From: Candidatus Hydrothermarchaeota archaeon
GTDB lineage: Archaea > CAYFZR01
Assembly: GCA_046760505.1 (NCBI GenBank)
Contig: JBHIEG010000002.1
Location: forward strand, 43,030 to 107,029
DNA length: 64,000 nt
Direction of reading: 5' to 3'
A program made the translations under genes and the position numbers. Shown here in pieces: positions 1 through 64,000 of the stretch. A model generated the notes under the pieces. That model did not search any database. It was not told the DNA's origin and was given only the letters and a program-made list of their open reading frames with translations. Positions within the stretch are counted from its first letter, which is position 1, and the number at the start of each line of letters is the position of its first letter.

Positions 1-152
1 TGGTTGCAGGTGCAATGGAGGCAGGAGCAAGGGGCGTGGCAATAGGCAGAAACATTTTTCAGCACAGAAATCCAATTGCCATGGTGAGAGCAATAGCAAG
101 AATAGTGCATGAAAAAGCAAGTGTAGAAGAAGTTCTTCCTTTGTTAAGGTGA
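1..152 (+). CDS. aroA': 3' end of class I aldolase-family 2-amino-3,7-dideoxy-D-threo-hept-6-ulosonate (ADH) synthase, partial
   Basis: Frame 3 reads ...[22 protein letters not shown]...* (DhnA/FbaB C-terminal GRNIFQ motif); directly upstream of DHQ synthase II. Confidence 0.85.
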
Positions 153-157
153 AGAGG

Positions 158-1246
158 ATGAAGGAAATATGGGTTGATGTAAGAGACCTCTCGTGGGAGG
201 AAGCAAAGCCCATCGTAACCACTTCCCTAGAAAGCGGCATAAACTGCTTTCTATCAACGCATGAATTGGTTGAAAAAATCGCTGACCTCGGAAAGGCAAG
301 AATAGCAGTATTTGGAGAAAAATTAGATGATTTCAAGGAAACTGATATAATCATAACGGATTCAGAAGAAATTCTAGAAGAACTCAAGGTCTTAGGTAAA
401 GAAACAGGGTATTATGCAGAGATATTTGATAAGAAAAGTGAAAGAAAGGCTGCTAAATTGGGTCCCAAAGTGGATTATTTGCTCGTAAAAAATGAGGATT
501 GGACAATAATTCCTTTAGAAAATTTGATTGCAGAACTACAGAAAGTTGATACAAAGATTGTAGCATGCATAAAAAATGCGGATGAAGCCAGAATAGCATT
601 CAAAACTCTGGAAGTTGGAGTAGATGGTGTTTTAATTAAAACACCGAATTTGAATGAAATAAAAAAACTGGCAGAAACCATTCGTGAATTAACAGCCGAA
701 AAACTTGAGTTAAAAGTAGCGAAGGTAAAAACAGTAAGGCCTGTAGGTATGGGAGACAGGGTTTGCGTGGATACTTGCTCTTTGATGAATATAGGAGAGG
801 GAATGCTAATAGGATCTCAAAGCAATGGACTGTTCTTGGTACACTCAGAGTCAGTCGAAAACCCTTATGTAGAGACCAGACCATTCAGGGTAAACGCAGG
901 TCCTGTGCATGCTTACATAAAGGTCCCTGAAGAAAAAACACGTTATTTGAGCGAGTTAAAAGCAGGGGATGAGGTTCTAATCGTTGATTCTAAGGGAAAT
1001 ACACGTATAGCTGTGGTAGGCAGAGTAAAAATAGAAAGGAGACCTCTAATGCTAATAGAAGCAGAGGTGAACGGTGAAATATTTAGTACACTGGTTCAAA
1101 ATGCAGAGACAATAATGCTCGTAAATGAAAACGGAAATCCGGTTTCTGTTACGGATATAAAAATTGGCGACAGGGTTTTGGTATATCTTGAAGGCTTTGG
1201 AAGGCATTTTGGTATTTCTATCGAAGAGACCTTAGTAGAACGGTGA
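158..1246 (+). CDS. aroB': 3-dehydroquinate synthase II (archaeal oxidative-deamination type)
   Basis: Motifs [31 protein letters not shown]; ATG at 158 preferred over GTG at 149. Confidence 0.95.
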
Positions 1247-1983
1247 AAAAATTGGTGAATATCGGAGACGTAACTATAGGAGAATGCCCGGTTATATGTG
1301 CTTCCATTAAAGGAAAAGACCCTGATGAAATTCTAAGAAAAGTTGACATGGCAAACCTCTCGGATATTATAGAAATAAGATTGGACGGTTTTCCAATATC
1401 TGTTTCAGAATCAAAAAGAATGCTAAGATCTATAAAACAAAGGACTGACAAACCAATATTGATTACAAACCGTATGGAAGCCGAAGGAGGTACGTTTGCA
1501 GGTTCAGAACAAGAAAGAATAAACATAATCAAAGAGGTAAGCTTATTTGCAGATGCAATAGATATCGAACTCAGAACAGAGGAGCGCCAGAGAAAAGAAA
1601 TTATAGAGATATGTAAGGAGAGAAGAAAAACTGCAATTATCTCATATCATGATATGCTGACTTCTCATTCAGTTGAGGAGATATCTCTCATATTTCATAG
1701 AATGGCAGAAACTGGAGCGAATATAGCAAAAGTTGCAGTCTTAGCAAATACATTGGAAGACGTTTTGAATCTTTTAATGGCAACTTTACAAACGAAGAGT
1801 ACCCTTTCAATACCTCTTGTATCAATTCCTCTCGGGGAGAAATGGAAATTTGCCCGCCTATGCAGCGTGCTCTTTGGATCGAGCATACTTTATTGCTCGG
1901 TAGATGAATTAAGCAAAACAGCCCCAGGACAGTTAACGGTAGAAGACGCCTTTGAGATACTGAAAAGGCTAGGGTTAAGATGA
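1243..1983 (+). CDS. aroD: 3-dehydroquinate dehydratase type I
   Basis: EIRLD, TNR..EGG, IDIEL, ISYHD, AKVA, TAPGQ motifs. Confidence 0.95.
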   Translation: MKKLVNIGDVTIGECPVICASIKGKDPDEILRKVDMANLSDIIEIRLDGFPISVSESKRMLRSIKQRTDKPILITNRMEAEGGTFAGSEQERINIIKEVSLFADAIDIELRTEERQRKEIIEICKERRKTAIISYHDMLTSHSVEEISLIFHRMAETGANIAKVAVLANTLEDVLNLLMATLQTKSTLSIPLVSIPLGEKWKFARLCSVLFGSSILYCSVDELSKTAPGQLTVEDAFEILKRLGLR

Positions 1984-2825
1984 TTAATGGCTCCACAAAA
2001 ATATTCGGAATAATTGGTTTTTCTCTGGAACATTCTCTCTCACCTCTGATGCATAATTACGTGTTTAACTATATGAAATTAAACTGTGTTTATGTCCCTT
2101 TTCCAGTAAAAAGAGATCTGAAAAAAGCAATTATTGGATTGCACGAACTTGACGTAAAAGGAGTCAACATAACTATCCCTTACAAAGAAGAGGTTATAAA
2201 TTACATTGATGAGTTAGATGAAAAATCAAGGAAGATTGGGTCTGTTAATACAATAAAATTCACCGATAAAAAGATCGGATACAACACAGATGGCATAGGC
2301 GCTATTAAGGCACTAAAAGATGGAAATATAGAGGTAAAGGGAAAAAAAGTTATGTTGCTGGGAGCAGGTGGGGCTGCAAGATCTATAGCCTTTCAGTTGG
2401 TCTTTGAAGGTTGTTCAGATCTTTTAATATTGAACAGGACAAAAGAAAGGGGAGACAAACTGGCTCGAGAAATAATGGAAAAAGCCGACTTTTCGTGTAA
2501 ATCAATGAAATTGGACCAGAAAATTCTCTCTGAATACATTCATGATGTTGATATACTGATAAATTCAACTTCTCTGGGAATGTATCCTAATGTAAATGAA
2601 TCTCCGGTTCCCAAAGAAATTCTACACGATGAACTAGTTGTATTCGATATAGTGTACAATCCATTGAAGACCAAACTCCTCAAAGAAGCAGAGGAAATGG
2701 GAGCAAAAACCATCGATGGTCTGGGTATGTTGGTACATCAGGGAGCCGAGAGTCTTAGGATCTGGCTAGACATAGATCCTCCAATAGATTTAATGAAAAA
2801 GGTCCTTTTATCGCATCTTAAATAG
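1980..2825 (+). CDS. aroE: Shikimate dehydrogenase
   Basis: HSLSP.MH, GVNITIPYK, NTDG.G, GAGGAAR, DIVYNP, GMLVHQG. Confidence 0.96.
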   Translation: MINGSTKIFGIIGFSLEHSLSPLMHNYVFNYMKLNCVYVPFPVKRDLKKAIIGLHELDVKGVNITIPYKEEVINYIDELDEKSRKIGSVNTIKFTDKKIGYNTDGIGAIKALKDGNIEVKGKKVMLLGAGGAARSIAFQLVFEGCSDLLILNRTKERGDKLAREIMEKADFSCKSMKLDQKILSEYIHDVDILINSTSLGMYPNVNESPVPKEILHDELVVFDIVYNPLKTKLLKEAEEMGAKTIDGLGMLVHQGAESLRIWLDIDPPIDLMKKVLLSHLK

Positions 2826-4118
2826 GGAGTTTATAATTTCTTCCGTCCTTCTGAACACCTCATCTCCATAAATAGAGGGGGATACAACCCTCAGAGTTAT
2901 GCTTTTCTTTCCTTCAGGAATCTGCGGACCCTTGTACTCATCTATTATCTCTACAGAGGTTACATTGGGGATGAGAGAGAAGACATACCTTATTATCTCA
3001 TTATCAGCCTTTTCTTCGACCACAAAAGAGAAATCTCTATTTTTCTTTGGAAAATTCTGGATTATCCAGTTATTCGCATCTTCATCGCTGAGTACTTCTA
3101 TGTTTGATGTTTTAAGTGTTATATCGCCTTTTTTTGTTTCTAAAATAACATTTTCCGGATCAACATGTTTTAGTTTTCCATAATGAAAATTTTTTGAATA
3201 AACATGCCTTAGAACAACGTTTTCTCCCAGCTTAGATTTCAACAATTCAAGTTCCTTATATAAAGATCTGATTGCCTTGTCAGATCTCCTCAATGCACCT
3301 TCTACATCTCCTAATTTTCTTGCCGCTTTACTCATTTTTTCAACGAAGTCTTCTTTACGGCCTTCTATTATGATTTTCCTTAGTGACTCGGCATTTTCAA
3401 TAAATTTGGAGTGGATATCGAAGTTTCTTGGATTGTAGATCTGGATCATCGCATACATGTGAGGATCCTGACCAACAATCCTCGCTATCATATCGAGCAT
3501 CATTTGATATACTGGAGAGGCGAAACGTTTCGTGTATTCTACATCCACGTTGAGATCTCCAAGTGTGATTCCCGTAGCTATATAAACGAAATGAGTGAGC
3601 CCCTGAATGATGCTCATGATCCTGTCGTGTTCTTCTGGCGTAGTTATGTGAACTCTGGCGCCTTCTTTTTCCAAAAAACTCTTGACCCTTGGGAGCCAGA
3701 TCTCAGATCTTAGGGGGGTCAATAATACAACCTGTCCTTTTAAATCAGGGGCGCTAGGACCAAACATTGGATGGGCTGGTATCAATTCCACACTTTCTTT
3801 TGCATACTTTAGCATTGCATTTGCCGGACCCTCCTTTATGGAGGCAATATCCATCAACAAAGATCCGTCTTTCATGTGAGGAGCTATTTCTTTAATTACT
3901 TCTTCTGTAACAGAAATAGGAACAGATACAATAACTACATCGGCTTCCTTAACAGCCTCGACATTATCGGTGAAAAATTCTACTCTCATCTTTCTTGCAA
4001 ATGCTTCCCCCACTTTTGCGTTCCTACCTGAGATTCTAACCTCAAAGCCTTTCTCCTTTAGAAGTTTAACCAACCATCTTCCCATTGCCCCATATCCGCC
4101 TACGATGGTTATGATCAA
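2808..4118 (-). CDS. tyrA: Prephenate dehydrogenase with C-terminal Sm-like and FDX-ACB-like domains
   Basis: GGYGAMG Rossmann motif, DIASIK, HPMFGP, HD..M..IQGLTH; ~150-aa C-terminal extension with RDFSFVV and DEYKG.QIPEGKKSITLRV. Confidence 0.92.
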   Translation of the reverse strand: MIITIVGGYGAMGRWLVKLLKEKGFEVRISGRNAKVGEAFARKMRVEFFTDNVEAVKEADVVIVSVPISVTEEVIKEIAPHMKDGSLLMDIASIKEGPANAMLKYAKESVELIPAHPMFGPSAPDLKGQVVLLTPLRSEIWLPRVKSFLEKEGARVHITTPEEHDRIMSIIQGLTHFVYIATGITLGDLNVDVEYTKRFASPVYQMMLDMIARIVGQDPHMYAMIQIYNPRNFDIHSKFIENAESLRKIIIEGRKEDFVEKMSKAARKLGDVEGALRRSDKAIRSLYKELELLKSKLGENVVLRHVYSKNFHYGKLKHVDPENVILETKKGDITLKTSNIEVLSDEDANNWIIQNFPKKNRDFSFVVEEKADNEIIRYVFSLIPNVTSVEIIDEYKGPQIPEGKKSITLRVVSPSIYGDEVFRRTEEIINSLFKMR

Positions 4119-4936
4119 ATGTCTCCCCGCCTGTAAGATCCAAATATCTTCAACATCTCAGTTTTTGGTTTTAATTCTTCCAAGGCTTCTTTTACCTTTT
4201 TGTCTTCTCTATGACCCTCAAGATCAACAAAAAAAATGTATTCGCCCAAAACTCTTTTCGAAGGCCTCGATTCAATCTTTGTTAGATTTATGTTTTTCAA
4301 AGCAAATGGTTCCAATGCTTTGTACAGCGATCCAGGCTTGTTTTCAAGTAGACCGAAGGCTATCGATGTTTTGTCATACCCACTTGGTTCTGAGTCCTCT
4401 TTTCCAATAATCACAAACCTAGTGAAGCTCTGATATGGAGTTGGAATGTTTTCTATCAGTATTTTAAGAGCATATATCTCAGATGCAATGGGTGAGGCAA
4501 TAGCTGCGATATTTTTGTTTTTTTCTTTAGAAACTTTTAGAGCGGCCTCTGAAGTGCTCAAAGTATTTATGAACTGACATCTTGGGAATTTTTCTCGCAA
4601 AAAATCTCTTACTTGAGCTATGGCATGGGGATGAGACAGAATAACCTCTATATCTTCTGTGTTGGCGCCTTCTTTTCCCAAAAGACAGTGGGATATCTCT
4701 ATTATTATTTCTTCTTTGATCAACAAATTGCTCTTTGCCAATAGATCCAGAGTTAGGTTTACCGAACCTTCCAACGAATTTTCTAAGGGTACCAGGCCGT
4801 ATTTCGCAACATCGCTCTCAACTTTCTCAAATATTGATGGAATATCATTTAAGAAAAGCAGATCTTCTTCTCTGATTCCTGCCTCCAAAGCTGCTTGATG
4901 AGCGAAACTTCCTCTTGGACCTAGGACGGCTATTAT
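4115..4936 (-). CDS. pheA: Prephenate dehydratase with ACT domain; start probably non-canonical (ATA at 4936)
   Basis: PLENSLEGSV, SHPHA, TRF, PGSL, NLTKIESRP; conserved N-terminal IAVLGPRGSF lies in frame upstream of the TTG at 4888. Confidence 0.93.
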   Translation of the reverse strand: MIAVLGPRGSFAHQAALEAGIREEDLLFLNDIPSIFEKVESDVAKYGLVPLENSLEGSVNLTLDLLAKSNLLIKEEIIIEISHCLLGKEGANTEDIEVILSHPHAIAQVRDFLREKFPRCQFINTLSTSEAALKVSKEKNKNIAAIASPIASEIYALKILIENIPTPYQSFTRFVIIGKEDSEPSGYDKTSIAFGLLENKPGSLYKALEPFALKNINLTKIESRPSKRVLGEYIFFVDLEGHREDKKVKEALEELKPKTEMLKIFGSYRRGDI

Positions 4937-5021
4937 GATGGATCCCCCTTCAATGATTAGGTTTATGATTTATAAAGTATTTTTATGAATATCTGTTTTT
5001 CATGCCAGAGGGATCGACGAT

Positions 5022-5318
5022 ATGGCTAAGTTCAAGTATCTGAAAAGGGGTGTGAAAAGAAAACACAGGGTCATAGAGGGGTTACTTCCAATACTTGAAG
5101 AGATAGCAAGCATAGATGGAGTAAGCAAAGTTATCCCGGCAGAAATATCTTACTCTCCACTGAGAAAAGCCAGATCTCCCTCAATTAAAATCACGAGAGA
5201 GACAAAATCAGGGTTTAAGTTACTTGCGCATAGCAAGGGTTCTATTCAAGAAGTATTTGTTGTGGTTGAAGGAAAAAAGGAAGATGTGAGAAATAAAATT
5301 GAATCCATGAATTTATAA
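5022..5318 (+). CDS. DUF2103-like small basic protein
   Basis: KH..I.G, V..VIP..I, GFKLLA...GS.QEVFVV pattern. Confidence 0.65.
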   Translation: MAKFKYLKRGVKRKHRVIEGLLPILEEIASIDGVSKVIPAEISYSPLRKARSPSIKITRETKSGFKLLAHSKGSIQEVFVVVEGKKEDVRNKIESMNL

Positions 5319-5336
5319 AATCAGTTGGTTCAACTT

Positions 5337-5807
5337 TTATATTTCTTCAACAAGCTCTTTCCTTGGATAGAAAAATATTACCATCGTTATCATCCAAATT
5401 AGGGTAAATGTCAGTGAAATTTTCAAAGAGGCTTCTCTTGGCAGAGTTTTGGATATGAATCTCGCGAATCCAAAGAAGATGAGAAAAGAAATGGATAGGT
5501 TAAATGGATTAAACAGGTCATCAGACTTTTTCTTTGACATTGATACGCCGTCAATGATCCAGAGCAATCCTATTGCCAGAAGAATCGGAAAGAATACAGA
5601 TTCGCTAAATATCCCTATGAAATATATTAAAGAGCCGATTCCAACAGATACCATCCAGAGATTTTCGATGTACCAGTTGAAGGCAAGAATTGAGCTAAAT
5701 CCTCCAATTAACAGGAGAAATGCAGTAAAAACTTCTCCAAGTTTGGAGAAGTGATAAAAGAATGCCAATCCTGCTATACCCAAGATCAAGGACTCAGGTC
5801 TCTTCAT
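5337..5807 (-). CDS. Hypothetical multi-pass membrane protein
   Basis: 156 aa, about 6 hydrophobic segments, AAGGT SD-like sequence upstream. Confidence 0.7.
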   Translation of the reverse strand: MKRPESLILGIAGLAFFYHFSKLGEVFTAFLLLIGGFSSILAFNWYIENLWMVSVGIGSLIYFIGIFSESVFFPILLAIGLLWIIDGVSMSKKKSDDLFNPFNLSISFLIFFGFARFISKTLPREASLKISLTFTLIWMITMVIFFYPRKELVEEI

Positions 5808-6199
5808 ATTATTACCTTTTTAAAGTTATCTTGCGTGTCTAAGCCTTAATTTTCTTCTTACTTAAATAAATTTTCATTTTCACATCACTATTTGGATTTT
5901 TTCAGAGCAACGATAAGCCTTTATTTTTTAAATAAAAATCTAATACTTCTTAGATATTAAATTCAAACCTGAATATTTATTTGATATAATATTCCAAATG
6001 GTAAAATGATTTTTTAAGTCGCTTCTTTACCCCAAACTTTTTATATGAGAAATAATATATAGAACTCAATGCAAGGATCTAAAGCATTACTTTTACCTGT
6101 AATTCGGCTCTATGTATTGACTAAATCTAACCATCTTCTCACTGAAGGTGTATGACCAGTGTCAGAAGATTTTTGACATGTTAGGAGGTAAAACAGAAT

Positions 6200-7744
6200 A
6201 TGGAAGGCACGATTGCTTACGAACTTGCAAAGAAACAGAAGGAAATAAGCGTATCCGAATTTTTCTCAAAAAACAGAGCAATGCTGGGCTTTGATAACCC
6301 GCAGAAAGCATTGTTTATAAGCGTGAAAGAAGCGGTAGATAACTCTCTTGATGCGTGCGAGGAGGCTAAAATACTTCCAGACATAATTGTTAAAGTAAGT
6401 GAAGTTAAAAATGGGCTCTACAGTGTATGTGTAGAGGACAATGGTCCTGGAATTCTGCCTGAACAGATTCCTCTGATATTCGGCAAGTTACTATACGGTT
6501 CAAGGTTTCATACCCGAAAACAAACGAGGGGGCAACAAGGAATAGGAATTTCAGGCGCTGTCCTGTACTCAAACCTCACGACAGGTCATGGTGCGATCGT
6601 AGAATCTTCTATAGGAAAGGGAAAACCGACCTACAAGTTTGAGGTGTCTGTAGATCTGCACAAGAATCAGCCACGTTTCAAAAAATTAAATGAATCCTTT
6701 AATTCTAGAGCCCATGGAACAAGAATCGAGATACTCGTTAAAGGTGCTTACAGGAGAGGAGAGAGATCAATAGATTCTTATATAGAACAAACCGTCACCG
6801 CTAATCCTTGGCTAACGCTCACTTATATAAATCCGGAGGGAAAGAAGGTAGTGTATCAACGTTCATCTAACCAGCTACCTCCAGAACCCAAGGAAATACC
6901 CATACACCCTCACGGCATAGATGTTGGGGAGTTAATGCTTCTTTTAAGATTAAGCAGTCACAAAAAATTGAGGTCGTTCCTAATAGAAACTTTTAGCAGG
7001 ATAAGTACTACGAGCGTAGAAAAAATAGGTGCAATATCCGGAGTTAATCTAAGTAAAAAACCTTCTAAGATAGATTTAGAGGAGGCGAAAAGATTAGTAA
7101 GTGCTTTCAAAAAAATAAAATTCATACGCCCTCCTACAGATTGTTTGTCCCCCATAGGACCAGATCTTATTGAAAAAGGTATTTTAAGAGTTCATGATGT
7201 AGATTTTGTTGCAAAAAGTATTCGTGAACCCACCGTATATTCTGGGAACCCGTTTTTGATTGAGTGCGGACTCGGCTATGGTGGAGAACTTCCCAGAGAA
7301 AACAGAGTAAAAATATTGAGGTTCGCAAACCGGGTTCCACTACTTTATCAGGAAGGGGCGGATGTAATTACTCACACGATAGAAAAAATTGACTGGCGAA
7401 AATATGGGCTAAATCAGCCAGGTGGAAAGGGCATTCCCCATGGACCTGCCTTAATTATGGTGCATGTTGCAAGCGTTTACGTACCATTTACATCAGAAGC
7501 CAAGGAAGCGATAGGAAATATAACAGAAATAGCAAAGGAGATCAGACTCGGGCTTCAGGAATGCGGTAGACAACTCAGAATTTATCTGAGCAAGAAGAGA
7601 AGAGAGGAAAAACTTAAAGAGAGAGCAGATTGGGTCAGGGAATATGTTCCTTTAATACTCCAAAAAGCCGCTGAAATTACAGGGGAAGAGGCACCAGATC
7701 CAACTCCGATTATTCATAGAATTTTGGGGAGACCACTCGAATGA
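6200..7744 (+). CDS. top6B: DNA topoisomerase VI subunit B
   Basis: [36 protein letters not shown]; SD GGAGGT. Confidence 0.97.
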
Positions 7745-8820
7745 AAGAAGAAGAAGTAATAACTAGACTCTTAAGCTTGCCGAAAAAATTAATCGACCAA
7801 GGAAGGGAAGTAAAGATACCCCATCTCAGACTGCCATCCAGAACGAAAGGAAATATTATATTCGACGAAAAATTTAGGGTCTGGGTTTATGGAAATAAAC
7901 TTACTACAAGAAGTGCAAAGAAAAAAGACGAAGCAATAGGGATACTCAAAACATTGTACGTCATAGACTTCTTTAAAAATCAAATAGAAACAGGAAAATC
8001 ATCTACTCTAAGAGAATTGTATTATATATCTGAGAACTGGGGAAAACTGATAAGGTTCAACGAACAACAAGAAAGCGACAAGCTTATAGAAGATATCGAA
8101 ATAATGCTTCATCTCCAAAGAGAAGATTTTAAAATGTATCCTGAAGAAGACGGGGCCAGCGTCCTTGGAAATCTTAGAATCAGGGAGCCTACTAATCGAG
8201 GTATCAGAGAAATCCACTGTATAGATGATGTAGGTGAGACTGGATACGCGATACCCACAAACGTGGATAAACTAGAGTTCTTAGATTATGATGCTGATTT
8301 TGTCATAGCGGTAGAAACCGGAGGCATGTTTATGAGGCTAAGAGAGGAAAAATTCGATGAGAAATTTCGATCAATCCTAGTTCATTTAAAAGGCCAACCT
8401 GCTAGAGCCACAAGAAGATTTTTGAGGAGACTTAACACAGAACTGGGATTGCCTGTAGTGGTATTCACAGATTGCGATCCTTGGTCATTCAGAATTTATG
8501 CCTCCCTGGCATATGGTGCCATAAAGACCGCTCACTTGAGCGAATATCTCGCTACTCCAAACGCGGTGTTTTTGGGAGTAAAGCCCAGCGATATAGTTGA
8601 GTACGATCTTCCAACGGATAAGCTCAAAGAACAGGATATAAACGCTCTGGAATCGGAATTAGAAGATCCTAGATTTCAAACTGAGTTCTGGGAAAGAGAA
8701 ATTAAACTTCAGTTAGAGTTAGGGAAGAAATCTGAGCAGCAGGCACTAGCGAAATACGGTCTTAGCTACGTCGTTGAAGAATATTTGCCAAATGAACTTT
8801 CGAAGATCGGAATAATTTAA
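7741..8820 (+). CDS. top6A: DNA topoisomerase VI subunit A
   Basis: TLRELYY catalytic Tyr region, AVET, KGQP.RATR, TD.DP. Confidence 0.97.
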
Positions 8821-8861
8821 ATGTTATTTTTTCATGTAACATTCCTTCAAGGGTTGATTGG

Positions 8862-10514
8862 ATGCCGGTCATATCCTTCAGGTACGATGAACTGATAGAG
8901 GCTCTGGGAAAAGATTTTCCCCTAACTTACCTTATTGAAAAGATTCCCATGTTAGGTAGCGACATAGAGGACTACGACGAAAACAAAATAGACATAGAAC
9001 TTTTTCCAAACAGACCAGATCTCTATAGTTTAGAAGGATTGGTTCTTGCACTAAAAGGTTTTTTTGAGATTGAAACTGGTTTGCCTGTATTTAATACAAA
9101 AATGAGTAATATAGAAGTAGAAGTTGATCCGAGTGTAAATGAAGTGCGCCCCTACATCGTTTGCGGCATTGTAAAGGGACTTAATCTCACGGACAGAGAG
9201 ATAGAAAGACTCATAGAGTTTCAGGAAGATTTACACTGGGCTATCGGAAGAGATAGGAGTAAAGCATCCATTGGAATTCACGATCTGGATAAGGTAAAGC
9301 CTCCATTTAAATACCATGCGATAAATCCTGAAGAAATAAGTTTTGTCCCATTAGATATGGAAGAGGAAATGAACCTTGAGGAGATACTTAGATATCATCC
9401 GAAAGGAATTGAATACAGGCATATAGTCATGTCTCATTCGAGATACCCCATAATCACAGATATAAATCATGATGTACTGTCTTTCCCACCCATTATAAAC
9501 GGTGAATTAACTAGAGTGACAGAGGAAACAAAAAATATATTTATAGATATCACAGGCACGGATTTCAGGGCAATAGAGAATGCATTAAAAATTTTGATAA
9601 CTTCTTTCCACGAGAAAGGAGAAATCTACAGTCTAAAAATAATCTATCCTGAGAAAGAGATTATTACTCCGGATCTTAGTCCTACAGAAATGACCTTATC
9701 TAAAGATTTTGTTAAAGATCTGTTAGGCAAAGAATTTGAAATGGATGAGATCAAGCATGCCCTAGAAAAGATGAGGTATGGCTGTACTATCGAGAAAGAT
9801 ATGGTAAAGGTTAAGATACCTTGTTATCGTGTGGACATACTTCATCCAGTGGATATCGTTGAAGACGTTGCTATTGGCTATGGATACGAGAAGTTCTCCG
9901 AGAAACTACCTGAAACAATGACATTCGGGGAAAAACATCCGGTGGAAGAAATATCAGAGGATGTTAGAGAACTCATGATATCTCTAGGCTTTCAGGAGGT
10001 AATGACCCTATCCCTAACAAACGAGGCAGATCACTATGAGAAGATGAATCTTAAAAAATGTGAATCGGTAGAGATAGAAAACCCTGTTACAGAAGAACAT
10101 ACAATAGTGAGGACTTCTCTCTTGCCTAATCTAATGGAGCAACTGAAGTTGAATAAAAGATTTGATCTTCCTCAGAGGATATTTGAGATTGGTGATGTCG
10201 TATTGTTAGGTGAAACGGAAACTGGGGGAGTTAATGTAAGAAAGGTGTGCGGAGTAACGATTCATCCAAAATCAAACTTCTCTGAAATAAAGTCTGTTGT
10301 GATAACCTTGCTGGATAATCTTGGAGTAGATTATCGTATTGAACCTCGTGTTCATGGTTCCTTCATAAATGGAAGATGTGCAAAGATTATATCGAATGAA
10401 AGAGAAATAGGTGTATTCGGTGAAATACATCCAAAAGTTATCGTAAACTATGGGCTTGCACATCCTGTGGTGGGATTTGAGATTTCAATTGAAGATCTGA
10501 GGGAAATAATATGA
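8862..10514 (+). CDS. pheT: Phenylalanyl-tRNA synthetase beta subunit (archaeal type)
   Basis: PNRPDL, SFPPIING, R.DILHP.D..EDVAI.YG, GEIHP. Confidence 0.96.
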   Translation: MPVISFRYDELIEALGKDFPLTYLIEKIPMLGSDIEDYDENKIDIELFPNRPDLYSLEGLVLALKGFFEIETGLPVFNTKMSNIEVEVDPSVNEVRPYIVCGIVKGLNLTDREIERLIEFQEDLHWAIGRDRSKASIGIHDLDKVKPPFKYHAINPEEISFVPLDMEEEMNLEEILRYHPKGIEYRHIVMSHSRYPIITDINHDVLSFPPIINGELTRVTEETKNIFIDITGTDFRAIENALKILITSFHEKGEIYSLKIIYPEKEIITPDLSPTEMTLSKDFVKDLLGKEFEMDEIKHALEKMRYGCTIEKDMVKVKIPCYRVDILHPVDIVEDVAIGYGYEKFSEKLPETMTFGEKHPVEEISEDVRELMISLGFQEVMTLSLTNEADHYEKMNLKKCESVEIENPVTEEHTIVRTSLLPNLMEQLKLNKRFDLPQRIFEIGDVVLLGETETGGVNVRKVCGVTIHPKSNFSEIKSVVITLLDNLGVDYRIEPRVHGSFINGRCAKIISNEREIGVFGEIHPKVIVNYGLAHPVVGFEISIEDLREII

Positions 10515-10792
10515 AAACGCCAACGAAGATTAGTGTTTCGGTAGAAGAATCTGAGGTAATTCCTGTAAAGGCAGGGGGAAAGCATACTGGAGAAGAATTG
10601 ATAGTGATTAGATCAATAACCAGAGTTGGAGATATTGAGGCAACAGTAAAGAGACCGATTGCCATAAAGGACAAGGAAAACAGGATCATACCTTTGGACG
10701 TAAAACTAGAAGCATTGGAATTGATACTACATGATATGAGGGAGAGATGCCTCCAGATTTTAGAGGAAAGAAGGGCCTCCAAGAAATCATGA
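10511..10792 (+). CDS. Hypothetical protein
   Basis: 93 aa, overlaps pheT stop, host-like composition. Confidence 0.6.
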   Translation: MKTPTKISVSVEESEVIPVKAGGKHTGEELIVIRSITRVGDIEATVKRPIAIKDKENRIIPLDVKLEALELILHDMRERCLQILEERRASKKS

Positions 10793-10811
10793 GTTTATAT
10801 AATTCCATTAT

Positions 10812-10834
10812 CAAAAAATTTATATCATTGATAT
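10812..10834 (+). promoter_or_regulatory. BRE/TATA (CAAAAAA-TTTATA) overlapped by palindrome ATATCA-T-TGATAT, upstream of ABC transporter
   Basis: Perfect inverted repeat 10822-10834 overlapping the TATA box. Confidence 0.5.
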
Positions 10835-10889
10835 TGTTTGTAAATGATTGATCAAATGATGGAAAAGATGTCAGGGAGGTGAATGGTAG

Positions 10890-11876
10890 ATGAGGAGGAG
10901 CGTAAAAGGATTTTTACTGGTTATAATAATTTCTACTGTGCTTTTCTCTGGTTGTACAGCGAAACCACCAGAAAAACCAGAGAAGGTAAAAGTTAGGCTA
11001 GGATACTTAACCGCAGACCTGCACCAGCTAGCATACTATGTAGCAAAGAAGAAAGGCTGGTACGAAGAAGCAGGAATAGAAGTAATTCCTGTTGAATACA
11101 TAAACGGAGCCTTTGAAATGGATGGTTTTAAGGCAAATGAGATAGATGTGGGTTATCTAGGTACTGCGCCAGCCACCATTAAGCATGCTAACCTAGACAT
11201 ACCAATCCAGATTCTCGCTCAGGTGAACAATGAAGGCTCTGCAATAGTCGTGGGAAAGGATAAGGGCATAAAATCTGTAAAGGATTTGAAAGGAAAGAAC
11301 ATAGGAATACCTGGTCCAGGAACAGTACAGCATTTTCTCTTATTGAAAGCACTTTCCCAAGTAGGATTAGAATCTAAAGATGTATCATTAGTTTATCCAA
11401 TGCCTGGAAAAAGCATGTTAGACAACCTAAAAACAGGCACAATAGATGCGTTCGTAGGATGGGAACCTTTTAACGCCGCAGCAGTAGAAGGGGGATATGG
11501 CGAAATATTGATAACTTCCCACGAAATATGGCCAAGCCACCCTTGCTGTGTACTAGCGACAAGGATGGATTTCAAGAGAAATAATCCAGAAACAATTCAA
11601 AAGCTCGTAGATATCCACGTCAGAGCAACGAAATGGATAAAAGAAAATCCTGAGGAAGCGGTCAGGTATGGGGTTGAATTTACAGGAAGAAGCGAAGAAG
11701 CAGTGAGACTGGCTATGAAAAACATAGACTTCGCCTACGAGCCAAATGAGGAGGGAACAAAAACTTATCTGACCGAACTGCTAGAATTCGGAATTATAAA
11801 ACAAGAGAAGGTTCCAGACAAGGATCAATTTATCAGAGATTTCTTTGATAAAAGTTTCGTCGAAAAAACATCCTAA
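10890..11876 (+). CDS. ABC transporter substrate-binding lipoprotein, SsuA/TauA/NrtA family
   Basis: Lipobox LFSGC, DLHQLA, WEPF, HPCCV; SD GGAGGTGA. Confidence 0.9.
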   Translation: MRRSVKGFLLVIIISTVLFSGCTAKPPEKPEKVKVRLGYLTADLHQLAYYVAKKKGWYEEAGIEVIPVEYINGAFEMDGFKANEIDVGYLGTAPATIKHANLDIPIQILAQVNNEGSAIVVGKDKGIKSVKDLKGKNIGIPGPGTVQHFLLLKALSQVGLESKDVSLVYPMPGKSMLDNLKTGTIDAFVGWEPFNAAAVEGGYGEILITSHEIWPSHPCCVLATRMDFKRNNPETIQKLVDIHVRATKWIKENPEEAVRYGVEFTGRSEEAVRLAMKNIDFAYEPNEEGTKTYLTELLEFGIIKQEKVPDKDQFIRDFFDKSFVEKTS

Positions 11877-11901
11877 TCCTTTTTTATTTTTTGGTGATTC
11901 A

Positions 11902-12696
11902 ATGCCAATAAAAATAGAGAAAACAACAAAGTGGGTTTCCCCAGTTATAGCGATCTTTCTATGGGAGATACTTGCTATCTTAATTTCAGATCCATCAATT
12001 TTACCCTATCCCCTTGAAACGTTTAAGTTTTGGTATAAACTAGCGGTAGAAGGTTATATGGGAAATACACTTTTTCAGCATACAACAATGAGTCTTATCA
12101 GGGTTTTGCTAGGATTTACCATGGCAAGCATTATAGCAATTCCGATGGGCATAATTATGGGCTGGATAAGGTATGCAGAAAGTGCATTGGGAACGATTAT
12201 AGAAACTTTAAGACCTATCCCTCCTTTGGCATGGATACCTCTGGTTTTGCTGTGGTTTGGAGGAACGAGTATTCTCTCGCAGGCGATAATCATTTTTATC
12301 GGGGCATTCTTTCCAATACTCCTGAATACAATTTCTGGAGTGAAGAGCACGCCAAAAATACTGGTAGAGGCAGCCTATACTCTTGGGACAAACGAGAAAG
12401 AGCTGGTGAGAAAAGTTGTGATCCCTTCTTCTTTACCCTATGTGATAACAGGTCTCCGCATCGGGCTGGGCATTGGTTGGATGTGTCTCGTAGCCGCTGA
12501 ATTCATGGGGGTAAAAAACGGTTTAGGCTTAGGAGCAATGATGATATTTTTCCATGGCGCCGGTATTCCGGAAGGGATAATAGTTGGAATGCTAATGATA
12601 GGTATAATAGGATTAATAATGAACGAGATAGTTATATTTGTGGAGAAAAGAACTCTGGTATGGAGAGAGGAGGTCGGTTTGAGATTGGGAGTATAA
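11902..12696 (+). CDS. ABC transporter permease, SsuC/TauC family
   Basis: [20 protein letters not shown] loop, LVAAE. Confidence 0.9.
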
Positions 12697-13454
12697 GGCT
12701 AGAGAACATCTCAAAGGTATTCGTTGACGAAGATGGAGAAGAAGTTCTGGCCTTAAAGAATGTTTCATTTGAAGTTAATGACGGCGAATTTGTTTGTATT
12801 GTAGGTCCAAGCGGATGCGGTAAGACAACTCTACTTAGAATAGCAGCTGGCTTAGAAAAACCCACTGCTGGGAAGGTATATTTAGATGGAAAAGAGGTAA
12901 AAGGTCCTGGCTCGGAAAGAGGAATGGTTTTCCAAGAATATGCTCTTTTTCCCTGGAGAACTGTTAAAAAGAATATAGAATTTGGTCTTGAATTGAAAAA
13001 TGTACCTAAAAAAGAAAGAGAAGAAATCATAAAGAGATACGTCGATCTGGTAGGGCTCAACGGATTTGAAAGCAGTTATCCTCATGAACTATCGGGTGGC
13101 ATGAAGCAAAGAGTCGCTTTAGCGAGAGTCCTAGCAAACGATCCCGATGTTCTCTTGATGGACGAGCCTTTTGGTGCTTTAGATGCTCAAACGAGAAATG
13201 TGATGCAGGAAGAATTGCTGAGAGTATGGCAAAAAGCAAGAAAAACCGTCCTTTTTGTAACCCACAGCGTGGACGAAGCTGTTTATCTAGGTGATAAGGT
13301 AGTTGTCCTTACCGCAAGACCAGGAGAGGTTAAAGGTATCTTTGAGATCAATGTCCCGAGACCCAGGAATAGAACTGCCTGCGAACCCATTGTGCTTACA
13401 AGGGCAAAGATCCTTGATATACTAACGGAAGAAGTTAAAAAAACCCTGATTTAG
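12660..13454 (+). CDS. ABC transporter ATP-binding protein, SsuB/TauB family
   Basis: [28 protein letters not shown]. Confidence 0.95.
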
Positions 13455-15013
13455 GCTTTAAACAAAATTATTTCGGCTGTTTTTGAGTCTATCCACCTGA
13501 CGTGAATTAAATCGTCTCTCAACTTTGAGACATAGTCATACTTAGATAAAACTATAGAACCTGCTCTCGTCCCGTATCTGTCGCTTCCTGCCACCACAAC
13601 GATATCGCCATCTCCCAAAGGTTTTTCTAGGTAAGCTATAATCCCTTCTCCAGGCTTCATCTTGTTAAAGTCTACTTTTAACTTGCCTTTTTCAATCAAA
13701 AGTTTGGTTATTTCATTTGCTTCGGGTCCGCCCACTAAGACGAGATTTTTATCGTATAATTCTTTTTCGCTTAACTCGTCGTCCAATCTTGCTACAGGCT
13801 CGACAAATCTGAATTCTCCAGTCTGTCTTTGCAGTGTCAAGGTTTCACCAATTTTGGCTTCGTATACTTCTTCATCTATCCTAAGATCCACGTAATCTTT
13901 ATGAATTTTTTCAAGCAAAATTTTAGAGCCAAATTCTATCTCATCTCCCTCTTCAAGTTCTACTCTTTTTTCTCCCAATCTCTCAACATGCCAACGAGCA
14001 AGATCATCTATGCGCTCATCAAAGACTATTTTAGTTCCATCAATAAATTTGACGTAATCATTCTCCTCCAATAACTGAGCAGTTTTCTTAATTAATGATA
14101 TCTCATCTTTTTTTAGGACGTACTCATAACCCGCGTCAAAATCGTCTCCGTCGTATATTCTCCTATCTTTCTGGTAAACCCTTATCTGGGCCTTGTAGTC
14201 TCCAACTACTGATCTAAAAGTACCCAGAAGCTCAATATAAATGTCTTCATAATTGAAAGGTCTTTCTAATCTTATTACGTCTTCAATCAGTAACTTATCA
14301 TGCTTGTAAAGTCTAAAGGATGCGGACTCGGTCCTCGTATTAATTCCAGTTATCTCTAATTGGTATCCATCGAATGATTTCGTTTGATGTAGCGGTATGA
14401 GATCCTCTAATAATATCTTTCCGGTCGTCATATGCTCTTCTGGCTCGTAATCAACCAAATAAAGTTCTTTATCCAATATCTTAATCCTCGTTGGCAACAA
14501 GTTATATACATTATCAGAAAACTCTAAAGTATAGGTAAAATCATCCACTTTCAATTCTCTGCCATCATATTTTATTCTAAAAGAGATTTTTTCTTTCTCT
14601 TCGAATTCTTCTTTATTTTCTGTTTCCAATTTAATTTCCTTTAAGGAAGGTAACTCCTCCTGAGTAAGCTCCTCAAGTCTGTATCCGTTCTTCTCGATTT
14701 TTCTATCAGTTGAGGAAACAGCAGCCTCTATATGCAATTCTGCCGTATCGCTGTCTATATCAATTAATTCAAGGGTCCCTATTTTCTTCCATGTGCTGAG
14801 AAAATAGAATCCCTTTATTATGTTTATTGCACTTATTGAATCCATGGGGGGGCTATTTTTCCCTATAACTATAATCGAGTTCTGTTCACTTCCCTTTACG
14901 AAAGGGCTCGGATAATCTGAGAGATCGTAGGCAAATGAGGATGAAAGCAGGCAAGGTATCAGGAGTGAGATGATGAGTAATCTTAGGTTCATGGAGGAAT
15001 ACAACTCAACCAT
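13451..15013 (-). CDS. S-layer protein family (Methanococcal/Thermococcal S-layer N- and C-domains)
   Basis: Signal peptide then [11 protein letters not shown]; C-terminal [11 protein letters not shown] and [13 protein letters not shown]; start may be ATG 14992. Confidence 0.75.
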
Positions 15014-15036
15014 GTATATAATTTTAATGTTTCTAA

Positions 15037-15522
15037 TTAGCCGAATTTGTACCCTATCTTCCTTAAGAATTCCTTTCTCTTTTCAATGTCTTCTTCTTCC
15101 TCTACACCTTTTGGTGGAAAACCATCTATAACCCCTAAAATTCCCCTTCCTTGCTCCGTCTCAGCTATTACAACTTGAAGAGGATTTGCGGTTGCACAAT
15201 AAATCGAACAGACTTCTGGAACGCTTTTTATGGTGTTCAGTATGTTAATCGGAAATCCTTCTCTCATGAATATGATAAAAATGTGACCACACCCGAGTTT
15301 TAGTGCGTTTTCCTCTGCTATCTTTTTCAATTCTTCATCGTTACCTACACTTCTGATGAGACAAGGACCCGAAGCCTCGGAAAAGGCGATGCCAAACTTG
15401 CTGTTTGGAATCGTATTCATGAAAGCCTCGTACAGGTCTTCTATTGTTTTTATAAAATGAGTTTGTCCCAATATAACATTACATCCCTCAGGAATCTTTA
15501 TTTCTTCAATTTTAAGTTCCAC
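15037..15522 (-). CDS. Adenosine-specific kinase family (DUF355-like)
   Basis: [34 protein letters not shown]; GTG start after GGAGGGGT. Confidence 0.9.
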
Positions 15523-15667
15523 AGGACCACCCCTCCTGATTAATAGAAAAATGATATAAATAATTTTCAGTGATTGATAAGTCCAAATCATTTATTTGTT
15601 TTATTCTCGGTTTTATCGTCTGACAATCGTCTTAAACACATTTATATACCTGTTTTTAAAAATCTAA

Positions 15668-16147
15668 ATGATAAAAGGGATTAATATGCTAAAAGAACAT
15701 CAATTAGTTGAATGTGAATGCAAGAATAAACTTTTCAACCATTACTGCCTGAAATGCAATCTCGAGGTTGAATCAGACTTAAGAGAATTCAGAAAAAAAC
15801 TACTGGATTGTTCTTTTGAACTAATTTTCAAATGCATAGAGAGGTATAAAGAAATTTATCGAATTTTAGAGCAAAAAGTTACCATTGAGGAATTGAACGA
15901 ACTTGAGAAGGAATACAAAGATTTTTATGATGATATCAAAAATGGAAGGGTGAGTAAGGAAAAGGAAACTCTCTTTCTTGATCGCATAATCTTTAAACAT
16001 ATGAAAAGAATATTGAAACAAATGAATAGCGAACTTTATACCTATCTAAAGGAAAATTCAGACATATTGGAGGGATATACTGACGAGAGAGCAAAATATC
16101 TCTGGAATCTCATCGACGGCATGGTTGGAAAAAGTATCATTTGGTAA
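15668..16147 (+). CDS. Hypothetical protein with Cys-rich N-terminus (CxC...CxxC)
   Basis: 159 aa, TATA upstream. Confidence 0.6.
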   Translation: MIKGINMLKEHQLVECECKNKLFNHYCLKCNLEVESDLREFRKKLLDCSFELIFKCIERYKEIYRILEQKVTIEELNELEKEYKDFYDDIKNGRVSKEKETLFLDRIIFKHMKRILKQMNSELYTYLKENSDILEGYTDERAKYLWNLIDGMVGKSIIW

Positions 16148-16195
16148 CTGAATATTTTACCTAAAGAATTAAAATAATACCTCCATATTAAATTC

Positions 16196-16936
16196 ATGTT
16201 TGTCACCATTTTGGGAACCGGAGTTTTGATTCCCGAGCAGAACCGGGCACAGGCAGGTATCCTTGTAGAATCAGAGGATACTCTGGTTTTGTTTGACTGC
16301 GGGAATGGTGTTCTGAAAAGAATAATCCAAGCAGGATATGACCACGAAGATATACAGCACGTGTTCATTTCGCACATTCACATAGATCATACGAGCGATA
16401 TACCGCCTCTCTTGGGAGCTAATTTTTTAAAAGGAAAGCTTGATTTTAAATTGTACGGACCAAAGGGCACAAAAGACTGGCTAACTAAGATACTCGAAGC
16501 ATACGACTACATTGAGAGAATAAACTTCCAAGTCAATGAAATAAAGGATGAAGAACTCATCGAATTGGGAGACCTTAGGATAAGATGCAGATATGTTTCT
16601 CACGGAGTTCCTTCCCTAGGCTTTAGAATTGAATGCGACTCTTCCATGGTTTATTCAGGCGATACAGAAACATGCAACGGGATGAGAGATCTATGTTCGA
16701 AGAAAACAGATTTGTTGATTCACGAATGCTCTTTCCTGGATGATTTTCCCCGCAGATACGGACACACGACGCCTTCTGCCCTATCTGAATTTTTAAAGAA
16801 TTTGAATGTAAGCTCTTTGATCGTTACCCACATTTATCCAGAATCAAGACACGAAGAGCTTATAATCAAAGCCATAAGGAAGAATTATCAGAATGAATTA
16901 ATGATCGGTGAGGATCTGCTCAGGGTAGAAATATAA
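16196..16936 (+). CDS. MBL-fold metallo-hydrolase, RNase Z-like
   Basis: LGTG, DCG.G, SHIHIDH, YSGDT, HECSF, TH. Confidence 0.9.
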   Translation: MFVTILGTGVLIPEQNRAQAGILVESEDTLVLFDCGNGVLKRIIQAGYDHEDIQHVFISHIHIDHTSDIPPLLGANFLKGKLDFKLYGPKGTKDWLTKILEAYDYIERINFQVNEIKDEELIELGDLRIRCRYVSHGVPSLGFRIECDSSMVYSGDTETCNGMRDLCSKKTDLLIHECSFLDDFPRRYGHTTPSALSEFLKNLNVSSLIVTHIYPESRHEELIIKAIRKNYQNELMIGEDLLRVEI

Positions 16937-17667
16937 TGGATGCAGTAATCTTGGCCGCTGGAAAGGGAAAAAGACTCATGCCAATAACTGAAAGGATTGC
17001 AAAACCTCTTTTACCAATAGATGGTAAGCCAGTAATAGAGCAAATAGTTATTTCTTTAAAAAAATTGGGTTTTAAACGTATTTTTATAATAATCGGACAT
17101 CTTGGAAACCAAATAGAAAAATATCTTGGAAACGGATCGAAGTATAATATAAAGATAGAGTACAGAAGACAGGTTCCTCTGGGGACCGCTCATGCACTGA
17201 GATGCGTAGAAAATGATATAAAGGGAGACTTTCTGGTAACAGCAAGTGATTCCATATTCCCTTTAAGCCATATCAGAGACTTGGTTAAGAAACATAAGAA
17301 AGAGAGATGCGATGCGACGATAAGCCTAAAAAAAGTAAATATTAAAGATATACCATCCATGAGTACCGTAACTCTGCAAGGAGACAGAATCTTAAAGATA
17401 GTAGAAAAGCCAAAAAAAGGACAAGTGTTGAGCAACATTTCCGCATCCCCCCTATATGTTTTTGGCGATGTTGTTTTTGATTTCTTAAAAGATGTAAGAA
17501 TATCTGAAAGAGGAGAATACGAGTTACAGGACGCTATTCAAAAAATGATTGATTCTAACTTATGTGTAAAGGGGGTATTTTCTGAGAAATGGAAGCATCT
17601 TACAGATATAAACGATCTGATCGAACTGAACTTTCCTTATCTCATAGAATTCATGAAAGATCTGTAG
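16936..17667 (+). CDS. Sugar-phosphate nucleotidyltransferase
   Basis: LAAGKGKRL.P.T....KPL, LGTAHA, VEKP, RGEYEL. Confidence 0.9.
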   Translation: MDAVILAAGKGKRLMPITERIAKPLLPIDGKPVIEQIVISLKKLGFKRIFIIIGHLGNQIEKYLGNGSKYNIKIEYRRQVPLGTAHALRCVENDIKGDFLVTASDSIFPLSHIRDLVKKHKKERCDATISLKKVNIKDIPSMSTVTLQGDRILKIVEKPKKGQVLSNISASPLYVFGDVVFDFLKDVRISERGEYELQDAIQKMIDSNLCVKGVFSEKWKHLTDINDLIELNFPYLIEFMKDL

Positions 17668-17719
17668 GTGCGCTTTCGTATTTCAGCCTATTATGTTTAA
17701 GTAGTATTGAAATTAAGGT

Positions 17720-19270
17720 ATGCACATGAACTTAATAAAGCTCTTGTCGGGTTTATTGCTACTTATTACTTCCTACCTTGCTGGTGAAAGCCTGATTTTC
17801 AAAAAAGTTTCACTTTTAAATCCTTACTTTGATAATCTGTTATTTGCATTTGCAATTGTATTTCCTATTTTTTTCTTCTCTAGGAAAGATGGGGAAATAA
17901 AGGAAAACAATGATTTTATATTGATTTTTTTAACTGTTTTTTCTCTCATATTCAGACTTTTTTTTAGAAGTAAGGGTCTTCTGCATATGGATTCTATTGC
18001 GTACATAGGGTCAGCAAAAGGACTTATAGAATCAGGAAGGCTGCAATACGCCCATTCTCCGGGCTATCCGGGTGTAGGAATTATATTTGGGCTCTCTAAT
18101 CTCTTCTTGGATCTTCCAATGGATAGAGTTTCAATATACACGTGTGCAATAATTGGATCTTTATCTGTTCCTTTGATGTATCTTTTTGCCTTTAGATTTA
18201 CCAAAAACAAGAGAATTGGCCTCATTACAGCTCTACTTCTTATGGTAAATCCCTTACACTGGTCTCTGAGCGAGCAAGCCTTGGGCGACGTCCTCTCTTT
18301 TTTCTTCTTAGTTTTTAGTGCTTATATGCTTACCTTCAATAATAGGGTAAGGATACTAAGCGCGCTGGTATTTGGAGTAGCCATTGCCATTAGATTGACA
18401 AACATATTGTTCTTTCCGTTTTATCTCTTTTTGCTCGTGAGAGAAAGAAAAATTAATTATATTCTAGCAGGCTCTATTTTAAGCCTAACAGGATTTTTTT
18501 TCTACATTCCTGCATACCTCATGCATGGATTTGAGTACTTCTTAAGCCCAGTAGTTTATAACAGGTTTTTCCCAAAGTTGTTTCTTTCAATAAAAGACTA
18601 TCTCTTGGACATTTTTTGTGTTTCCCTTAGCACAGCTTTCATTCCTCTCACCCTATTTGGAATAGCAATAATTTTGAGGGACAGGAAATACTTCCATCTT
18701 ACTGCTTTGGCTCTATGGATTTTTCCATACTTCTTTTACTTCGGAAATATAATCACCTTTTCTGCGAGATTTTTCCTCCCGATTATTGCTCCACTCTTGC
18801 TCTTAATGGCCGTTAGTCTAAGTAAAATAGAGAAAAAAGCAGGGATGCTTCTTGTCCTCTTTATAATTACACAATCTATGGGTTATATTTATCCTGTTTT
18901 AGATTCACGTGCAACTCATTCTTATCAGGAGGAATTCGCCCTTTTTGTAAAAAATAACACTGAAGAAGACTCATTAATCATTGTAAGTGAGGAAAGAGCC
19001 TTTATTAGCTATTATGGAAACAGAACCACAATTCCTACAAACGTATCGTTAACAGAATCATATCTCAAGGAGGGAAAACCAGTCTACTTGATCTCCAGTG
19101 CATTTTTCACAAGAGGAGGAAGAGAAAAAGAAGAGAAATTTAAAGAAAATTTTAACTTTACATTAATTGGAACTAAATTAAACGAAGATTTTCACCATAA
19201 ATCCATATATTCTGGATTTTTCGATGAGTATCTCTATGAATTAAAATTAAAGAATACCACAAAAAGTTAG
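17720..19270 (+). CDS. GT-C/PMT-like membrane glycosyltransferase (DUF2723-like)
   Basis: More than 10 TM segments, D....Y...HSPGYP loop, RFFLP motif, soluble C-terminal domain. Confidence 0.7.
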   Translation: MHMNLIKLLSGLLLLITSYLAGESLIFKKVSLLNPYFDNLLFAFAIVFPIFFFSRKDGEIKENNDFILIFLTVFSLIFRLFFRSKGLLHMDSIAYIGSAKGLIESGRLQYAHSPGYPGVGIIFGLSNLFLDLPMDRVSIYTCAIIGSLSVPLMYLFAFRFTKNKRIGLITALLLMVNPLHWSLSEQALGDVLSFFFLVFSAYMLTFNNRVRILSALVFGVAIAIRLTNILFFPFYLFLLVRERKINYILAGSILSLTGFFFYIPAYLMHGFEYFLSPVVYNRFFPKLFLSIKDYLLDIFCVSLSTAFIPLTLFGIAIILRDRKYFHLTALALWIFPYFFYFGNIITFSARFFLPIIAPLLLLMAVSLSKIEKKAGMLLVLFIITQSMGYIYPVLDSRATHSYQEEFALFVKNNTEEDSLIIVSEERAFISYYGNRTTIPTNVSLTESYLKEGKPVYLISSAFFTRGGREKEEKFKENFNFTLIGTKLNEDFHHKSIYSGFFDEYLYELKLKNTTKS

Positions 19271-19292
19271 GTTGGGGTTTGATGAAAATGGT

Positions 19293-19955
19293 CTATTTTT
19301 TCATCTTCCTTGATATGAAGAATGCTCCGATTATCACTAAGAATACAACTAACATTATTCCAACGTAGTTGGTTGGAAAGTTACCTGTATTTTCATCTCT
19401 TTCATACGTAAACTCGATCCTCGGATCCACCAGTTCATAGTACCATATCTCATTGTCTGTTCTAAAGTCATAATCTGGAGAAACAGAAAGAATTTTCACA
19501 TTCTTGGGGAAAATATAAATTCTTTTAGTCTGAAGGTAGTATCCCTGTCTAATGCCGCTTTCCAGCCTTCCACTTCCGAACAAAACGTATTTTTCATCTT
19601 CCTTTCTCACGTAGTTCTCTAGGTTATACCAAACTTCCGCTATGTATTCTCTATTTCCAGGAGAAATGTCAGCGGTAAACTTCATGGTAAAATTTTTTAC
19701 AATGACCCCCCTCTTGCTCCAAGCATCCTTCAAATCTTTTAGAGACTTTCCGCTGTTATATTCGTTTTTCATTTTTTCTAGCTTTCTATAAGCATCGGGC
19801 TCGGATGGAGGAGTATCTGGTATGATAGAGAATTTTCCGTAATACGAGACAATTCCATTCTCATGGATCGTATAAGTCCCCGAATACTCGTACAGTAATT
19901 TAGATGTGGTCGGTATGGCAGATAATGCTAAAAAGATGAGGAGTAATCTTTTCAT
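19293..19955 (-). CDS. Secreted protein with C-terminal membrane anchor
   Basis: N-terminal signal peptide, beta-rich body, C-terminal TM plus RKMKK tail. Confidence 0.7.
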   Translation of the reverse strand: MKRLLLIFLALSAIPTTSKLLYEYSGTYTIHENGIVSYYGKFSIIPDTPPSEPDAYRKLEKMKNEYNSGKSLKDLKDAWSKRGVIVKNFTMKFTADISPGNREYIAEVWYNLENYVRKEDEKYVLFGSGRLESGIRQGYYLQTKRIYIFPKNVKILSVSPDYDFRTDNEIWYYELVDPRIEFTYERDENTGNFPTNYVGIMLVVFLVIIGAFFISRKMKK

Positions 19956-20016
19956 GTGACCATAACTATTACTGCATATTTAAAAGCATTTTGGTATCAG
20001 ATATAAAAACTCAACT

Positions 20017-20292
20017 TTAATCCATTGGCTTGAGTCCGGTTAATCTGTTCCTTATTATTGCGAGTTCATCTGTTGTTAAAGAAAAGTCTGAGCGCAACAT
20101 AAAGAACTTGTTTTCAATATAACTTACATGGTTCCATAACAATAAGTTTAGAAATAGGCTCAAACCAGCTACCAGAATTAACTCCAGGCGGATGAATAGG
20201 TTATCCTCAATCGGGATGATTCTTAATTTCTGCAGTACAATAAAAAAGACAGATAAGATCACGATGAAGGGTAACTTTGCTCTCATAATCAA
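20017..20292 (-). CDS. Small 2-TM hypothetical protein
   Basis: 91 aa, two hydrophobic segments. Confidence 0.5.
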   Translation of the reverse strand: MIMRAKLPFIVILSVFFIVLQKLRIIPIEDNLFIRLELILVAGLSLFLNLLLWNHVSYIENKFFMLRSDFSLTTDELAIIRNRLTGLKPMD

Positions 20293-20363
20293 CCATATTA
20301 ATCTAACTTTAATTATCGTTTTTGCTCAACTTCTGAATACAAAAAAATAACTGGATTTTTTTA

Positions 20364-21065
20364 TCAAATGCGTATCCGTTCAGCTTTCTTTAGGGCACTT
20401 ACGGTAAGCTTGTGGTATCCAAAAACAGGCTTAATTATTATATCAGCTGCATTTATCCTCTCAAGGTTCATGTCACCTAAAACATCCACTACAACGTGTC
20501 TTAATCCTTCTTCGCAGTAGCCTATTAAAACTGGCGTCCTTGCGTCGAGCATCTCTTCGTACCTCTTCTCCAGTGTATTGTATTCCACCGATGAGTCATG
20601 ATGGACTACTCTCACGTTCAAGCCATCTTCTATTGATGCGGGGCGTATTTCTATGTATCCATCTTTAAATCTTTCCTTAACCCTGTTTTTTATAGTGAAA
20701 TATTCGTCTTCTCTAAGTTCCTTCCTATTTTCAAGCAAAAGTCTCCAAACATCTCCTCCCGCTCTGCCATCTCCACTTCCAAGGACTACTGATGGAGAGA
20801 ATCCATCTCTTACTGCATCTCTATGGGAGGGTCTCGAGGGGTCGAACGATGAGATTCCTCTGATATCACAGTACATGTTTAAAATTCGAAGGGTACCCAA
20901 AATATGCTCTACAAGATACGCCGCTTTTTTGTTCTCCCTCAAATCCACCCTTTCATATGCTTTTATGACCTTGCTTACGGATGGAACTATTCCGTTCAGG
21001 TATATTTCATTTGAGGGTTTAACCTCCAGAGTTTGGGTGGATATTGTTCCGCTAACTGTAAACAT
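20364..21065 (-). CDS. LpxC-like Zn-dependent deacetylase homologue (substrate unknown)
   Basis: Collinear LpxC motifs VEH, DG.A, ART, RH...D..GD, G.H. Confidence 0.7.
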   Translation of the reverse strand: MFTVSGTISTQTLEVKPSNEIYLNGIVPSVSKVIKAYERVDLRENKKAAYLVEHILGTLRILNMYCDIRGISSFDPSRPSHRDAVRDGFSPSVVLGSGDGRAGGDVWRLLLENRKELREDEYFTIKNRVKERFKDGYIEIRPASIEDGLNVRVVHHDSSVEYNTLEKRYEEMLDARTPVLIGYCEEGLRHVVVDVLGDMNLERINAADIIIKPVFGYHKLTVSALKKAERIRI

Positions 21066-21122
21066 CTTTAATTCCCGGGATTAAACTTTTATATAATGTT
21101 TTATAAACTTTCTTCGAGAAAT

Positions 21123-22148
21123 ATGAATCCTCAGGTAATTCAAGAGATAGTTAAAAGTTTAAGAGATATAGAGGAGAAAAGGAGGCGTATCGGCGAAAAA
21201 ATCCGATCTCTGAAAAACGACTTATCCAAATCTTTGATATTAAAGGTAAACCCGCATCCTCTAGACCGCTTAACCGTCTTGGGAGTTGATGGGTCTATTG
21301 TTTCTCACGAGTATCATGATCTCCTGCTAATTATGGTCAGGAGTATAGCGGTTTTTTTCTCTTTCGAAGACAACACGCTGTCAGAATGCTTCTATTACCC
21401 CAATTCCACTCCAGAAATCGAAGTATGTCCGATATACGGTTTTCAATCGGATGAGATAAAGAGTATATCTTCCCAAAGGAGGTTGGAATCTGAGGTTAAA
21501 ATGGCAATTGAAGCAATAGATGAATTCAAACCTGATATAATTTTACTTGATGGGTCTATAGTGCCTCAAATATCCGATAAGCCAAAGAAAAAATTAATAA
21601 GGCTGTATGAGAAATTATATGCAAGGTGTATGGATGATGGCCTGTCCTTGGCTGGTGTAATCGAGGACAGCAGGGGTACGAGGTTCGTAAATATGTTGCT
21701 GAACGAAATCATGCCAAATAAATTCAAAGACAAAGAAGAGTTCTTTCAAAAATCAAATGACACCAACATATTGAACCATGTCCTCGATGCCGGAGAAAGG
21801 ACATTCGGTTTTCCGTATTCTGATGCTCCAGGAGATCACCCGGTTTTGAAGGAATTTGATCCTGAATACGCAGGAAAAATTTACTCATTTTACATGAAAA
21901 CAGTGGATTTTGATAGACCCCTCAGAGTAGAATACTTAAGACATGATAACGATGATTTCATAGCAGGAACAGTGTTCTCATTATCTATGTTTCATTCGGA
22001 CTATGGCTTTCCCAGTATTTTAATAGAAGCCGATGAAAGAGTCAGAATCTCAAGGAAAGATCTAGACCACCTTTACAGAGTTCTCATAGAAGAACTCGGA
22101 GACATATCTTCAATTATGCGTATGAGGAGGGAAAGAAGACCATTTTAA
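21123..22148 (+). CDS. nurA: DNA double-strand break repair nuclease NurA
   Basis: GVDGS, LLDGS, GV.EDS, YGFP..LIEAD; adjacent to herA. Confidence 0.92.
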   Translation: MNPQVIQEIVKSLRDIEEKRRRIGEKIRSLKNDLSKSLILKVNPHPLDRLTVLGVDGSIVSHEYHDLLLIMVRSIAVFFSFEDNTLSECFYYPNSTPEIEVCPIYGFQSDEIKSISSQRRLESEVKMAIEAIDEFKPDIILLDGSIVPQISDKPKKKLIRLYEKLYARCMDDGLSLAGVIEDSRGTRFVNMLLNEIMPNKFKDKEEFFQKSNDTNILNHVLDAGERTFGFPYSDAPGDHPVLKEFDPEYAGKIYSFYMKTVDFDRPLRVEYLRHDNDDFIAGTVFSLSMFHSDYGFPSILIEADERVRISRKDLDHLYRVLIEELGDISSIMRMRRERRPF

Positions 22149-22158
22149 AGGTGATTGA

Positions 22159-23667
22159 ATGAAAGAGATAGGAACCGTAATATCTGAACCAAGCCCTTCT
22201 CCAAGCGAATTCGCTTTTGTATTAAACGTTGATGGTTTGGCAGTAAGAAAGGGAAATTTTGTACAGTTAGAAACAGAAGAAGGAACAATGATAGCAAATG
22301 TGAAGGATTTATACAAATCTAACCGATATTTTGAGAAAGCAGAGACGGTGAGAGAATATGAAAGAAGTGGAAGGCCTTTAAGCAGCATATTCCCCGCACC
22401 CCGATGGGAGATAACGGTCGGAATCGCTAGACCACTTGGAGTTTTTTCATCCGAGACTTTGAATCGAGCAACCTATCCTCCATCCACAGGTACAAAGGTG
22501 TATCTAGCAGATGAAGGTTTGCTTTCCAAATTTTTGGGAAGTGAGGAGAATGGTATTAATGTAGGGACCTTAAGGTTTCATGATCTTCCAATAAAATTGA
22601 ATATGACTCGATTGTTTCAAAAACACCTTGCCATACTGGCTATGAGCGGAGCAGGGAAATCTTATCTTGTTTCTGTACTTTTAGAAGAGTTACTGAGCAG
22701 GAAAGAGGGGGGAAGGCTCGGCGTAATAATATTTGATGTTCACGGTGAGTATACGGGATTTTCAACAATCCCTCCTCAAGGGTATGTTGATTACAGCGGG
22801 AGTGTCAATGTATTTTCTGGGGAAGATATAAGTATTGGCGTCCCTAATTTAAGTGCAGGTGATTTCTCCAAGTTATTGCCCAATATAACACCCGTTCAAA
22901 AAAGAGAATTGAGCAGGATTTTGAACAACCTCAAAATGACCTTTGACTCATATTCACTAGAAGATATTGTCGAATTTATTCAAAAAGATCCTGACATGAA
23001 CAAAAAAACAAAAGAGGCGATGATAAGCTGGCTTATTGGACTGGATGACCTGGGTCTATTTGGAAAATACGATTATCCTTCTCTTAAAAAAATAGTCGAG
23101 CCAAGAAGGGCAACGATTTTCGACCTAAGCGATATAATCGATATGCAAAGGAAACAAATAATAGTTGCTCACATAGCGAGAAGACTCTTCAATCTAAGAA
23201 GATCTGGAGAAATTTGTCCATTTCTCATTGTTTTAGAGGAGGCACACCAGTTTATACCAGAAGGAGAAAGAGTTGCAAGAATAACAAGGGAAATATTTGA
23301 AACCATTGCAAGGGAAGGAAGAAAATTCTATGCTTCCCTTTGCTTGGTAAGCCAGCGACCAATAAAACTCTCAACAACGGTTCTCTCTCAGTGTAACACC
23401 CATATAATTCTAAGGGTGACAAATCCCTACGATCTCGACCATATAGGAAGGTCATCAGAGGGAATCACTCGAGATGTTCTGGACCAGATATCTACCCTTA
23501 GAGTCGGCGAGGCTCTGATTGTTGGAGAAGCTATAAATCAACCGATATTTGTAAAGGTAAGAGAGAGAACTTCACAGCCACCGTTGCACAGTCTAAGTCT
23601 TGAAGAGGCGTGCATACTCTATGAAAATAAAGAAAAAGAAGAGCTAGAAGATTCTGACATATACTGA
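22159..23667 (+). CDS. herA: HerA helicase/translocase (HAS barrel + DUF87 ATPase)
   Basis: KHLAILAMSGAGKS, DVHGEY, LEEAH, REGRKF, SQRP. Confidence 0.92.
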   Translation: MKEIGTVISEPSPSPSEFAFVLNVDGLAVRKGNFVQLETEEGTMIANVKDLYKSNRYFEKAETVREYERSGRPLSSIFPAPRWEITVGIARPLGVFSSETLNRATYPPSTGTKVYLADEGLLSKFLGSEENGINVGTLRFHDLPIKLNMTRLFQKHLAILAMSGAGKSYLVSVLLEELLSRKEGGRLGVIIFDVHGEYTGFSTIPPQGYVDYSGSVNVFSGEDISIGVPNLSAGDFSKLLPNITPVQKRELSRILNNLKMTFDSYSLEDIVEFIQKDPDMNKKTKEAMISWLIGLDDLGLFGKYDYPSLKKIVEPRRATIFDLSDIIDMQRKQIIVAHIARRLFNLRRSGEICPFLIVLEEAHQFIPEGERVARITREIFETIAREGRKFYASLCLVSQRPIKLSTTVLSQCNTHIILRVTNPYDLDHIGRSSEGITRDVLDQISTLRVGEALIVGEAINQPIFVKVRERTSQPPLHSLSLEEACILYENKEKEELEDSDIY

Positions 23668-23744
23668 AAACATGCAATTTTTGACATGAATACGAAAATT
23701 TGTATACGACAAATATATATACATCCTTATAGTTTTATTTATAC

Positions 23745-24038
23745 ATGGCAACATCGACATATGACGTATTAACAGACGTGAGCCAGATAAGGCCAAAGTA
23801 CCTTGCATCCTCAAATATATCTGAGCTATATACAGATGGAAAGAACACCCTCATACTGCTTAACAATGGAGAAAAACTTATCAGACCATTCAAATTTGGC
23901 ATAACTCATTTAGAAAGGAATTTTAATATTAAAATAACCGGTAAGCCAAAAACCGTGATAAAATACTCTGAAAACATAACCTTCAAAATAATTCACACGA
24001 TGGGCAAAATACTTGTGAAGATTTTAAGAAAAGGCTAG
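23745..24038 (+). CDS. Hypothetical protein
   Basis: 97 aa, TATA-rich sequence upstream. Confidence 0.5.
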   Translation: MATSTYDVLTDVSQIRPKYLASSNISELYTDGKNTLILLNNGEKLIRPFKFGITHLERNFNIKITGKPKTVIKYSENITFKIIHTMGKILVKILRKG

Positions 24039-24245
24039 CTACAATCTGAATTTTGCTCCACACTTTTGACATCTAAAGGTAATTCCTTCGTAGTGAGATA
24101 TATCTCCCACCACCACGCAACAGTTATCTTTACACTCAGGACATAGGATTCTTTTTTCGTTTGAAGCATGGGTCGCTAAACAAATTGCCCTTTTTAGAGC
24201 GGAATCGTAAAGACATATCTCTTCTTCATTTGTATCAGGCATCAC
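24039..24245 (-). CDS. Small Zn-ribbon protein
   Basis: CPEC...CQKCG; GAGGG SD upstream. Confidence 0.6.
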   Translation of the reverse strand: MMPDTNEEEICLYDSALKRAICLATHASNEKRILCPECKDNCCVVVGDISHYEGITFRCQKCGAKFRL

Positions 24246-24312
24246 AAACCCTCAATTATTTACCTACCACTCTTTTATTTTATTTAATATAAACTTTGTC
24301 TTTTAAAAAAAA

Positions 24313-24726
24313 TTAATCAACCCAGTACTCCTTAGATTCTGTGTATTCTTTCTTCCATATGGGTGCTTCTTCCTTTAGACGATCTATCATTTCTCTGACT
24401 GATTTAAAGCATTCTTCTCTGTGCCTAGAGGCTACAACGATATATATAATGTCTTCGCCGGGATATAATTCCCCTATTTTATGTGCTACTCTTATATCCA
24501 ATATGCCGTATTTTTCCATCAATTCTTCGATAATCTCATCCAACTTGGATTCAGCCAATTCCCTGTAACTGTCGAATTCTAACTTCATTACTCTTTCATT
24601 TTCAGATAATCCCCTCACCACACCAATGAAACAGCAAATCGCTCCGCATTCATTTTTGTTCTTTTTAATATCCTCAATTAATTCGCTTATCCCGGGAACT
24701 TCTTCGTCGACAATAACTCTCCTCAT
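24313..24726 (-). CDS. moaE: Molybdopterin synthase catalytic subunit
   Basis: GA...F.G.VR, H..G.L..GE, HR, K..APIWKKE. Confidence 0.93.
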   Translation of the reverse strand: MRRVIVDEEVPGISELIEDIKKNKNECGAICCFIGVVRGLSENERVMKLEFDSYRELAESKLDEIIEELMEKYGILDIRVAHKIGELYPGEDIIYIVVASRHREECFKSVREMIDRLKEEAPIWKKEYTESKEYWVD

Positions 24727-24998
24727 AAAAAGCCACCAGAAACAGGGGGAAATATTGCAATTTCATCGTTTTCCCCTATTTTTTTATCTATTTCATCTAT
24801 TTTTACTATTTTGCTGTTCAACAGTATGGTAACGTAATCCCTGAGATTTCCCCTCTCGTCAAATATGAGTTTTCTCATTTCGTCTCCGTACTGATCTGCG
24901 ATTTCATTTAAAATCTCTTTTATGGTGCCTCCTTTAATATTTTCTTCTCTTTTTTTAGTTTTCTCTTTGAACACTGCAAAATATTTTACCTTAGGCAT
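24723..24998 (-). CDS. moaD: MoaD/SAMP ubiquitin-like sulfur carrier, di-Gly followed by FL
   Basis: V.YFA.F, C-terminal IAIFPPVSGG-FL. Confidence 0.88.
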   Translation of the reverse strand: MPKVKYFAVFKEKTKKREENIKGGTIKEILNEIADQYGDEMRKLIFDERGNLRDYVTILLNSKIVKIDEIDKKIGENDEIAIFPPVSGGFL

Positions 24999-25123
24999 AT
25001 TTCCACCTTAGGGTCTTAACTCCACTTATATAATTTATCCTCGTAACCGCATCGTGAAGGTTATTTGATATAATTATTTAAATATAACTAGTTATAATTT
25101 TATTTACAACAGAGGGATTTCAT

Positions 25124-25939
25124 ATGTATGTCAGGAAGGAAATATACGAGGCACTGCAAACATTAGGCTTGAATGAACATGAGGTAAACACATACATAGC
25201 ACTTGTAGCGGGAGGATCACTTACCGCAAGCGAGATAAGCGATGCTACGGAAATAGTGAGACCTAGAGTTTACGGAATACTTGAAGATCTGGAGAAAAAA
25301 GGGCTTGTAAATATTCAGCATAGCAGACCAATGAGATTTAGAGCTGTTTCACCAGAAGAGGCGATCAAAAACCTTAGATCTATCATTGAAAGAGAATATG
25401 CATGCAAAATGTCAGAACTCAAAAAGATAGAGGAGAACATGCTATATGAATTAAAAGGGTTATTCAACAAAAGTTTAGAATTGACAAGACCTGAGGATAT
25501 ATTTTGGACACTAACCGGGAGAAAAAACATATATCACAAACTTGATGAATCCATTAGAAATTCCAAGGAGAGAATTATACTTATAAGCAGAGGCGATGGA
25601 ATAAACAGGTGCGTAAAATATCTATATGATCCGCTAGAGCAGGCGAGGAAAAACGGCGTATTAATCAAAAACATAGTTCCTATAAAGAAAGAAAACCTTA
25701 ATGATATCATGAAACTCTCTAAAATCATGGAAATAAGACATATAGATAATGTTTATGCAAAATTCTGGGTTTTTGACGACAAAGACGTTATGATATTTAC
25801 CGACATCGAGAGCAAGCCTGGTTTTGATATCGGCGTTTGGACCAAGCATAAAAATGTCGCAGCCATGTTCGATTTCTTTTTTGATTGTGCATGGAGAGGT
25901 TCAAAGTCTTTGGAAGAAAGAGTGGCTGAACTGAAATAA
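25124..25939 (+). CDS. TrmB-family transcriptional regulator
   Basis: LGL..E...Y.AL wHTH, R.RVY.IL..LE.KG; PLD-like effector domain. Confidence 0.9.
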   Translation: MYVRKEIYEALQTLGLNEHEVNTYIALVAGGSLTASEISDATEIVRPRVYGILEDLEKKGLVNIQHSRPMRFRAVSPEEAIKNLRSIIEREYACKMSELKKIEENMLYELKGLFNKSLELTRPEDIFWTLTGRKNIYHKLDESIRNSKERIILISRGDGINRCVKYLYDPLEQARKNGVLIKNIVPIKKENLNDIMKLSKIMEIRHIDNVYAKFWVFDDKDVMIFTDIESKPGFDIGVWTKHKNVAAMFDFFFDCAWRGSKSLEERVAELK

Positions 25940-26026
25940 TCTCGGGATTTCATTTATTAACTTTTATTTCTCACTTCATAAAAGTTTATTAAGGAAAAAG
26001 ATTCATTCCCCATATAAGGTGATTGG

Positions 26027-26902
26027 ATGAAATACGCTCCACACATATTTTTCATTTTAATTATTTCTTTCACATCTGTTGCCTTTTCACAGTCCATAAG
26101 TGTGAGTTCAAGTTACCCTGATTTCATAGCTCAGGGTGACAAAGGTGTAGTCCTTTTAACCATTAAAAACGATTTTGATAAACCCAGAGAAGTATCTATT
26201 TTCATTCATACATCTGCTTTTGATGTAATCGGGCACAATCCGGTTAATTTTACGATCCTCCCTATGACAACGAAGAGCGTTCCATTCGTTCTAACACCAG
26301 TAAAAGAGCCTGGTTACTACAAGGTAGACGTCATAATTAGCGTAGACAATAAGATAAAGGGACAAGAATTCTACATAGAAATAAGGAAACCGATGATGGT
26401 AATCAATTTTCCAAGAATTGCCATTTTCATACTGTTTATTTTTGCCTTCTATCTTGTACTTGCTTTTTTAAGGGGAGAATCATTAAGAAAAGAGTTCAAC
26501 GAACTCGTTAAGTCTCTTGTTTTTGCATTGGCCCTTTATTTTGTATTAAGCAGTTTATTAACTTATGCTTTTAATTCAGATACACCCATAGTCGCTGTTG
26601 CGTCAGATAGCATGGTTCCGACATTAAATAGGGGGGACGTTTTGTTTGTAAAGGGAGGAGAAGACATAAATGAAGGAGATATTATAGTTTACAGAAGTCC
26701 GGTTGGAAACATACCGATTATCCATAGGGTTATAAAAGTTAAAGACAACCAGACATATATAACTAAAGGAGATGCGAATCCAGCACCAGATCCATGGGAG
26801 GTAAAGAAAAGTTGGGTAACCGGCAAGGTAATTATGATAGATCATAGACCCCTTCTCATTCCATGGATCGGTAAGTTGCGTTTGATCCTCTCTGGCTTGT
26901 GA
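26027..26902 (+). CDS. Signal peptidase I (S26/Sec11) fused behind a secreted Ig-like domain and 2 TM
   Basis: VASDSMVP (Ser), PIIHRV (His), TKGDAN; N-terminal signal peptide plus ~100-aa beta-sandwich-like segment. Confidence 0.85.
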   Translation: MKYAPHIFFILIISFTSVAFSQSISVSSSYPDFIAQGDKGVVLLTIKNDFDKPREVSIFIHTSAFDVIGHNPVNFTILPMTTKSVPFVLTPVKEPGYYKVDVIISVDNKIKGQEFYIEIRKPMMVINFPRIAIFILFIFAFYLVLAFLRGESLRKEFNELVKSLVFALALYFVLSSLLTYAFNSDTPIVAVASDSMVPTLNRGDVLFVKGGEDINEGDIIVYRSPVGNIPIIHRVIKVKDNQTYITKGDANPAPDPWEVKKSWVTGKVIMIDHRPLLIPWIGKLRLILSGL

Positions 26903-26903
26903 G

Positions 26904-27248
26904 GTGATTAAAATAGAACTGATAAAAATACCGAAGACAAGATGTATCGTATGTAGTCAGATGCATAAAAGAAAAAAAATAGAATTTGAGGAATTACACT
27001 GGGACATCGTAAGCGGCGCATTTTCTGAAGAACAAATATACTTCTGCCCTGCTCATATCGATGAATTCGTGGATTGGATAATAAAAAATCCCAAGATGCT
27101 TGAGAAAAAAATTCCTGCAAGCGGATTAATGATCAATGCCGAAATAGCAACTCCAATTGATGTATTGGGATTATTAAAAAAGAGAATAAATGAAAAAATC
27201 GAGTTCTATAAAAAAATAGATGAAAAACTGGAGTTCTTGAACAAATAA
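26904..27248 (+). CDS. Hypothetical protein, possible Zn finger (CxxC...CxxH)
   Basis: CIVC and CPAH; abuts the S26 gene. Confidence 0.6.
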   Translation: MIKIELIKIPKTRCIVCSQMHKRKKIEFEELHWDIVSGAFSEEQIYFCPAHIDEFVDWIIKNPKMLEKKIPASGLMINAEIATPIDVLGLLKKRINEKIEFYKKIDEKLEFLNK

Positions 27249-27318
27249 AGTATTTCCCATCAGGGAAAAATCAAAGCAATTTCGCGGGATGATTGATAGA
27301 TAAAGGAGGCTTCACTGT

Positions 27319-27903
27319 TTATTTTAAGTTTCTTATTCTAAATAAATCCGGATAAAATAAAAAAATCATGCCCAGAGAGATTAAGATTAGAGATATCCAA
27401 AATAGTTTAAGATGTATCCTAGATGAGAGAATTATGAAATCAAATATGAAAAGAATTATCCCCAAATGCAATAGACCAGAGCCAAGCTGTAGGGTAAACC
27501 CGATCTTCTTAAAAAATAGTTTCTTTCTTTGAATCAATGCAATTATCAAATACAATTGAATCGTCAATAAAACAATAAAAAGGAATGCAAGAGCGAATTT
27601 TAAATCGTAAATGGAAATAAATAAGGTTGATACTAAAATTAATGAGATTATTCTGATAATTTTCTCGTAAAAAATTCTTTTTGGAATGCAAATTCCCAAA
27701 AGGATGACTATGACCAGTATAAAGGGTAAAGATAACTTGGTCAGATGCTGAACGTAATTATCATATAACGGAGTCTGTTCCCAGTTCACAAACCTCAAAC
27801 TGTATGTATGCCCTAGGATAACACCGTAGAAAAAGACAATTCCCAGTAAGAATAGTACACAAAACGTAATCTCTTCTAGGCTTTCATGGATTCTTTTATG
27901 CAT
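27319..27903 (-). CDS. Membrane protein, probable C-terminal part of a split CcmF (CcmF2-like)
   Basis: About 6 TM, GSGLLHLG His motif, overlaps and follows the CcmF1-like gene. Confidence 0.55.
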   Translation of the reverse strand: MHKRIHESLEEITFCVLFLLGIVFFYGVILGHTYSLRFVNWEQTPLYDNYVQHLTKLSLPFILVIVILLGICIPKRIFYEKIIRIISLILVSTLFISIYDLKFALAFLFIVLLTIQLYLIIALIQRKKLFFKKIGFTLQLGSGLLHLGIILFIFDFIILSSRIHLKLFWISLILISLGMIFLFYPDLFRIRNLK

Positions 27904-28825
27904 AGGTGTGAACTCCTTTTACGTAATATGAGATAAGGAATGTAAAAATCAAAGAAATGTAACAAAATATTGCAACGCCTGCGATTACTTTTTTGTTCCT
28001 GTTTGTCAATCGAAGATGTAAGTAACCAGTGTAGAATAACCATAGCATTATGGAAGCGTTTATTTTTGGAGAAAACCACCATTTTTCGTCTTTCCATGCT
28101 TCAATTGCCCATGGATAACCAATTAGTAATCCTATGGTTAGCAAAAAATATCCAAACTTCGCGTAAGAAATCGCTGTCTGATCTCCTTTATCTTTAATCA
28201 ATACCAGGCCAGACATGGAAAAATTCAAAAAAAGCGATCCATAAGAAGCAAATAACAAAGGTGGATGTATCCACATGTAGGATGAGTTGTAATAGTAGAT
28301 CGCCTTTGAATAAAGGCGGGAATACGCATAGAATATTGTCTGATAATCGTAGTAAGCAGCATGAGAAGATTGAATAACCCAACCGTACAACTCTTTAGAA
28401 AAATTTGGAAGTGGTTCCAGAAATGGATTTGAGTATATGCATACGATCAATGTAAAAATCGCTATTGGAATGCTAGCTGCAATTTTTTCTTCTCTTTTAA
28501 TTGGAATCGAGAGTAAGACTGCGATAAAACACCAAAAGTACAATTTTTCGTTTTCAATCCATAGAGGAATCTTAAATCTAAAGTAAAAGTCGGAATAAGG
28601 ATTTTTAATTATCAACTGGGATATTTTATAGTGAAAGAATGCCAAGAAGATGAATCCGAGTAAAAAAAGAGAAGCATGTATGTATAGCGGTATTTCCGAC
28701 TTAGATTTTTTTAAAGAAAAGAAAATAAGAGAAAATGAGGACAAAATAAGTAAAGGAGTTAAAATTTCTCCAAAACCTATGGTTAGATCAAGGATCTCCA
28801 TGTAATTAGCCCATAGTGTAGACAT
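27896..28825 (-). CDS. Cytochrome c assembly protein (WWD domain; CcmF1/CcsA-like heme lyase)
   Basis: MWIHPP, YPWAIEAW...WWFSPKINAS WWD loop, YLH, terminal GVHTYA. Confidence 0.88.
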   Translation of the reverse strand: MSTLWANYMEILDLTIGFGEILTPLLILSSFSLIFFSLKKSKSEIPLYIHASLFLLGFIFLAFFHYKISQLIIKNPYSDFYFRFKIPLWIENEKLYFWCFIAVLLSIPIKREEKIAASIPIAIFTLIVCIYSNPFLEPLPNFSKELYGWVIQSSHAAYYDYQTIFYAYSRLYSKAIYYYNSSYMWIHPPLLFASYGSLFLNFSMSGLVLIKDKGDQTAISYAKFGYFLLTIGLLIGYPWAIEAWKDEKWWFSPKINASIMLWLFYTGYLHLRLTNRNKKVIAGVAIFCYISLIFTFLISYYVKGVHTYA

Positions 28826-28915
28826 ATCCTTACTCTGAACCTACCGACTTAAATGTTTTGATATAAAATAATTTATACTCCAAAAAACATTTTTATAAAC
28901 AAGGGCGTGCGCTAG

Positions 28916-29227
28916 ATGAAGTACGATGTTAAATGCAATAAATGTTCAACCAGATTTGTGGTTGAAAAAAATCCTAGTTGTCCAAGAAAAAAACCCAAAC
29001 ATCTGCTAGCACTCTGTCCAACATGTAACGTAACCAGAAAAACCATAGTCTCACTTTCTAAAGATAACTACGAAAATACAAGGGCTCTATCCAAATTGTT
29101 ATATATGTGTGCGTTGATTTATTTCGCATATATGATCGTAGAGATTTATTTAGTAAATGCAATAAATCTGGCAGATATATTGCTGTTGTTTGTACTCGGC
29201 ATGAGCGGATATATAACATCAAGGTGA
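28916..29227 (+). CDS. Zn-ribbon + 2-TM membrane protein (paralogue A)
   Basis: CNKC...CPTC then two TM. Confidence 0.7.
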   Translation: MKYDVKCNKCSTRFVVEKNPSCPRKKPKHLLALCPTCNVTRKTIVSLSKDNYENTRALSKLLYMCALIYFAYMIVEIYLVNAINLADILLLFVLGMSGYITSR

Positions 29228-29232
29228 ATAAA

Positions 29233-29700
29233 ATGGCTATACTCGAAAGCAAAGAAGACAAGCAGTGGAGGGAATTTTTAAGCTGGATAGCAGGTAAAAA
29301 ATTTAAGGATGTGGATGGCGCATTCGAATGGCTTGGTATAGAGGCCAAGAAGTTGAATGTGGATCCTCACAAATACATGGAATTACTCGGTCTCCTAGCA
29401 AAAACAATAAGTGCTTATGATAGCGCGGAGTTGATGGGGGCCGGCTTGCCAGAGTTTTTGAAGTCATACAATAAATTGAAAGAAGAAGCAAGCGATGAAT
29501 TTCCAAATGTCATAAGAACTATATTGGTAGGACTACAAATGAGATTTGTCGGAGATGCCATCTCTGTGGGCGGTGAGAAAGGTTTCATGCGACTTTCCAT
29601 TACATTGGGCTCAAGGATGATCGAACAAATTTTGTTTGGCGATAATCAGGTAAAAGAATTTCCATGGAGAGAAATCATAGAACTTGTGAAGGAAGAGTAA
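29233..29700 (+). CDS. Hypothetical alpha-helical protein
   Basis: ATG 29233 after AGGTGA SD. Confidence 0.65.
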   Translation: MAILESKEDKQWREFLSWIAGKKFKDVDGAFEWLGIEAKKLNVDPHKYMELLGLLAKTISAYDSAELMGAGLPEFLKSYNKLKEEASDEFPNVIRTILVGLQMRFVGDAISVGGEKGFMRLSITLGSRMIEQILFGDNQVKEFPWREIIELVKEE

Positions 29701-29953
29701 TGCGGGAGTCTGATTAAAATCCAATTTCTACCACCTTGCCTAGCTCTGTTGCAAGAGATCAGTCAAAAAAAGCTTTTGATATAGAATATCCTCATCATAT
29801 GTGAAAACTTCTTAGAAATGTTTAAAAGAAGAATTTTTTAGAGTAATAAACAAGAGAATAACATGCACCATTCGCTCTTCAAAACCAGATAACATAGATT
29901 TTAAATATTATCCATGAATTTTTTAAAATTAGACTTGTAACGCAGGTGTATGT

Positions 29954-30331
29954 ATGCAAGAGGATGAAATGTGGCATGTTATGTGTAGGGTTTGCGGGAA
30001 TAAATTCTACATAAAAAAACCTGCCAGAGAGTATGAGTTCCTTCTTAATCAATGCACGACCTGTAATGCACTTAGAAGAGTTTATGTTCTGGAAAAAGGT
30101 AAGCGGCGAGTCTTAAAGTATTATTATTTCCCCCGTATCAAAAAATTGGCAAGTCACCTCTTTACCTCAGTATTTTTTTTAGTGATGCTCGGAATCATGT
30201 TCCTTGGAGGGGGTCTGGCATACTTGGCCTATACAGCTCAGTACGACTTTGGAGGCCATATAGGACTAGCAGCAATAGCCGTTGCTCTATTCTTGATCAT
30301 CGACAAAGTATATGAACTTAAATTTGGATAG
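29954..30331 (+). CDS. Zn-ribbon + 2-TM membrane protein (paralogue B)
   Basis: CRVC...CTTC then two TM. Confidence 0.7.
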   Translation: MQEDEMWHVMCRVCGNKFYIKKPAREYEFLLNQCTTCNALRRVYVLEKGKRRVLKYYYFPRIKKLASHLFTSVFFLVMLGIMFLGGGLAYLAYTAQYDFGGHIGLAAIAVALFLIIDKVYELKFG

Positions 30332-30340
30332 TGGTAAGTC

Positions 30341-31036
30341 ATGGCTATTCCAGAAAAATTGAAAGAAGCAGATAAAATACTGTACGTTGAAATGGCATTC
30401 GGAGTGCTCCTACTTTTTTTTGCCATATACGGTATAGTTAACGCCTTTGATTATTTTGCCTCCGCATGGATGGGTCACATGGGAGACAGACTTGTTAGCA
30501 GGAGTGAAATTATTCCGTTTTGGAGAAGCGCCTTGGCTTCATGTGTGAGAATGGTTATTGTCGCCTTCATAGGAGGAGTGCTCACCGCTCACTCAGCGAT
30601 AGGTATTTTCGGAGAAGAAAGGTTATATGGACCCATTGCATCTGCGATGGAACAGATTACGTCAAAAGAGAGAAGTGGTAAGATAAAAATATCCGACGGT
30701 ATTTCTTTTATAACGGCTAAACTACACCGAAAAAACGCTCCGAGAACTGTTAATGCTTTATTAAATAAATTGCCATTATCGGTTGAGAAAGTCGAAGTGT
30801 ACAACGACAACGTTTTACTTTTAAATTTTGAACTTGATGTTGAAGGTGAAAACCAACGGATAACCATAAAAAATGGAGAAATAGGTTATATACCAGAGTT
30901 AAAACAAATTTGCATTGCAATCAATGAGGAAAGGATGATTTCCCCGGTGAATATAATCGGTAAAGTGGAAGAAGGAGATGCTTCTGCTCTACAAATAGAT
31001 AGAGGACTATCTATTAAAACATCGATGGTGGAATAA
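30341..31036 (+). CDS. 2-TM domain fused to cyclophilin-like (TM1367/DUF369-type) domain
   Basis: APRTV.AL...LP, GEIGY.P..K.ICI, SPVN.IGKV. Confidence 0.7.
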   Translation: MAIPEKLKEADKILYVEMAFGVLLLFFAIYGIVNAFDYFASAWMGHMGDRLVSRSEIIPFWRSALASCVRMVIVAFIGGVLTAHSAIGIFGEERLYGPIASAMEQITSKERSGKIKISDGISFITAKLHRKNAPRTVNALLNKLPLSVEKVEVYNDNVLLLNFELDVEGENQRITIKNGEIGYIPELKQICIAINEERMISPVNIIGKVEEGDASALQIDRGLSIKTSMVE

Positions 31037-31042
31037 TGATAG

Positions 31043-31252
31043 ATGGATAAAGACATTAGGATCTTAATAATCCTCCTCTGCATTATTATTGGTTTTTTGA
31101 TTTTAAGAGGTGTGGGATTTATACTTGCTGGCACATCTCTCATCATAATCTTTGGTTTCTCTCATCATCATTCTACCCTAACTTACATTCTTGAAGTACT
31201 CGGGATAATGTTCGTATTGTATGGAATAATAAGACTATACAGGGAGATTTGA
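31043..31252 (+). CDS. Small membrane protein
   Basis: 69 aa, highly hydrophobic, follows the upstream gene. Confidence 0.55.
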   Translation: MDKDIRILIILLCIIIGFLILRGVGFILAGTSLIIIFGFSHHHSTLTYILEVLGIMFVLYGIIRLYREI

Positions 31253-31657
31253 TAGAAAAATCTTTAATCTACCAACCTTTGGCAGTTTCACAATATGATT
31301 CTCGATGGTATAAAGTTTTCCAGATATCTTTGTGTTTTGAATTAAAAATGGACCCTTTAAACGACTTTTTCCTGAAATCGGATAGCCGACTAAATAGACC
31401 TTCCCCTTAATATCCAAGACCTCCATAATCACAGGAAAATTCATATCTACCACAACAAAATCTCCTTTTTTAATATTTATCGGACTTTCTACCAGCAGAA
31501 TGTCACCACGATTTATAATCGGGCTCAGTAAATCATTTTCTTGAATATAAAAAGGTCTTTCAGTATTTAAAGCAATTACAAACGAATTAAAAATCACAAA
31601 AACAAGCAATATGCCGGATACTATAATTTTGATAAGTAACTGTAACTCTTTGCTCAT
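31235..31657 (-). CDS. Degenerate S26 signal-peptidase homologue lacking catalytic Ser/His
   Basis: Aligns with 26027-26902 (P..NRGD.L.V, I..GD..V, P..G.L) but SMVP is LLSP and IIHRV is VIMEV. Confidence 0.7.
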   Translation of the reverse strand: MSKELQLLIKIIVSGILLVFVIFNSFVIALNTERPFYIQENDLLSPIINRGDILLVESPINIKKGDFVVVDMNFPVIMEVLDIKGKVYLVGYPISGKSRLKGPFLIQNTKISGKLYTIENHIVKLPKVGRLKIFLSNLPV

Positions 31658-31811
31658 TTATACCAGCTCAGCTTTGTGGGGTTTTAATCTCTTTCTTATA
31701 GCCCAAAACCCCAAAAACGTTGCGGCTCTTTCAAGATGTGATTTCCTTAGCATGAAAAAAATTCTAAAGCGGATATAAGTATAAGATTTATCTATGGAGA
31801 TGTATCTTTTC

Positions 31812-31841
31812 AAAAATTTCGGAGGGGGCTGAGCCCCTTTT
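31812..31841 (-). terminator. GC hairpin plus T-tract after the tetraheme cytochrome gene
   Basis: Minus strand AAAAGGGGC-TCA-GCCCCCTCC then AAATTTTT, ~10 nt after the stop codon. Confidence 0.6.
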
Positions 31842-31851
31842 GTGCAAAGAA

Positions 31852-32511
31852 TTATGTCTTACTTGTTACTGTCCAACTGAACGACTGATTTGCTACGTAT
31901 CCACTACCCCAAGTCACAGTATCGGTTTGTGCATTGTATGTTATATTGAAGCCCATTTTATTAGTCCACGTGATTCCTACGGGTACTTGCGTATGACATG
32001 TTACACATCCCCTAGAAGTGTTACTCATCTGGTTCAGTGCGATCTTCGCATCAGAAGCCCAACCCATGCTACCGGTTGCGTTTCTTACCATAGGTCCGTG
32101 AGCACTAGAGTTAAGCCAGAGAACTCTGTTTGAGTAACCTGCTGCATCCCCTTTTATGTGACATCTCGCACAATCCGAATATGTTACATTGTGGCCGTGA
32201 ACACTTACAGAAGGATCGTAAGAGCCGGCATCCATGCCTTCAGTCGAATGGCACCACATGCAAGCAGTGTTGTTAATATTGCTAGCGTTCCAGTGGGGGA
32301 TTGTCCCGCTACCAGCAAAATCGGCCGAGGCAGCCTCCGTTGCCTCTGCTGAATGACAACTCCTACATTTTGGAATAACCCACGTGTGACTCCCTTGATA
32401 CCTTGCTAGGGTAGATGGTATTGCTACGAAGACTATTAGTACCAGCAGAGCAAGCAATAATGCAAATGCAGCTAACCTTCTCCTTGCCCTCCTCCTCATG
32501 TATTCCGCCAT
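31852..32511 (-). CDS. Secreted tetraheme c-type cytochrome (candidate filament subunit)
   Basis: 4 CxxCH (CRSCH, CMWCH, CARCH, CVTCH), signal peptide ending PSTLA/RYQGSH, 8 N-x-S/T sequons. Confidence 0.92.
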   Translation of the reverse strand: MAEYMRRRARRRLAAFALLLALLVLIVFVAIPSTLARYQGSHTWVIPKCRSCHSAEATEAASADFAGSGTIPHWNASNINNTACMWCHSTEGMDAGSYDPSVSVHGHNVTYSDCARCHIKGDAAGYSNRVLWLNSSAHGPMVRNATGSMGWASDAKIALNQMSNTSRGCVTCHTQVPVGITWTNKMGFNITYNAQTDTVTWGSGYVANQSFSWTVTSKT

Positions 32512-32517
32512 GTAAGT

Positions 32518-32566
32518 TTCACCTCGCTATATTATATATTAAAGCGATCCATATATATAATTTTTG
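32518..32566 (-). promoter_or_regulatory. Promoter (BRE CAAAAA, TATA TTATATAT) and SD GAGGTGA of the tetraheme cytochrome gene
   Basis: Minus strand CAAAAATTATATATATGG...TCGCT-N14-AGCGAGGTGAAACTTACATG. Confidence 0.65.
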
Positions 32567-32621
32567 ATAGATATATCTACGCATTTGCTCCAAACACCGG
32601 TGATGGACGAAATATAGGTCG

Positions 32622-33161
32622 TTAACGTCTGAATAAAGATAATTTGATGATTCTTGAAAATGCCTGCAGAGATCTAAATGCATCTCTCTTCCTTTTTTCC
32701 AGATCCGGTTTGCTTAACTTGTACTTTGTAAGAAAATTACCTTTTGCGACGGATAACTTTTCCATAAGAAGATCAGGAGTCCTTAAAAGTCCTACCCACG
32801 GAATACGTTCGACAACCTTACCTTCAATAGCCTCAAATGGTATGAAACCATCATCCATAGGAACGTTGTCTCCTTTGGTTATCACACCTCCTTCTTTTAT
32901 ATTTATGATTCTGTGGGTAACAGTAGTTTTTCCTGATTTATAAACGACTATATCTCCTACGTTAAGACTTCTCTCATCAACGTCTTTGTAAACGACGATA
33001 TCTCCCATCTTTAGTGCAGGTACCATACTCTCGCTTGAAACGTATGAAAAATCGTAGAGATAAAAGACAATGAGTGTGAGGCCAATCAGCAGTAGAACAA
33101 CTGTTAAAGGGACGTACCTTCCTATAGACTTAACCTTTCTAGATAAATACCGTCGCCGCAG
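32622..33161 (-). CDS. Signal peptidase I (S26); probable CTG start
   Basis: TM and VSSESMVP catalytic Ser lie upstream of ATG 33026; TVTHRI, TKGDN present. Confidence 0.8.
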   Translation of the reverse strand: MRRRYLSRKVKSIGRYVPLTVVLLLIGLTLIVFYLYDFSYVSSESMVPALKMGDIVVYKDVDERSLNVGDIVVYKSGKTTVTHRIINIKEGGVITKGDNVPMDDGFIPFEAIEGKVVERIPWVGLLRTPDLLMEKLSVAKGNFLTKYKLSKPDLEKRKRDAFRSLQAFSRIIKLSLFRR

Positions 33162-33164
33162 ATT

Positions 33165-33581
33165 TCATCCTCTCCATGTAAAGTTGACCTTTACATCGGT
33201 ATGGCATGCCATACAGCCTTCTGATCTAGTCAATTGGCTGTGTATGCTGTTGTTTAGAGATTTAGATTGGTTAGTTCCACTATGGCAATTCATGCATTCT
33301 GTCAGAGTTACGTTATGGCCAAATTGGTGACATTCTTTGCATTGAGTTTGATTTATTTCGGTAAAGTAATAATGAGGCCAGATAGATGATTTTGTTTTAT
33401 TTAATTCCTCAACAATGTCTACGTGACAAACAACACAGTTTGGACTAGATATCCATGTGTGGGAACCCATGTACCTCGATAGGGTTGTTGGCAAAAGCAA
33501 TAAGGCGATTAAAATGATTAATGAAAATGCTGCAAATATTTTAACCGTTTTCCTCAAGAATGATTTTCCCACATAGATCAC
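33165..33581 (-). CDS. Secreted tetraheme c-type cytochrome, short paralogue of 31852-32511
   Basis: CVVCH, CKECH, CMNCH, CMACH; PTTLS/RYMGSHTW; 6 sequons. Confidence 0.9.
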   Translation of the reverse strand: MIYVGKSFLRKTVKIFAAFSLIILIALLLLPTTLSRYMGSHTWISSPNCVVCHVDIVEELNKTKSSIWPHYYFTEINQTQCKECHQFGHNVTLTECMNCHSGTNQSKSLNNSIHSQLTRSEGCMACHTDVKVNFTWRG

Positions 33582-34201
33582 CTGAGTAGGGCTATAAAAT
33601 CATGCCAGAATGATAGATCAAAAATCTTATTTATAGCATCTCTAATCGTGGGTGATTTAATTTCATATCCAACTGGGGTCTCAGGTTTAATTTCTTCTAT
33701 TTTTTCACTTTTTCCATGACATGCATCACAAGGCTTTTTATTCTCATGTATTCCATGCAAGTCCTCACCATGACATGCTATACAGTTATTCAATGGTTTG
33801 TAAATTTCCTCTTCACCACCGTGGCATCTTACGCAATCCACACTTATGTGTATCTCATGAGGATTAGACCCGTGACACCTCCAGCACAATTCTTTATTTC
33901 CGGAATGGGCTTTTTTATAATCATGACAAGCACACCTTATTCTCTCAAAACTCTTTGGAGAGTGGCACCAGTTGCAATCATGGATAGGGTTATCCAAATG
34001 AAACCAAGAAATGCCTATGTCGTATCTCTCATGACATGTCCTACAGTAAGTATCGAAGTGATCAGGATTGAAATGGGGTATCCTCTTGGAGAAATCCAAA
34101 TTGCTATGGCAAGAAAGACAGTTCCTGCCCCTAAATTCAAGTCTTGTTAAACTTGGTGCGATCAAAAGGACCATGATGATAAGAGCTACAAGTTTTTTCA
34201 T
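33578..34201 (-). CDS. Secreted multiheme c-type cytochrome (7 CxxCH + 1 CxCH)
   Basis: CLSCH, CRTCH, CNWCH, CACH, CWRCH, CVRCH, CIACH, CDACH; signal peptide MKKLVALII; amphipathic C-tail. Confidence 0.9.
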   Translation of the reverse strand: MKKLVALIIMVLLIAPSLTRLEFRGRNCLSCHSNLDFSKRIPHFNPDHFDTYCRTCHERYDIGISWFHLDNPIHDCNWCHSPKSFERIRCACHDYKKAHSGNKELCWRCHGSNPHEIHISVDCVRCHGGEEEIYKPLNNCIACHGEDLHGIHENKKPCDACHGKSEKIEEIKPETPVGYEIKSPTIRDAINKIFDLSFWHDFIALLR

Positions 34202-34311
34202 ATAAAATAAACTATACTGAGACACGCATATATCTTACGGTGTTCTCAGTAGTTTACTGAGGCATCACCTTTTTGGTTTACAATCTCTCACTAAATATTC
34301 CAAATTAGTAT

Positions 34312-34656
34312 CTACTCTGAGATCTTTTCTTTAAATTCTCTAAGCGTATTGTTTCCCGTCTCCAACTCTTCTCTTATTATTGAAAACATTTCCATTATCA
34401 TTGCAGTTCTGCCTTCTTTGTAGTTCATCTCTACCATTTGCAAAAAATATTCGACAATGGCGATGTTTTTAACAAAAGACTCCGTAATATTTGAGTTTCT
34501 TGCCATATTCAGAAGAGAGCGGGTCATGATCAGCGTCTCTTCCAGATGGAATTCCCAGCCCTCGTCCATGTATAAAGGATCTTCTAGTTTTTTTGTAGAT
34601 TCCATTATGTTTTTAAGTGTAAGTTCCATTTTATCAATTTGGCTCTCCGAGACCAT
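34312..34656 (-). CDS. Hypothetical helical protein
   Basis: 114 aa, acidic. Confidence 0.6.
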   Translation of the reverse strand: MVSESQIDKMELTLKNIMESTKKLEDPLYMDEGWEFHLEETLIMTRSLLNMARNSNITESFVKNIAIVEYFLQMVEMNYKEGRTAMIMEMFSIIREELETGNNTLREFKEKISE

Positions 34657-34692
34657 TAGGTAAAAAAGTGATGATATTAAAAGAAAAATGTT

Positions 34693-35367
34693 TTGGTAGT
34701 GATTAGAATGCTTGAAATAATCGTAGACAAGCGGGAGATGCGATCATTTATCCCGGATCTGCTAGCAGAAAAGGGCATAGGTATTAAGGTGGAGCATCTT
34801 ACCGTAGCGGATTATATTGTCTCTGATAGAATCGCGGTGGAGAGAAAAGGTGTCTCTGATTTCCTGAATTCGTTGTTCAAAGGCAGGTTATTCGATCAAA
34901 TAAACAGATTAAAGGATGCCTATGAAAAGCCTATTTTAGTTTTGGAAGGTCATATCTCGGAGCATCTAATCGATAGAATGATAGAGCCAAATGCAGTATG
35001 GGGATGTCTAGCTAGATTACAGATAAACATGGAGGTCCCTGTTTTTCAGACTCTCAACTCAAGAGAGACCGCTGATCTCTTGGTGACGCTATGCAAAAGA
35101 GAGCAGGAAGAAAGAAACAGAGTACCTAATATTAGACCTAAACCAAAGCTGCTTACCTTGAGAGAAAAACAGACATACTTAATAACAGGACTTCCGGAGG
35201 TTGGTCCTATGCTGGCTAAAAGACTTCTCGAGGAGTTTGGCACTCCTAGGAAAGTGCTTACATCAAACGAAAAGACCTTGACTAAAGTAAAGGGAATCGG
35301 TAAAAAAACAGCCAAAAAAATAATAGAAGTCTTAGATACGCCATATAAGAGGAGACCGTATCTATGA
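34693..35367 (+). CDS. xpf: Stand-alone XPF/ERCC4 nuclease with HhH2 domain
   Basis: VDKRE, ADY, VERK..SD, GRLF.Q, GIG.K.A; no helicase domain. Confidence 0.9.
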   Translation: MVVIRMLEIIVDKREMRSFIPDLLAEKGIGIKVEHLTVADYIVSDRIAVERKGVSDFLNSLFKGRLFDQINRLKDAYEKPILVLEGHISEHLIDRMIEPNAVWGCLARLQINMEVPVFQTLNSRETADLLVTLCKREQEERNRVPNIRPKPKLLTLREKQTYLITGLPEVGPMLAKRLLEEFGTPRKVLTSNEKTLTKVKGIGKKTAKKIIEVLDTPYKRRPYL

Positions 35368-36431
35368 GAATACTTAGCGTGGACATAGGAGTGGGAACCC
35401 AGGAAATATTGTTGTACGATGAAGATACATCCATAGAAAATTGTACAAGGTTTATTCTCCCATCACCGACTAGAATCTTCGCAAATAGGGTTAGAAAAGC
35501 TACAAAAATGCGCAAAAATCTTGTCTTCTCCGGATGTACCATGGGGGGCGGACCAGTATCTAATGCGATAAATAATCATTTAAAACATGGACTGAGAGTC
35601 ATGATGACTGAAGAAAGCGCTAGAACGATTAGAGACGATATAGAACAGGTCAAATCAATGGGCATAGAAATAATAGAAGAAAATGAAGTTGAAAATTTAA
35701 AATCTAAAGGATATGAACATATATTCACATATGACTTTGATGTCTCCAGTTTTCTTTCATGGATTAGAGCATACGGCATTGATTTTGATTTTGACGTTCT
35801 AGCGATAGCAGTTCAGGATCACGGATTTACCAAAGGGATAAGGGACAGGATCAACCGTTTTTCTATTCTCAAAGAACTGATCCACAAAAATAATAGAGAT
35901 CTAAGAACTCTTGCCTGGATAGACAATGTTCCTTCCCATCTAACAAGAATGAAATCTCTGTTAGATTTCGTAAAATCTTCCATTTCTAAAAAAATTCTCT
36001 TGTTGGACACAGGTATCGCCGCGATGCTCGGAATATTATCTGATCCCTCTTGCTTTTCCGATCCTGCCATTCTTGTGAATGTAGGCAACGGACACACGAT
36101 TTGCTGTACTATAGAAGATAGACGCATCTTAGGAATGTTCGAGCATCATTCTAGATTTATTACCCCAAAAAAATTTGATTTATTGGTTAAACGTCTCTGC
36201 GAAGGTACTCTTTCAAATGAGGATGTACTAAACGACGGAGGGCATGGCGCCTTAGTTTTTGAGACTGTTGACTATGAAAAAGTGAGAATGACCTCCGTGG
36301 TAGGACCAAATAGAGAGTTACTCAGGACTTGCAATAAAGTCTCCTTAGTCTCGCCCAAGGGGGATACCATGATGTCTGGACCCTTTGGACTCGTATACGC
36401 GTGTAAATACAATTTGGGGAGAGAAACATGA
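35364..36431 (+). CDS. DUF1786 family protein
   Basis: DIG.GTQ, MGGGP, AVQDHG, NVGNGHT, FEHH, DGGHG. Confidence 0.85.
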   Translation: MRILSVDIGVGTQEILLYDEDTSIENCTRFILPSPTRIFANRVRKATKMRKNLVFSGCTMGGGPVSNAINNHLKHGLRVMMTEESARTIRDDIEQVKSMGIEIIEENEVENLKSKGYEHIFTYDFDVSSFLSWIRAYGIDFDFDVLAIAVQDHGFTKGIRDRINRFSILKELIHKNNRDLRTLAWIDNVPSHLTRMKSLLDFVKSSISKKILLLDTGIAAMLGILSDPSCFSDPAILVNVGNGHTICCTIEDRRILGMFEHHSRFITPKKFDLLVKRLCEGTLSNEDVLNDGGHGALVFETVDYEKVRMTSVVGPNRELLRTCNKVSLVSPKGDTMMSGPFGLVYACKYNLGRET

Positions 36432-37141
36432 AGGGTTATCTATTAGAACATCTTACTTGGAGAGATACGGAATCTCTCCTGCCAAATAAGGTGGTCTTAA
36501 TACCGATTGGCGCTACCGAAGAGCACGGATATCATCTTCCGCTTGGCACAGACACAACAATCGTTAGTGAAATAGCAAAGAAATTAGCGGAAGAAATAGA
36601 CGTAATTGTTGCTCCTACCATTTCCTACGGAAACTCTTTGAGTTTAATGGACTGGTCTGGAACGGTTTCTCTCGAGCCAGAAACCATCATCAAGATGTTG
36701 GAAGATACGATGATGTCTTTAATAAAACATGGAGTGAAGAAAATAATTTTCTTAAACGGTCACGGAGGAAATACTAGTGCGATAAAGATTGCTGGAAAGA
36801 GAGTTAATTCCAAGACTGGAGCAAAAATAATCCTTATAAACTGGTGGGAATTGATAGAAGAAAGGATCAAGGAGGTTTGTGAGAAAGAAGGATTGCACGC
36901 TGGAGAGGCAGAGACCTCCCTGATGCTTGCGCTGAGATCGGATTTAGTCAGGAGTAGAGATATGAAAGAAGAACAAAGAACGTTAAAAAAGATCAAGAAA
37001 ATCCATATTCTTGAGAAATTTCACATAGAAGACATACCAAGCGGTACAATAGGCGATCCTTCACTGGCAAGCGAAAAAAAAGGTAAAATACTATTGGAAA
37101 CGATAATAAAAGAAGTTAAACGTATAATAAAAGACTTTTAA
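36428..37141 (+). CDS. Creatininase-family amidohydrolase
   Basis: GATEEHGYHLPLGTD, NGHGGN, HAGE.ETS. Confidence 0.92.
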   Translation: MKGYLLEHLTWRDTESLLPNKVVLIPIGATEEHGYHLPLGTDTTIVSEIAKKLAEEIDVIVAPTISYGNSLSLMDWSGTVSLEPETIIKMLEDTMMSLIKHGVKKIIFLNGHGGNTSAIKIAGKRVNSKTGAKIILINWWELIEERIKEVCEKEGLHAGEAETSLMLALRSDLVRSRDMKEEQRTLKKIKKIHILEKFHIEDIPSGTIGDPSLASEKKGKILLETIIKEVKRIIKDF

Positions 37142-37154
37142 ATGGAGGAAGATC

Positions 37155-37436
37155 ATGAGGTACAAAGTAAGGAAAATATATTTAACCAAAGCATTTAAAA
37201 ATTTGTTGCTCGTCTACTGCTTTTTTGGTCTCTTTTTGGGTATTTTAATCGGATCGCTGGTTAAATTTACAAACATCGGATACTTTGGTAAATCTGCATA
37301 TTTTATCTCTTTGTTGGGCGGACTGATTGGAATAATTTGCGGGTTTTTATTTACTTTAGCGAGTACAATACTGCTCGCTTTTTATAACTTTGCAGCAGAT
37401 AGGGCAGTAATGTTCGAATTAGAATTAGAGGCTTAG
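37155..37436 (+). CDS. Small 2-TM membrane protein (DUF3566-like)
   Basis: SD GGAGG, two TM, YN..A near C-terminus. Confidence 0.6.
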   Translation: MRYKVRKIYLTKAFKNLLLVYCFFGLFLGILIGSLVKFTNIGYFGKSAYFISLLGGLIGIICGFLFTLASTILLAFYNFAADRAVMFELELEA

Positions 37437-39959
37437 AGTCTTTTTAAACTCAAAGAATAAGAATATCAAAGAAGATACTATTAGTATCTCAACCCAATCC
37501 GTTACTCCTATGGAGATCGTCCCGAATATTTCCTGTAAAGGAGGTAGGTACACAGCGGCAAATTGCATGAGAATAACGACAACGATAGAAACTAAGAGAT
37601 ACTTGTTTGATAATGCTCCAAGTCTAAAGAAAGACTTATCTCTAGACCTACAGTTCAAAGCATTGAATATCTGGAACATTACGAATGTAGAAAATGCTAA
37701 TGTCTGTGCTTTTTTCAGGGGAGCCCCGCTCGATATTTCCATATAGAATATTCCCAGCGTACCTAAACTCATTATTAGCGCCATTAGAATCATGTCCTTT
37801 AGAAGTTCCCTTGAGATTATCTTTTCCTTGGGATCTCTTGGAGGTCTCTTGATGATATCTGGATCTGCGGGTTCTACTCCTAAACTCTGTGCTGGAGGGC
37901 CATCCATGACTACATTTATCCAAAGTATCTGGATTGGATTTAAGATCAAATTCCCACTTATCATACCGCCCAAAATCGTAGATATTGCGCCTATGCTAGT
38001 TGATAGTTGAAAAAGAAGGAAATTCTTTATGTTGTTGTAAATAGATTTACCCTCCTCTATTGCTCTTACAATTGTCGCAAAATTATCATCGGTTAAGATA
38101 ATATCCGAAGCTTCCTTTGCTACGTCGGTACCTGTCTTGCCCATCGCTATTCCAATATCGGCCATCTTTAAGGCTGGTGCATCGTTTACTCCATCTCCGG
38201 TCATTCCTACTATGTATCCCTTCTTCTTAAGTGCCTTCACAATATCTACCTTGTGTTCTGGAAAAACCCTTGCACAAACTTCAATATTCTCTATATTCTC
38301 TAATTTATCCAAATCTATTTCATCAGAAAAAGAAATAACTGTGCCGTCATTTAATATCCCCAATTCCTTTGCTATGGTAATTGCCGTCTCTTTTGAGTCT
38401 CCCGTTAACATTATGATCTTGGCGCCTGTTTCTTTGAATTTTTTTATTGATTCCTTTGCCTCTTCTCTAGGAGGGTCATGCATCCCCACGAATCCAAGAA
38501 AGACCATTTCGCTCTCCAATTCTTCTCCGGCGGTTATATCTTTGTAGGAGAATGCAAGTACGTGCATGCCTTTTCTAGCCATCTTGGTGTGAATTTCTTG
38601 TATTTCCCGCTTTTTATCAGCAGTTAGTTCTACAATACCTTCATCCGTAAAAATATAGGAGCATAGATCAAGTATTGCTTCAGGTGCTCCCTTCGTGCAC
38701 ACCAGCTCTCTTTCGTTGTATTTATGGATTGTAGACATCCGCTTTCTCAAAGAATCAAATTCCAGCACGTTTATTCTTTTGTAAACTTTTTCAAGTTCAT
38801 CTTTTTTTATGTTGAATTTGTTGGCCAAAACTAGCAAGGCTCCCTCTATAGAGGACCCTATTACATTAATTTCACCATTAAACTCGTCTAGTTCCGCGTT
38901 ATTGCATAGAGTTGCGACTTTTAGCAAAAGAGAAAGATGCCTGTCTTCCTTTGGATTTATTATCTTTCCTTTTTTTGTAAGAGTTTCACCAACTTCTATG
39001 ATATCGTTTGTATAAATTTGTTTGACGCTCATTTCATTTTTTGTTAGGGTGCCGGTTTTATCGGTGCATATGATTGAGGCGCTTCCTAACGTTTCTACAG
39101 AAGGCAGTCTTCTCACTATGGCGTTATGCTTTGCCATTCTATTTACTCCAAGTGCCAGAGTTATCGTTGTTGCAACAGGCAATCCTTCTGGTATAGCTGC
39201 AACCGCAAGACTGATCGCTGCAGTGAACATCAAAAGTTTATCCATTCCCTGAAATACCCCGATGATAAAAACGAGTATGGATACAAGAACTGCGATTATG
39301 CTTATTTGCTTTCCCAGTTCCGCTAGTTTAATTTGCAAGGGGGTCTTTTCCTCTTCGATTTGAATTGCCTCCGCTATTTTTCCTAACTCAGTATTCTTGC
39401 CTGTGGAAATAACTTCCCCCAGCGCCCGACCGTAGGTAACGATTGTGCCCATGTAGACTGTATCTCCGGTACTCTTTGAAACTGGAACAGATTCTCCCGT
39501 GAGGATGGACTCATCTACCTCCAGAACCGCAGAATCCAATATTCTAGCATCGGCAGGTATTTTATCCCCTGTTTCTATAAGAATGATATCTCCCACAACT
39601 ACTTCTCTTACAGGGATTTTTTTTCTTCTTCCTTCTCTGATAACCTTTGCTTCCGGTATTACGATTTCTTTAAGATCCTGAATAGATTTTTCTGATCTGT
39701 ATTCTTGGGAAAACCCCAACGTACATACCAACAATACCGCAACACTTATCGCAAGAGCATCATGAATATTATTGATTAAAACAGATATTAAGGCAGATAT
39801 CAATAGGAGAACTATCAGAGGATCCTTAAATTGTCTTAAAAATATTAAGCTAGGTTTAATTCTTTTTTTCTCTTCAATTTCATTGTATCCTAATTTTTCT
39901 AATCTTCTTCTAGCCTCTTCCTCATTTAATCCCTTATAAACCCGTGTTTCCATTGACAA
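37425..39959 (-). CDS. Cation-translocating P-type ATPase, type IIA (Ca2+-ATPase-like)
   Basis: TGES, IPEGL, DKTGT, KGAPE, GDGVNDAPAL. Confidence 0.95.
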   Translation of the reverse strand: MSMETRVYKGLNEEEARRRLEKLGYNEIEEKKRIKPSLIFLRQFKDPLIVLLLISALISVLINNIHDALAISVAVLLVCTLGFSQEYRSEKSIQDLKEIVIPEAKVIREGRRKKIPVREVVVGDIILIETGDKIPADARILDSAVLEVDESILTGESVPVSKSTGDTVYMGTIVTYGRALGEVISTGKNTELGKIAEAIQIEEEKTPLQIKLAELGKQISIIAVLVSILVFIIGVFQGMDKLLMFTAAISLAVAAIPEGLPVATTITLALGVNRMAKHNAIVRRLPSVETLGSASIICTDKTGTLTKNEMSVKQIYTNDIIEVGETLTKKGKIINPKEDRHLSLLLKVATLCNNAELDEFNGEINVIGSSIEGALLVLANKFNIKKDELEKVYKRINVLEFDSLRKRMSTIHKYNERELVCTKGAPEAILDLCSYIFTDEGIVELTADKKREIQEIHTKMARKGMHVLAFSYKDITAGEELESEMVFLGFVGMHDPPREEAKESIKKFKETGAKIIMLTGDSKETAITIAKELGILNDGTVISFSDEIDLDKLENIENIEVCARVFPEHKVDIVKALKKKGYIVGMTGDGVNDAPALKMADIGIAMGKTGTDVAKEASDIILTDDNFATIVRAIEEGKSIYNNIKNFLLFQLSTSIGAISTILGGMISGNLILNPIQILWINVVMDGPPAQSLGVEPADPDIIKRPPRDPKEKIISRELLKDMILMALIMSLGTLGIFYMEISSGAPLKKAQTLAFSTFVMFQIFNALNCRSRDKSFFRLGALSNKYLLVSIVVVILMQFAAVYLPPLQEIFGTISIGVTDWVEILIVSSLIFLFFEFKKTLSL

Positions 39960-40062
39960 GAGGAGATAACCTATTTTTTATATACTTTTTGACTTATATT
40001 TTCAATATATGATCGATATAATGAGGAGCGCTACAGATCGCTGAGAAGCATGGAAGAATTTC

Positions 40063-40248
40063 ATGAAAGGAAGTGGTTATATGCTTTTTTGTCCGAGGTG
40101 TGGCAGCGGAAAATTGAAGTATGCGGTAGATGGCTCCACAGTAAATCTATACAAGTGCAGAGAGTGTGGATACACGGGATCCTTCGTAATTGAAGGATAT
40201 GAACTCGCAAAAGAAATAAGAAAGAAGTATTTAGTAAAAGAAGATTGA
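40063..40248 (+). CDS. Small Zn-ribbon protein
   Basis: FCPRCGS...YKCRECGY; start may be ATG 40081. Confidence 0.7.
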   Translation: MKGSGYMLFCPRCGSGKLKYAVDGSTVNLYKCRECGYTGSFVIEGYELAKEIRKKYLVKED

Positions 40249-40289
40249 AGATTAGAAATAGAACGAAGAGAATAAAAGAGATGATGGAA

Positions 40290-40360
40290 AACAAAATAAA
40301 AGAAGGGGGGGTTTGAGGGCATCTCTTTTTGATTGGGGAAGGCAAGCGATGCCCTCTGCC
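40290..40360 (-). ncRNA. Candidate small RNA: 9-bp hairpin with CUUCCCCA loop and C7/U-rich tail
   Basis: GAGGGCATC/GATGCCCTC 40315-40356; BRE/TATA at ~40379-40392 on the minus strand. Confidence 0.4.
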
Positions 40361-40423
40361 AAAATACAACAAATTCACTTATAAAATTTTTGCTCCTGAG
40401 TCGGTAATTATTCGAGTACAGTT

Positions 40424-43222
40424 TTAGTCCCAGAATCTTCTTGTTCTGGCAAATGTTCTCTCTGCTTCAATCAAGTCTTTCAAAAAACCTTCATAATCTT
40501 TATTTTGAGAGAGTACCCTTGAGCCTATCTCTGGACCCACTCCTCTAGCAGCTAATGCAATCAAGGCTCTCTTACCATAGTTCATATAGAGATTTGCTGT
40601 CTTCCATGCCTTCTTTACTTTTTCCTGCTCCTGTTCATCCAGTATTTTCCCATTTTTATATTTTTTAATTAATCCCGGCATTTCTTTGTCCCAAGTTCTT
40701 ACTATTGCTAAAAACTTTGATCGGCAATTCGGACACGCCATGTCATCTGGCACACTCTTTATTCTTAGAGTTGTGTTCCATTTTCCACAGTAAACACAAA
40801 GAAGCATGACTCTTTCATTAAGTAATCTGTTTTCGACTATCTTCAATATCGCTCTGTCTGCCCTTTTGGGAGACATGAGTTCTCTGGTTGCATCCATACC
40901 AAGTCTTGATATGGGCGATAGAGTAGATGTCCTTACTACTGAAAGCTTAATTTCTCCACTTTTTAATTTTTCAAGTACGTACTCCGCTTTCTTTATGTCA
41001 AGTTTCTCCTGCAGTAGTTCTCTAAAAGTTTCCTCGTAAAGAGGAGTATTATCATACAGAGCAAGAGCCTTTTTTACGTCGAAATCACTTAGGGTGGCAT
41101 CCTTTTCAATCACGCCGAATCTTCTACATACATGCAGTAATTTCCAGAAAAACATTGGACTGCGCTTTAAGGTCTTCTCTAATATTAAAGATAGATGACT
41201 CGGTTCTAGCATATCTATTATCTCCAAAAAAGCCTCAGGTCTGTTTACTGGCAGCTCAAAAATGATTCGATACGGATCTACCTGCAAAGAAACACTTGCT
41301 CCGAACCTTGCTGTTAAAAGGTCTGCAATAATTCTTCCCAAGGTTTCATTTGTTAGAGAGCCAAAACACGCGTTAACTATAATGTAGTTATCGCATATTT
41401 CAACCACAATCTCATCATGAGAGGCGAGAGGTACACCTAATTTTTTATGCTGATTTATTTTGTTTATGGCTCGCAATATAGATTTCTCATCCACAGGATA
41501 ATGTTTGCAGAAGATTTTTGCGATTTCCTTTGGTTTTAGATACTCCAGATATTTCATTATCATTTTCCTAACGTAGCCGACTTCTTGAGCCACTTCAAAG
41601 GGCACTGGAATCTCTTCTCCTACCCACGAGGGAATAGCCCCCCTTACCTCATCTATGTTTTGAACCACTATCGTATCATCTTTTACATCAAGAATCTGCC
41701 ATGTATGGCCTTTGCATATAAAAGTAGTACCTATTTCAGCGTAATTTACCACAAAAGATTCATCCAGTACGCCAATCGGACCTTGGGAGACGTCATTTAT
41801 TTTATACTTCTTTTCATCAGGTATCATGGAGAGATTCTGATAGTAGTAGGTCCATGTTGACCTTGTTCGGTAAACCTTATCTCCGTATGTCCGCAATAAA
41901 CCTGATTCGGATAGGATAGATAATACTTCATCGAATTTTTCTCTAGAAAGTGTTTTAAATGGATAGGCTCTTTTAATTATACGGTAGATTTCTTCTTTAC
42001 TAGTATCGGATTTATCCAAGGTTATCCCTGCTATTTGATGAGCAAGTACGTCTAAAGGATTTTGATGGATTTTTGGGTCTTCTAAGTTCGCATTTAATGA
42101 CCTTCTTGAGATAACCATTGATTCCAAGATATCATCCGCATTTGTTGAGATAATCACTCCTCTGCTCAATCTGTCAATGCCGTGGCCCGATCTACCAACT
42201 CTTTGAATTAATCGGGTCACCTGCCTTGGGGACATGTACTGTATAACCAGGTCCACAGATCCAATATCGATTCCAAGTTCCATGGAAGAAGTGCAAATTA
42301 TGCCTTTTATTTCTCCGCTCTTAAATGCGTTCTCTGTATCTATTCTCACTTCCTTAGAGAGCGAGCTGTGATGAACAGATAAAGGAATGTCCTTGTCAAT
42401 GAGCCTAAATCGTGAACCCAGTATCTCTGCCAATTCCCTTGTATTTACAAAGATCAGGAGAGAAGTGCATTCTTTCATGAGTTCTTTTATTCTCCTTATT
42501 CTTGCTCCAACCGCCAAAGGGGTGTGTAAAATAGAGGCAAGTTCTCTATCTCCCTTTTTTAAAATTGGACTTTCTACTTCAAGAGATAGTTCCTTTGAAA
42601 CGTTCACCTCTAAAATTTCTACGTTTTTACCTAGGAAATCTGCTATTTTTTCTGGGTTTCCTATCGTAGCGGAAAGTCCTATTCTCTGGAAATTTGGTCT
42701 AATTTCCTCCAACCTTTCTAGAGCAACAGTTAATTGAGACCCTCTCTTATTATCCGCAAGTTCATGTATTTCGTCTACAACTACCCACTTCAAAGATTTA
42801 AGATTCTCTCTCATCCTCTTACCTGGAAGTATTGCTTGCAGCGTCTCAGGGGTGGTTATTAAAATGTCTGGGGGAGCCTCCCTTTGTTTTCTTCTTTCAG
42901 CACTTGTTGTATCCCCATGCCTCACTGAGATAGAGATGCCTAACTTCTCGCACCACCACCTCATTCTCTCAAGTAAATCTCTATTGAGAGCTCTCAGGGG
43001 AGTTATGTAAAGAATTTTAATCCCTTTTTCTTCTTCACCTGATTTCAATAACATATCGAATACTGGAAGGAGAACTGCCTCTGTTTTTCCCATACCTGTT
43101 GGTGCCACCAATAGAAGGTTCTTTCCTCTCAGAATTAATGGAATCGCCTGTGTCTGGGGTTCAGTAAACCTTTCAAACCTCGAATCAATTAAATTTTTGA
43201 TACGCTCTGAAAGCAGATCCAT
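40424..43222 (-). CDS. lhr: Lhr-family SF2 helicase with C-terminal Zn finger
   Basis: APTGMGKT, TPETLQ, DEIH, SAT, QRVGRSGH, CxxC...CxxC, RRFWD end. Confidence 0.93.
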   Translation of the reverse strand: MDLLSERIKNLIDSRFERFTEPQTQAIPLILRGKNLLLVAPTGMGKTEAVLLPVFDMLLKSGEEEKGIKILYITPLRALNRDLLERMRWWCEKLGISISVRHGDTTSAERRKQREAPPDILITTPETLQAILPGKRMRENLKSLKWVVVDEIHELADNKRGSQLTVALERLEEIRPNFQRIGLSATIGNPEKIADFLGKNVEILEVNVSKELSLEVESPILKKGDRELASILHTPLAVGARIRRIKELMKECTSLLIFVNTRELAEILGSRFRLIDKDIPLSVHHSSLSKEVRIDTENAFKSGEIKGIICTSSMELGIDIGSVDLVIQYMSPRQVTRLIQRVGRSGHGIDRLSRGVIISTNADDILESMVISRRSLNANLEDPKIHQNPLDVLAHQIAGITLDKSDTSKEEIYRIIKRAYPFKTLSREKFDEVLSILSESGLLRTYGDKVYRTRSTWTYYYQNLSMIPDEKKYKINDVSQGPIGVLDESFVVNYAEIGTTFICKGHTWQILDVKDDTIVVQNIDEVRGAIPSWVGEEIPVPFEVAQEVGYVRKMIMKYLEYLKPKEIAKIFCKHYPVDEKSILRAINKINQHKKLGVPLASHDEIVVEICDNYIIVNACFGSLTNETLGRIIADLLTARFGASVSLQVDPYRIIFELPVNRPEAFLEIIDMLEPSHLSLILEKTLKRSPMFFWKLLHVCRRFGVIEKDATLSDFDVKKALALYDNTPLYEETFRELLQEKLDIKKAEYVLEKLKSGEIKLSVVRTSTLSPISRLGMDATRELMSPKRADRAILKIVENRLLNERVMLLCVYCGKWNTTLRIKSVPDDMACPNCRSKFLAIVRTWDKEMPGLIKKYKNGKILDEQEQEKVKKAWKTANLYMNYGKRALIALAARGVGPEIGSRVLSQNKDYEGFLKDLIEAERTFARTRRFWD

Positions 43223-43276
43223 GGATTAAACTAGAAAAGGATAACTATAAATCTCGCGCACTCCATAGTAGGATCG

Positions 43277-43936
43277 ATGAAAGTCAGTGTGGTAATACCT
43301 GCTTACAACGAAGAACGATTTATAGGCAATTTGCTAGAAAAAATACCAAAAAAATATCAAATTATAGTGGTAGATGATGGATCCACTGATAACACTAGTA
43401 AAGAGGCTCAAATCCATGATGTAGAGGTTATCAGACATGATGAAAATAAAGGAAAAGGAGAAGCTATAAAAACCGGACTCGGGAAAGCAAACGGAGATGT
43501 TGTTGTGTTCATGGATGCTGACTTCCAGCATGATCCTTCTCACATAGAGAGAATTATAGAGCCTATTTTAAGGGATGAAGCAGACGTTGTAATCGGTTCT
43601 CGGTTGTTATCAAACTATAAAGGCATGCCCTATCAGAGAAGATTAAGCAACTGGATTTCATCCCTCACTTTTAGGTTGATTACGGGATTAGAGATTAGAG
43701 ATGTCCTCTGTGGTTACAGAGCGTTCAAAAAAGATGCGCTATCCAAAATAGATATCACAGGAAGTAGATACGAAGTTGAGATGGAAATGCTAATCAAAGC
43801 AGCTAAAAGTGGTCTCAGAATAAAGGAAGTTCCAATAGAAAAGAAATACGGTGAAGAAAAATCAAACATAACCATATTGGACTTCCTCAGAACTATCAAA
43901 AAGATAATTGAACTTAAAAGAAAGGGTCTTATATGA
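43277..43936 (+). CDS. GT2 glycosyltransferase (polyprenol-phosphate sugar synthase-like)
   Basis: IPAYNE, VDDGS.D, DAD.QH, GSR. Confidence 0.92.
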   Translation: MKVSVVIPAYNEERFIGNLLEKIPKKYQIIVVDDGSTDNTSKEAQIHDVEVIRHDENKGKGEAIKTGLGKANGDVVVFMDADFQHDPSHIERIIEPILRDEADVVIGSRLLSNYKGMPYQRRLSNWISSLTFRLITGLEIRDVLCGYRAFKKDALSKIDITGSRYEVEMEMLIKAAKSGLRIKEVPIEKKYGEEKSNITILDFLRTIKKIIELKRKGLI

Positions 43937-45060
43937 TAGTCTATTTATGCTTGCTAATCTCTTTCTCTGGTGCTCTCTATGCAGGATATTCCGATCTAAA
44001 GAGAGGTATAATTCCCAACAAACTGACATTTCCTATGATAGCTACAGGAATCATAATTCACGCACTCCATGGCGCTTACATCTCGGACTTGCGCGTAGTT
44101 ATTTCTGGTATCCTAGGGGCATTGGTCTCATTCGTTTTTGGATATGTGCTATGGTTACTCGGTGCTTGGTCAGGAGGAGACGTAAAACTGCTAACCGGAT
44201 TTGGAGCTCTGCTTCCTTATGGTATTCCTAAAGTTAGCGATTATCCTGCACTTTCACCCTTTCCACTGGTTGGTTTTGCCCCTTATCCCTTCTTCTTAAC
44301 AATATTTCTCAATAGCGTAATCGGAATTGCTCCGTTCCTTCTATTCTATGTTTTTTATGTTGGTAGGGATAAAAAGGATGAACTTAAAAAGATATTTGAA
44401 CCTTTTTTAAAGCCGTGGGGTATTTTTGAAACCTCTTTTGTACTGATGGGATTTGGATATGCTGGAATACTAATTTCTGCCCTCCTTAGATTGAGATTCG
44501 CCTTCATCATTGTCTTACCCATGCTCTTCTTGGCTTATCGTCTGGAAATCAGGATAAGAAGATTACTTACCTTACTTTTCTTAGTTTTGATGTTGATCTC
44601 TTATTCCTATGTCTCCAAAGTTCTGGTAATCTGGCTTTACATTTTCTTCATGATATTGATCGTTCAGTTTATCATAACCTTTGCGAGTGTTACAAGAACA
44701 AAGATACTTGTCGATAGGAAAAGGATTTCCGAATTAAAAGAAGGTGAAATTTCTGGAGAAACCATTTATTTCAAGGAAGGAAAAGTAATTAGAGAAAGGG
44801 GATATGGGATAAAAGAGATCGTTGACATGATACTCAAAGGGGATTTTGATATGTTAAAATCGAGAGACGTTATAGTAAGCAGTAAAAGCGCAGCAGGAGT
44901 TACACAGGAACAAATAGAGACTCTAAATAAATTAGTAAAAGATGGGAAATTGGAGGACGAAATCATCGTAAAAAAGGGAATGCCCTATGGACCTGCCTTG
45001 TTTTTGGGGCTCTTTATCTCGATGATATTTGGTGATCTGTTCTGGGCGGTCCTGATTTGA
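43933..45060 (+). CDS. A24 prepilin/preflagellin peptidase, long EppA/FlaK-type
   Basis: YSDLK...IPN, GGDVKL, GMPYGP. Confidence 0.88.
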   Translation: MIVYLCLLISFSGALYAGYSDLKRGIIPNKLTFPMIATGIIIHALHGAYISDLRVVISGILGALVSFVFGYVLWLLGAWSGGDVKLLTGFGALLPYGIPKVSDYPALSPFPLVGFAPYPFFLTIFLNSVIGIAPFLLFYVFYVGRDKKDELKKIFEPFLKPWGIFETSFVLMGFGYAGILISALLRLRFAFIIVLPMLFLAYRLEIRIRRLLTLLFLVLMLISYSYVSKVLVIWLYIFFMILIVQFIITFASVTRTKILVDRKRISELKEGEISGETIYFKEGKVIRERGYGIKEIVDMILKGDFDMLKSRDVIVSSKSAAGVTQEQIETLNKLVKDGKLEDEIIVKKGMPYGPALFLGLFISMIFGDLFWAVLI

Positions 45061-45175
45061 TTTATTGTAGTATCAAGCATGCACTTCGCAGGTTTTAAAT
45101 AGTATCTATTGGTACCCTTTCGCTGGAGCGTAGGGTTTATACAATCACCACCAAGGTAACGGGTGAAAAGAGAAA

Positions 45176-45973
45176 ATGAAAGAGAATAAAAATATGCTAA
45201 AAGGAGTCATGGTGGTTCTGTTTACAGCGATAGTTGTTGCCGTTGTTTTGTGGATAATACCTAGCCTAACTCCTGTCTCCATAACACAGGAGCTTAAAGA
45301 AGATAGACTTTACTCCATTGATCGAGAGGGTCGTCTGATCAGTATTGATCCCCAAACTGCTGAATACACTATTGTTACTGGGCTTTACGGTCAAAACCCT
45401 GTGCATACTTCACTGGCCTTCAGCCCGGATGGAAAGTTGTTTGGGTATACTAAAACAATAGTAGGATGGGAGCTCTGTGTGATAGACGTCTCCACAGGGA
45501 AAGTAAAATCCATTGGGAAGCCGAATCCAGTATTAGGATTGTTAGGAGGTCTTGCATTTGATCGGCAGGGGAATTTCTATGGTTTGGGTGCCGGTGCCTC
45601 TGCATTGTACTCCATAGATCCAGTAACAGGTGATACCAAACTAATAGGCGAAACTGGTCTAGATGCACTTTATTATCATGGATTGGCGATTGATTTTAAG
45701 ACTGACGAACTCTATGCAGTAATAGGAGGAACTGTAGGTCTCTCAGACAAGCTTGTTCACATTAATAAGACTACTGGTAAAGCAACTGTTGTTGGTCTTT
45801 TAGATGTATACTATCCATGGGTTGGTGTTGAATTCAGCCCCGTCACGGGTGAGTTGTTTGCAGTTCGCAACGGAAACATCCTAATGAAAGTTAATGTCAG
45901 CACCGGCAAAGCAACCTATATTGGTACAATGAAGGGGATTGACGTAGCAGGTCTTGCTGCTATCTGGCCGTAA
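45176..45973 (+). CDS. Membrane-anchored beta-propeller protein
   Basis: N-terminal TM; repeats LAF.PDG.L, L..ID..TG....IG. Confidence 0.75.
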   Translation: MKENKNMLKGVMVVLFTAIVVAVVLWIIPSLTPVSITQELKEDRLYSIDREGRLISIDPQTAEYTIVTGLYGQNPVHTSLAFSPDGKLFGYTKTIVGWELCVIDVSTGKVKSIGKPNPVLGLLGGLAFDRQGNFYGLGAGASALYSIDPVTGDTKLIGETGLDALYYHGLAIDFKTDELYAVIGGTVGLSDKLVHINKTTGKATVVGLLDVYYPWVGVEFSPVTGELFAVRNGNILMKVNVSTGKATYIGTMKGIDVAGLAAIWP

Positions 45974-46028
45974 AAGCTTACCTGCCACTAGGGATTGCAA
46001 TCTATACAGGGCTCTTCGAATGTCAGCA

Positions 46029-46742
46029 TCAAAAAATCAAGTGTTTAAATACCAAGTATGTGATTCTGATTCCTGCTTTCACGCCCTCTAAAGTCCTTCC
46101 AGTAATCTTTGACTCTCCAATTCTTTTTCTATACCTCACAGGAACTTCTAAAATTCTTAAATCTCTTCTAGCAGATTTCAATATCATTTCTGCAGTCCAG
46201 CCATAGCCACCTTCCTTCATCCGAAGAGTGATGAGGGAACTGTACCTAATCGCTCTGAATGGAGAGATGTCGGTTATTTTGACTTTATAAATAGACGAAA
46301 CTAATTTTGTGAACAATTTGTTGATTAGAATGGATAATTGAGGCATGGAACCCTCTTCCCTTTCGCCTAAGATTCTCGATCCAAGAACTAAATCGTATTC
46401 GTCATTCATAATGGGTTTTACTAACTTTTCAATTTCTTCAGGAAAATAACTGTAATCTCCATCCATAAAAACAACTATGTCCGGTGGGGATTTCTTTATG
46501 TAATTCACTCCTGCCAGACAAGCCCTTCCATAGCCTCTTTCTGGCTCAAAAATAACTTCGGCTCCTCTTATTTCCGCTACTTCCGCAGACTTATCGTTAC
46601 TTCCATTGTCAACAACTAGTATATCGTCCACCAATTCTTTAGGTATCTCATCTATGACCTTTCCAATTGCCTCCTCTTCGTTCAGTACCGGTATTATAGT
46701 CGAGACTTTCATGATCTCACTTGAAAGAGATTCCTCACACAA
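46029..46742 (-). CDS. GT2 glycosyltransferase
   Basis: IIPVLNEE, VDNGSND, GYGRAC, DGD; start probably the Met of MKVSTII. Confidence 0.9.
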   Translation of the reverse strand: MCEESLSSEIMKVSTIIPVLNEEEAIGKVIDEIPKELVDDILVVDNGSNDKSAEVAEIRGAEVIFEPERGYGRACLAGVNYIKKSPPDIVVFMDGDYSYFPEEIEKLVKPIMNDEYDLVLGSRILGEREEGSMPQLSILINKLFTKLVSSIYKVKITDISPFRAIRYSSLITLRMKEGGYGWTAEMILKSARRDLRILEVPVRYRKRIGESKITGRTLEGVKAGIRITYLVFKHLIF

Positions 46743-46823
46743 ATCTTTGATTGATCTGGTCGTATAAATTTTTCTATTTAGAAAAATTGCTCTCAGTAAA
46801 AACTAAGCCAAGATCATTTGTCT

Positions 46824-47987
46824 CTAGCTTAATTTTCTTGTTTTTCCACTTCTGTACTTCTCTATGTTCTCTTCATGAAGCTCAACGCCAAGTCCTGGTC
46901 CCTTTGGAACGTACAAGTTGCCATTTTTATATTTGGGAGGCACCTCTACTATATCCATATCAAAACCTTTACTCTCTGTGATACCAAAGATCTGCAAAGG
47001 TCCGTCGAACCCGAAGCCAAATCTATCAATAAGATACTCGGTAGAGCAGGCAAAGTGAGCGTTCGCTGCCGTGCCTATCCCAAGTTCTGTCATGCTGCAT
47101 GCAATACACCCTATTTTAAACTTCTTTGCTATCTCTACTATCTTTCTAGTTGGAAAAAAGCCACCGCTTCTCATGAGTTTAATCAAAAAAAGTTTACAAG
47201 CGCCCAATTGCGCGAAATTCATGGCCTCTTGAGGAGTAGGTACGCTTTCATCCACCATTATAGGAATCTCGGAATTTTCGGTCAGGTATTTATATCCTAA
47301 AATGTCCCATCTTGGAAGGGGCTGTTCTAGCACTTCTATGTAATTCTTTAGTGCATTTATTATTTTTATGGCTTCATCTACACTGTATGCCTGATTAGCA
47401 TCAGCTATAAGAGGAATTTCTCCTGAAACTTCTCTAATGGCTTTGACTCTTTCTACATCGTCCTCAATCTTTTTTGAACCTATCTTTACTTTCAGGTGTC
47501 TGTAGCCTTTTTTCAAGTATTTCACCGCATCATCGATCATTCCTCTATTTCCTCCTCCCCAGCTGATCGTCCATAAAATTGGTAGTTTTCCTCTTAATTT
47601 CTCTCCAAAAAGATTATAAACAGGAATTCCCATGGATTTAGCCTTTAAATCGTGTAGAGCAATATCTAATCCACTCTTGGCACATGTATGTCCCAATAGC
47701 AGATTATCCATAAGATTCCAAATGCTTTCTATGTTCGTTGGATCTTTTCCAATCAAGTTGGGACCCAATGTTTTATAAATCGTGTAGATAGCTGTTTCCT
47801 GTGTTTCGCCCGAGTAAGATGGTATCAAAGGAGAAACCTCTCCTAGACCGTATTCTCCTTCATCCGTGTTTATTATTACGATCAGATTGTTTGCCTCTTT
47901 GTTTATCCCAACATGAATCGGTATCGGTTTTACATAGGGAACTTTAACAGGGATAAGTTCAATGCCAACTATCTTCATTTTTCCCAC
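46824..47987 (-). CDS. Enolase superfamily enzyme, MLE/dipeptide-epimerase subgroup
   Basis: KVK, DAN, EQP, DES, K, GPGLG. Confidence 0.9.
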   Translation of the reverse strand: MGKMKIVGIELIPVKVPYVKPIPIHVGINKEANNLIVIINTDEGEYGLGEVSPLIPSYSGETQETAIYTIYKTLGPNLIGKDPTNIESIWNLMDNLLLGHTCAKSGLDIALHDLKAKSMGIPVYNLFGEKLRGKLPILWTISWGGGNRGMIDDAVKYLKKGYRHLKVKIGSKKIEDDVERVKAIREVSGEIPLIADANQAYSVDEAIKIINALKNYIEVLEQPLPRWDILGYKYLTENSEIPIMVDESVPTPQEAMNFAQLGACKLFLIKLMRSGGFFPTRKIVEIAKKFKIGCIACSMTELGIGTAANAHFACSTEYLIDRFGFGFDGPLQIFGITESKGFDMDIVEVPPKYKNGNLYVPKGPGLGVELHEENIEKYRSGKTRKLS

Positions 47988-48167
47988 CGACTCTTCATTT
48001 TTCGTATCAACAATTCTTCCTAAATTGTAATTTTACATGGTAAAAAGTATGGGCAAATGGAAATAAATATTGGGTCAAATTTGCAAATTTTTAGACAAAT
48101 TAGTTTAGAAAAGTCTTTTGTAGGATTTCGTCTCCTAATTAAATGAGAGAAAAACAAGGAGATGCCT

Positions 48168-48284
48168 ATGGAATTTGCGTACCATCACAGGAGTTTAAGG
48201 ATTATAGGTTCCGTGGTTCGATTTATATTTATACTCTCAGTACTGCTGGTGATTTTTACCCTTTCTTTATTAATTCTTTTTTAA
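48168..48284 (+). CDS. 38-aa single-TM peptide (below ORF-track cutoff)
   Basis: MEFAYHHRSLRIIGSVVRFIFILSVLLVIFTLSLLILF; AAGGAG SD. Confidence 0.45.
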   Translation: MEFAYHHRSLRIIGSVVRFIFILSVLLVIFTLSLLILF

Positions 48285-48289
48285 AATTG

Positions 48290-48352
48290 GATTAAAGGGA
48301 GCTAGGAGGGGGATGGCAGAAAAGGTGGGGAAAGTTCTTTCTAGCTCCCATG
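48290..48352 (-). ncRNA. Candidate small RNA: 9-bp hairpin with UUUCCCCA and CCCCCUCC in loop
   Basis: GGGAGCTAG/CTAGCTCCC 48297-48349; TTTTTATC box at ~48373-48380 on the minus strand. Confidence 0.4.
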
Positions 48353-48423
48353 GTATTATGGGATCACCTGTTGATAAAAATTTCCCAGAATTATGCCTTT
48401 TTTATTCCAAATTAGTTCCAAAT

Positions 48424-48726
48424 TTATCTGTAAACCACATAGAGGAATATGAGCAGGCCGAAGAATTCAAATAGAGATGCCGATGTATGGTAAACTTCGT
48501 TAGGACAATTCACAGTGGCGCTTGTAATTTTAAAGAAAAGTGGACATGAAAATAATGCGCTCAAACCCATAATTCCGGCAAACAAAAGAAGTCCAAGGGT
48601 GAACCTTGATTTTATACTCTTATAATTTCTTAAGAATATTATGAAAAGTAGCAACAAGATAAGTATATTGATAAAGCTTACCAAAAGGTGTATTTCGAAC
48701 AGCATATTCGACAATTCTCCTTTCAA
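48424..48726 (-). CDS. 3-TM membrane protein following the wHTH gene
   Basis: RNY..IKS.FTLGLL.FA pattern; start probably the Met of MLFEIH. Confidence 0.75.
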   Translation of the reverse strand: MKGELSNMLFEIHLLVSFINILILLLLFIIFLRNYKSIKSRFTLGLLLFAGIMGLSALFSCPLFFKITSATVNCPNEVYHTSASLFEFFGLLIFLYVVYR

Positions 48727-48731
48727 TTAAT

Positions 48732-49013
48732 TTACTTTTTCCCAATTTTTTTCCAAATCTCATCAAATAACTCAAAATTTTCCTCCATTTTTTTAGACAG
48801 AAAGTACATCGCCCCATACTTCTCGCCAGATGTTGTAATGATTTTATTCTCCAAAAGAACGTCGATATGATGTCGAACAGTTTTGTAGTCTAGATCCAAC
48901 AACTCTGCCAACTGGTTTGCATTGTATGGTCTCTCTCTTAGGGCATTTATGATTTTGGCACGATTTATACCTCCTTTAGTGCCAGCAACTAACCACCACA
49001 GTAATCTTTTCAT
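48732..49013 (-). CDS. ArsR-like winged-helix regulator
   Basis: LWWL.AGT.GG.NRA.II, P.NANQLA..L.LDYKT.RHH. Confidence 0.9.
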
Positions 49014-49077
49014 CGATTTAACTTTTAGTACAGTGCTTTTATATTTTTCTTGGGAAAATTAAAGATTCGGTGGGAAA

Positions 49078-49986
49078 GTGAAAAAAATAAAAATCAAGCA
49101 GGTGGATGCTTTCACGAGATATCCCTTTGGTGGTAATCCAGCCGGCGTAGTTATCGATGCGAAGGATTTAAATGAATATGATATGCAAAATATTGCTAAA
49201 GAGATGAACCTATCCGAAACTGCTTTTGTTTTCGATCCAGATGATCCAAAAGCAGATTTTAAGGTGAGATTTTTTACTCCCAAAAATGAGGTGGACCTCT
49301 GCGGTCACGCCACCATAGCAACTTTCCACGCCCTGGTGGAGGAGGGAAAAATCGAATTAGAAGGTTTTAAAGTTATTTTAAAACAAGAAACAAGAGCAGG
49401 CGTGTTGCCTGTGGAAATTTCCTTGAAGAAAGGAATGATCAATATAATGATGACTCAAACAATCCCTAAATTTAGAGACGCAAATGTAGAGAGGAAAGAA
49501 GTTGCCCAAGCATTAAGAATAGAGGAAAAATATATTTCAGAAGATCCTCCCATGGAGATCGTTTCAACTGGTCTGTGGCATTTAATCGTTCCTATAAAGA
49601 ATTTGAAAGCTCTGGAGAAAGTTGATCCAGATTTTTCAAAACTTTCTAAAATAAATAATGAATTAGGCGCTGAAACCACTCATCTCTTTACCTTTGAGAC
49701 GTTAAATCCAGACTCAACCGTTCATACCAGAGATTTTGCGCCTCTGGTGGGCGTAAACGAGGATCCTGCTACTGGAACAGGAAATGGTGCTTTGGGTGCT
49801 TATCTCGCTAAGCATAGATTGATAGAAATCAAAGAACCAGTCACCGAAATAATTGCGGAACAAGGTTTTGAGATAAAGCGTCCAAGCGAGATTTTTGTGG
49901 AGATTAATACCGAGAACGAAGAGATTAGAGATGTAAAGGTAGGTGGTTTTGCTGTTACAGTTCTCAACGGGGAAATTATTTTTTAA
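49078..49986 (+). CDS. PhzF-family isomerase/epimerase
   Basis: VDAFT...GNPAGV, NLSETAF, EVDLCGHAT, EDPATG. Confidence 0.93.
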   Translation: MKKIKIKQVDAFTRYPFGGNPAGVVIDAKDLNEYDMQNIAKEMNLSETAFVFDPDDPKADFKVRFFTPKNEVDLCGHATIATFHALVEEGKIELEGFKVILKQETRAGVLPVEISLKKGMINIMMTQTIPKFRDANVERKEVAQALRIEEKYISEDPPMEIVSTGLWHLIVPIKNLKALEKVDPDFSKLSKINNELGAETTHLFTFETLNPDSTVHTRDFAPLVGVNEDPATGTGNGALGAYLAKHRLIEIKEPVTEIIAEQGFEIKRPSEIFVEINTENEEIRDVKVGGFAVTVLNGEIIF

Positions 49987-50045
49987 AAAGGATGTCTGCC
50001 GCTTGTCTTAAAAATTATTTTATATGGTCACATACTAATTGAATA

Positions 50046-51533
50046 ATGTTTAAAATGGAAGTGATAGGACAGATTTTTGGCGAAGTTGGATCTTCAGGAT
50101 TCAATATACTAGTGAGAGACTCAAGCGTCTCTAAAGGATCTTATGTTAAGGTAAAGCATGAAGTCAACGGCTGGGTCTTAGCTCAAATCAGATCTTTGAA
50201 AAGATACAACGAGAAATACCAGCTGAGTGACGAAATAAGAGAGAATAAGGAGAGAATCATTGCAAGAATAGAAGTTATTGGATTTAGAAACGACCAAAAT
50301 GTTTTGGATTTTCCAAAAACGCCCTTTAGACCTGGAGAGTATGTTTATCTCGCAGACAAAAAACTCATAATGAATACGCTAGGATTGAACGTGAGAACGT
50401 CGAAAGGAATATACTTGGGATTACTGGAACACACGGATATACCGGTATACCTCGATGCAAACAGAGTAGTACAAAAACATGTAAGTATTCTGGCAAAAAC
50501 CGGTGCAGGAAAGAGTTATACGGTTGGAGTTTTGGTAGAAGAACTTTTAGAAAAAGGAGTTCCTGTGTTAATTATTGACCCCCATGGAGAATATCACACT
50601 CTCAGATATCCAAATAAAAATGAAAATATGGAAAAATTTGGTATTAAACCGAGAAGTTACGATACTTTAGAATACTCACCACTTCCAGATATTAATCAAT
50701 GCGATAAAGGATTCTACCTAAGCCACAAGAACCTTGATGCTTGGGAAATCCAAGAATTACTCCCCAAACTTACAGCCACCCAAAAAGGTATATTATATCA
50801 AGCCGTAAGGACTCTTCAAGAGACTAAAAAGAACTATGATATGTACGACATAATAAACGAAATAGTCGATCACCAAAGCAAATCGAAATGGGGACTCATA
50901 GAGCATTTAGAGGAACTTTTGAGTTATCCTTTCTTTAAGGCTAGAGCCACAAAAATAAAGAACTTGATTAATAAAGGAGTCGCAAGTATAATTAATCTGC
51001 GAGGATTGCCCTCAGATATGCAATCTTTGATCGTTGCAAGACTGGGAAGAGGTCTTTTCGAGGCTAGAAAACTAAACAAAGTCTTACCATTTTTGTTTTT
51101 GATAGAGGAAGCCCATAATTTTGCCCCGGAGAGAGGGTTTGGAGAAGTTCCATCATCAAAAATATTGAGAATTATAGCGAGTGAAGGCAGGAAATTCGGT
51201 CTTGGACTGTGCGTGGTAAGCCAAAGACCTGCCAGAGTAGATAAAAATGTCCTTTCTCAGTGCAATACACAAATAATATTGAAAATAACAAATCCAAACG
51301 ATCTGAAGGCGATAAGTCAATCCTTAGAAGGATTTACGCCTGGACTTGAAAGAGAAATTAAAAGATTGCCCCCAGGTACCGCATTGGTGGTTGGAGAATC
51401 TTTAGAAACACCTGTATTTGTAAAAATAAGGTTAAGAAAGTCGTTACACGGAGGAGAAGGTGTTTCCGTTATATCCCGAGTACAGGAAAGGAAGAGTATC
51501 ATAGATGTGTTCGGTGAAATTTTTAGGCGTTAA
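50046..51533 (+). CDS. Second HerA-like (DUF87) ATPase
   Basis: HVSILAKTGAGKS, DPHGEY, IEEAH, EGRKFG, SQRP. Confidence 0.9.
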   Translation: MFKMEVIGQIFGEVGSSGFNILVRDSSVSKGSYVKVKHEVNGWVLAQIRSLKRYNEKYQLSDEIRENKERIIARIEVIGFRNDQNVLDFPKTPFRPGEYVYLADKKLIMNTLGLNVRTSKGIYLGLLEHTDIPVYLDANRVVQKHVSILAKTGAGKSYTVGVLVEELLEKGVPVLIIDPHGEYHTLRYPNKNENMEKFGIKPRSYDTLEYSPLPDINQCDKGFYLSHKNLDAWEIQELLPKLTATQKGILYQAVRTLQETKKNYDMYDIINEIVDHQSKSKWGLIEHLEELLSYPFFKARATKIKNLINKGVASIINLRGLPSDMQSLIVARLGRGLFEARKLNKVLPFLFLIEEAHNFAPERGFGEVPSSKILRIIASEGRKFGLGLCVVSQRPARVDKNVLSQCNTQIILKITNPNDLKAISQSLEGFTPGLEREIKRLPPGTALVVGESLETPVFVKIRLRKSLHGGEGVSVISRVQERKSIIDVFGEIFRR

Positions 51534-51566
51534 ATTTAAATTCTTACTCGGTTGCAAAGGAGTATC

Positions 51567-53003
51567 ATGCGTTACATAATGAAGTTCGGGGGCACCTCGG
51601 TAAGTGATGGAGAGCAAATAAGAAGAGTGGCAAATATCATTTCATCTTATATTAAAGAACACGAAATCGTAGTGGTAGTCTCAGCCATGGCAGGCGTAAC
51701 TGACAGCCTGATTGAGATTTCTGAAAATTTGATTAAAAGAAAGAAAGGTGTGGACTACATAGCAAGTATTCGCGAGTTCATTGGACAACTGGAAGAGAGG
51801 CATGCAGAGGCTGCTAAAGTTTCAATAAAAGATAAAAAATTGCTTAATGAGGTTTTAATTGAGATTCACGAACTAATAAAGGAACTGGAGAGAGTTTTAA
51901 CCGGAATTTACTTTCTTGGAGAATTGACCAGTCGCTCTTTGGATTATGTAATGTCGTTCGGAGAAAGGCTTTCCGCACCAATTCTAGCATATACTTTAAG
52001 GGATCTTGGGATAAACGCGAAACATTACACTGGGAGCGAAATTGGAATAGTAACAAACTCTGATTTTGGAAAAGCTAAACCTATACTCCATACTACGAAA
52101 AGATTGGTAAAGGAGCGAATTGAAAAGATTATGAAAGAAGGTATTATACCGGTGGTAACAGGATTTATCGCCGCTGATACTCGTGGCGTATTAACCACTC
52201 TAGGAAGGGGAGGATCAGATCTTACCGCATCCTTGTTAGGCGTATCAATAAAAGCGGACGAGATCTGGATTTGGACTGATGTTGATGGAATTATGACATG
52301 CGATCCAAAACTTGTCCCGGAGGCCAAAACAATACCTGTTATCTCATATTTAGAGGCTTGCGAGCTCGCTTTCTTTGGCGCAAAGGTATTGTATCCCAAA
52401 ACACTAGAGCCAGCCGTGGAGGAGGAATTGCCTGTAAGAGTGATGAATACCTTCAATCCAGACGGATGCGGGACTTTGATTGTAAAAGAACAAGAAAAAC
52501 ACGATGAAATTGTTAAGGCAATAAGCTCTATTCAGAACGCCTCTTTACTAACAGTTTCTGGAGTAGGAATAGGAGGCGCCCCCAGAGTTGCTGCATCGAT
52601 ATTCTCTGCTTTAAGTGAAGAAAATATAACGGTTATCATGTTTTCTCAGGGCTCTTCAGAAACAAACATATCTCTTGTAGTTCTCGAAAACGAATTGGAA
52701 AGAGCTGTAAAGGCTCTCTACAAAGAGTTCGACAAGAGTGATAACGTGATAAAAGAGATCATATATGACGAAGATGTCTGCGTAATAGCTGTCGTTGGGG
52801 CAGGAATGAGAGGTACTCCTGGGGTGGCAGCGAGGGTATTCAATGCAGTTGCGAAGAAGGGAGTAAATATAATCATGATATCTCAGGGCTCTTCTGAGGT
52901 TAATATATCCTTTCTCATTAGAAGAGAAGACGCAAAAAAAGCGGTTGAGGCTTTACATGAAGAATTTAAACTTGGAAGGACAGAAACGATCAAAACCTGT
53001 TGA
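51567..53003 (+). CDS. lysC: Aspartate kinase with two ACT domains
   Basis: KFGGTSV, VVSAM, LGRGGSD, TDVDG, SQGSSE twice. Confidence 0.95.
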   Translation: MRYIMKFGGTSVSDGEQIRRVANIISSYIKEHEIVVVVSAMAGVTDSLIEISENLIKRKKGVDYIASIREFIGQLEERHAEAAKVSIKDKKLLNEVLIEIHELIKELERVLTGIYFLGELTSRSLDYVMSFGERLSAPILAYTLRDLGINAKHYTGSEIGIVTNSDFGKAKPILHTTKRLVKERIEKIMKEGIIPVVTGFIAADTRGVLTTLGRGGSDLTASLLGVSIKADEIWIWTDVDGIMTCDPKLVPEAKTIPVISYLEACELAFFGAKVLYPKTLEPAVEEELPVRVMNTFNPDGCGTLIVKEQEKHDEIVKAISSIQNASLLTVSGVGIGGAPRVAASIFSALSEENITVIMFSQGSSETNISLVVLENELERAVKALYKEFDKSDNVIKEIIYDEDVCVIAVVGAGMRGTPGVAARVFNAVAKKGVNIIMISQGSSEVNISFLIRREDAKKAVEALHEEFKLGRTETIKTC

Positions 53004-53607
53004 AAGGAAAAATTTAATCATCCTTACTTGGGAATATCCTCCTAGAATTGTAGGAATCATTTCTAAACAAGTAAAGCGTTTGTGCGATTATCTCGTTACA
53101 CAGGGAATCAAACCCTATGTGTTTACATTTGACGAGTGGTCTCCCGGAAAAGGTCACGAAGGTGATGTTTATGTAGAAAGAGTTACAAACCCAGTTAAAA
53201 CACATGTAAACGTGTTTTCTTGGACAATTACACTAAATAGTTCTCTTTTTAAGGCTGTTTCAGATTACATTTATGAAAAGGAGGAAAAATTTGACTTAGT
53301 ACATGTTCATGAATGGATTCCCTGTCCTACCGCCATAGCGGTGAAATACTCTTTTGGGATACCCTTTATCTTGAGTTTGTATAGCCTAGAGGACCATAGG
53401 ACCGGTGGATTTTTTACTCCTTACAGTCAAAACATAAAGGACATGGAGTCGGAGGGAATTTTAGAGGCAGAAAAGATAATTGTCCATGATAAAAGAACCT
53501 ATCGAGGATTAATTGACATACATTCCGTCCGGGAATCGAAAATAAAACTAATACCCTATAATAAAAATTTTGATGAATACATCAACGCCTACTGTGAGAT
53601 TACATAA
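52957..53607 (+). CDS. GT4 N-terminal (acceptor) domain-only protein
   Basis: TWEYPPR.VG, HVHEW; no C-terminal EPFG domain; start uncertain. Confidence 0.7.
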   Translation: MKNLNLEGQKRSKPVERKNLIILTWEYPPRIVGIISKQVKRLCDYLVTQGIKPYVFTFDEWSPGKGHEGDVYVERVTNPVKTHVNVFSWTITLNSSLFKAVSDYIYEKEEKFDLVHVHEWIPCPTAIAVKYSFGIPFILSLYSLEDHRTGGFFTPYSQNIKDMESEGILEAEKIIVHDKRTYRGLIDIHSVRESKIKLIPYNKNFDEYINAYCEIT

Positions 53608-54815
53608 TGAAAAGCCTGAGCATTCTGATGTTTAGTTGGGAATTTCCTCCAAGAAAGGTTGGAGGAATAACACCTCACGTTTACGGTCTATCAAAAGCTT
53701 TAGTTGAATTAGGAAATGAAGTACATGTGATTACATGCGATTTTCCAGGTGCAAAAGATAGAGAGATCGTAGAAGGGGTTCGTGTCTATAGAACCCGCTC
53801 ATACGATATTAACACCCCTGATTTTGTGACGTGGGCTATGGAAATGAATTACTACATGCAAAAAGAAGCTGTAAAGATTTTAGGAAAAGAGAATATAGAT
53901 ATTCTCCATGCACACGACTGGATGGTGGCTCCCGCAGCGATTTCATGTAAACACGGGTTCAGAAAGCCTTTAATTGTTACCATACACTCAACCGAGTACG
54001 GACGAAGACGTGGTATCCACTCAGAGTATCAAAATTCAATTCATCAGACAGAATGGTGGATTACTTACGAGGCTTGGAGAGTTATTTGCTGTAGTTCCTC
54101 TATGAAGGAGGAAGTATGCTCAGTATTGGGCGTTAGTTGGGATAAGGTATATGTGATTCCAAATGGTGTTGAGAGAGATAAAATTGGTGTGAGAAAAGAA
54201 TGTCCCATGGAGATAAGAAATAAATTCGCATCTCCAAACGAAAAAATAGTGCTTTATGTAGGTAGGCTGGTTCCAGAAAAGGGTGCAAACGTATTGATAG
54301 GCGCAATCCCTAAGGTTTTATCGGTAATGCCGAACGTGAAATTTGTAATAGTAGGAGATGGATTCATGAGGGACGAACTACATAAAATTGCGTGGAATCT
54401 AGGAGTTTACGATAAGTGTTACTTTACAGGCTACGTTGATGACCCTACCCTAGAGGCTCTCTACAGCTGCGCAGATGTAGCAACATTTCCATCCATATAT
54501 GAGCCATTTGGAATTGTAGCACTAGAAGCGATGAGCAGAGGGACCCCTGTCGTAGTTTCAGATACTGGTGGATTGAGAGAAATAGTCGAGCATGATTTTA
54601 ACGGCGTCAAGGTCGAGGTAGATAACTCCGATTCACTCGCTTGGGGAATACTTCATGTTCTCAAGAATCCTTCTCACGCCAGAAAACTGGTGGAAAATTC
54701 AAGAAAAAAATTAAGAGAGACTTACAACTGGATAAATATTGCAAAGAAAACCGAAAAAGTCTATATGGAAGTTTATGATGAATATTCTATGGGCGACTGG
54801 AAAATTAAGGTTTGA
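53607..54815 (+). CDS. GT4 glycosyltransferase (glycogen synthase-like)
   Basis: SWEFPP..GG, HAHDW, TIHSTE, YEPFGIVALEAM. Confidence 0.92.
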   Translation: MKSLSILMFSWEFPPRKVGGITPHVYGLSKALVELGNEVHVITCDFPGAKDREIVEGVRVYRTRSYDINTPDFVTWAMEMNYYMQKEAVKILGKENIDILHAHDWMVAPAAISCKHGFRKPLIVTIHSTEYGRRRGIHSEYQNSIHQTEWWITYEAWRVICCSSSMKEEVCSVLGVSWDKVYVIPNGVERDKIGVRKECPMEIRNKFASPNEKIVLYVGRLVPEKGANVLIGAIPKVLSVMPNVKFVIVGDGFMRDELHKIAWNLGVYDKCYFTGYVDDPTLEALYSCADVATFPSIYEPFGIVALEAMSRGTPVVVSDTGGLREIVEHDFNGVKVEVDNSDSLAWGILHVLKNPSHARKLVENSRKKLRETYNWINIAKKTEKVYMEVYDEYSMGDWKIKV

Positions 54816-54875
54816 AACTTGAAGTTTGATAGATATATTTAAATAGCCCATGATATTGTATAGGTGGAGGATAGC

Positions 54876-55220
54876 ATGTTCAATATTGATCCCAGACAGT
54901 TGGGTAAGATGAAGAAAATGATGAAAAAAATGGGTATAGAGATGAAAGAAATTCATGCGGAAGAGGCTATAATAAGATTAAAAGAGAAAGAATTAATCAT
55001 AAAGAATCCTCAAATAATCCTAACGGAAGGCATGGGACAGAAAAGTTATCAGATTACTGGAGATGTAATCGAAAAGGAAATTGAGAAGGAATCTGAAATT
55101 TCGGAAGAAGACATTAAAATCGTTTGTGAGCAGGCTGGCGTCACAGAAGAGGTCGCAAAGAAAGCTCTCGAAGAAGCGAATGGAGACCTTGCTGAGGCTA
55201 TAATGAAACTTACCGGATGA
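54876..55220 (+). CDS. nac: Nascent polypeptide-associated complex protein
   Basis: PRQ...MMKKMGI, UBA-like EEDI..V..QAGV....A..AL....GDLAEAI. Confidence 0.93.
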   Translation: MFNIDPRQLGKMKKMMKKMGIEMKEIHAEEAIIRLKEKELIIKNPQIILTEGMGQKSYQITGDVIEKEIEKESEISEEDIKIVCEQAGVTEEVAKKALEEANGDLAEAIMKLTG

Positions 55221-56404
55221 TTGGTGAAAATAAAATGGTTTCTAAAGTTAGTGCCAAAATAAGTAAAGAGGTAGAATACCTCAATAAGATTAAAGACATT
55301 TTCTTTGCGATCAAACCCAGTCAACTGGAAGAAGTTTATCAGTTGATTCGAGATTCCCGCTGCATAGTACCTTACGGATCTGGAAGGACATTTTCTTCTC
55401 TCAAGATAGGTACAAGCCAGATGGTTAGGGACAAAGTGGTGATCACTCCAGAGGACACGGGTTTCCCCGGAGTGGATAAGCTGGAAGAATGGTTCGGGAA
55501 TACCACTTTCCTTCTTGCCTCTGGTTCTGGAAGTTCACCGACTCCGTTACGCGCCCTATTGGATTTAAAACTCCATATAGATTGCACAAATTCAAATAAA
55601 ACAAACATAATTCTCATTACCTCAAATCCAAACTCTCCCATGGGTGAAATCGCAAGGGACTATGGAGTAGTTCTTGAATTAAAGGGTAGGACAAAGACAG
55701 ATAAAAGATACAGTACCTACGAAAGAATGCTGGGATTAGGAATCATGGGTGATCAATTCGAACTGGCTCTTTTATCTCTCATGCAAAGGATCGTTGAGGT
55801 CATGTACAGAGGTTGGGAGGCTTACAAAATTTTTGAACTGGCAGAAAAAGAGTTTATAAATATTGGAAAACTCGTAGATGAAACAGTAACTTCTGAAGCA
55901 TATTCAAAACTCATAAACGCATTATTTCAGCCCCACAGCATAACCCTTGGCGGCATCGGTCCCAGTTCCCTGGTAGCCTCTATGGCTGCGATAAGATTTA
56001 TGCATGTTAAAAGGATACTTGGAGACGAAGTATTCGTTGCAAGAAGAGAAACGACTCCTCAGCCAAGAGTAGGCGACACTGGTATATTCATATCACGTTC
56101 TGGAAATACCGAGATTCTGTTAGACTGGGCAAAGAGCTTTAAGAGGCTTGGGGCAAAGGTTATTGCCTTTGTAGGAAACAAAGATTCTGCACTGGCAAAA
56201 CTAAGTGATTGCAAGTTCATCCTAGACGATGCGAGTGGATTAACAGGTGGATCTCCCATACTTAGAAGGGAGCCTACCACTTTTTACGAGAGAGCAGCAT
56301 ACGTTCTAAGTCCTGTTCCTGTACATCTTTGTAGGAAGATGGGTGAATTAGGGTACCTTTTGCCTGAATACTTGTTCGATTGGTATCATTCCATTACCGA
56401 CTAG
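55217..56404 (+). CDS. Tandem double SIS-domain protein (HxlB/PHI-like)
   Basis: YGSGRT...ASGSG and GIGPS...ISRSGNT; GIMGDQFE. Confidence 0.75.
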   Translation: MIGENKMVSKVSAKISKEVEYLNKIKDIFFAIKPSQLEEVYQLIRDSRCIVPYGSGRTFSSLKIGTSQMVRDKVVITPEDTGFPGVDKLEEWFGNTTFLLASGSGSSPTPLRALLDLKLHIDCTNSNKTNIILITSNPNSPMGEIARDYGVVLELKGRTKTDKRYSTYERMLGLGIMGDQFELALLSLMQRIVEVMYRGWEAYKIFELAEKEFINIGKLVDETVTSEAYSKLINALFQPHSITLGGIGPSSLVASMAAIRFMHVKRILGDEVFVARRETTPQPRVGDTGIFISRSGNTEILLDWAKSFKRLGAKVIAFVGNKDSALAKLSDCKFILDDASGLTGGSPILRREPTTFYERAAYVLSPVPVHLCRKMGELGYLLPEYLFDWYHSITD

Positions 56405-56413
56405 GTCGTACGA

Positions 56414-57157
56414 ATGAAAATAGGTCTGATATCAGATATCCACGGGAATTTAGAGGCTCTAAATGCTGTAATGGAAAAACTAAAGGCTGACAAGATAATT
56501 TCTCTTGGAGACACAGTTGGCTACGGCCCCAACCCGAATGAATGCATAGATATCCTGAAGGACAACAGTGTCATCTCGCTTTTAGGAAATCACGATGCTG
56601 CATCTCTTGGTAAAATGAACATTGAGTGGTTCAACCCTGTAGCAAAAGAAGCTATTCTATGGACAATGAATGAACTTACCGAGGATTCAAAAAATTTTCT
56701 TGAAAACCTGGGCATGATGATAGAGGAGGATGATTTCCTATTTGTTCATGGAAGTCCTGTTCCCCTTGGGCCATCCAGTTCAACTCACTACATAGAAGAC
56801 TACTTACTATCAATACAAGATGCGGTACTCGTTTTTTCAAAAACAAATAAGAATGTTTTTTTTGTTGGTCATACTCATGTTGCTCAGGCATTTATCTATT
56901 CGGAGGGAAAAATAACCCAGAAATACCTCACTTATGGCGGGAAAATATCTTTAAGTGAGGGCAGATATATCGCAAACCCAGGTTCGATAGGTCAACCAAG
57001 AGATGGAAACCCTTATGCAAGTTATGGTGTAATAGACACGGATGAGAATACTGTAGAGGTAAGAAGGGTACCTTACGAAATTGAAAAAACCACAAAGAAA
57101 ATGAAACAAGCAGGTCTCCCCCGTATGTTATATGAAAGGCTTTTCTTAGGCTATTAA
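56414..57157 (+). CDS. Calcineurin-like metallophosphoesterase
   Basis: SDIHGN, LGD.VGYG, GNHD, GHTH, NPGSIGQPRDG. Confidence 0.93.
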   Translation: MKIGLISDIHGNLEALNAVMEKLKADKIISLGDTVGYGPNPNECIDILKDNSVISLLGNHDAASLGKMNIEWFNPVAKEAILWTMNELTEDSKNFLENLGMMIEEDDFLFVHGSPVPLGPSSSTHYIEDYLLSIQDAVLVFSKTNKNVFFVGHTHVAQAFIYSEGKITQKYLTYGGKISLSEGRYIANPGSIGQPRDGNPYASYGVIDTDENTVEVRRVPYEIEKTTKKMKQAGLPRMLYERLFLGY

Positions 57158-57159
57158 GG

Positions 57160-57303
57160 CTAAAAGTACCCCAAAGCTTTGAGGATAAATATGAATATGC
57201 CTATTACCATGCCAGCAATTGCACAGATGCTGGCGATTAAGTAAAGCCAATACAACTTTACCCTGAATTCTGGGTCTCTCAAAATTTTGTCTATCTCGCT
57301 CAT
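57160..57303 (-). CDS. 47-aa single-TM protein
   Basis: MSEIDKILRDPEFRVKLYWLYLIASICAIAGMVIGIFIFILKALGYF; ATGA overlap with upstream stop. Confidence 0.6.
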   Translation of the reverse strand: MSEIDKILRDPEFRVKLYWLYLIASICAIAGMVIGIFIFILKALGYF

Positions 57304-57725
57304 ACCGACATTAAGAAAGCATACTGCGTTGTTGTTGGGAGAATCTTTCTCAATTCAATTATATCTGGACGATATAAAAAAATTTCTTTTGAGTCTTCCA
57401 TTGCCTTAATATCTATGAGTTTCTCAACCACCATAATATTGATCTTATCCCTCACCCGTGCAACACCACTTCCCCAATCTCCAGAGCCTAATTCTATGTA
57501 TATTGGGAGTTTTAGTTTTGAGTGAAGATGTTTAGGAATTATTTTTGCCAGTAATTCAAGTTCTTCGTGTTTAAAAACATGAATGGTACCATCTCTACCC
57601 ACTACACTAGGTTTCTCCTCTTTAAGTAAAGTTTCAAGCGATTTTCTCGCTAATGGTAAGTGTACATTTAATGCCTTTATCTGTTTTGCAATAAGGTTTA
57701 GGTCCCTCTCAATGTCCTTGTAAAT
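57300..57725 (-). CDS. DUF61-family protein; probable ATT start
   Basis: N.HLP..RKSL..LL.EEKP.V..RDG lies upstream of GTG 57602; LKLPI; LPTTTQYAF. Confidence 0.8.
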   Translation of the reverse strand: MYKDIERDLNLIAKQIKALNVHLPLARKSLETLLKEEKPSVVGRDGTIHVFKHEELELLAKIIPKHLHSKLKLPIYIELGSGDWGSGVARVRDKINIMVVEKLIDIKAMEDSKEIFLYRPDIIELRKILPTTTQYAFLMSV

Positions 57726-57825
57726 ACTTATCTCCTCCGTCTGAATAATACACTACCCACATCAGGCAATCTCTTTCTTTTAGCTTCAATCAGCTTCAAT
57801 CCTCCAATTTCTCAATTAATCTCCA

Positions 57826-58482
57826 CTATGCCTCAGAAGGTAATTTCCTTGCTTCAAGACTGGCTTTGATTTTCTTCAATCTTATGAAATTATCTCTCTC
57901 CATTTCTTCCAGTCTCATATCTATGTATCTGGCAGTTCTTTCGAGTCTAGGTATTAAAACATATTCCAGTGCATTAACTCTCCTTTTTGTCTTTTCTACT
58001 TCCAATGCGAGTAACTTTACGGACTCTTCAATTTCTGCAAGACGTATAACGGACTCTAAAGCCTCTTCGAAGGCTTTTGCAGCCTCATCTAAGGCTACCG
58101 ATGTATCTATTAGTGAATAGCCTCTTTCGGTTACTTTCCTTCTAATCTCCCCGAACGAAAGAACAGGAACGACAACACCCATTATGTTCCTTGTTGATAC
58201 ATCGATATTTAAGTCTCTGCCGCATGCCAATGCGGCTTCTTTGACATCTATTACCCCCATTAAAGCCTGAGAAACAATTAATTTTTCAAAGGCTGTTTCG
58301 AGTTTATTTTCCGCCTCCGTCCTAGCATCTCTCACTCTGTCAATCAAGGCAAAAAATTCCATTATCAAAGCATCCCTTTTCTCCTTCAATAGTTTATGGC
58401 CTTTCTTAGCCAGGATTACCCTGCGTTTCAGTTTTAGGAGTTCCATTCGGGTTGGCTTAACCCCTTCTATTCTTCCAGCCAT
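57826..58482 (-). CDS. atpD: A/V-type ATP synthase subunit D
   Basis: PTRMEL, GHKLLK.KRDAL, KTKRRVNALE. Confidence 0.97.
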   Translation of the reverse strand: MAGRIEGVKPTRMELLKLKRRVILAKKGHKLLKEKRDALIMEFFALIDRVRDARTEAENKLETAFEKLIVSQALMGVIDVKEAALACGRDLNIDVSTRNIMGVVVPVLSFGEIRRKVTERGYSLIDTSVALDEAAKAFEEALESVIRLAEIEESVKLLALEVEKTKRRVNALEYVLIPRLERTARYIDMRLEEMERDNFIRLKKIKASLEARKLPSEA

Positions 58483-58531
58483 AAGTTACCTCCGAAGACA
58501 GATTGTCTAAGAGATAAGTTAAGTATGGTGG

Positions 58532-59944
58532 TTAGCTGCTCTTCCCTTTGTATTTTGGATGGTATTTCTTTATGTGCTCTATACTAATTCTCTTCAGTTC
58601 GCCTTCTGGTAGGTCAGCTAGCAATTCCCATCCAAGATCTAGTGTCTCATCGATAGTCCTGTTCTCGTCTCTTCCTTGCTGGATAAATTCTCTCTCGTAC
58701 CTGTCTGCAAAATGCAAGTAGGTCCTATCTCTTTTTGTAAGGGCCTCTTCACCAACTACCGCCACTAAGTCCCTAAGGTCTCTACCTTCTGCATAACTCG
58801 CATACAATTGGTTTGAAACGCCGTAATGGTCTTCTCTAGTTCTTCCTGGACCTATTCCTTCTTTCATAAGCCTCGATAGCGAAGGCAACACATCTACAGG
58901 CGGATATATTCCCTTTCTGTGCAGTTCTCTGCTTAAAACTATCTGTCCTTCAGTAATATATCCCGTGAGATCTGGAATTGGATGGGTAATATCATCGTCT
59001 GGCATCGTAAGGATAGGTATTTGCGTTACTGTTCCCTTTCTTCCTTTGATTCTGCCTGCTCTCTCATAATTGGTAGCGAGATCGGTGTACATATATCCTG
59101 GGTAACCTCTTCTTCCAGGAACTTCTTCTCGAGCCGCTGCAATTTCTCTTAAGGCCTCGCAGTAATTTGTCATGTCTGTTAGTATTACTAACATCTGCAT
59201 GTCATACTCGTAGGCAAGGTATTCAGCCGCGGTTAAAGCCATTCTAGGAGTAATTATTCTTTCAATGGCAGGATCGTCCGCTAGGTTGATAAACATGACT
59301 ATACGTTCCAGAGCACCACTTCTTTCAAAATCTCTCATGAAGAATGATGCTTCTTCATGGGTAATTCCCATTGCTGCGAAAACTATGGCAAATTCTTCTT
59401 CTTCTCCCAAAACTCTTGCTTGTCTGGCTATCTGAGCGGCCAACTCATTATGAGGTAATCCTGCACCGGAAAATAATGGCAGTTTTTGTCCTCTAACCAA
59501 TGTATTCATACCGTCAATACATGAGATACCTGTTTGTATGAATTCCCTAGGATATTCCCTCGCTATTGGGTTTATTGGTGACCCAGTTATGTCTAATTTG
59601 TCTTCTGGAATTACAGGGGGACCAGCATCAATGGGTCTTCCAAGTCCATCAAAAATCCTACCTAACATTTCAGCAGAGACAGATAATTGCATTACCTGCC
59701 CAGTGAACCTTACCTTTGTCTCCGCCGTATCTAGAGCCCTGGTTCCTTCGAAGACCTGTACCACTGCAACTCCAGTTCTCGCTTCCAGAACTTGTCCCAT
59801 TCTTTCTTCCCCAGTGGATGTCTCTATTTCCACAACCTCTCCGTAAACAACTCCTTCGACTCCTTCAACTATCATTAACGGTCCTGCTACCTCAGCCACC
59901 GTTGTGTATTCCCTAACCTTTGTGTCTACTTTCATATTCTTCAC
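58532..59944 (-). CDS. atpB: A/V-type ATP synthase subunit B
   Basis: [36 protein letters not shown]. Confidence 0.98.
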
Positions 59945-59945
59945 C

Positions 59946-61709
<1,764 letters not shown>

Positions 61710-61719
61710 TATATCCCTC

Positions 61720-62043
61720 CTAACCGGTAATATCTACTCCAACTGCTTTTCTAATAAGTTCGCGTATAGGACTAATTTCTCTCTCTATAGGACCTTTTTT
61801 ATCTGGAATTTCTACGATGATTGGTATAGGTGAGATTTTTTTATCTTCAAGTTCATCTATCACAGAACGAACGCTTTCTGCCACCCTTTCAGTAATAATA
61901 ATTATGCATATGTCCTCTCTTTTCATCAGATTTCTCAATGTCTTTTCTATTTCCTCAGGTTTTTGCCCATCATAAGTCTCCTTTATACCTGCAAGTCTGA
62001 ATCCGGTTACCGTATCCGTATCACCTATGACTGCTATTTCCAT
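61720..62043 (-). CDS. atpF: A/V-type ATP synthase subunit F
   Basis: IAVIGD.DTV.GFRLAGI; KAVGVD. Confidence 0.96.
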
Positions 62044-62047
62044 TAAA

Positions 62048-63238
62048 TCACACCCATAGCATATGTTTTCTTATCTTTTCAACCGGAAACATCTCCTCCT
62101 TACATCTCAATACAATCTTTAGATTATTGATGTCGTTTTCCCTCAGCATCAGATACGTTAACAGTGGACTGATTCCAAATGGTTGTCTTTTGGAAAGATC
62201 CTTGCCCAGAGCCACCAAACTTTTATCCAGTGCTCTTTCCAGTGGCGTTAAGGAACCATCCTCTTCGTAAGATACTAGTTCATCCATTAAAATCTTACCG
62301 TATTTTGTGCCTTCAAGTGAATTGATTAAGGTAACTACCGATTCTGCCTCAGACAAACTGTCCAAAAAATATTGATGCAAGTCATGTCCGTTGGGGATTA
62401 AAAGTTTTTTTATCTCCTCTGGTAAAAGATTCTCTGCTTTTGCCCTCAATAGCAACTTGATATTGGTGATGTCTATTTCAGATCCAAAAAACAATGCTAG
62501 AGGTCGTGTATTCTCATCAGATACTATAAAAACGCTCTTCCAGAGAAGCGAATAATAATACTTATCCAAGGCAGATTCTAAAAGAAGCAAAGATCTCGAT
62601 TCTTGGTACGCAGAGAGGTGCTCGCTCAGCACTTCGCCATACTCTGTACCCTCGAGTTTTGACACGAATTCTTCGATACTCTTGGAATCTGCTAGAGATT
62701 CATATGTACTCATACCTACGTCTCCTATGGCAAATATAGTATCCATATCAGGATATATTCCTGCATGTATAGATCTTAGTATCTTCTTCAGGTTTTTTAT
62801 TTCCCATCTTTTTTTCCATGTGGCAAAAATTTTTTTTACGTTTTCTGGAGCAAATCTTACAACAGCCTCATAGGAGTCACATAGACACTGATCTAACATT
62901 TTGTCCGCATATTCACTTCCTTTTCCTTCAGCAACTACTTGTGCTACGTATTGACCATATTCCGTACCTTCTAGATTACTTAGAGTTTCTTGAAAAGAGG
63001 CTGATTCCATTATTTCGTTATATTTGGAGGCGGATAACAATCTTGTTTCCATTCCCCTGACTCTGGCATTGGAATAGGCATACGGTGATATATCTATGAC
63101 AAGTCTTAAGATTGGCGTTATAATTCCTATGAATACGATCAATGCTGCTACGATGATTAGACCCAGAAATATTTCTGGATAGTTACCAAAACCCACTTTT
63201 TCTGCTAGACTGCCTATTCCTCCCAGATTCACTACCAA
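62048..63238 (-). CDS. atpC: A/V-type ATP synthase subunit C with N-terminal TM extension
   Basis: PYAY.NARVR.ME, EID..NIK..LR, E....NLK. Confidence 0.93.
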   Translation of the reverse strand: MVVNLGGIGSLAEKVGFGNYPEIFLGLIIVAALIVFIGIITPILRLVIDISPYAYSNARVRGMETRLLSASKYNEIMESASFQETLSNLEGTEYGQYVAQVVAEGKGSEYADKMLDQCLCDSYEAVVRFAPENVKKIFATWKKRWEIKNLKKILRSIHAGIYPDMDTIFAIGDVGMSTYESLADSKSIEEFVSKLEGTEYGEVLSEHLSAYQESRSLLLLESALDKYYYSLLWKSVFIVSDENTRPLALFFGSEIDITNIKLLLRAKAENLLPEEIKKLLIPNGHDLHQYFLDSLSEAESVVTLINSLEGTKYGKILMDELVSYEEDGSLTPLERALDKSLVALGKDLSKRQPFGISPLLTYLMLRENDINNLKIVLRCKEEMFPVEKIRKHMLWV

Positions 63239-63249
63239 ATATGTTCCTC

Positions 63250-63882
63250 CTACTCAAACAAAATTCGGTGTACCTCTGCCCTTAGTGCCTCGGTTTGCCT
63301 CCTTATCCTCTCTTCATATGTATTATCTACCTCCATCTTCCTGTCTTTGGTTTTTACTATAACGCCGCCAAGTCCGGAAATGTTATCTTCAGAGAGGGTT
63401 ATACTCGTCTTTACCTTGGTCTCCTTTTCAATTTCTTTTGCTACGTCGTCCAACAATCCTTTTTCAATGAACTTGGCATCTTCCTTAGTAGCGCTGACAA
63501 TTAAGTCACCTCCACCAATGTTTAATCCTGCCTCCTTTATGAGTCTCTTCAAAATTTCTGAATAGTCTGATCCACCGTACCTCCCTTTTGATCTAATTTC
63601 ATTGATTCTCTTCTTTGAACTCTCAAAGGCTTTGTTAATTATCTCTTCTCCAGCATCCCATTTCATTTTCCTTGTTTTTATTCTAGCATCTGCTATTATT
63701 CTCTGTTTTTCAAGAAAAGCCTCTCTTTCGCCTTTTTCAACGATATCTGCCTTTTTCCTCTCTGACTGCATCTTGGCTCGTGCTAGTATCTTTTCTGCTT
63801 TGGATCTAGCATCGTTTAATATGGATCGCACCTTTTCATCCGTTTCTTGTGAAATCTTTTCCACTATTTTCTCTACACCCAA
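63250..63882 (-). CDS. atpE: A/V-type ATP synthase subunit E
   Basis: TTG 63882 after GGAGGT; GGVIV...DNT.E.R; ILFE end. Confidence 0.93.
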   Translation of the reverse strand: MGVEKIVEKISQETDEKVRSILNDARSKAEKILARAKMQSERKKADIVEKGEREAFLEKQRIIADARIKTRKMKWDAGEEIINKAFESSKKRINEIRSKGRYGGSDYSEILKRLIKEAGLNIGGGDLIVSATKEDAKFIEKGLLDDVAKEIEKETKVKTSITLSEDNISGLGGVIVKTKDRKMEVDNTYEERIRRQTEALRAEVHRILFE

Positions 63883-63904
63883 TCGTAAACCTCCATGAGA
63901 TCTT

Positions 63905-64000
63905 TCAACCAAATAGTCCTGCACCATACATTATGAGTATGGCTATTAACAGGCCAAATATCGCGAACGTCTCGGACATTACCGAGAGGACTAGACTTTT
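63905..64000 (-). CDS. atpK: 3' end of ATP synthase proteolipid subunit K/c, partial
   Basis: KSLVLSVMSETFAIFGLLIAILIMYGAGLFG* with ion-binding Glu. Confidence 0.9.
   Translation of the reverse strand, partial: KSLVLSVMSETFAIFGLLIAILIMYGAGLFG

Follow-up and report, generated by a model that had tools for sequence, protein, structure and literature searches.

Introduction

LpxC is viewed as an enzyme peculiar to bacteria that make lipid A. Its zinc ligands, which we take to be His79, His238 and Asp242 in E. coli numbering, presumably act together with a catalytic set of Glu78, the general base, and His265, along with Asp246 and Thr191, and we assume that K143, K239, K262 and F161 of the E. 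coli enzyme are UDP/diphosphate contacts. Where the fold is described in PMC5454807, it is a two-domain beta-alpha-alpha-beta sandwich. Passages of another paper (PMC13492277) place Insert II of the E. coli enzyme at Phe192-Ala215, describe it as a beta-alpha-beta unit forming the acyl-chain tunnel, have Insert I closing over the glucosamine, and state that LpxC is without a human homologue.

The gene considered here lies at 20364..21065 on the minus strand of the window, the whole stretch of 64,000 nucleotides that was analyzed, and encodes a predicted LpxC-fold zinc amidohydrolase of 233 amino acids (family member P0001), compared with about 270-305 for LpxC. A sequence-only reading of the window had assigned this open reading frame to an LpxC-like deacetylase; the coordinates it gave proved exact in the open reading frame list, where the frame starts with ATG, and all of the motifs it quoted were present in the translation. 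Within the LpxC superfamily, the archaeal family to which the protein belongs forms a branch that is both new and divergent. A sister family in archaea that appears to have the full catalytic set, but neither the acyl tunnel nor a lipid A pathway, alters the picture of LpxC as found only in lipid A synthesis, and because the catalytic residues are kept without either of these, the LpxC fold is likely to support another reaction.

Homology to LpxC

When searched alone, the window protein matched the Pfam LpxC model (PF03331) at 12.1 bits (E=0.13), over residues 184-205 only and against a cut-off of 27, and no NCBIfam model matched it. With such a score, the by-eye call of LpxC was correct yet below the threshold of automatic annotation. 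A profile of 32 family sequences did find LpxC. It matched Aquifex LpxC structures (E=1.4e-11, 47 bits), and the match falls into three colinear blocks, which align the EH pair, the H-x3-D-x3-D motif and the last His, and LpxC made up 24 of the 25 PDB sequences among the matches listed at E<=10. PF03331 was matched at E<=1 by 22 of the 32 members (best value, 8.8e-9), and hhalign of the family against E. coli LpxC gave a local E of 2.7e-4 and a global E of 3e-6 over 208 columns.

Single-sequence AlphaFold reached a pLDDT of only 33, so an alignment-based AF2 model was used instead (pLDDT 96.1, pTM 0.93). A Foldseek search of the PDB with this model gave 54 matches at E<=0.001, the best 50 of which were all LpxC, with TMq values of 0.68-0.75 (about 0.72), a probability of 1.00 and E 3.4e-12. 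The predicted fold is therefore the two-domain beta-alpha-alpha-beta arrangement of LpxC (for example, 1P42 of Aquifex and 4MDT of E. coli), even though identity to LpxC is only about 14-18%. Profile and predicted fold together show homology rather than a chance resemblance, and the LpxC-like identity first proposed from motifs was borne out by both. The ESM Atlas was uninformative (pLDDT of its own model, 0.33; structural rows below TM 0.4), and the unrelated peptidases among its feature matches scored 0.86, below 0.9. In a single-protein phmmer search of the PDB, YgiW (E 0.4) was the sole match, and a chance one.

Metal-site and catalytic residues

Re-translation of the gene placed RVD at residues 39-41, EH at 53-54, GSGDGRA at 96-102, a threonine at 177, HVVVDVLGD at 190-198 and YH at 217-218. 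By hhalign, E53, H54, T177, H190, D194, D198 and H218 map to E78, H79, T191, H238, D242, D246 and H265 of E. coli LpxC, and all except T177 are invariant in the 32 family members. On the minus strand, E53-H54 is encoded at 20904..20909, T177 at 20535..20537 (Thr in 20 members and Ser in 12), H190-x3-D194-x3-D198 at 20472..20498, and Y217-H218 at 20412..20417, with the tyrosine present in 31/32. As far as alignment can tell, the kind and order of the putative zinc ligands and catalytic residues are identical to those of LpxC, in agreement with the earlier claim that they are retained.

Insert regions and substrate contacts

The linker between T177 and H190 has just 12 residues (PVLIGYCEEGLR, 20499..20534, minus strand), whereas 46 residues separate T191 and H238 in E. 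coli LpxC, where Insert II and a further strand are found. In the AF2 model, the only element between T177 and the H190 helix is a four-residue helix (178-181), and there is no beta-alpha-beta unit. This spacing, 34 residues shorter, means that Insert II, which carries the acyl tunnel in LpxC, is absent, as had been read by eye from estimates of about 10 against about 45 residues. The protein is in effect a naturally reduced LpxC, with which the contribution of Insert II could be studied.

At the columns aligned with LpxC K143, K239, K262 and F161, the family has mainly Gly (17) or Asn (8), Ala (22) or Val (5), Leu (24) or Pro (5), and Leu (12) or a mixture, so that, unlike LpxC, the equivalents of the three lysines are not basic. 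The valine previously noted in place of K239 is Val191 of the window protein.

Two features distinguish the family from LpxC. A conserved segment of 25 residues (71-95; 20781..20855, minus strand), with the consensus WDFxRPxHRxAxxxGLxPxxVxG, follows the helix-strand unit of the first domain, is modeled with a helix at 79-86, and has no counterpart in LpxC, hhalign leaving a 21-residue gap in the E. coli sequence. Its best conserved positions are R78 (31/32), A84 (30/32), P91 (28/32) and D75 (27/32). The other feature is the R39-V40-D41 motif (20943..20951, minus strand), with R in 31, V in 30 and D in 30 of the 32 members, which lies within an Insert I-like region of three modeled strands (33-36, 40-44 and 47-50) and aligns with 'STD' of Aquifex LpxC ahead of the EH helix. 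The profile is colinear with Aquifex residues 23-90, and the global alignment to E. coli LpxC has a 17-residue gap at Insert I, which in LpxC is a three-stranded sheet covering the active site; the Insert I-like loop is shorter than that of the E. coli enzyme and has a different conserved motif. R39 and R78 are two near-invariant arginines, in and beside the 25-residue insert, without counterpart in LpxC.

Distribution of the family

A single-sequence phmmer search over 1.84 billion representatives returned 36 matches, among which there was no canonical LpxC. Two of them, P0029 (insect allergen repeats) and P0036 (HEAT repeats), were repeat-driven false positives and were left out of the alignment along with the fragments P0031, P0033 and P0035. 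A word-indexed profile search recovered four proteins only, and the loci taken from narrower alignments comprised just six named genome loci and two metagenome loci. Apart from a congener at 80%, family members are 24-37% identical to the window protein, and the carriers belong to Asgard, Bathyarchaeota, Hydrothermarchaeota and the two-species phylum of the window. The gene was present in every sampled genome of the carrier genera or families (4/4, 5/5, 3/3 and 2/2). So far, the family, of which there are 34 representatives, has been seen in archaea only, where it is rare and unannotated. A literature search for LpxC-like, archaeal or Asgard LpxC, covering the text of articles, found no description of it, and the LpxC paper that touches on Asgard mentions only bacterial LpxC-FabA fusions. 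Bacterial LpxC may have come, by gain of Insert II, from a soluble ancestor similar to the archaeal family, and this family bears on the evolution of the step that commits cells to lipid A.

Gene neighborhoods

The order of genes in Odin-type loci is c43, an ECF-S-like membrane protein (E 1.9e-4, below cut-off) directly upstream of the LpxC-like gene, then AsnC-LBD, pantoate kinase (PoK), a hexapeptide protein and Dfp. In genome G404, pantoate kinase is single-copy and its gene shares 4 nt with the LpxC-like gene, and a cluster of PanE, PLP-decarboxylase and PoK-like genes lies 4.3 kb from it in metagenome locus L032, so that pantoate kinase occurs beside or near the gene in three lineages other than that of the window. 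In family f146, the distance to PoK is about 26 kb. In the genome of the window, PoK and PPS are on another contig, and the neighbors in the Hydrothermarchaeota clade have no such connection: an ArsA/Get3-like ATPase, fumarase, cytochrome c7, a PRC-barrel protein and sulfate-reduction genes.

PanB was not found in 15 of the 16 carriers tested. The exception was G693, in whose phylum it is rare (1/7 carriers against 8/31 non-carriers). Among Asgard carriers the counts were 0/5 and then 0/8, compared with 236/301 for all Asgard genomes sampled; as the carriers are kin, these counts correspond to about three independent lineages. PanB was absent from 65 of the 301, and 57 PanB-less Asgard genomes lacked the LpxC-like gene. 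Type III PanK was found in none of the five carriers searched for it. The L032 lineage has PanE, and therefore probably makes its own pantoate. The neighborhoods and the absence of PanB hint at pantothenate/CoA-precursor metabolism.

The Asgard partner c43 was considered as a second amidase (M20/ArgE-DapE-like). Its NCBIfam match (E 7e-9) was far below the cut-offs, and since it had no Pfam match, gave only a weak match to a DapE structure (E 0.35) and lacks any His, Asp or Glu that is invariant, it was not so designated. The single-protein c43 query was insensitive, as it missed G000 (the genome of the window) and G013, although blastp grouped the Odin neighbor with c43.

Proposed function and alternatives

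The window protein is very probably a cytosolic, mononuclear Zn2+-dependent amidohydrolase, a very divergent LpxC homologue that acts on a substrate other than UDP-3-O-acyl-GlcNAc; we infer metal binding, catalysis and substrate class. By LpxC-type chemistry, zinc would be coordinated by H54, H190 and D194, with E53 as the general base on the zinc-bound water, while H218, oriented by D198, and T177 would stabilize the oxyanion and donate a proton to the departing amine. UDP-3-O-acyl-GlcNAc is almost certainly not the substrate, because Insert II, the lipid A pathway and the presumed UDP/diphosphate contacts are all missing. The substrate is probably a small soluble amide, and the two near-invariant arginines (R39 and R78) make an anionic one likely. 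The specific reaction rated most likely, although still tentatively, would split an amide to supply the pantoate kinase/phosphopantothenate synthetase route by which archaea reach CoA, such as pantothenate to pantoate and beta-alanine, while sugar N-deacetylation is rather doubtful. More speculatively, this would be the first branch of the superfamily other than LpxC itself, a minimal, tunnel-less zinc amidase of archaea, Asgard lineages among them, that would supply pantoate and/or beta-alanine to PoK/PPS, put a sequence to the orphan pantothenase-type activity and open a way into vitamin B5 salvage for archaea without PanK and PanB. If the lead from gene context is true, it would close a gap in how archaea obtain and salvage CoA precursors; many archaea are without PanB.

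A pantothenate amidohydrolase (or one for a related pantoyl or beta-alanyl amide) could salvage external pantothenate in archaea that have PoK and PPS but no pantothenate kinase, and we regard this as possible, while giving it well short of an even chance. It draws on how the genes are arranged in Odin, G404 and L032, including the ECF-S-like protein immediately upstream in Odin and the adjacent single-copy PoK of G404, on the scarcity of PanB and type III PanK in carriers, and on the two arginines, which could bind a carboxylate. Yet no such context occurs in the window's own subclade, and searches of 4/4 Odin genomes and of G404 did not detect PPS, which this route requires. In addition, G693 has PanB and L032 has PanE, the association with PanB absence is confounded by relatedness, and pantoyl is a far larger group than acetate. 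The pantothenate amidohydrolase activity of Pseudomonas fluorescens (pantothenase) is a candidate functional analogue only, through a gene context of pantoate/beta-alanine use that comes from other lineages and not from the window, and there is no sequence to compare; the relevant passages of PMC10393543 state that the protein behind this activity is unknown and that no sequence is known for it. The sequence-only reading had proposed an N-deacetylase for non-acylated GlcNAc (such as UDP-GlcNAc, a phosphate of GlcNAc or the head group of a glycolipid) that might serve glycan or glycolipid synthesis alongside nucleotidyltransferase and GT-C genes close by (16936-19270). LpxC, the only characterized relative, does deacetylate a GlcNAc derivative, the catalytic set and an Insert I-like region appear to be retained, and the NTP_transferase and PMT-like GT-C genes are 1-4 kb away in the window. 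However, these genes are on the opposite strand, convergent with the LpxC-like gene, and are adjacent to it only in the same-genus genome and in none of the Odin, f143, f146, Hydrothermarchaeota or L032 loci, so that the functional link was not upheld. No glycosyltransferase or sugar-nucleotide gene recurs beside any family member examined, the family shows no conservation at the columns that align with LpxC K143, K239, K262 and F161, and the context elsewhere is one of pantoate kinase and CoA-precursor genes. A specific GlcNAc or UDP-GlcNAc substrate is thus unsupported, and this reading seems unlikely. Other GlcNAc N-deacetylases of archaea and bacteria are, we assume, of the PIG-L/LmbE and CE4 types; their folds are unrelated to that of the LpxC-like protein, their reaction is possibly analogous (metal-dependent N-deacetylation), and the window protein matched none of these families in Pfam or NCBIfam at E<=10.

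That the gene is a bona fide lipid A LpxC, present through contamination, a chimeric contig or recent transfer and acting on UDP-3-O-acyl-GlcNAc, is extremely improbable. The weak Pfam match and a genome contamination estimate of 5.67% are in its favor. LpxC works in the Raetz pathway, whereas the genome of the window, 100% complete by markers, gave no matches to PF03331, LpxB (PF02684), the LpxA C-terminal domain (PF13720), LpxD (PF04613) or LpxK (PF02606), in searches that detected their positive controls; the C-terminal domain was chosen because a generic hexapeptide search cannot identify LpxA. A check for lpxA, lpxD and lpxB, suggested by the sequence-only reading, accordingly found none, and lpxK was likewise missing. 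The loss of Insert II and the lack of canonical LpxC among the phmmer matches also stand against a lipid A enzyme, as does the setting, a 107-kb contig of even G+C on which the gene is flanked by archaeal S-layer, adenosine-kinase, NurA and HerA genes, in an order repeated in a second species of the genus. A non-catalytic protein of LpxC fold, with a binding or regulatory role, is very unlikely. It would sit well beside c43, an uncharacterized partner without conserved His, Asp or Glu, but the seven catalytic and metal positions are all preserved among sequences that, the 80%-identical congener apart, share only 24-37% identity with the window protein, which argues for selection for catalysis. 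Furthermore, dN/dS was 0.064 between the gene and its same-genus orthologue (80% identical), and the gene is under strong purifying selection.

Transcriptional setting

An Rfam search of the window gave no match, and a scan of the window for sigma-70 promoters and terminators was not above shuffles, the sigma-70 model being one that does not apply to archaea. Downstream of the LpxC-like gene and on the same strand are a hydrophobic protein of 91 amino acids with a TTG start (20017..20292, minus strand; 71-nt gap) and, after a further gap of 61 nt, a protein of 220 amino acids with a signal-like N-terminus and a hydrophobic C-terminal segment (19293..19955, minus strand). Neither belongs to a Pfam family, both are kept only in the same-genus genome, and they are possibly co-transcribed with the LpxC-like gene. 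On its other side, the LpxC-like gene shares a divergent intergenic region of 30 bp (21066..21095) with nurA, and within this, about 22-30 nt ahead of each start codon, is a TATA-like element rich in A/T that may serve as a promoter.

A divergent archaeal member of the LpxC superfamily

The 233-aa LpxC-like protein of the window is encoded on the minus strand at 20364-21065, with an ATG start. ORF calling placed the gene exactly where a sequence-only reading had, and the motifs quoted in that reading were all present on re-translation (RVD, 39-41; EH, 53-54; GSGDGRA, 96-102; T177; HVVVDVLGD, 190-198; YH, 217-218). Searched singly, the protein reached only E = 0.13 and 12.1 bits against Pfam LpxC PF03331 (residues 184-205; cut-off 27), matched no NCBIfam model, and gave only a chance hit by phmmer against the PDB, so that it is invisible to automatic annotation. 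No source supplied a functional name for the family, and its named members carry the label 'hypothetical protein'.

An exhaustive phmmer search with the window protein against 1.84 billion cluster representatives yielded 36 proteins at E ≤ 0.001, and 14 of these reached E ≤ 1e-10. Two long hits (P0029 and P0036) were repeat proteins and were rejected as false positives; they were left out of the family alignment, as were three fragments (P0031, P0033 and P0035). The resulting 32 sequences comprised 31 of the 36 hits and P0002, an 80% identical orthologue from the same genus and, this congener apart, identity to the window protein was 24-37%. The family profile scored E = 1.4e-11 (47 bits) with Aquifex aeolicus LpxC structures, over three colinear blocks in which EH, H-x3-D-x3-D and the final His each face their LpxC counterparts. 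Among 25 listed PDB sequences (E ≤ 10), 24 were LpxC, and PF03331 was matched at E ≤ 1 by 22 of the 32 family members (best 8.8e-9); five members also matched Ribosomal_S5_C. Prediction from the single sequence gave an AlphaFold model with a pLDDT of only 33, and an AlphaFold2 model built from the 32-row alignment was used instead (mean pLDDT 96.1, pTM 0.93). Foldseek found 54 matches to it in the PDB at E ≤ 0.001, the best 50 of the 54 being all LpxC structures (query-normalised TM 0.68-0.75, probability 1.00, identity 13-18%). Since the profile evidence and the predicted fold agree, homology to LpxC is established on these two grounds, and the resemblance first noticed by eye is upheld.

Alignment of E. 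coli K-12 lpxC to the profile (local E 2.7e-4; global E 3e-6 over 208 columns) placed E78, H79, H238, D242, D246 and H265 opposite E53, H54, H190, D194, D198 and H218, each conserved in 32 of 32 sequences and, with G96 and P142, forming the invariant columns of the alignment. T191 corresponds to T177 (T in 20, S in 12 of 32). Counterparts of the zinc ligands and catalytic residues are retained, as had been read from the sequence. Four E. coli residues that we take to be contacts to UDP and diphosphate align with other residues: K143 with G136 (family G 17, N 8 of 32), K239 with V191, the Val already reported (A 22, V 5), K262 with P213 (L 24, P 5), and F161 with H155 (L 12, others mixed).

Insert II of LpxC is described in PMC13492277 and PMC5454807 as a beta-alpha-beta element, Phe192-Ala215, which builds most of the acyl tunnel. 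The Thr-to-His spacing is 12 residues in the window protein versus 46 in E. coli LpxC, and between T177 and the long H190 helix the model has only a single four-residue helix (178-181); by spacing and predicted structure, Insert II is absent, which agrees with the earlier reading. An Insert I-like element is predicted (strands 33-36, 40-44 and 47-50), colinear with Aquifex LpxC residues 23-90, and carries a near-invariant family-specific motif (R39 in 31, V40 in 30 and D41 in 30 of 32). Residues 71-95, a 25-residue segment with the consensus WDFxRPxHRxAxxxGLxPxxVxG, had no LpxC counterpart in the alignments and are among the best-conserved parts of the protein (R78 31/32, A84 30/32, P91 28/32).

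The window genome (2.17 Mb over 142 contigs; marker-based completeness 100%, contamination 5.67%) had no PF03331 match at E ≤ 0.001. Searches for LpxB, the LpxA C-terminal domain, LpxD and LpxK, the lipid A genes that the earlier reading had proposed to look for among them, likewise found nothing there, while positive controls were detected. In comparison with LpxC proper, the window protein falls below the Pfam threshold and lacks Insert II, the presumed UDP-contact residues and the surrounding pathway. It therefore stands outside LpxC proper but clearly belongs to the LpxC superfamily, and its chemistry is most likely LpxC-like. The sequence-only reading was correct in each detail checked, and its core, a tunnel-less LpxC-like Zn deacetylase or amidase in a host without lipid A, is supported. 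The family is a new, unannotated and rare archaeal branch of a fold that, to our knowledge, is otherwise known from lipid A synthesis only.

Gene integrity and surroundings

The gene is under strong purifying selection, with dN/dS of 0.064 against its 80% identical orthologue at a dS of 1.85, near saturation. G+C content is even across the window (0.34-0.43), and the surrounding genes are archaeal. Paired genes for NurA (350 aa) and HerA (502 aa) at 21096-23667 (plus) are divergent from the LpxC-like gene, across an A/T-rich 30-bp intergenic region (21066-21095) whose TATA-like element could serve both directions. At 24313-24998 (minus), MoaE (137 aa, PF02391) precedes an overlapping 91-aa ORF, which ends in Gly-Gly-Phe-Leu and, judged by sequence alone, looks like a MoaD-like partner. 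Ordinary archaeal genes for an S-layer-like protein (PF05124, 13451-15013, minus) and an adenosine-specific kinase (PF04008, 15037-15591, minus) stand upstream of the region. The gene order around the ORF is conserved in full in the genus's other species, which makes a chimeric contig unlikely.

The NTP_transferase (16936-17667) and PMT-like GT-C (17720-19270) genes, suggested earlier as partners, lie on the opposite strand, convergent with the LpxC-like gene, and their adjacency holds within the genus only; neither this partnership nor the proposed GlcNAc-compound substrate draws support from conservation. Two proteins are encoded downstream on the gene's own strand, one hydrophobic (91 aa) and one with hydrophobic segments at its termini (220 aa); neither has a Pfam match, and both are kept only within the genus.

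Distribution and phylogeny

Family matches were found in 8/401 genomes (3/268 genera) of a spread archaeal sample, 8/301 genomes (4/70 genera) of Asgard archaea, and 7/38 genomes (3/21 genera) of a Hydrothermarchaeota-type phylum; these samples overlap and are all archaeal. Inside carrier groups the gene is fixed: 4/4 genomes in one Asgard genus, 3/3 in Asgard family f146 and 5/5 in genus g140. Taxon labels come from named members (Candidatus Bathyarchaeota archaeon, Candidatus Odinarchaeota archaeon and Promethearchaeota archaeon), and other named loci are from Candidatus Pyrohabitans and Hydrothermarchaeota MAGs; the sampled genomes were linked to these names by 64-100% identity and common gene clusters. 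A maximum-likelihood tree resolved four subclades, the window protein grouping with Hydrothermarchaeota-type sequences (support 98/91). The phylum-level group of the window genome comprises two species of one genus in a collection of 199,900 species, and both carry the gene; all other sampled archaea share only the domain with it. Two Hydrothermarchaeota-type matches (G685:C66:1969-2673 and G694:C6:6454-7137) to the family profile were each reported with one in-frame TAG, although in G694 the called ORF is an uninterrupted 227-aa frame and the TAG may sit just upstream of its start.

Gene context and a possible link to CoA precursors

Gene context in lineages other than the window's own hints at a tie between the family and CoA-precursor supply or pantothenate salvage, which is a lead and not a finding. 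In Odin-type genomes (G013, G036, G080, G058), one strand carries, in order, the uncharacterised family c43, an ECF-S-like membrane protein, the LpxC-like gene, an AsnC ligand-binding protein, a pantoate kinase (PoK)-like GHMP kinase, a hexapeptide protein and Dfp. Genome G404 has c43, the LpxC-like gene and PoK in that order, the last two overlapping by 4 nt, and at metagenome locus L032, of a different subclade, a PanE, PLP-decarboxylase and PoK-like cluster lies 4.3 kb from the LpxC-like gene. The PoK model found exactly one gene per genome in five carriers, adjoining the LpxC-like gene in G013 and G404, with scores below the equivalog cut-off in carriers and likewise in all four archaeal control genomes. 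Neither PanB nor type III pantothenate kinase was found in these comparisons (0/5 carriers each), and PanB, present in 236/301 Asgard genomes, was found in 0/8 Asgard carriers (0/4, 0/1 and 0/3 over three families). Archaea use PoK and phosphopantothenate synthetase (PPS) in place of PS and PanK, according to PMC6650551 and PMC7883664, so an amidase cleaving imported pantothenate to pantoate and beta-alanine would offer a logical way into salvage. PMC10393543 describes the protein responsible for known pantothenase activity as unidentified.

Against this, the carriers are kin, 57 Asgard genomes without PanB also lack the LpxC-like gene, and L032 has PanE. PanB is scarce throughout the Hydrothermarchaeota-type phylum (9/38) and does not discriminate there, occurring in 1/7 carriers (G693) and 8/31 non-carriers. 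The window's own subclade lacks such a context. In its Hydrothermarchaeota-type loci the neighbours have no glycan relation either, being an ArsA/Get3-like ATPase, a cytochrome c7-like protein, fumarase, and CobB/CobQ-like and BtpA proteins, or else a PRC-barrel protein beside sulfate-reduction genes. PPS (PF02006), which the route needs, adjoins PoK in G195, in each of the three f146 genomes and, on a contig other than that of the LpxC-like gene, in the window genome, but was found in 0/4 Odin-type genomes (93-98% complete) and not in G404. With pantoate kinase and Dfp clustered at L024, L025, L026 and L027, the Odin-type genomes have an apparent gap in the CoA pathway. Separately, PanB was not found in 65/301 Asgard genomes, including entire families (e.g., 0/5, 0/7, 0/4), which bears on how a substantial minority of Asgard archaea obtain pantoate.

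In three Asgard lineages the LpxC-like gene is immediately preceded by a member of the c43 family (350-430 aa; L045:3761-5047(-); L042:10008-11237(-); L024:10593-11642(-); L044:6430-6831(-)), at 6-200 nt in f146. No Pfam family matched c43, its similarity to M20/DapE was marginal, and none of its His, Asp or Glu residues is invariant. In f146 a Ras/Roc-type small GTPase gene stands immediately downstream of the LpxC-like gene, in convergent orientation (L042:8698-9228(+); L045:2436-2996(+)).

Follow-up and report, generated by a model that had tools for sequence, protein, structure and literature searches.

The 64,000-nucleotide window, the whole stretch of DNA analysed here, carries a locus that is probably a compact extracellular cytochrome nanowire system of the type of AvECN, reportedly the extracellular cytochrome nanowire (ECN) of Archaeoglobus veneficus (PDB 8E5G; Baquero et al. 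2023). Because two relatives of AvECN stand beside an additional signal peptidase and a cytochrome that is putatively tethered to the membrane, the host, a hydrothermal-vent archaeon of a phylum with two genomes in the collection, probably builds conductive filaments. The initial annotation had described a minus-strand run of cytochrome and S26 signal peptidase genes, with a CcmF-like pair and a third S26 close by, and all of these are present where it placed them, five plus-strand genes standing between the run and the third S26 and CcmF-like pair. The features of the locus are as follows.

34312-34656, minus strand: 114-aa ORF upstream of the minus-strand run
33578-34225, minus strand: multiheme cytochrome, first gene of the run
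33165-33581, minus strand: short tetraheme cytochrome, 138 aa (135 aa if the second GTG at 33572 is used)
32622-33164, minus strand: middle S26 signal peptidase (TIGR02228), probable CTG start at 33161
32512-32566, minus strand: BRE/TATA-like element (32566-32553) and Shine-Dalgarno GAGGTGA (32525-32519) of the long tetraheme
31852-32511, minus strand: long tetraheme cytochrome, 219 aa, AvECN family, candidate filament subunit
31825-31837, minus strand: short GC hairpin 3′ of the long tetraheme gene
31235-31657, minus strand: S26-like, catalytically dead paralogue (no Ser, no His)
30341-31036, plus strand: membrane protein with a cyclophilin-like domain (PF04126)
27896-28825, minus strand: heme-handling membrane protein resembling CcmF-N (PF01578), in which the WWD-type motif is divergent
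27319-27903, minus strand: 194-aa membrane protein; its likeness to the C-terminal part of CcmF comes solely from language-model and predicted-structure leads
26027-26902, plus strand: third S26 (TIGR02228), intact, with an N-terminal extra domain

Both tetrahemes almost certainly belong to the AvECN family, to judge from their sequences. 8E5G is the best PDB sequence match for the long (E 2.9e-4) and the short protein (E 1.5e-6), and an eight-sequence profile places it first at E 2.2e-18, with positions 15-204 of 209 aligned and the next match at 6e-5. The homology is full-length and extends beyond the CxxCH motifs. The proposed kinship to archaeal ECNs thus stands for AvECN but is only weak for PcECN (8E5F), the second PDB match (E 0.35 and 7e-4), which the profile did not match at E 0.01. 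The two proteins share the quoted motif and are indeed collinear paralogues (31% identity, E 3e-19). They fall inside a divergent subclade of 14 rows (SH-aLRT 99) that stands apart from AvECN's closest relatives; a single-protein search of genome contigs for related loci gave one weak, unrelated locus, and a word-indexed homologue search two proteins only. Three fold searches of the tetraheme models ranked 8E5G first, weakly: Foldseek gave E 2.1 and TM 0.38 with heme-free models of pLDDT 66-69, and the structure match reached Z 3.5 (133 residues, rmsd 8.9), the short protein giving Z 2.2, again on low-confidence, heme-free models.

Identity as NapC/NrfH-type membrane-anchored quinol dehydrogenases, whose uncleaved leader anchor the initial annotation had named among the outcomes that would undo its proposal, was tested with family models and is highly improbable. 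The tetrahemes do have an N-terminal hydrophobic helix and match TIGR03153 (22.5 and 29 bits) and PF03264 weakly, but the scores lie far under the cut-offs (134.2 and 24.1, respectively), and we consider this identity largely refuted. The CxxCHxM motif characteristic of NapC/NrfH is absent from both proteins, no partner reductase lies nearby, the host's NapC-like 12-heme proteins are encoded elsewhere, on C13, and the AvECN match is much stronger.

The four CxxCH motifs are accompanied by four extra conserved His in 90- and 46-row alignments, as expected from the claim of one candidate distal ligand per heme; in the 90-sequence alignment, the CxxCH His are invariant, as are H6 and H102, with H37 and H71 conserved to at least 90%. 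This number of His would be enough for bis-His ligation of four c-type hemes. Each protein begins with a hydrophobic, Sec-type leader ending in the family's conserved boundary, P-x-T-x-[AS]-x-Y-x-G-x-H, a motif derived from the family itself and found in 2 of 2452 genome ORFs, namely the two tetrahemes. Cleavage of the long protein is predicted between PSTLA and RYQGSH, and Phe or Tyr occupies the inferred P2′ position in 85 of 89 homologues; TasA, according to PMC10269814, has Phe at P2′ and is processed by the dedicated peptidase SipW. The claimed 8 and 6 N-glycosylation sequons were reproduced, whereas shuffled sequences average 2.7 and 1.7 (P about 0.0005 for either protein), and of the 2084 genome ORFs that are at least 120 aa long, just 4 reach a density of 3.6 per 100 aa. 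The long protein has a 46-residue C-terminal tail, modelled as beta strands, and this beta region aligns to AvECN; the short one is tail-less, with 11 residues only beyond its last CxxCH. We consider it likely that the long tetraheme forms filaments, and tentatively regard the short one as a possible cap or base.

The long tetraheme also has the expression signals of its own that had been attributed to it. The BRE/TATA-like element upstream, CAAAAATTATATATA, is kept in G001, and the Shine-Dalgarno sequence is GAGGTGA here versus GAGGAGA in G001. The 3′ hairpin, GGGGC-TCA-GCCCC, is likewise present and conserved in G001, but its folding energy is not significant (z -0.64) and a terminator scan made no call. 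A sigma-70 promoter scan, which is unsuited to archaea, was at chance level, and an Rfam search of the window gave no match.

It is rather unlikely, in our estimation, that the pair, as surface cytochromes of the AvECN family, work as monomers or in short oligomers, or remain attached through their leaders like MmcX, and import electrons for Wood-Ljungdahl/Hdr metabolism without making long wires. The host's metabolic genes (CdhC/ACS-CODH, Fwd-like, Mvh-type, and Hdr) and the position of the pair in the divergent subclade would suit such a role. However, the conserved P-x-T-x-[SA]-x-[FY] boundary together with the adjoining intact S26 points to cleavage of the leader, the long protein retains the AvECN-aligned beta tail, and the authors of the MmcX study themselves propose a nanowire. 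A 2026 paper (PMC13748539) describes the physiological role of AvECN and PcECN filaments as unresolved, and cryo-EM there detected no filament of the ECN homologue under study.

Of the four S26 matches in the genome, three fall in this region. The middle S26 scores 75.4 bits against TIGR02228 (cut-off 51.85) with its Ser-His-Asp motifs intact, as does the third at 98.2 bits, also with intact catalytic motifs, and the copy at 31235-31657 scores 25.8 bits, below the cut-off, lacking the catalytic Ser and His. That last copy, called dead in the initial annotation, does lack its catalytic residues, but its conservation in G001 shows purifying selection (rough dN/dS 0.17), so it is no pseudogene; it has no counterpart beside other nanowire genes. 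Against the Bacillus SipW model (NF046067), the S26 score of 34-40 bits falls short of the cut-off of 190, and no model of a SipW-cognate leader is among the NCBIfam matches. The host's housekeeping S26 is on C6.

No ATG, GTG, or TTG precedes the catalytic Ser of the middle S26, whose reading frame continues straight from the TGA of the short tetraheme, and the gene most likely starts at the CTG at 33161. The junction is identical in G001, with no indel listed there in four runs. Two other arrangements were rejected: an ATG overlapping the TGA opens a frame of only 9-12 codons in both genomes, and a cytochrome-peptidase fusion made by reading through the TGA would, by inference, leave its peptidase domain facing inward, since no hydrophobic segment lies ahead of the basic RRRY cluster.

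Across archaea, the predicted synteny of S26 and tetraheme genes is borne out: 11 of the 19 ECN-bearing genomes, and 7 of the 9 families, have an S26 no more than 10 kb from an ECN-family gene, and the linked genomes span three phylum-level groups. This adjacency, far above the few per cent per genome that we would roughly expect by chance, argues against filaments whose cytochromes are matured by a generic peptidase, the S26 genes of the locus being local housekeeping duplicates of no special role, a reading that we hold to be improbable. In the S26 tree, moreover, linked copies are mostly separate from housekeeping ones (UFBoot 86/SH-aLRT 96). In favour of a generic peptidase, local triplication of the S26 genes was not rejected (AU tests of ECN-linked origin versus local triplication, p 0.34 and 0.44, with 0.44 for triplication), and the archaeal bundling-pilus protein AbpA appears, from parts of PMC9245690, to be matured in this way. 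A single S26 was also detected genome-wide in each of five ECN-bearing genomes, none of them near the ECN gene: G025 and G026, home to some of the closest homologues, and G048, G315, and G335 (non-linkage in G335 and G355 was judged from contig numbers). A dedicated peptidase is thus not universal. The middle S26 is a long branch that groups weakly with nanowire-linked S26, in a 15-row group (UFBoot 86) that also takes in two unlinked copies; G303hk was omitted from the second tree as a long branch. The third and dead copies fall with housekeeping S26, and by sequence the third is probably not nanowire-specific. The earlier view of all three as cognate peptidases thus finds no support in the tree, although the AU tests leave room for a local triplication; for the middle S26, we favour dedication to the nanowire by a small measure.

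The gene at 33578-34225 encodes a secreted multiheme protein, with seven CxxCH and one CxCH rather than the eight CxxCH of an earlier count. Its C-terminal segment looks amphipathic by eye, and it is a candidate membrane-proximal redox partner. Small partners of this kind recur in other nanowire loci, with 5-6 hemes in eight other S26-linked loci and in G025. A homologue of the PF04126 protein also adjoins the tetraheme pair of G025, so this protein possibly belongs to the nanowire locus as well. For the 114-aa ORF, family models gave nothing above cut-off, and the fetched loci contain no homologue. As for the split CcmF-like genes, both are present: the larger product meets PF01578 at 70.5 bits (cut-off 29.9), TIGR00353 (CcmF) scoring far below its cut-off for the locus protein, and the CcmF C-terminal likeness of the smaller comes from leads only (language model 0.81, predicted-structure TM 0.59-0.65). 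Their proposed role as a dedicated heme lyase fares less well, as the pair was not found at other nanowire loci and several further Ccm genes lie elsewhere in the host genome.

We propose that the tetraheme apoproteins would be exported via Sec and receive their hemes from the Ccm system encoded in the genome. Cleavage by the middle S26 after PSTLA or PTTLS would leave Tyr at P2′, where the SipW substrate TasA has Phe, and would free an N-terminus bearing the first His ligand. The long protein, with its own promoter and beta tail, may then polymerise into a glycosylated, insulated bis-His heme wire, in which the tail-less paralogue would be a minor component at the start, base, or tip. The 7+1-heme protein, held in the membrane through its C-terminal helix, could pass electrons between the wire and redox modules encoded elsewhere, namely an NrfD/Fe-S/cytochrome module and the NapC-like 12-heme proteins. 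Electrons might flow outward to minerals or partner cells, or inward as reported for MmcX. In the host genome, 15 ORFs have at least two CxxCH, local and further ones included, and we found no mcrA, NIR_SIR, bd oxidase, or second molybdopterin enzyme, nor did we detect menaquinone (futalosine) genes, complex I, or Rnf. The locus suggests that this MCR-less host exchanges electrons with minerals or partner cells.

A stricter version, which we put forward as doubtful, is a minimal two-subunit nanowire in which the tail-less paralogue serves solely to initiate or cap the filament of long subunits, a dedicated SipW-like peptidase reads the aromatic-P2′ leader and releases both proteins, the dead S26 is perhaps a non-catalytic partner, and the wire is the main electron route in or out of the cell. 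If true, it would give a two-genome phylum without a recognised terminal reductase its principal electron route, and four or five genes would suffice to test how a nanowire is initiated, terminated, and matured; a recent OmcE preprint raises the start and end of cytochrome wires as a question still to be solved. The locus is unusually small, and with its naturally tail-less paralogue and adjacent peptidase it is a convenient kit for heterologous reconstitution.

Both the ECN family and the presence of peptidases next to archaeal multiheme clusters are known from earlier work. A search for an ECN-S26 link met no statement of it in the sections of PMC12337348 and PMC9012536 consulted. AvECN has the same collinear arrangement of leader, four CxxCH, four extra His, and C-terminal beta region, and its close relatives (family f11) are also tandem paralogues with an S26 nearby. 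AvECN differs in having LFxGQHxW and HAA where the window pair has RYxGSHTW and GHNVT, and it is an established filament, the window pair a predicted one. The window has two paralogues only, one of them an added tail-less form; the giant multiheme proteins (20-70 hemes) seen in other ECN loci are absent at the locus, and their conserved membrane protein was not detected in G000 (best E 0.019). PcECN, too, is a secreted archaeal tetraheme filament subunit, of weak sequence similarity.

MmcX of Met12 (Methanocellales; PMC11176372) is an AvECN-homologous tetraheme, likened here by description and not by sequence. Met12 is described as a non-methanogenic, acetogenic archaeon, and like it the window's host has Wood-Ljungdahl genes and no MCR found; Met12, according to the same paper, has Rnf and has lost HdrABC, whereas our host has Hdr genes and no detected Rnf. 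In ANME (Chadwick et al. 2022, PMC9012536, section 24), a signal peptidase clusters with multiheme cytochrome genes and is proposed to cleave leaders, and extra and split CcmF paralogues occur, including a split CcmF3; by description, that peptidase is tied to giant MHC-B and CcmF2 rather than to ECN subunits. The tapA-sipW-tasA operon of Bacillus and haloarchaeal Tafi (TafD/TafG) likewise pair a filament subunit with a co-encoded S26 and an aromatic P2′, although the substrate in the window is a heme protein unrelated to TasA and the SipW model scores far under its cut-off. The locus thus adds a new lineage to a known kind of system instead of founding a kind of its own, and it probably carries AvECN-type nanowires into a very rare phylum of vent archaea.

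The two tetraheme cytochromes of the window are shown, at the level of sequence, to be relatives of AvECN, the extracellular cytochrome nanowire (ECN) of Archaeoglobus veneficus. In a search of 177,635 PDB sequences, 8E5G was the first and 8E5F the second match for both, and an eight-sequence profile, in which the window pair was joined by six homologues of G001 (the sister genome), G025 and G026, matched 8E5G over near the whole length at E 2.2e-18, the next match following at 6e-5. 8E5G is labelled an A. veneficus cytochrome filament in Foldseek output, and PMC12954529 gives 8E5G as AvECN and 8E5F as PcECN, from Pyrobaculum calidifontis. The genes lie in the following block.

33578-34225, minus strand: 215-aa cytochrome, seven CxxCH and one CxCH (ORF and motif count)
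33165-33581, minus strand: short tetraheme, 138 aa (ORF and motif count)
32622-33164, minus strand: middle S26 peptidase (family scan, motif check)
31852-32511, minus strand: long tetraheme, 219 aa (ORF and motif count)
31235-31657, minus strand: S26-like ORF that lacks both the catalytic Ser and the catalytic His, the dead S26 (family scan, motif check)
27896-28825: PF01578 gene, CcmF-like (domain scan)
27319-27903: 194-aa membrane gene, other half of the CcmF-like pair
26027-26902, plus strand: third, intact S26

All ORF positions in the initial annotation were confirmed, but its 8-heme cytochrome has seven CxxCH plus one CxCH. The CcmF-like pair and third S26 lie 3-5 kb from the minus-strand run, with five plus-strand genes between. 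The whole block is kept in G001, and 10/10 genes compared between the host genome (G000) and G001, dead S26 included, are under purifying selection (rough dN/dS 0.03-0.29); because the flanking housekeeping genes are collinear too, G001 is not independent evidence of synteny. One hydrothermal-vent study contributes four DNA runs that span the stretch, with no indel listed in the locus genes. In runs X1, X3 and X4, low-depth contigs match the long tetraheme gene over a small segment only (32072-32125), which suggests that a relative whose copy has diverged is present in the same samples. A membrane protein that bears a cyclophilin-like domain, possibly a folding helper, adjoins the ECN pair in G000/G001 (30341-31036) and in G025 (L012:1210-1899), a different, single-genome phylum. 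Small zinc-ribbon membrane proteins are encoded at 28916-29227 and 29954-30331; at G000:C15:29293-30021 a tetraheme cytochrome carries a homologous N-terminal segment as a fusion. Further off are genes which, from their sequence, we take to be NurA-like and HerA-like (21096-23667) and a second HerA-like ATPase (50046-51533).

At E 0.001 or better, 881 representatives match the eight-sequence profile; among the best 150, 87 have at most 300 aa, and these share the leader motif. Every row of a 90-sequence family alignment, from which two fragments and the representative of the window's own cluster were dropped, has the four CxxCH His, an N-terminal His and the His preceding the last heme motif; two further His are at least 90% conserved. 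This alignment for the long protein, and a separate one for the short, bear out the proposed one distal His per heme. The consensus around the first His is L-P-x-T-x-[SA]-x-[FY]-x-G-[QS]-H-x-W; in 85/89 rows the residue four positions before this His is Phe or Tyr. The suggested paralogy of the tetrahemes also held (31% identity, E 3e-19), as did their 8 and 6 N-glycosylation sequons, which exceed those of shuffled sequences (P about 0.0005 each). Comparison of predicted structures ranked 8E5G first in both Foldseek (E 2.1, TM 0.38) and VIA-align (Z 3.5, rmsd 8.9, 133 aligned; short protein Z 2.2), a consistent but weak result from AlphaFold2 models without heme and of modest confidence (pLDDT 66 and 69). 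NapC/NrfH models scored the tetrahemes far under cut-off.

A quick 104-row tree puts the window pair inside a distinct 14-row subclade (SH-aLRT 99). Since this subclade includes the tail-less forms of G000, G001, G025, P0007, P0008 and P0009, the long-plus-short pair is a subclade feature; the family median C-terminal tail is 47 residues. On one 6-kb contig, G025 carries two near-identical, oppositely oriented long copies (L012:2-538, L012:2630-3316).

No standard start precedes the catalytic Ser of the middle S26, whose frame runs straight on from the TGA of the short tetraheme, and the LRRRYLSRK codons differ synonymously between G000 and G001; the simplest reading is therefore a CTG start at 33161. 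In both genomes this CTG lies three bases past the TGA in the same frame (33159-33167), and the frame of an overlapping ATG is very short.

The ECN family is present in 19/401 archaeal genomes (E 1e-8). The proposed S26 linkage stands in 11 of these, within 10 kb (G000, G001, G155, G163, G195, G215, G235, G255, G283, G295, G303), the remaining eight being fragmented assemblies; it spans 7/9 families, five of the seven in one 38-genome phylum, and hence three phylum-level groups. A related S26 sits on a separate contig in G070, G275 and G355; G025, G026, G048, G315 and G335 show just one S26 each. Because some of the window pair's closest homologues belong to G025 and G026, a strict need for a dedicated enzyme is disfavoured. 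G000 itself has four S26 matches, three in the window region and one on C6. In a 38-row tree the middle S26 forms a long branch in a 15-row group (UFBoot 86 / SH-aLRT 96) that contains every ECN-linked S26 sampled plus two without such linkage, and the dead and third S26 are placed among housekeeping copies. Neither an ECN-linked clade (p 0.34) nor local triplication (p 0.44) was rejected by the AU test. By analogy, a rationale for a dedicated enzyme exists in the aromatic P2' of TasA: according to PMC10269814, SipW cleaves TasA, which bears Phe at P2', and E. coli LepB is hindered by aromatic P2', although the TasA block is traced mainly to Trp at P2. Archaeal bundling pili, by contrast, appear to be matured by the generic peptidase (PMC9245690). 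In the literature searched, which did not reach the primary AvECN paper, we found no statement of an ECN-S26 link. ECN-type S26 of families f83, f100 and f118 start with a (QY)n repeat of variable length (L036:2920-3801, L038:6613-7461, L039:11005-11838, L061:1291-2127).

Eight other ECN/S26 clusters, and the G025 locus, are accompanied by a 5-6-heme cytochrome that has a signal peptide and a C-terminus of amphipathic appearance; three such partners also carry a CxCH site. The partner profile picks up the window 7+1-heme protein (E 2e-10), but it scores three other cytochromes of G000 as high or higher, so the homology is only family-level. The split CcmF-like genes have no counterpart in 23 other loci save weak CcmC-type similarity. 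Their role as a dedicated heme lyase is at most putative, since elsewhere G000 has a CcmF-like protein of 634 aa, a CcmC-like gene next to CcmABE-like ones and a further split pair (labels read from sequence). Split CcmF and a peptidase adjoin multiheme clusters in ANME and Ferroglobus, according to PMC9012536.

The window tetrahemes place the AvECN family in an additional lineage, a phylum represented in the 401-genome set by G000 and G001 only. G000 (100% complete, 5.7% contamination) gave no match to the queries used for MCR alpha, NIR_SIR, complex I 49 kDa, RnfD, cytochrome bd and MqnA/D; COX1 and NrfA matched partially, reaching cut-off only if summed or on short stretches. It carries CdhC and CODH genes, two Mvh-type hydrogenases with Hdr genes, a fumarate-reductase-type flavoprotein, a cytochrome/Fe-S/NrfD module, two NapC-like 12-heme proteins and one molybdopterin enzyme, inside an Fwd-like cluster. 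As read from its genes, this inventory would fit electron movement across the envelope in either direction. An NrfD membrane subunit fused to an FAD-linked oxidase (PF03916 + PF01565 + PF02913, 867 aa; L019:2146-6992 = G000:C10:44130-48988) has 6-heme and 4-heme cytochromes and an Fe-S protein of the four-cluster type encoded upstream, and no molybdopterin subunit; being intact in G001 (L073 = G001:C52, 87% identity), it is not an assembly artefact, and it may couple 2-hydroxy acid oxidation to extracellular cytochromes. Two tandem NapC/NirT-like 12-heme cytochromes (L021:6414-8430 = G000:C13:21413-23429) adjoin a 5-6-heme protein and Fwd-like genes, and their long identical protein stretch reflects recent duplication, gene conversion or assembly collapse.

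What is established here for the window pair is its family identity, its inventory of heme ligands, its leader motif, its potential for glycosylation and its S26 linkage. Beyond that, a pathway may be proposed in which the tetrahemes would be exported and then receive heme through Ccm, and the middle S26 would cleave after PSTLA or PTTLS. The long subunit would polymerise, the tail-less tetraheme would play a minor role, and the 7+1-heme protein could provide membrane contact. In AvECN-type filaments, His ligands come from neighbouring subunits, as stated in general terms in 10.1101/2023.06.12.544705. The physiological role of archaeal ECNs is still described as unresolved in a 2026 paper (PMC13748539), and in Shewanella MmcX, a homologue of AvECN, supported uptake rather than export (PMC11176372). 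A conserved membrane protein accompanies ECN and S26 in eight loci (L023:13509-14318, L025:6847-7707, L027:11828-13606, L030:10771-11940, L033:659-1357, L038:5499-6437, L039:11860-12837, L024:18928-19737; no Pfam match in two tested). Neither this protein nor the giant 20-70-heme proteins of other ECN loci were found in G000, and the distinctive features of the window locus are its tail-less paralogue and minimal gene set.
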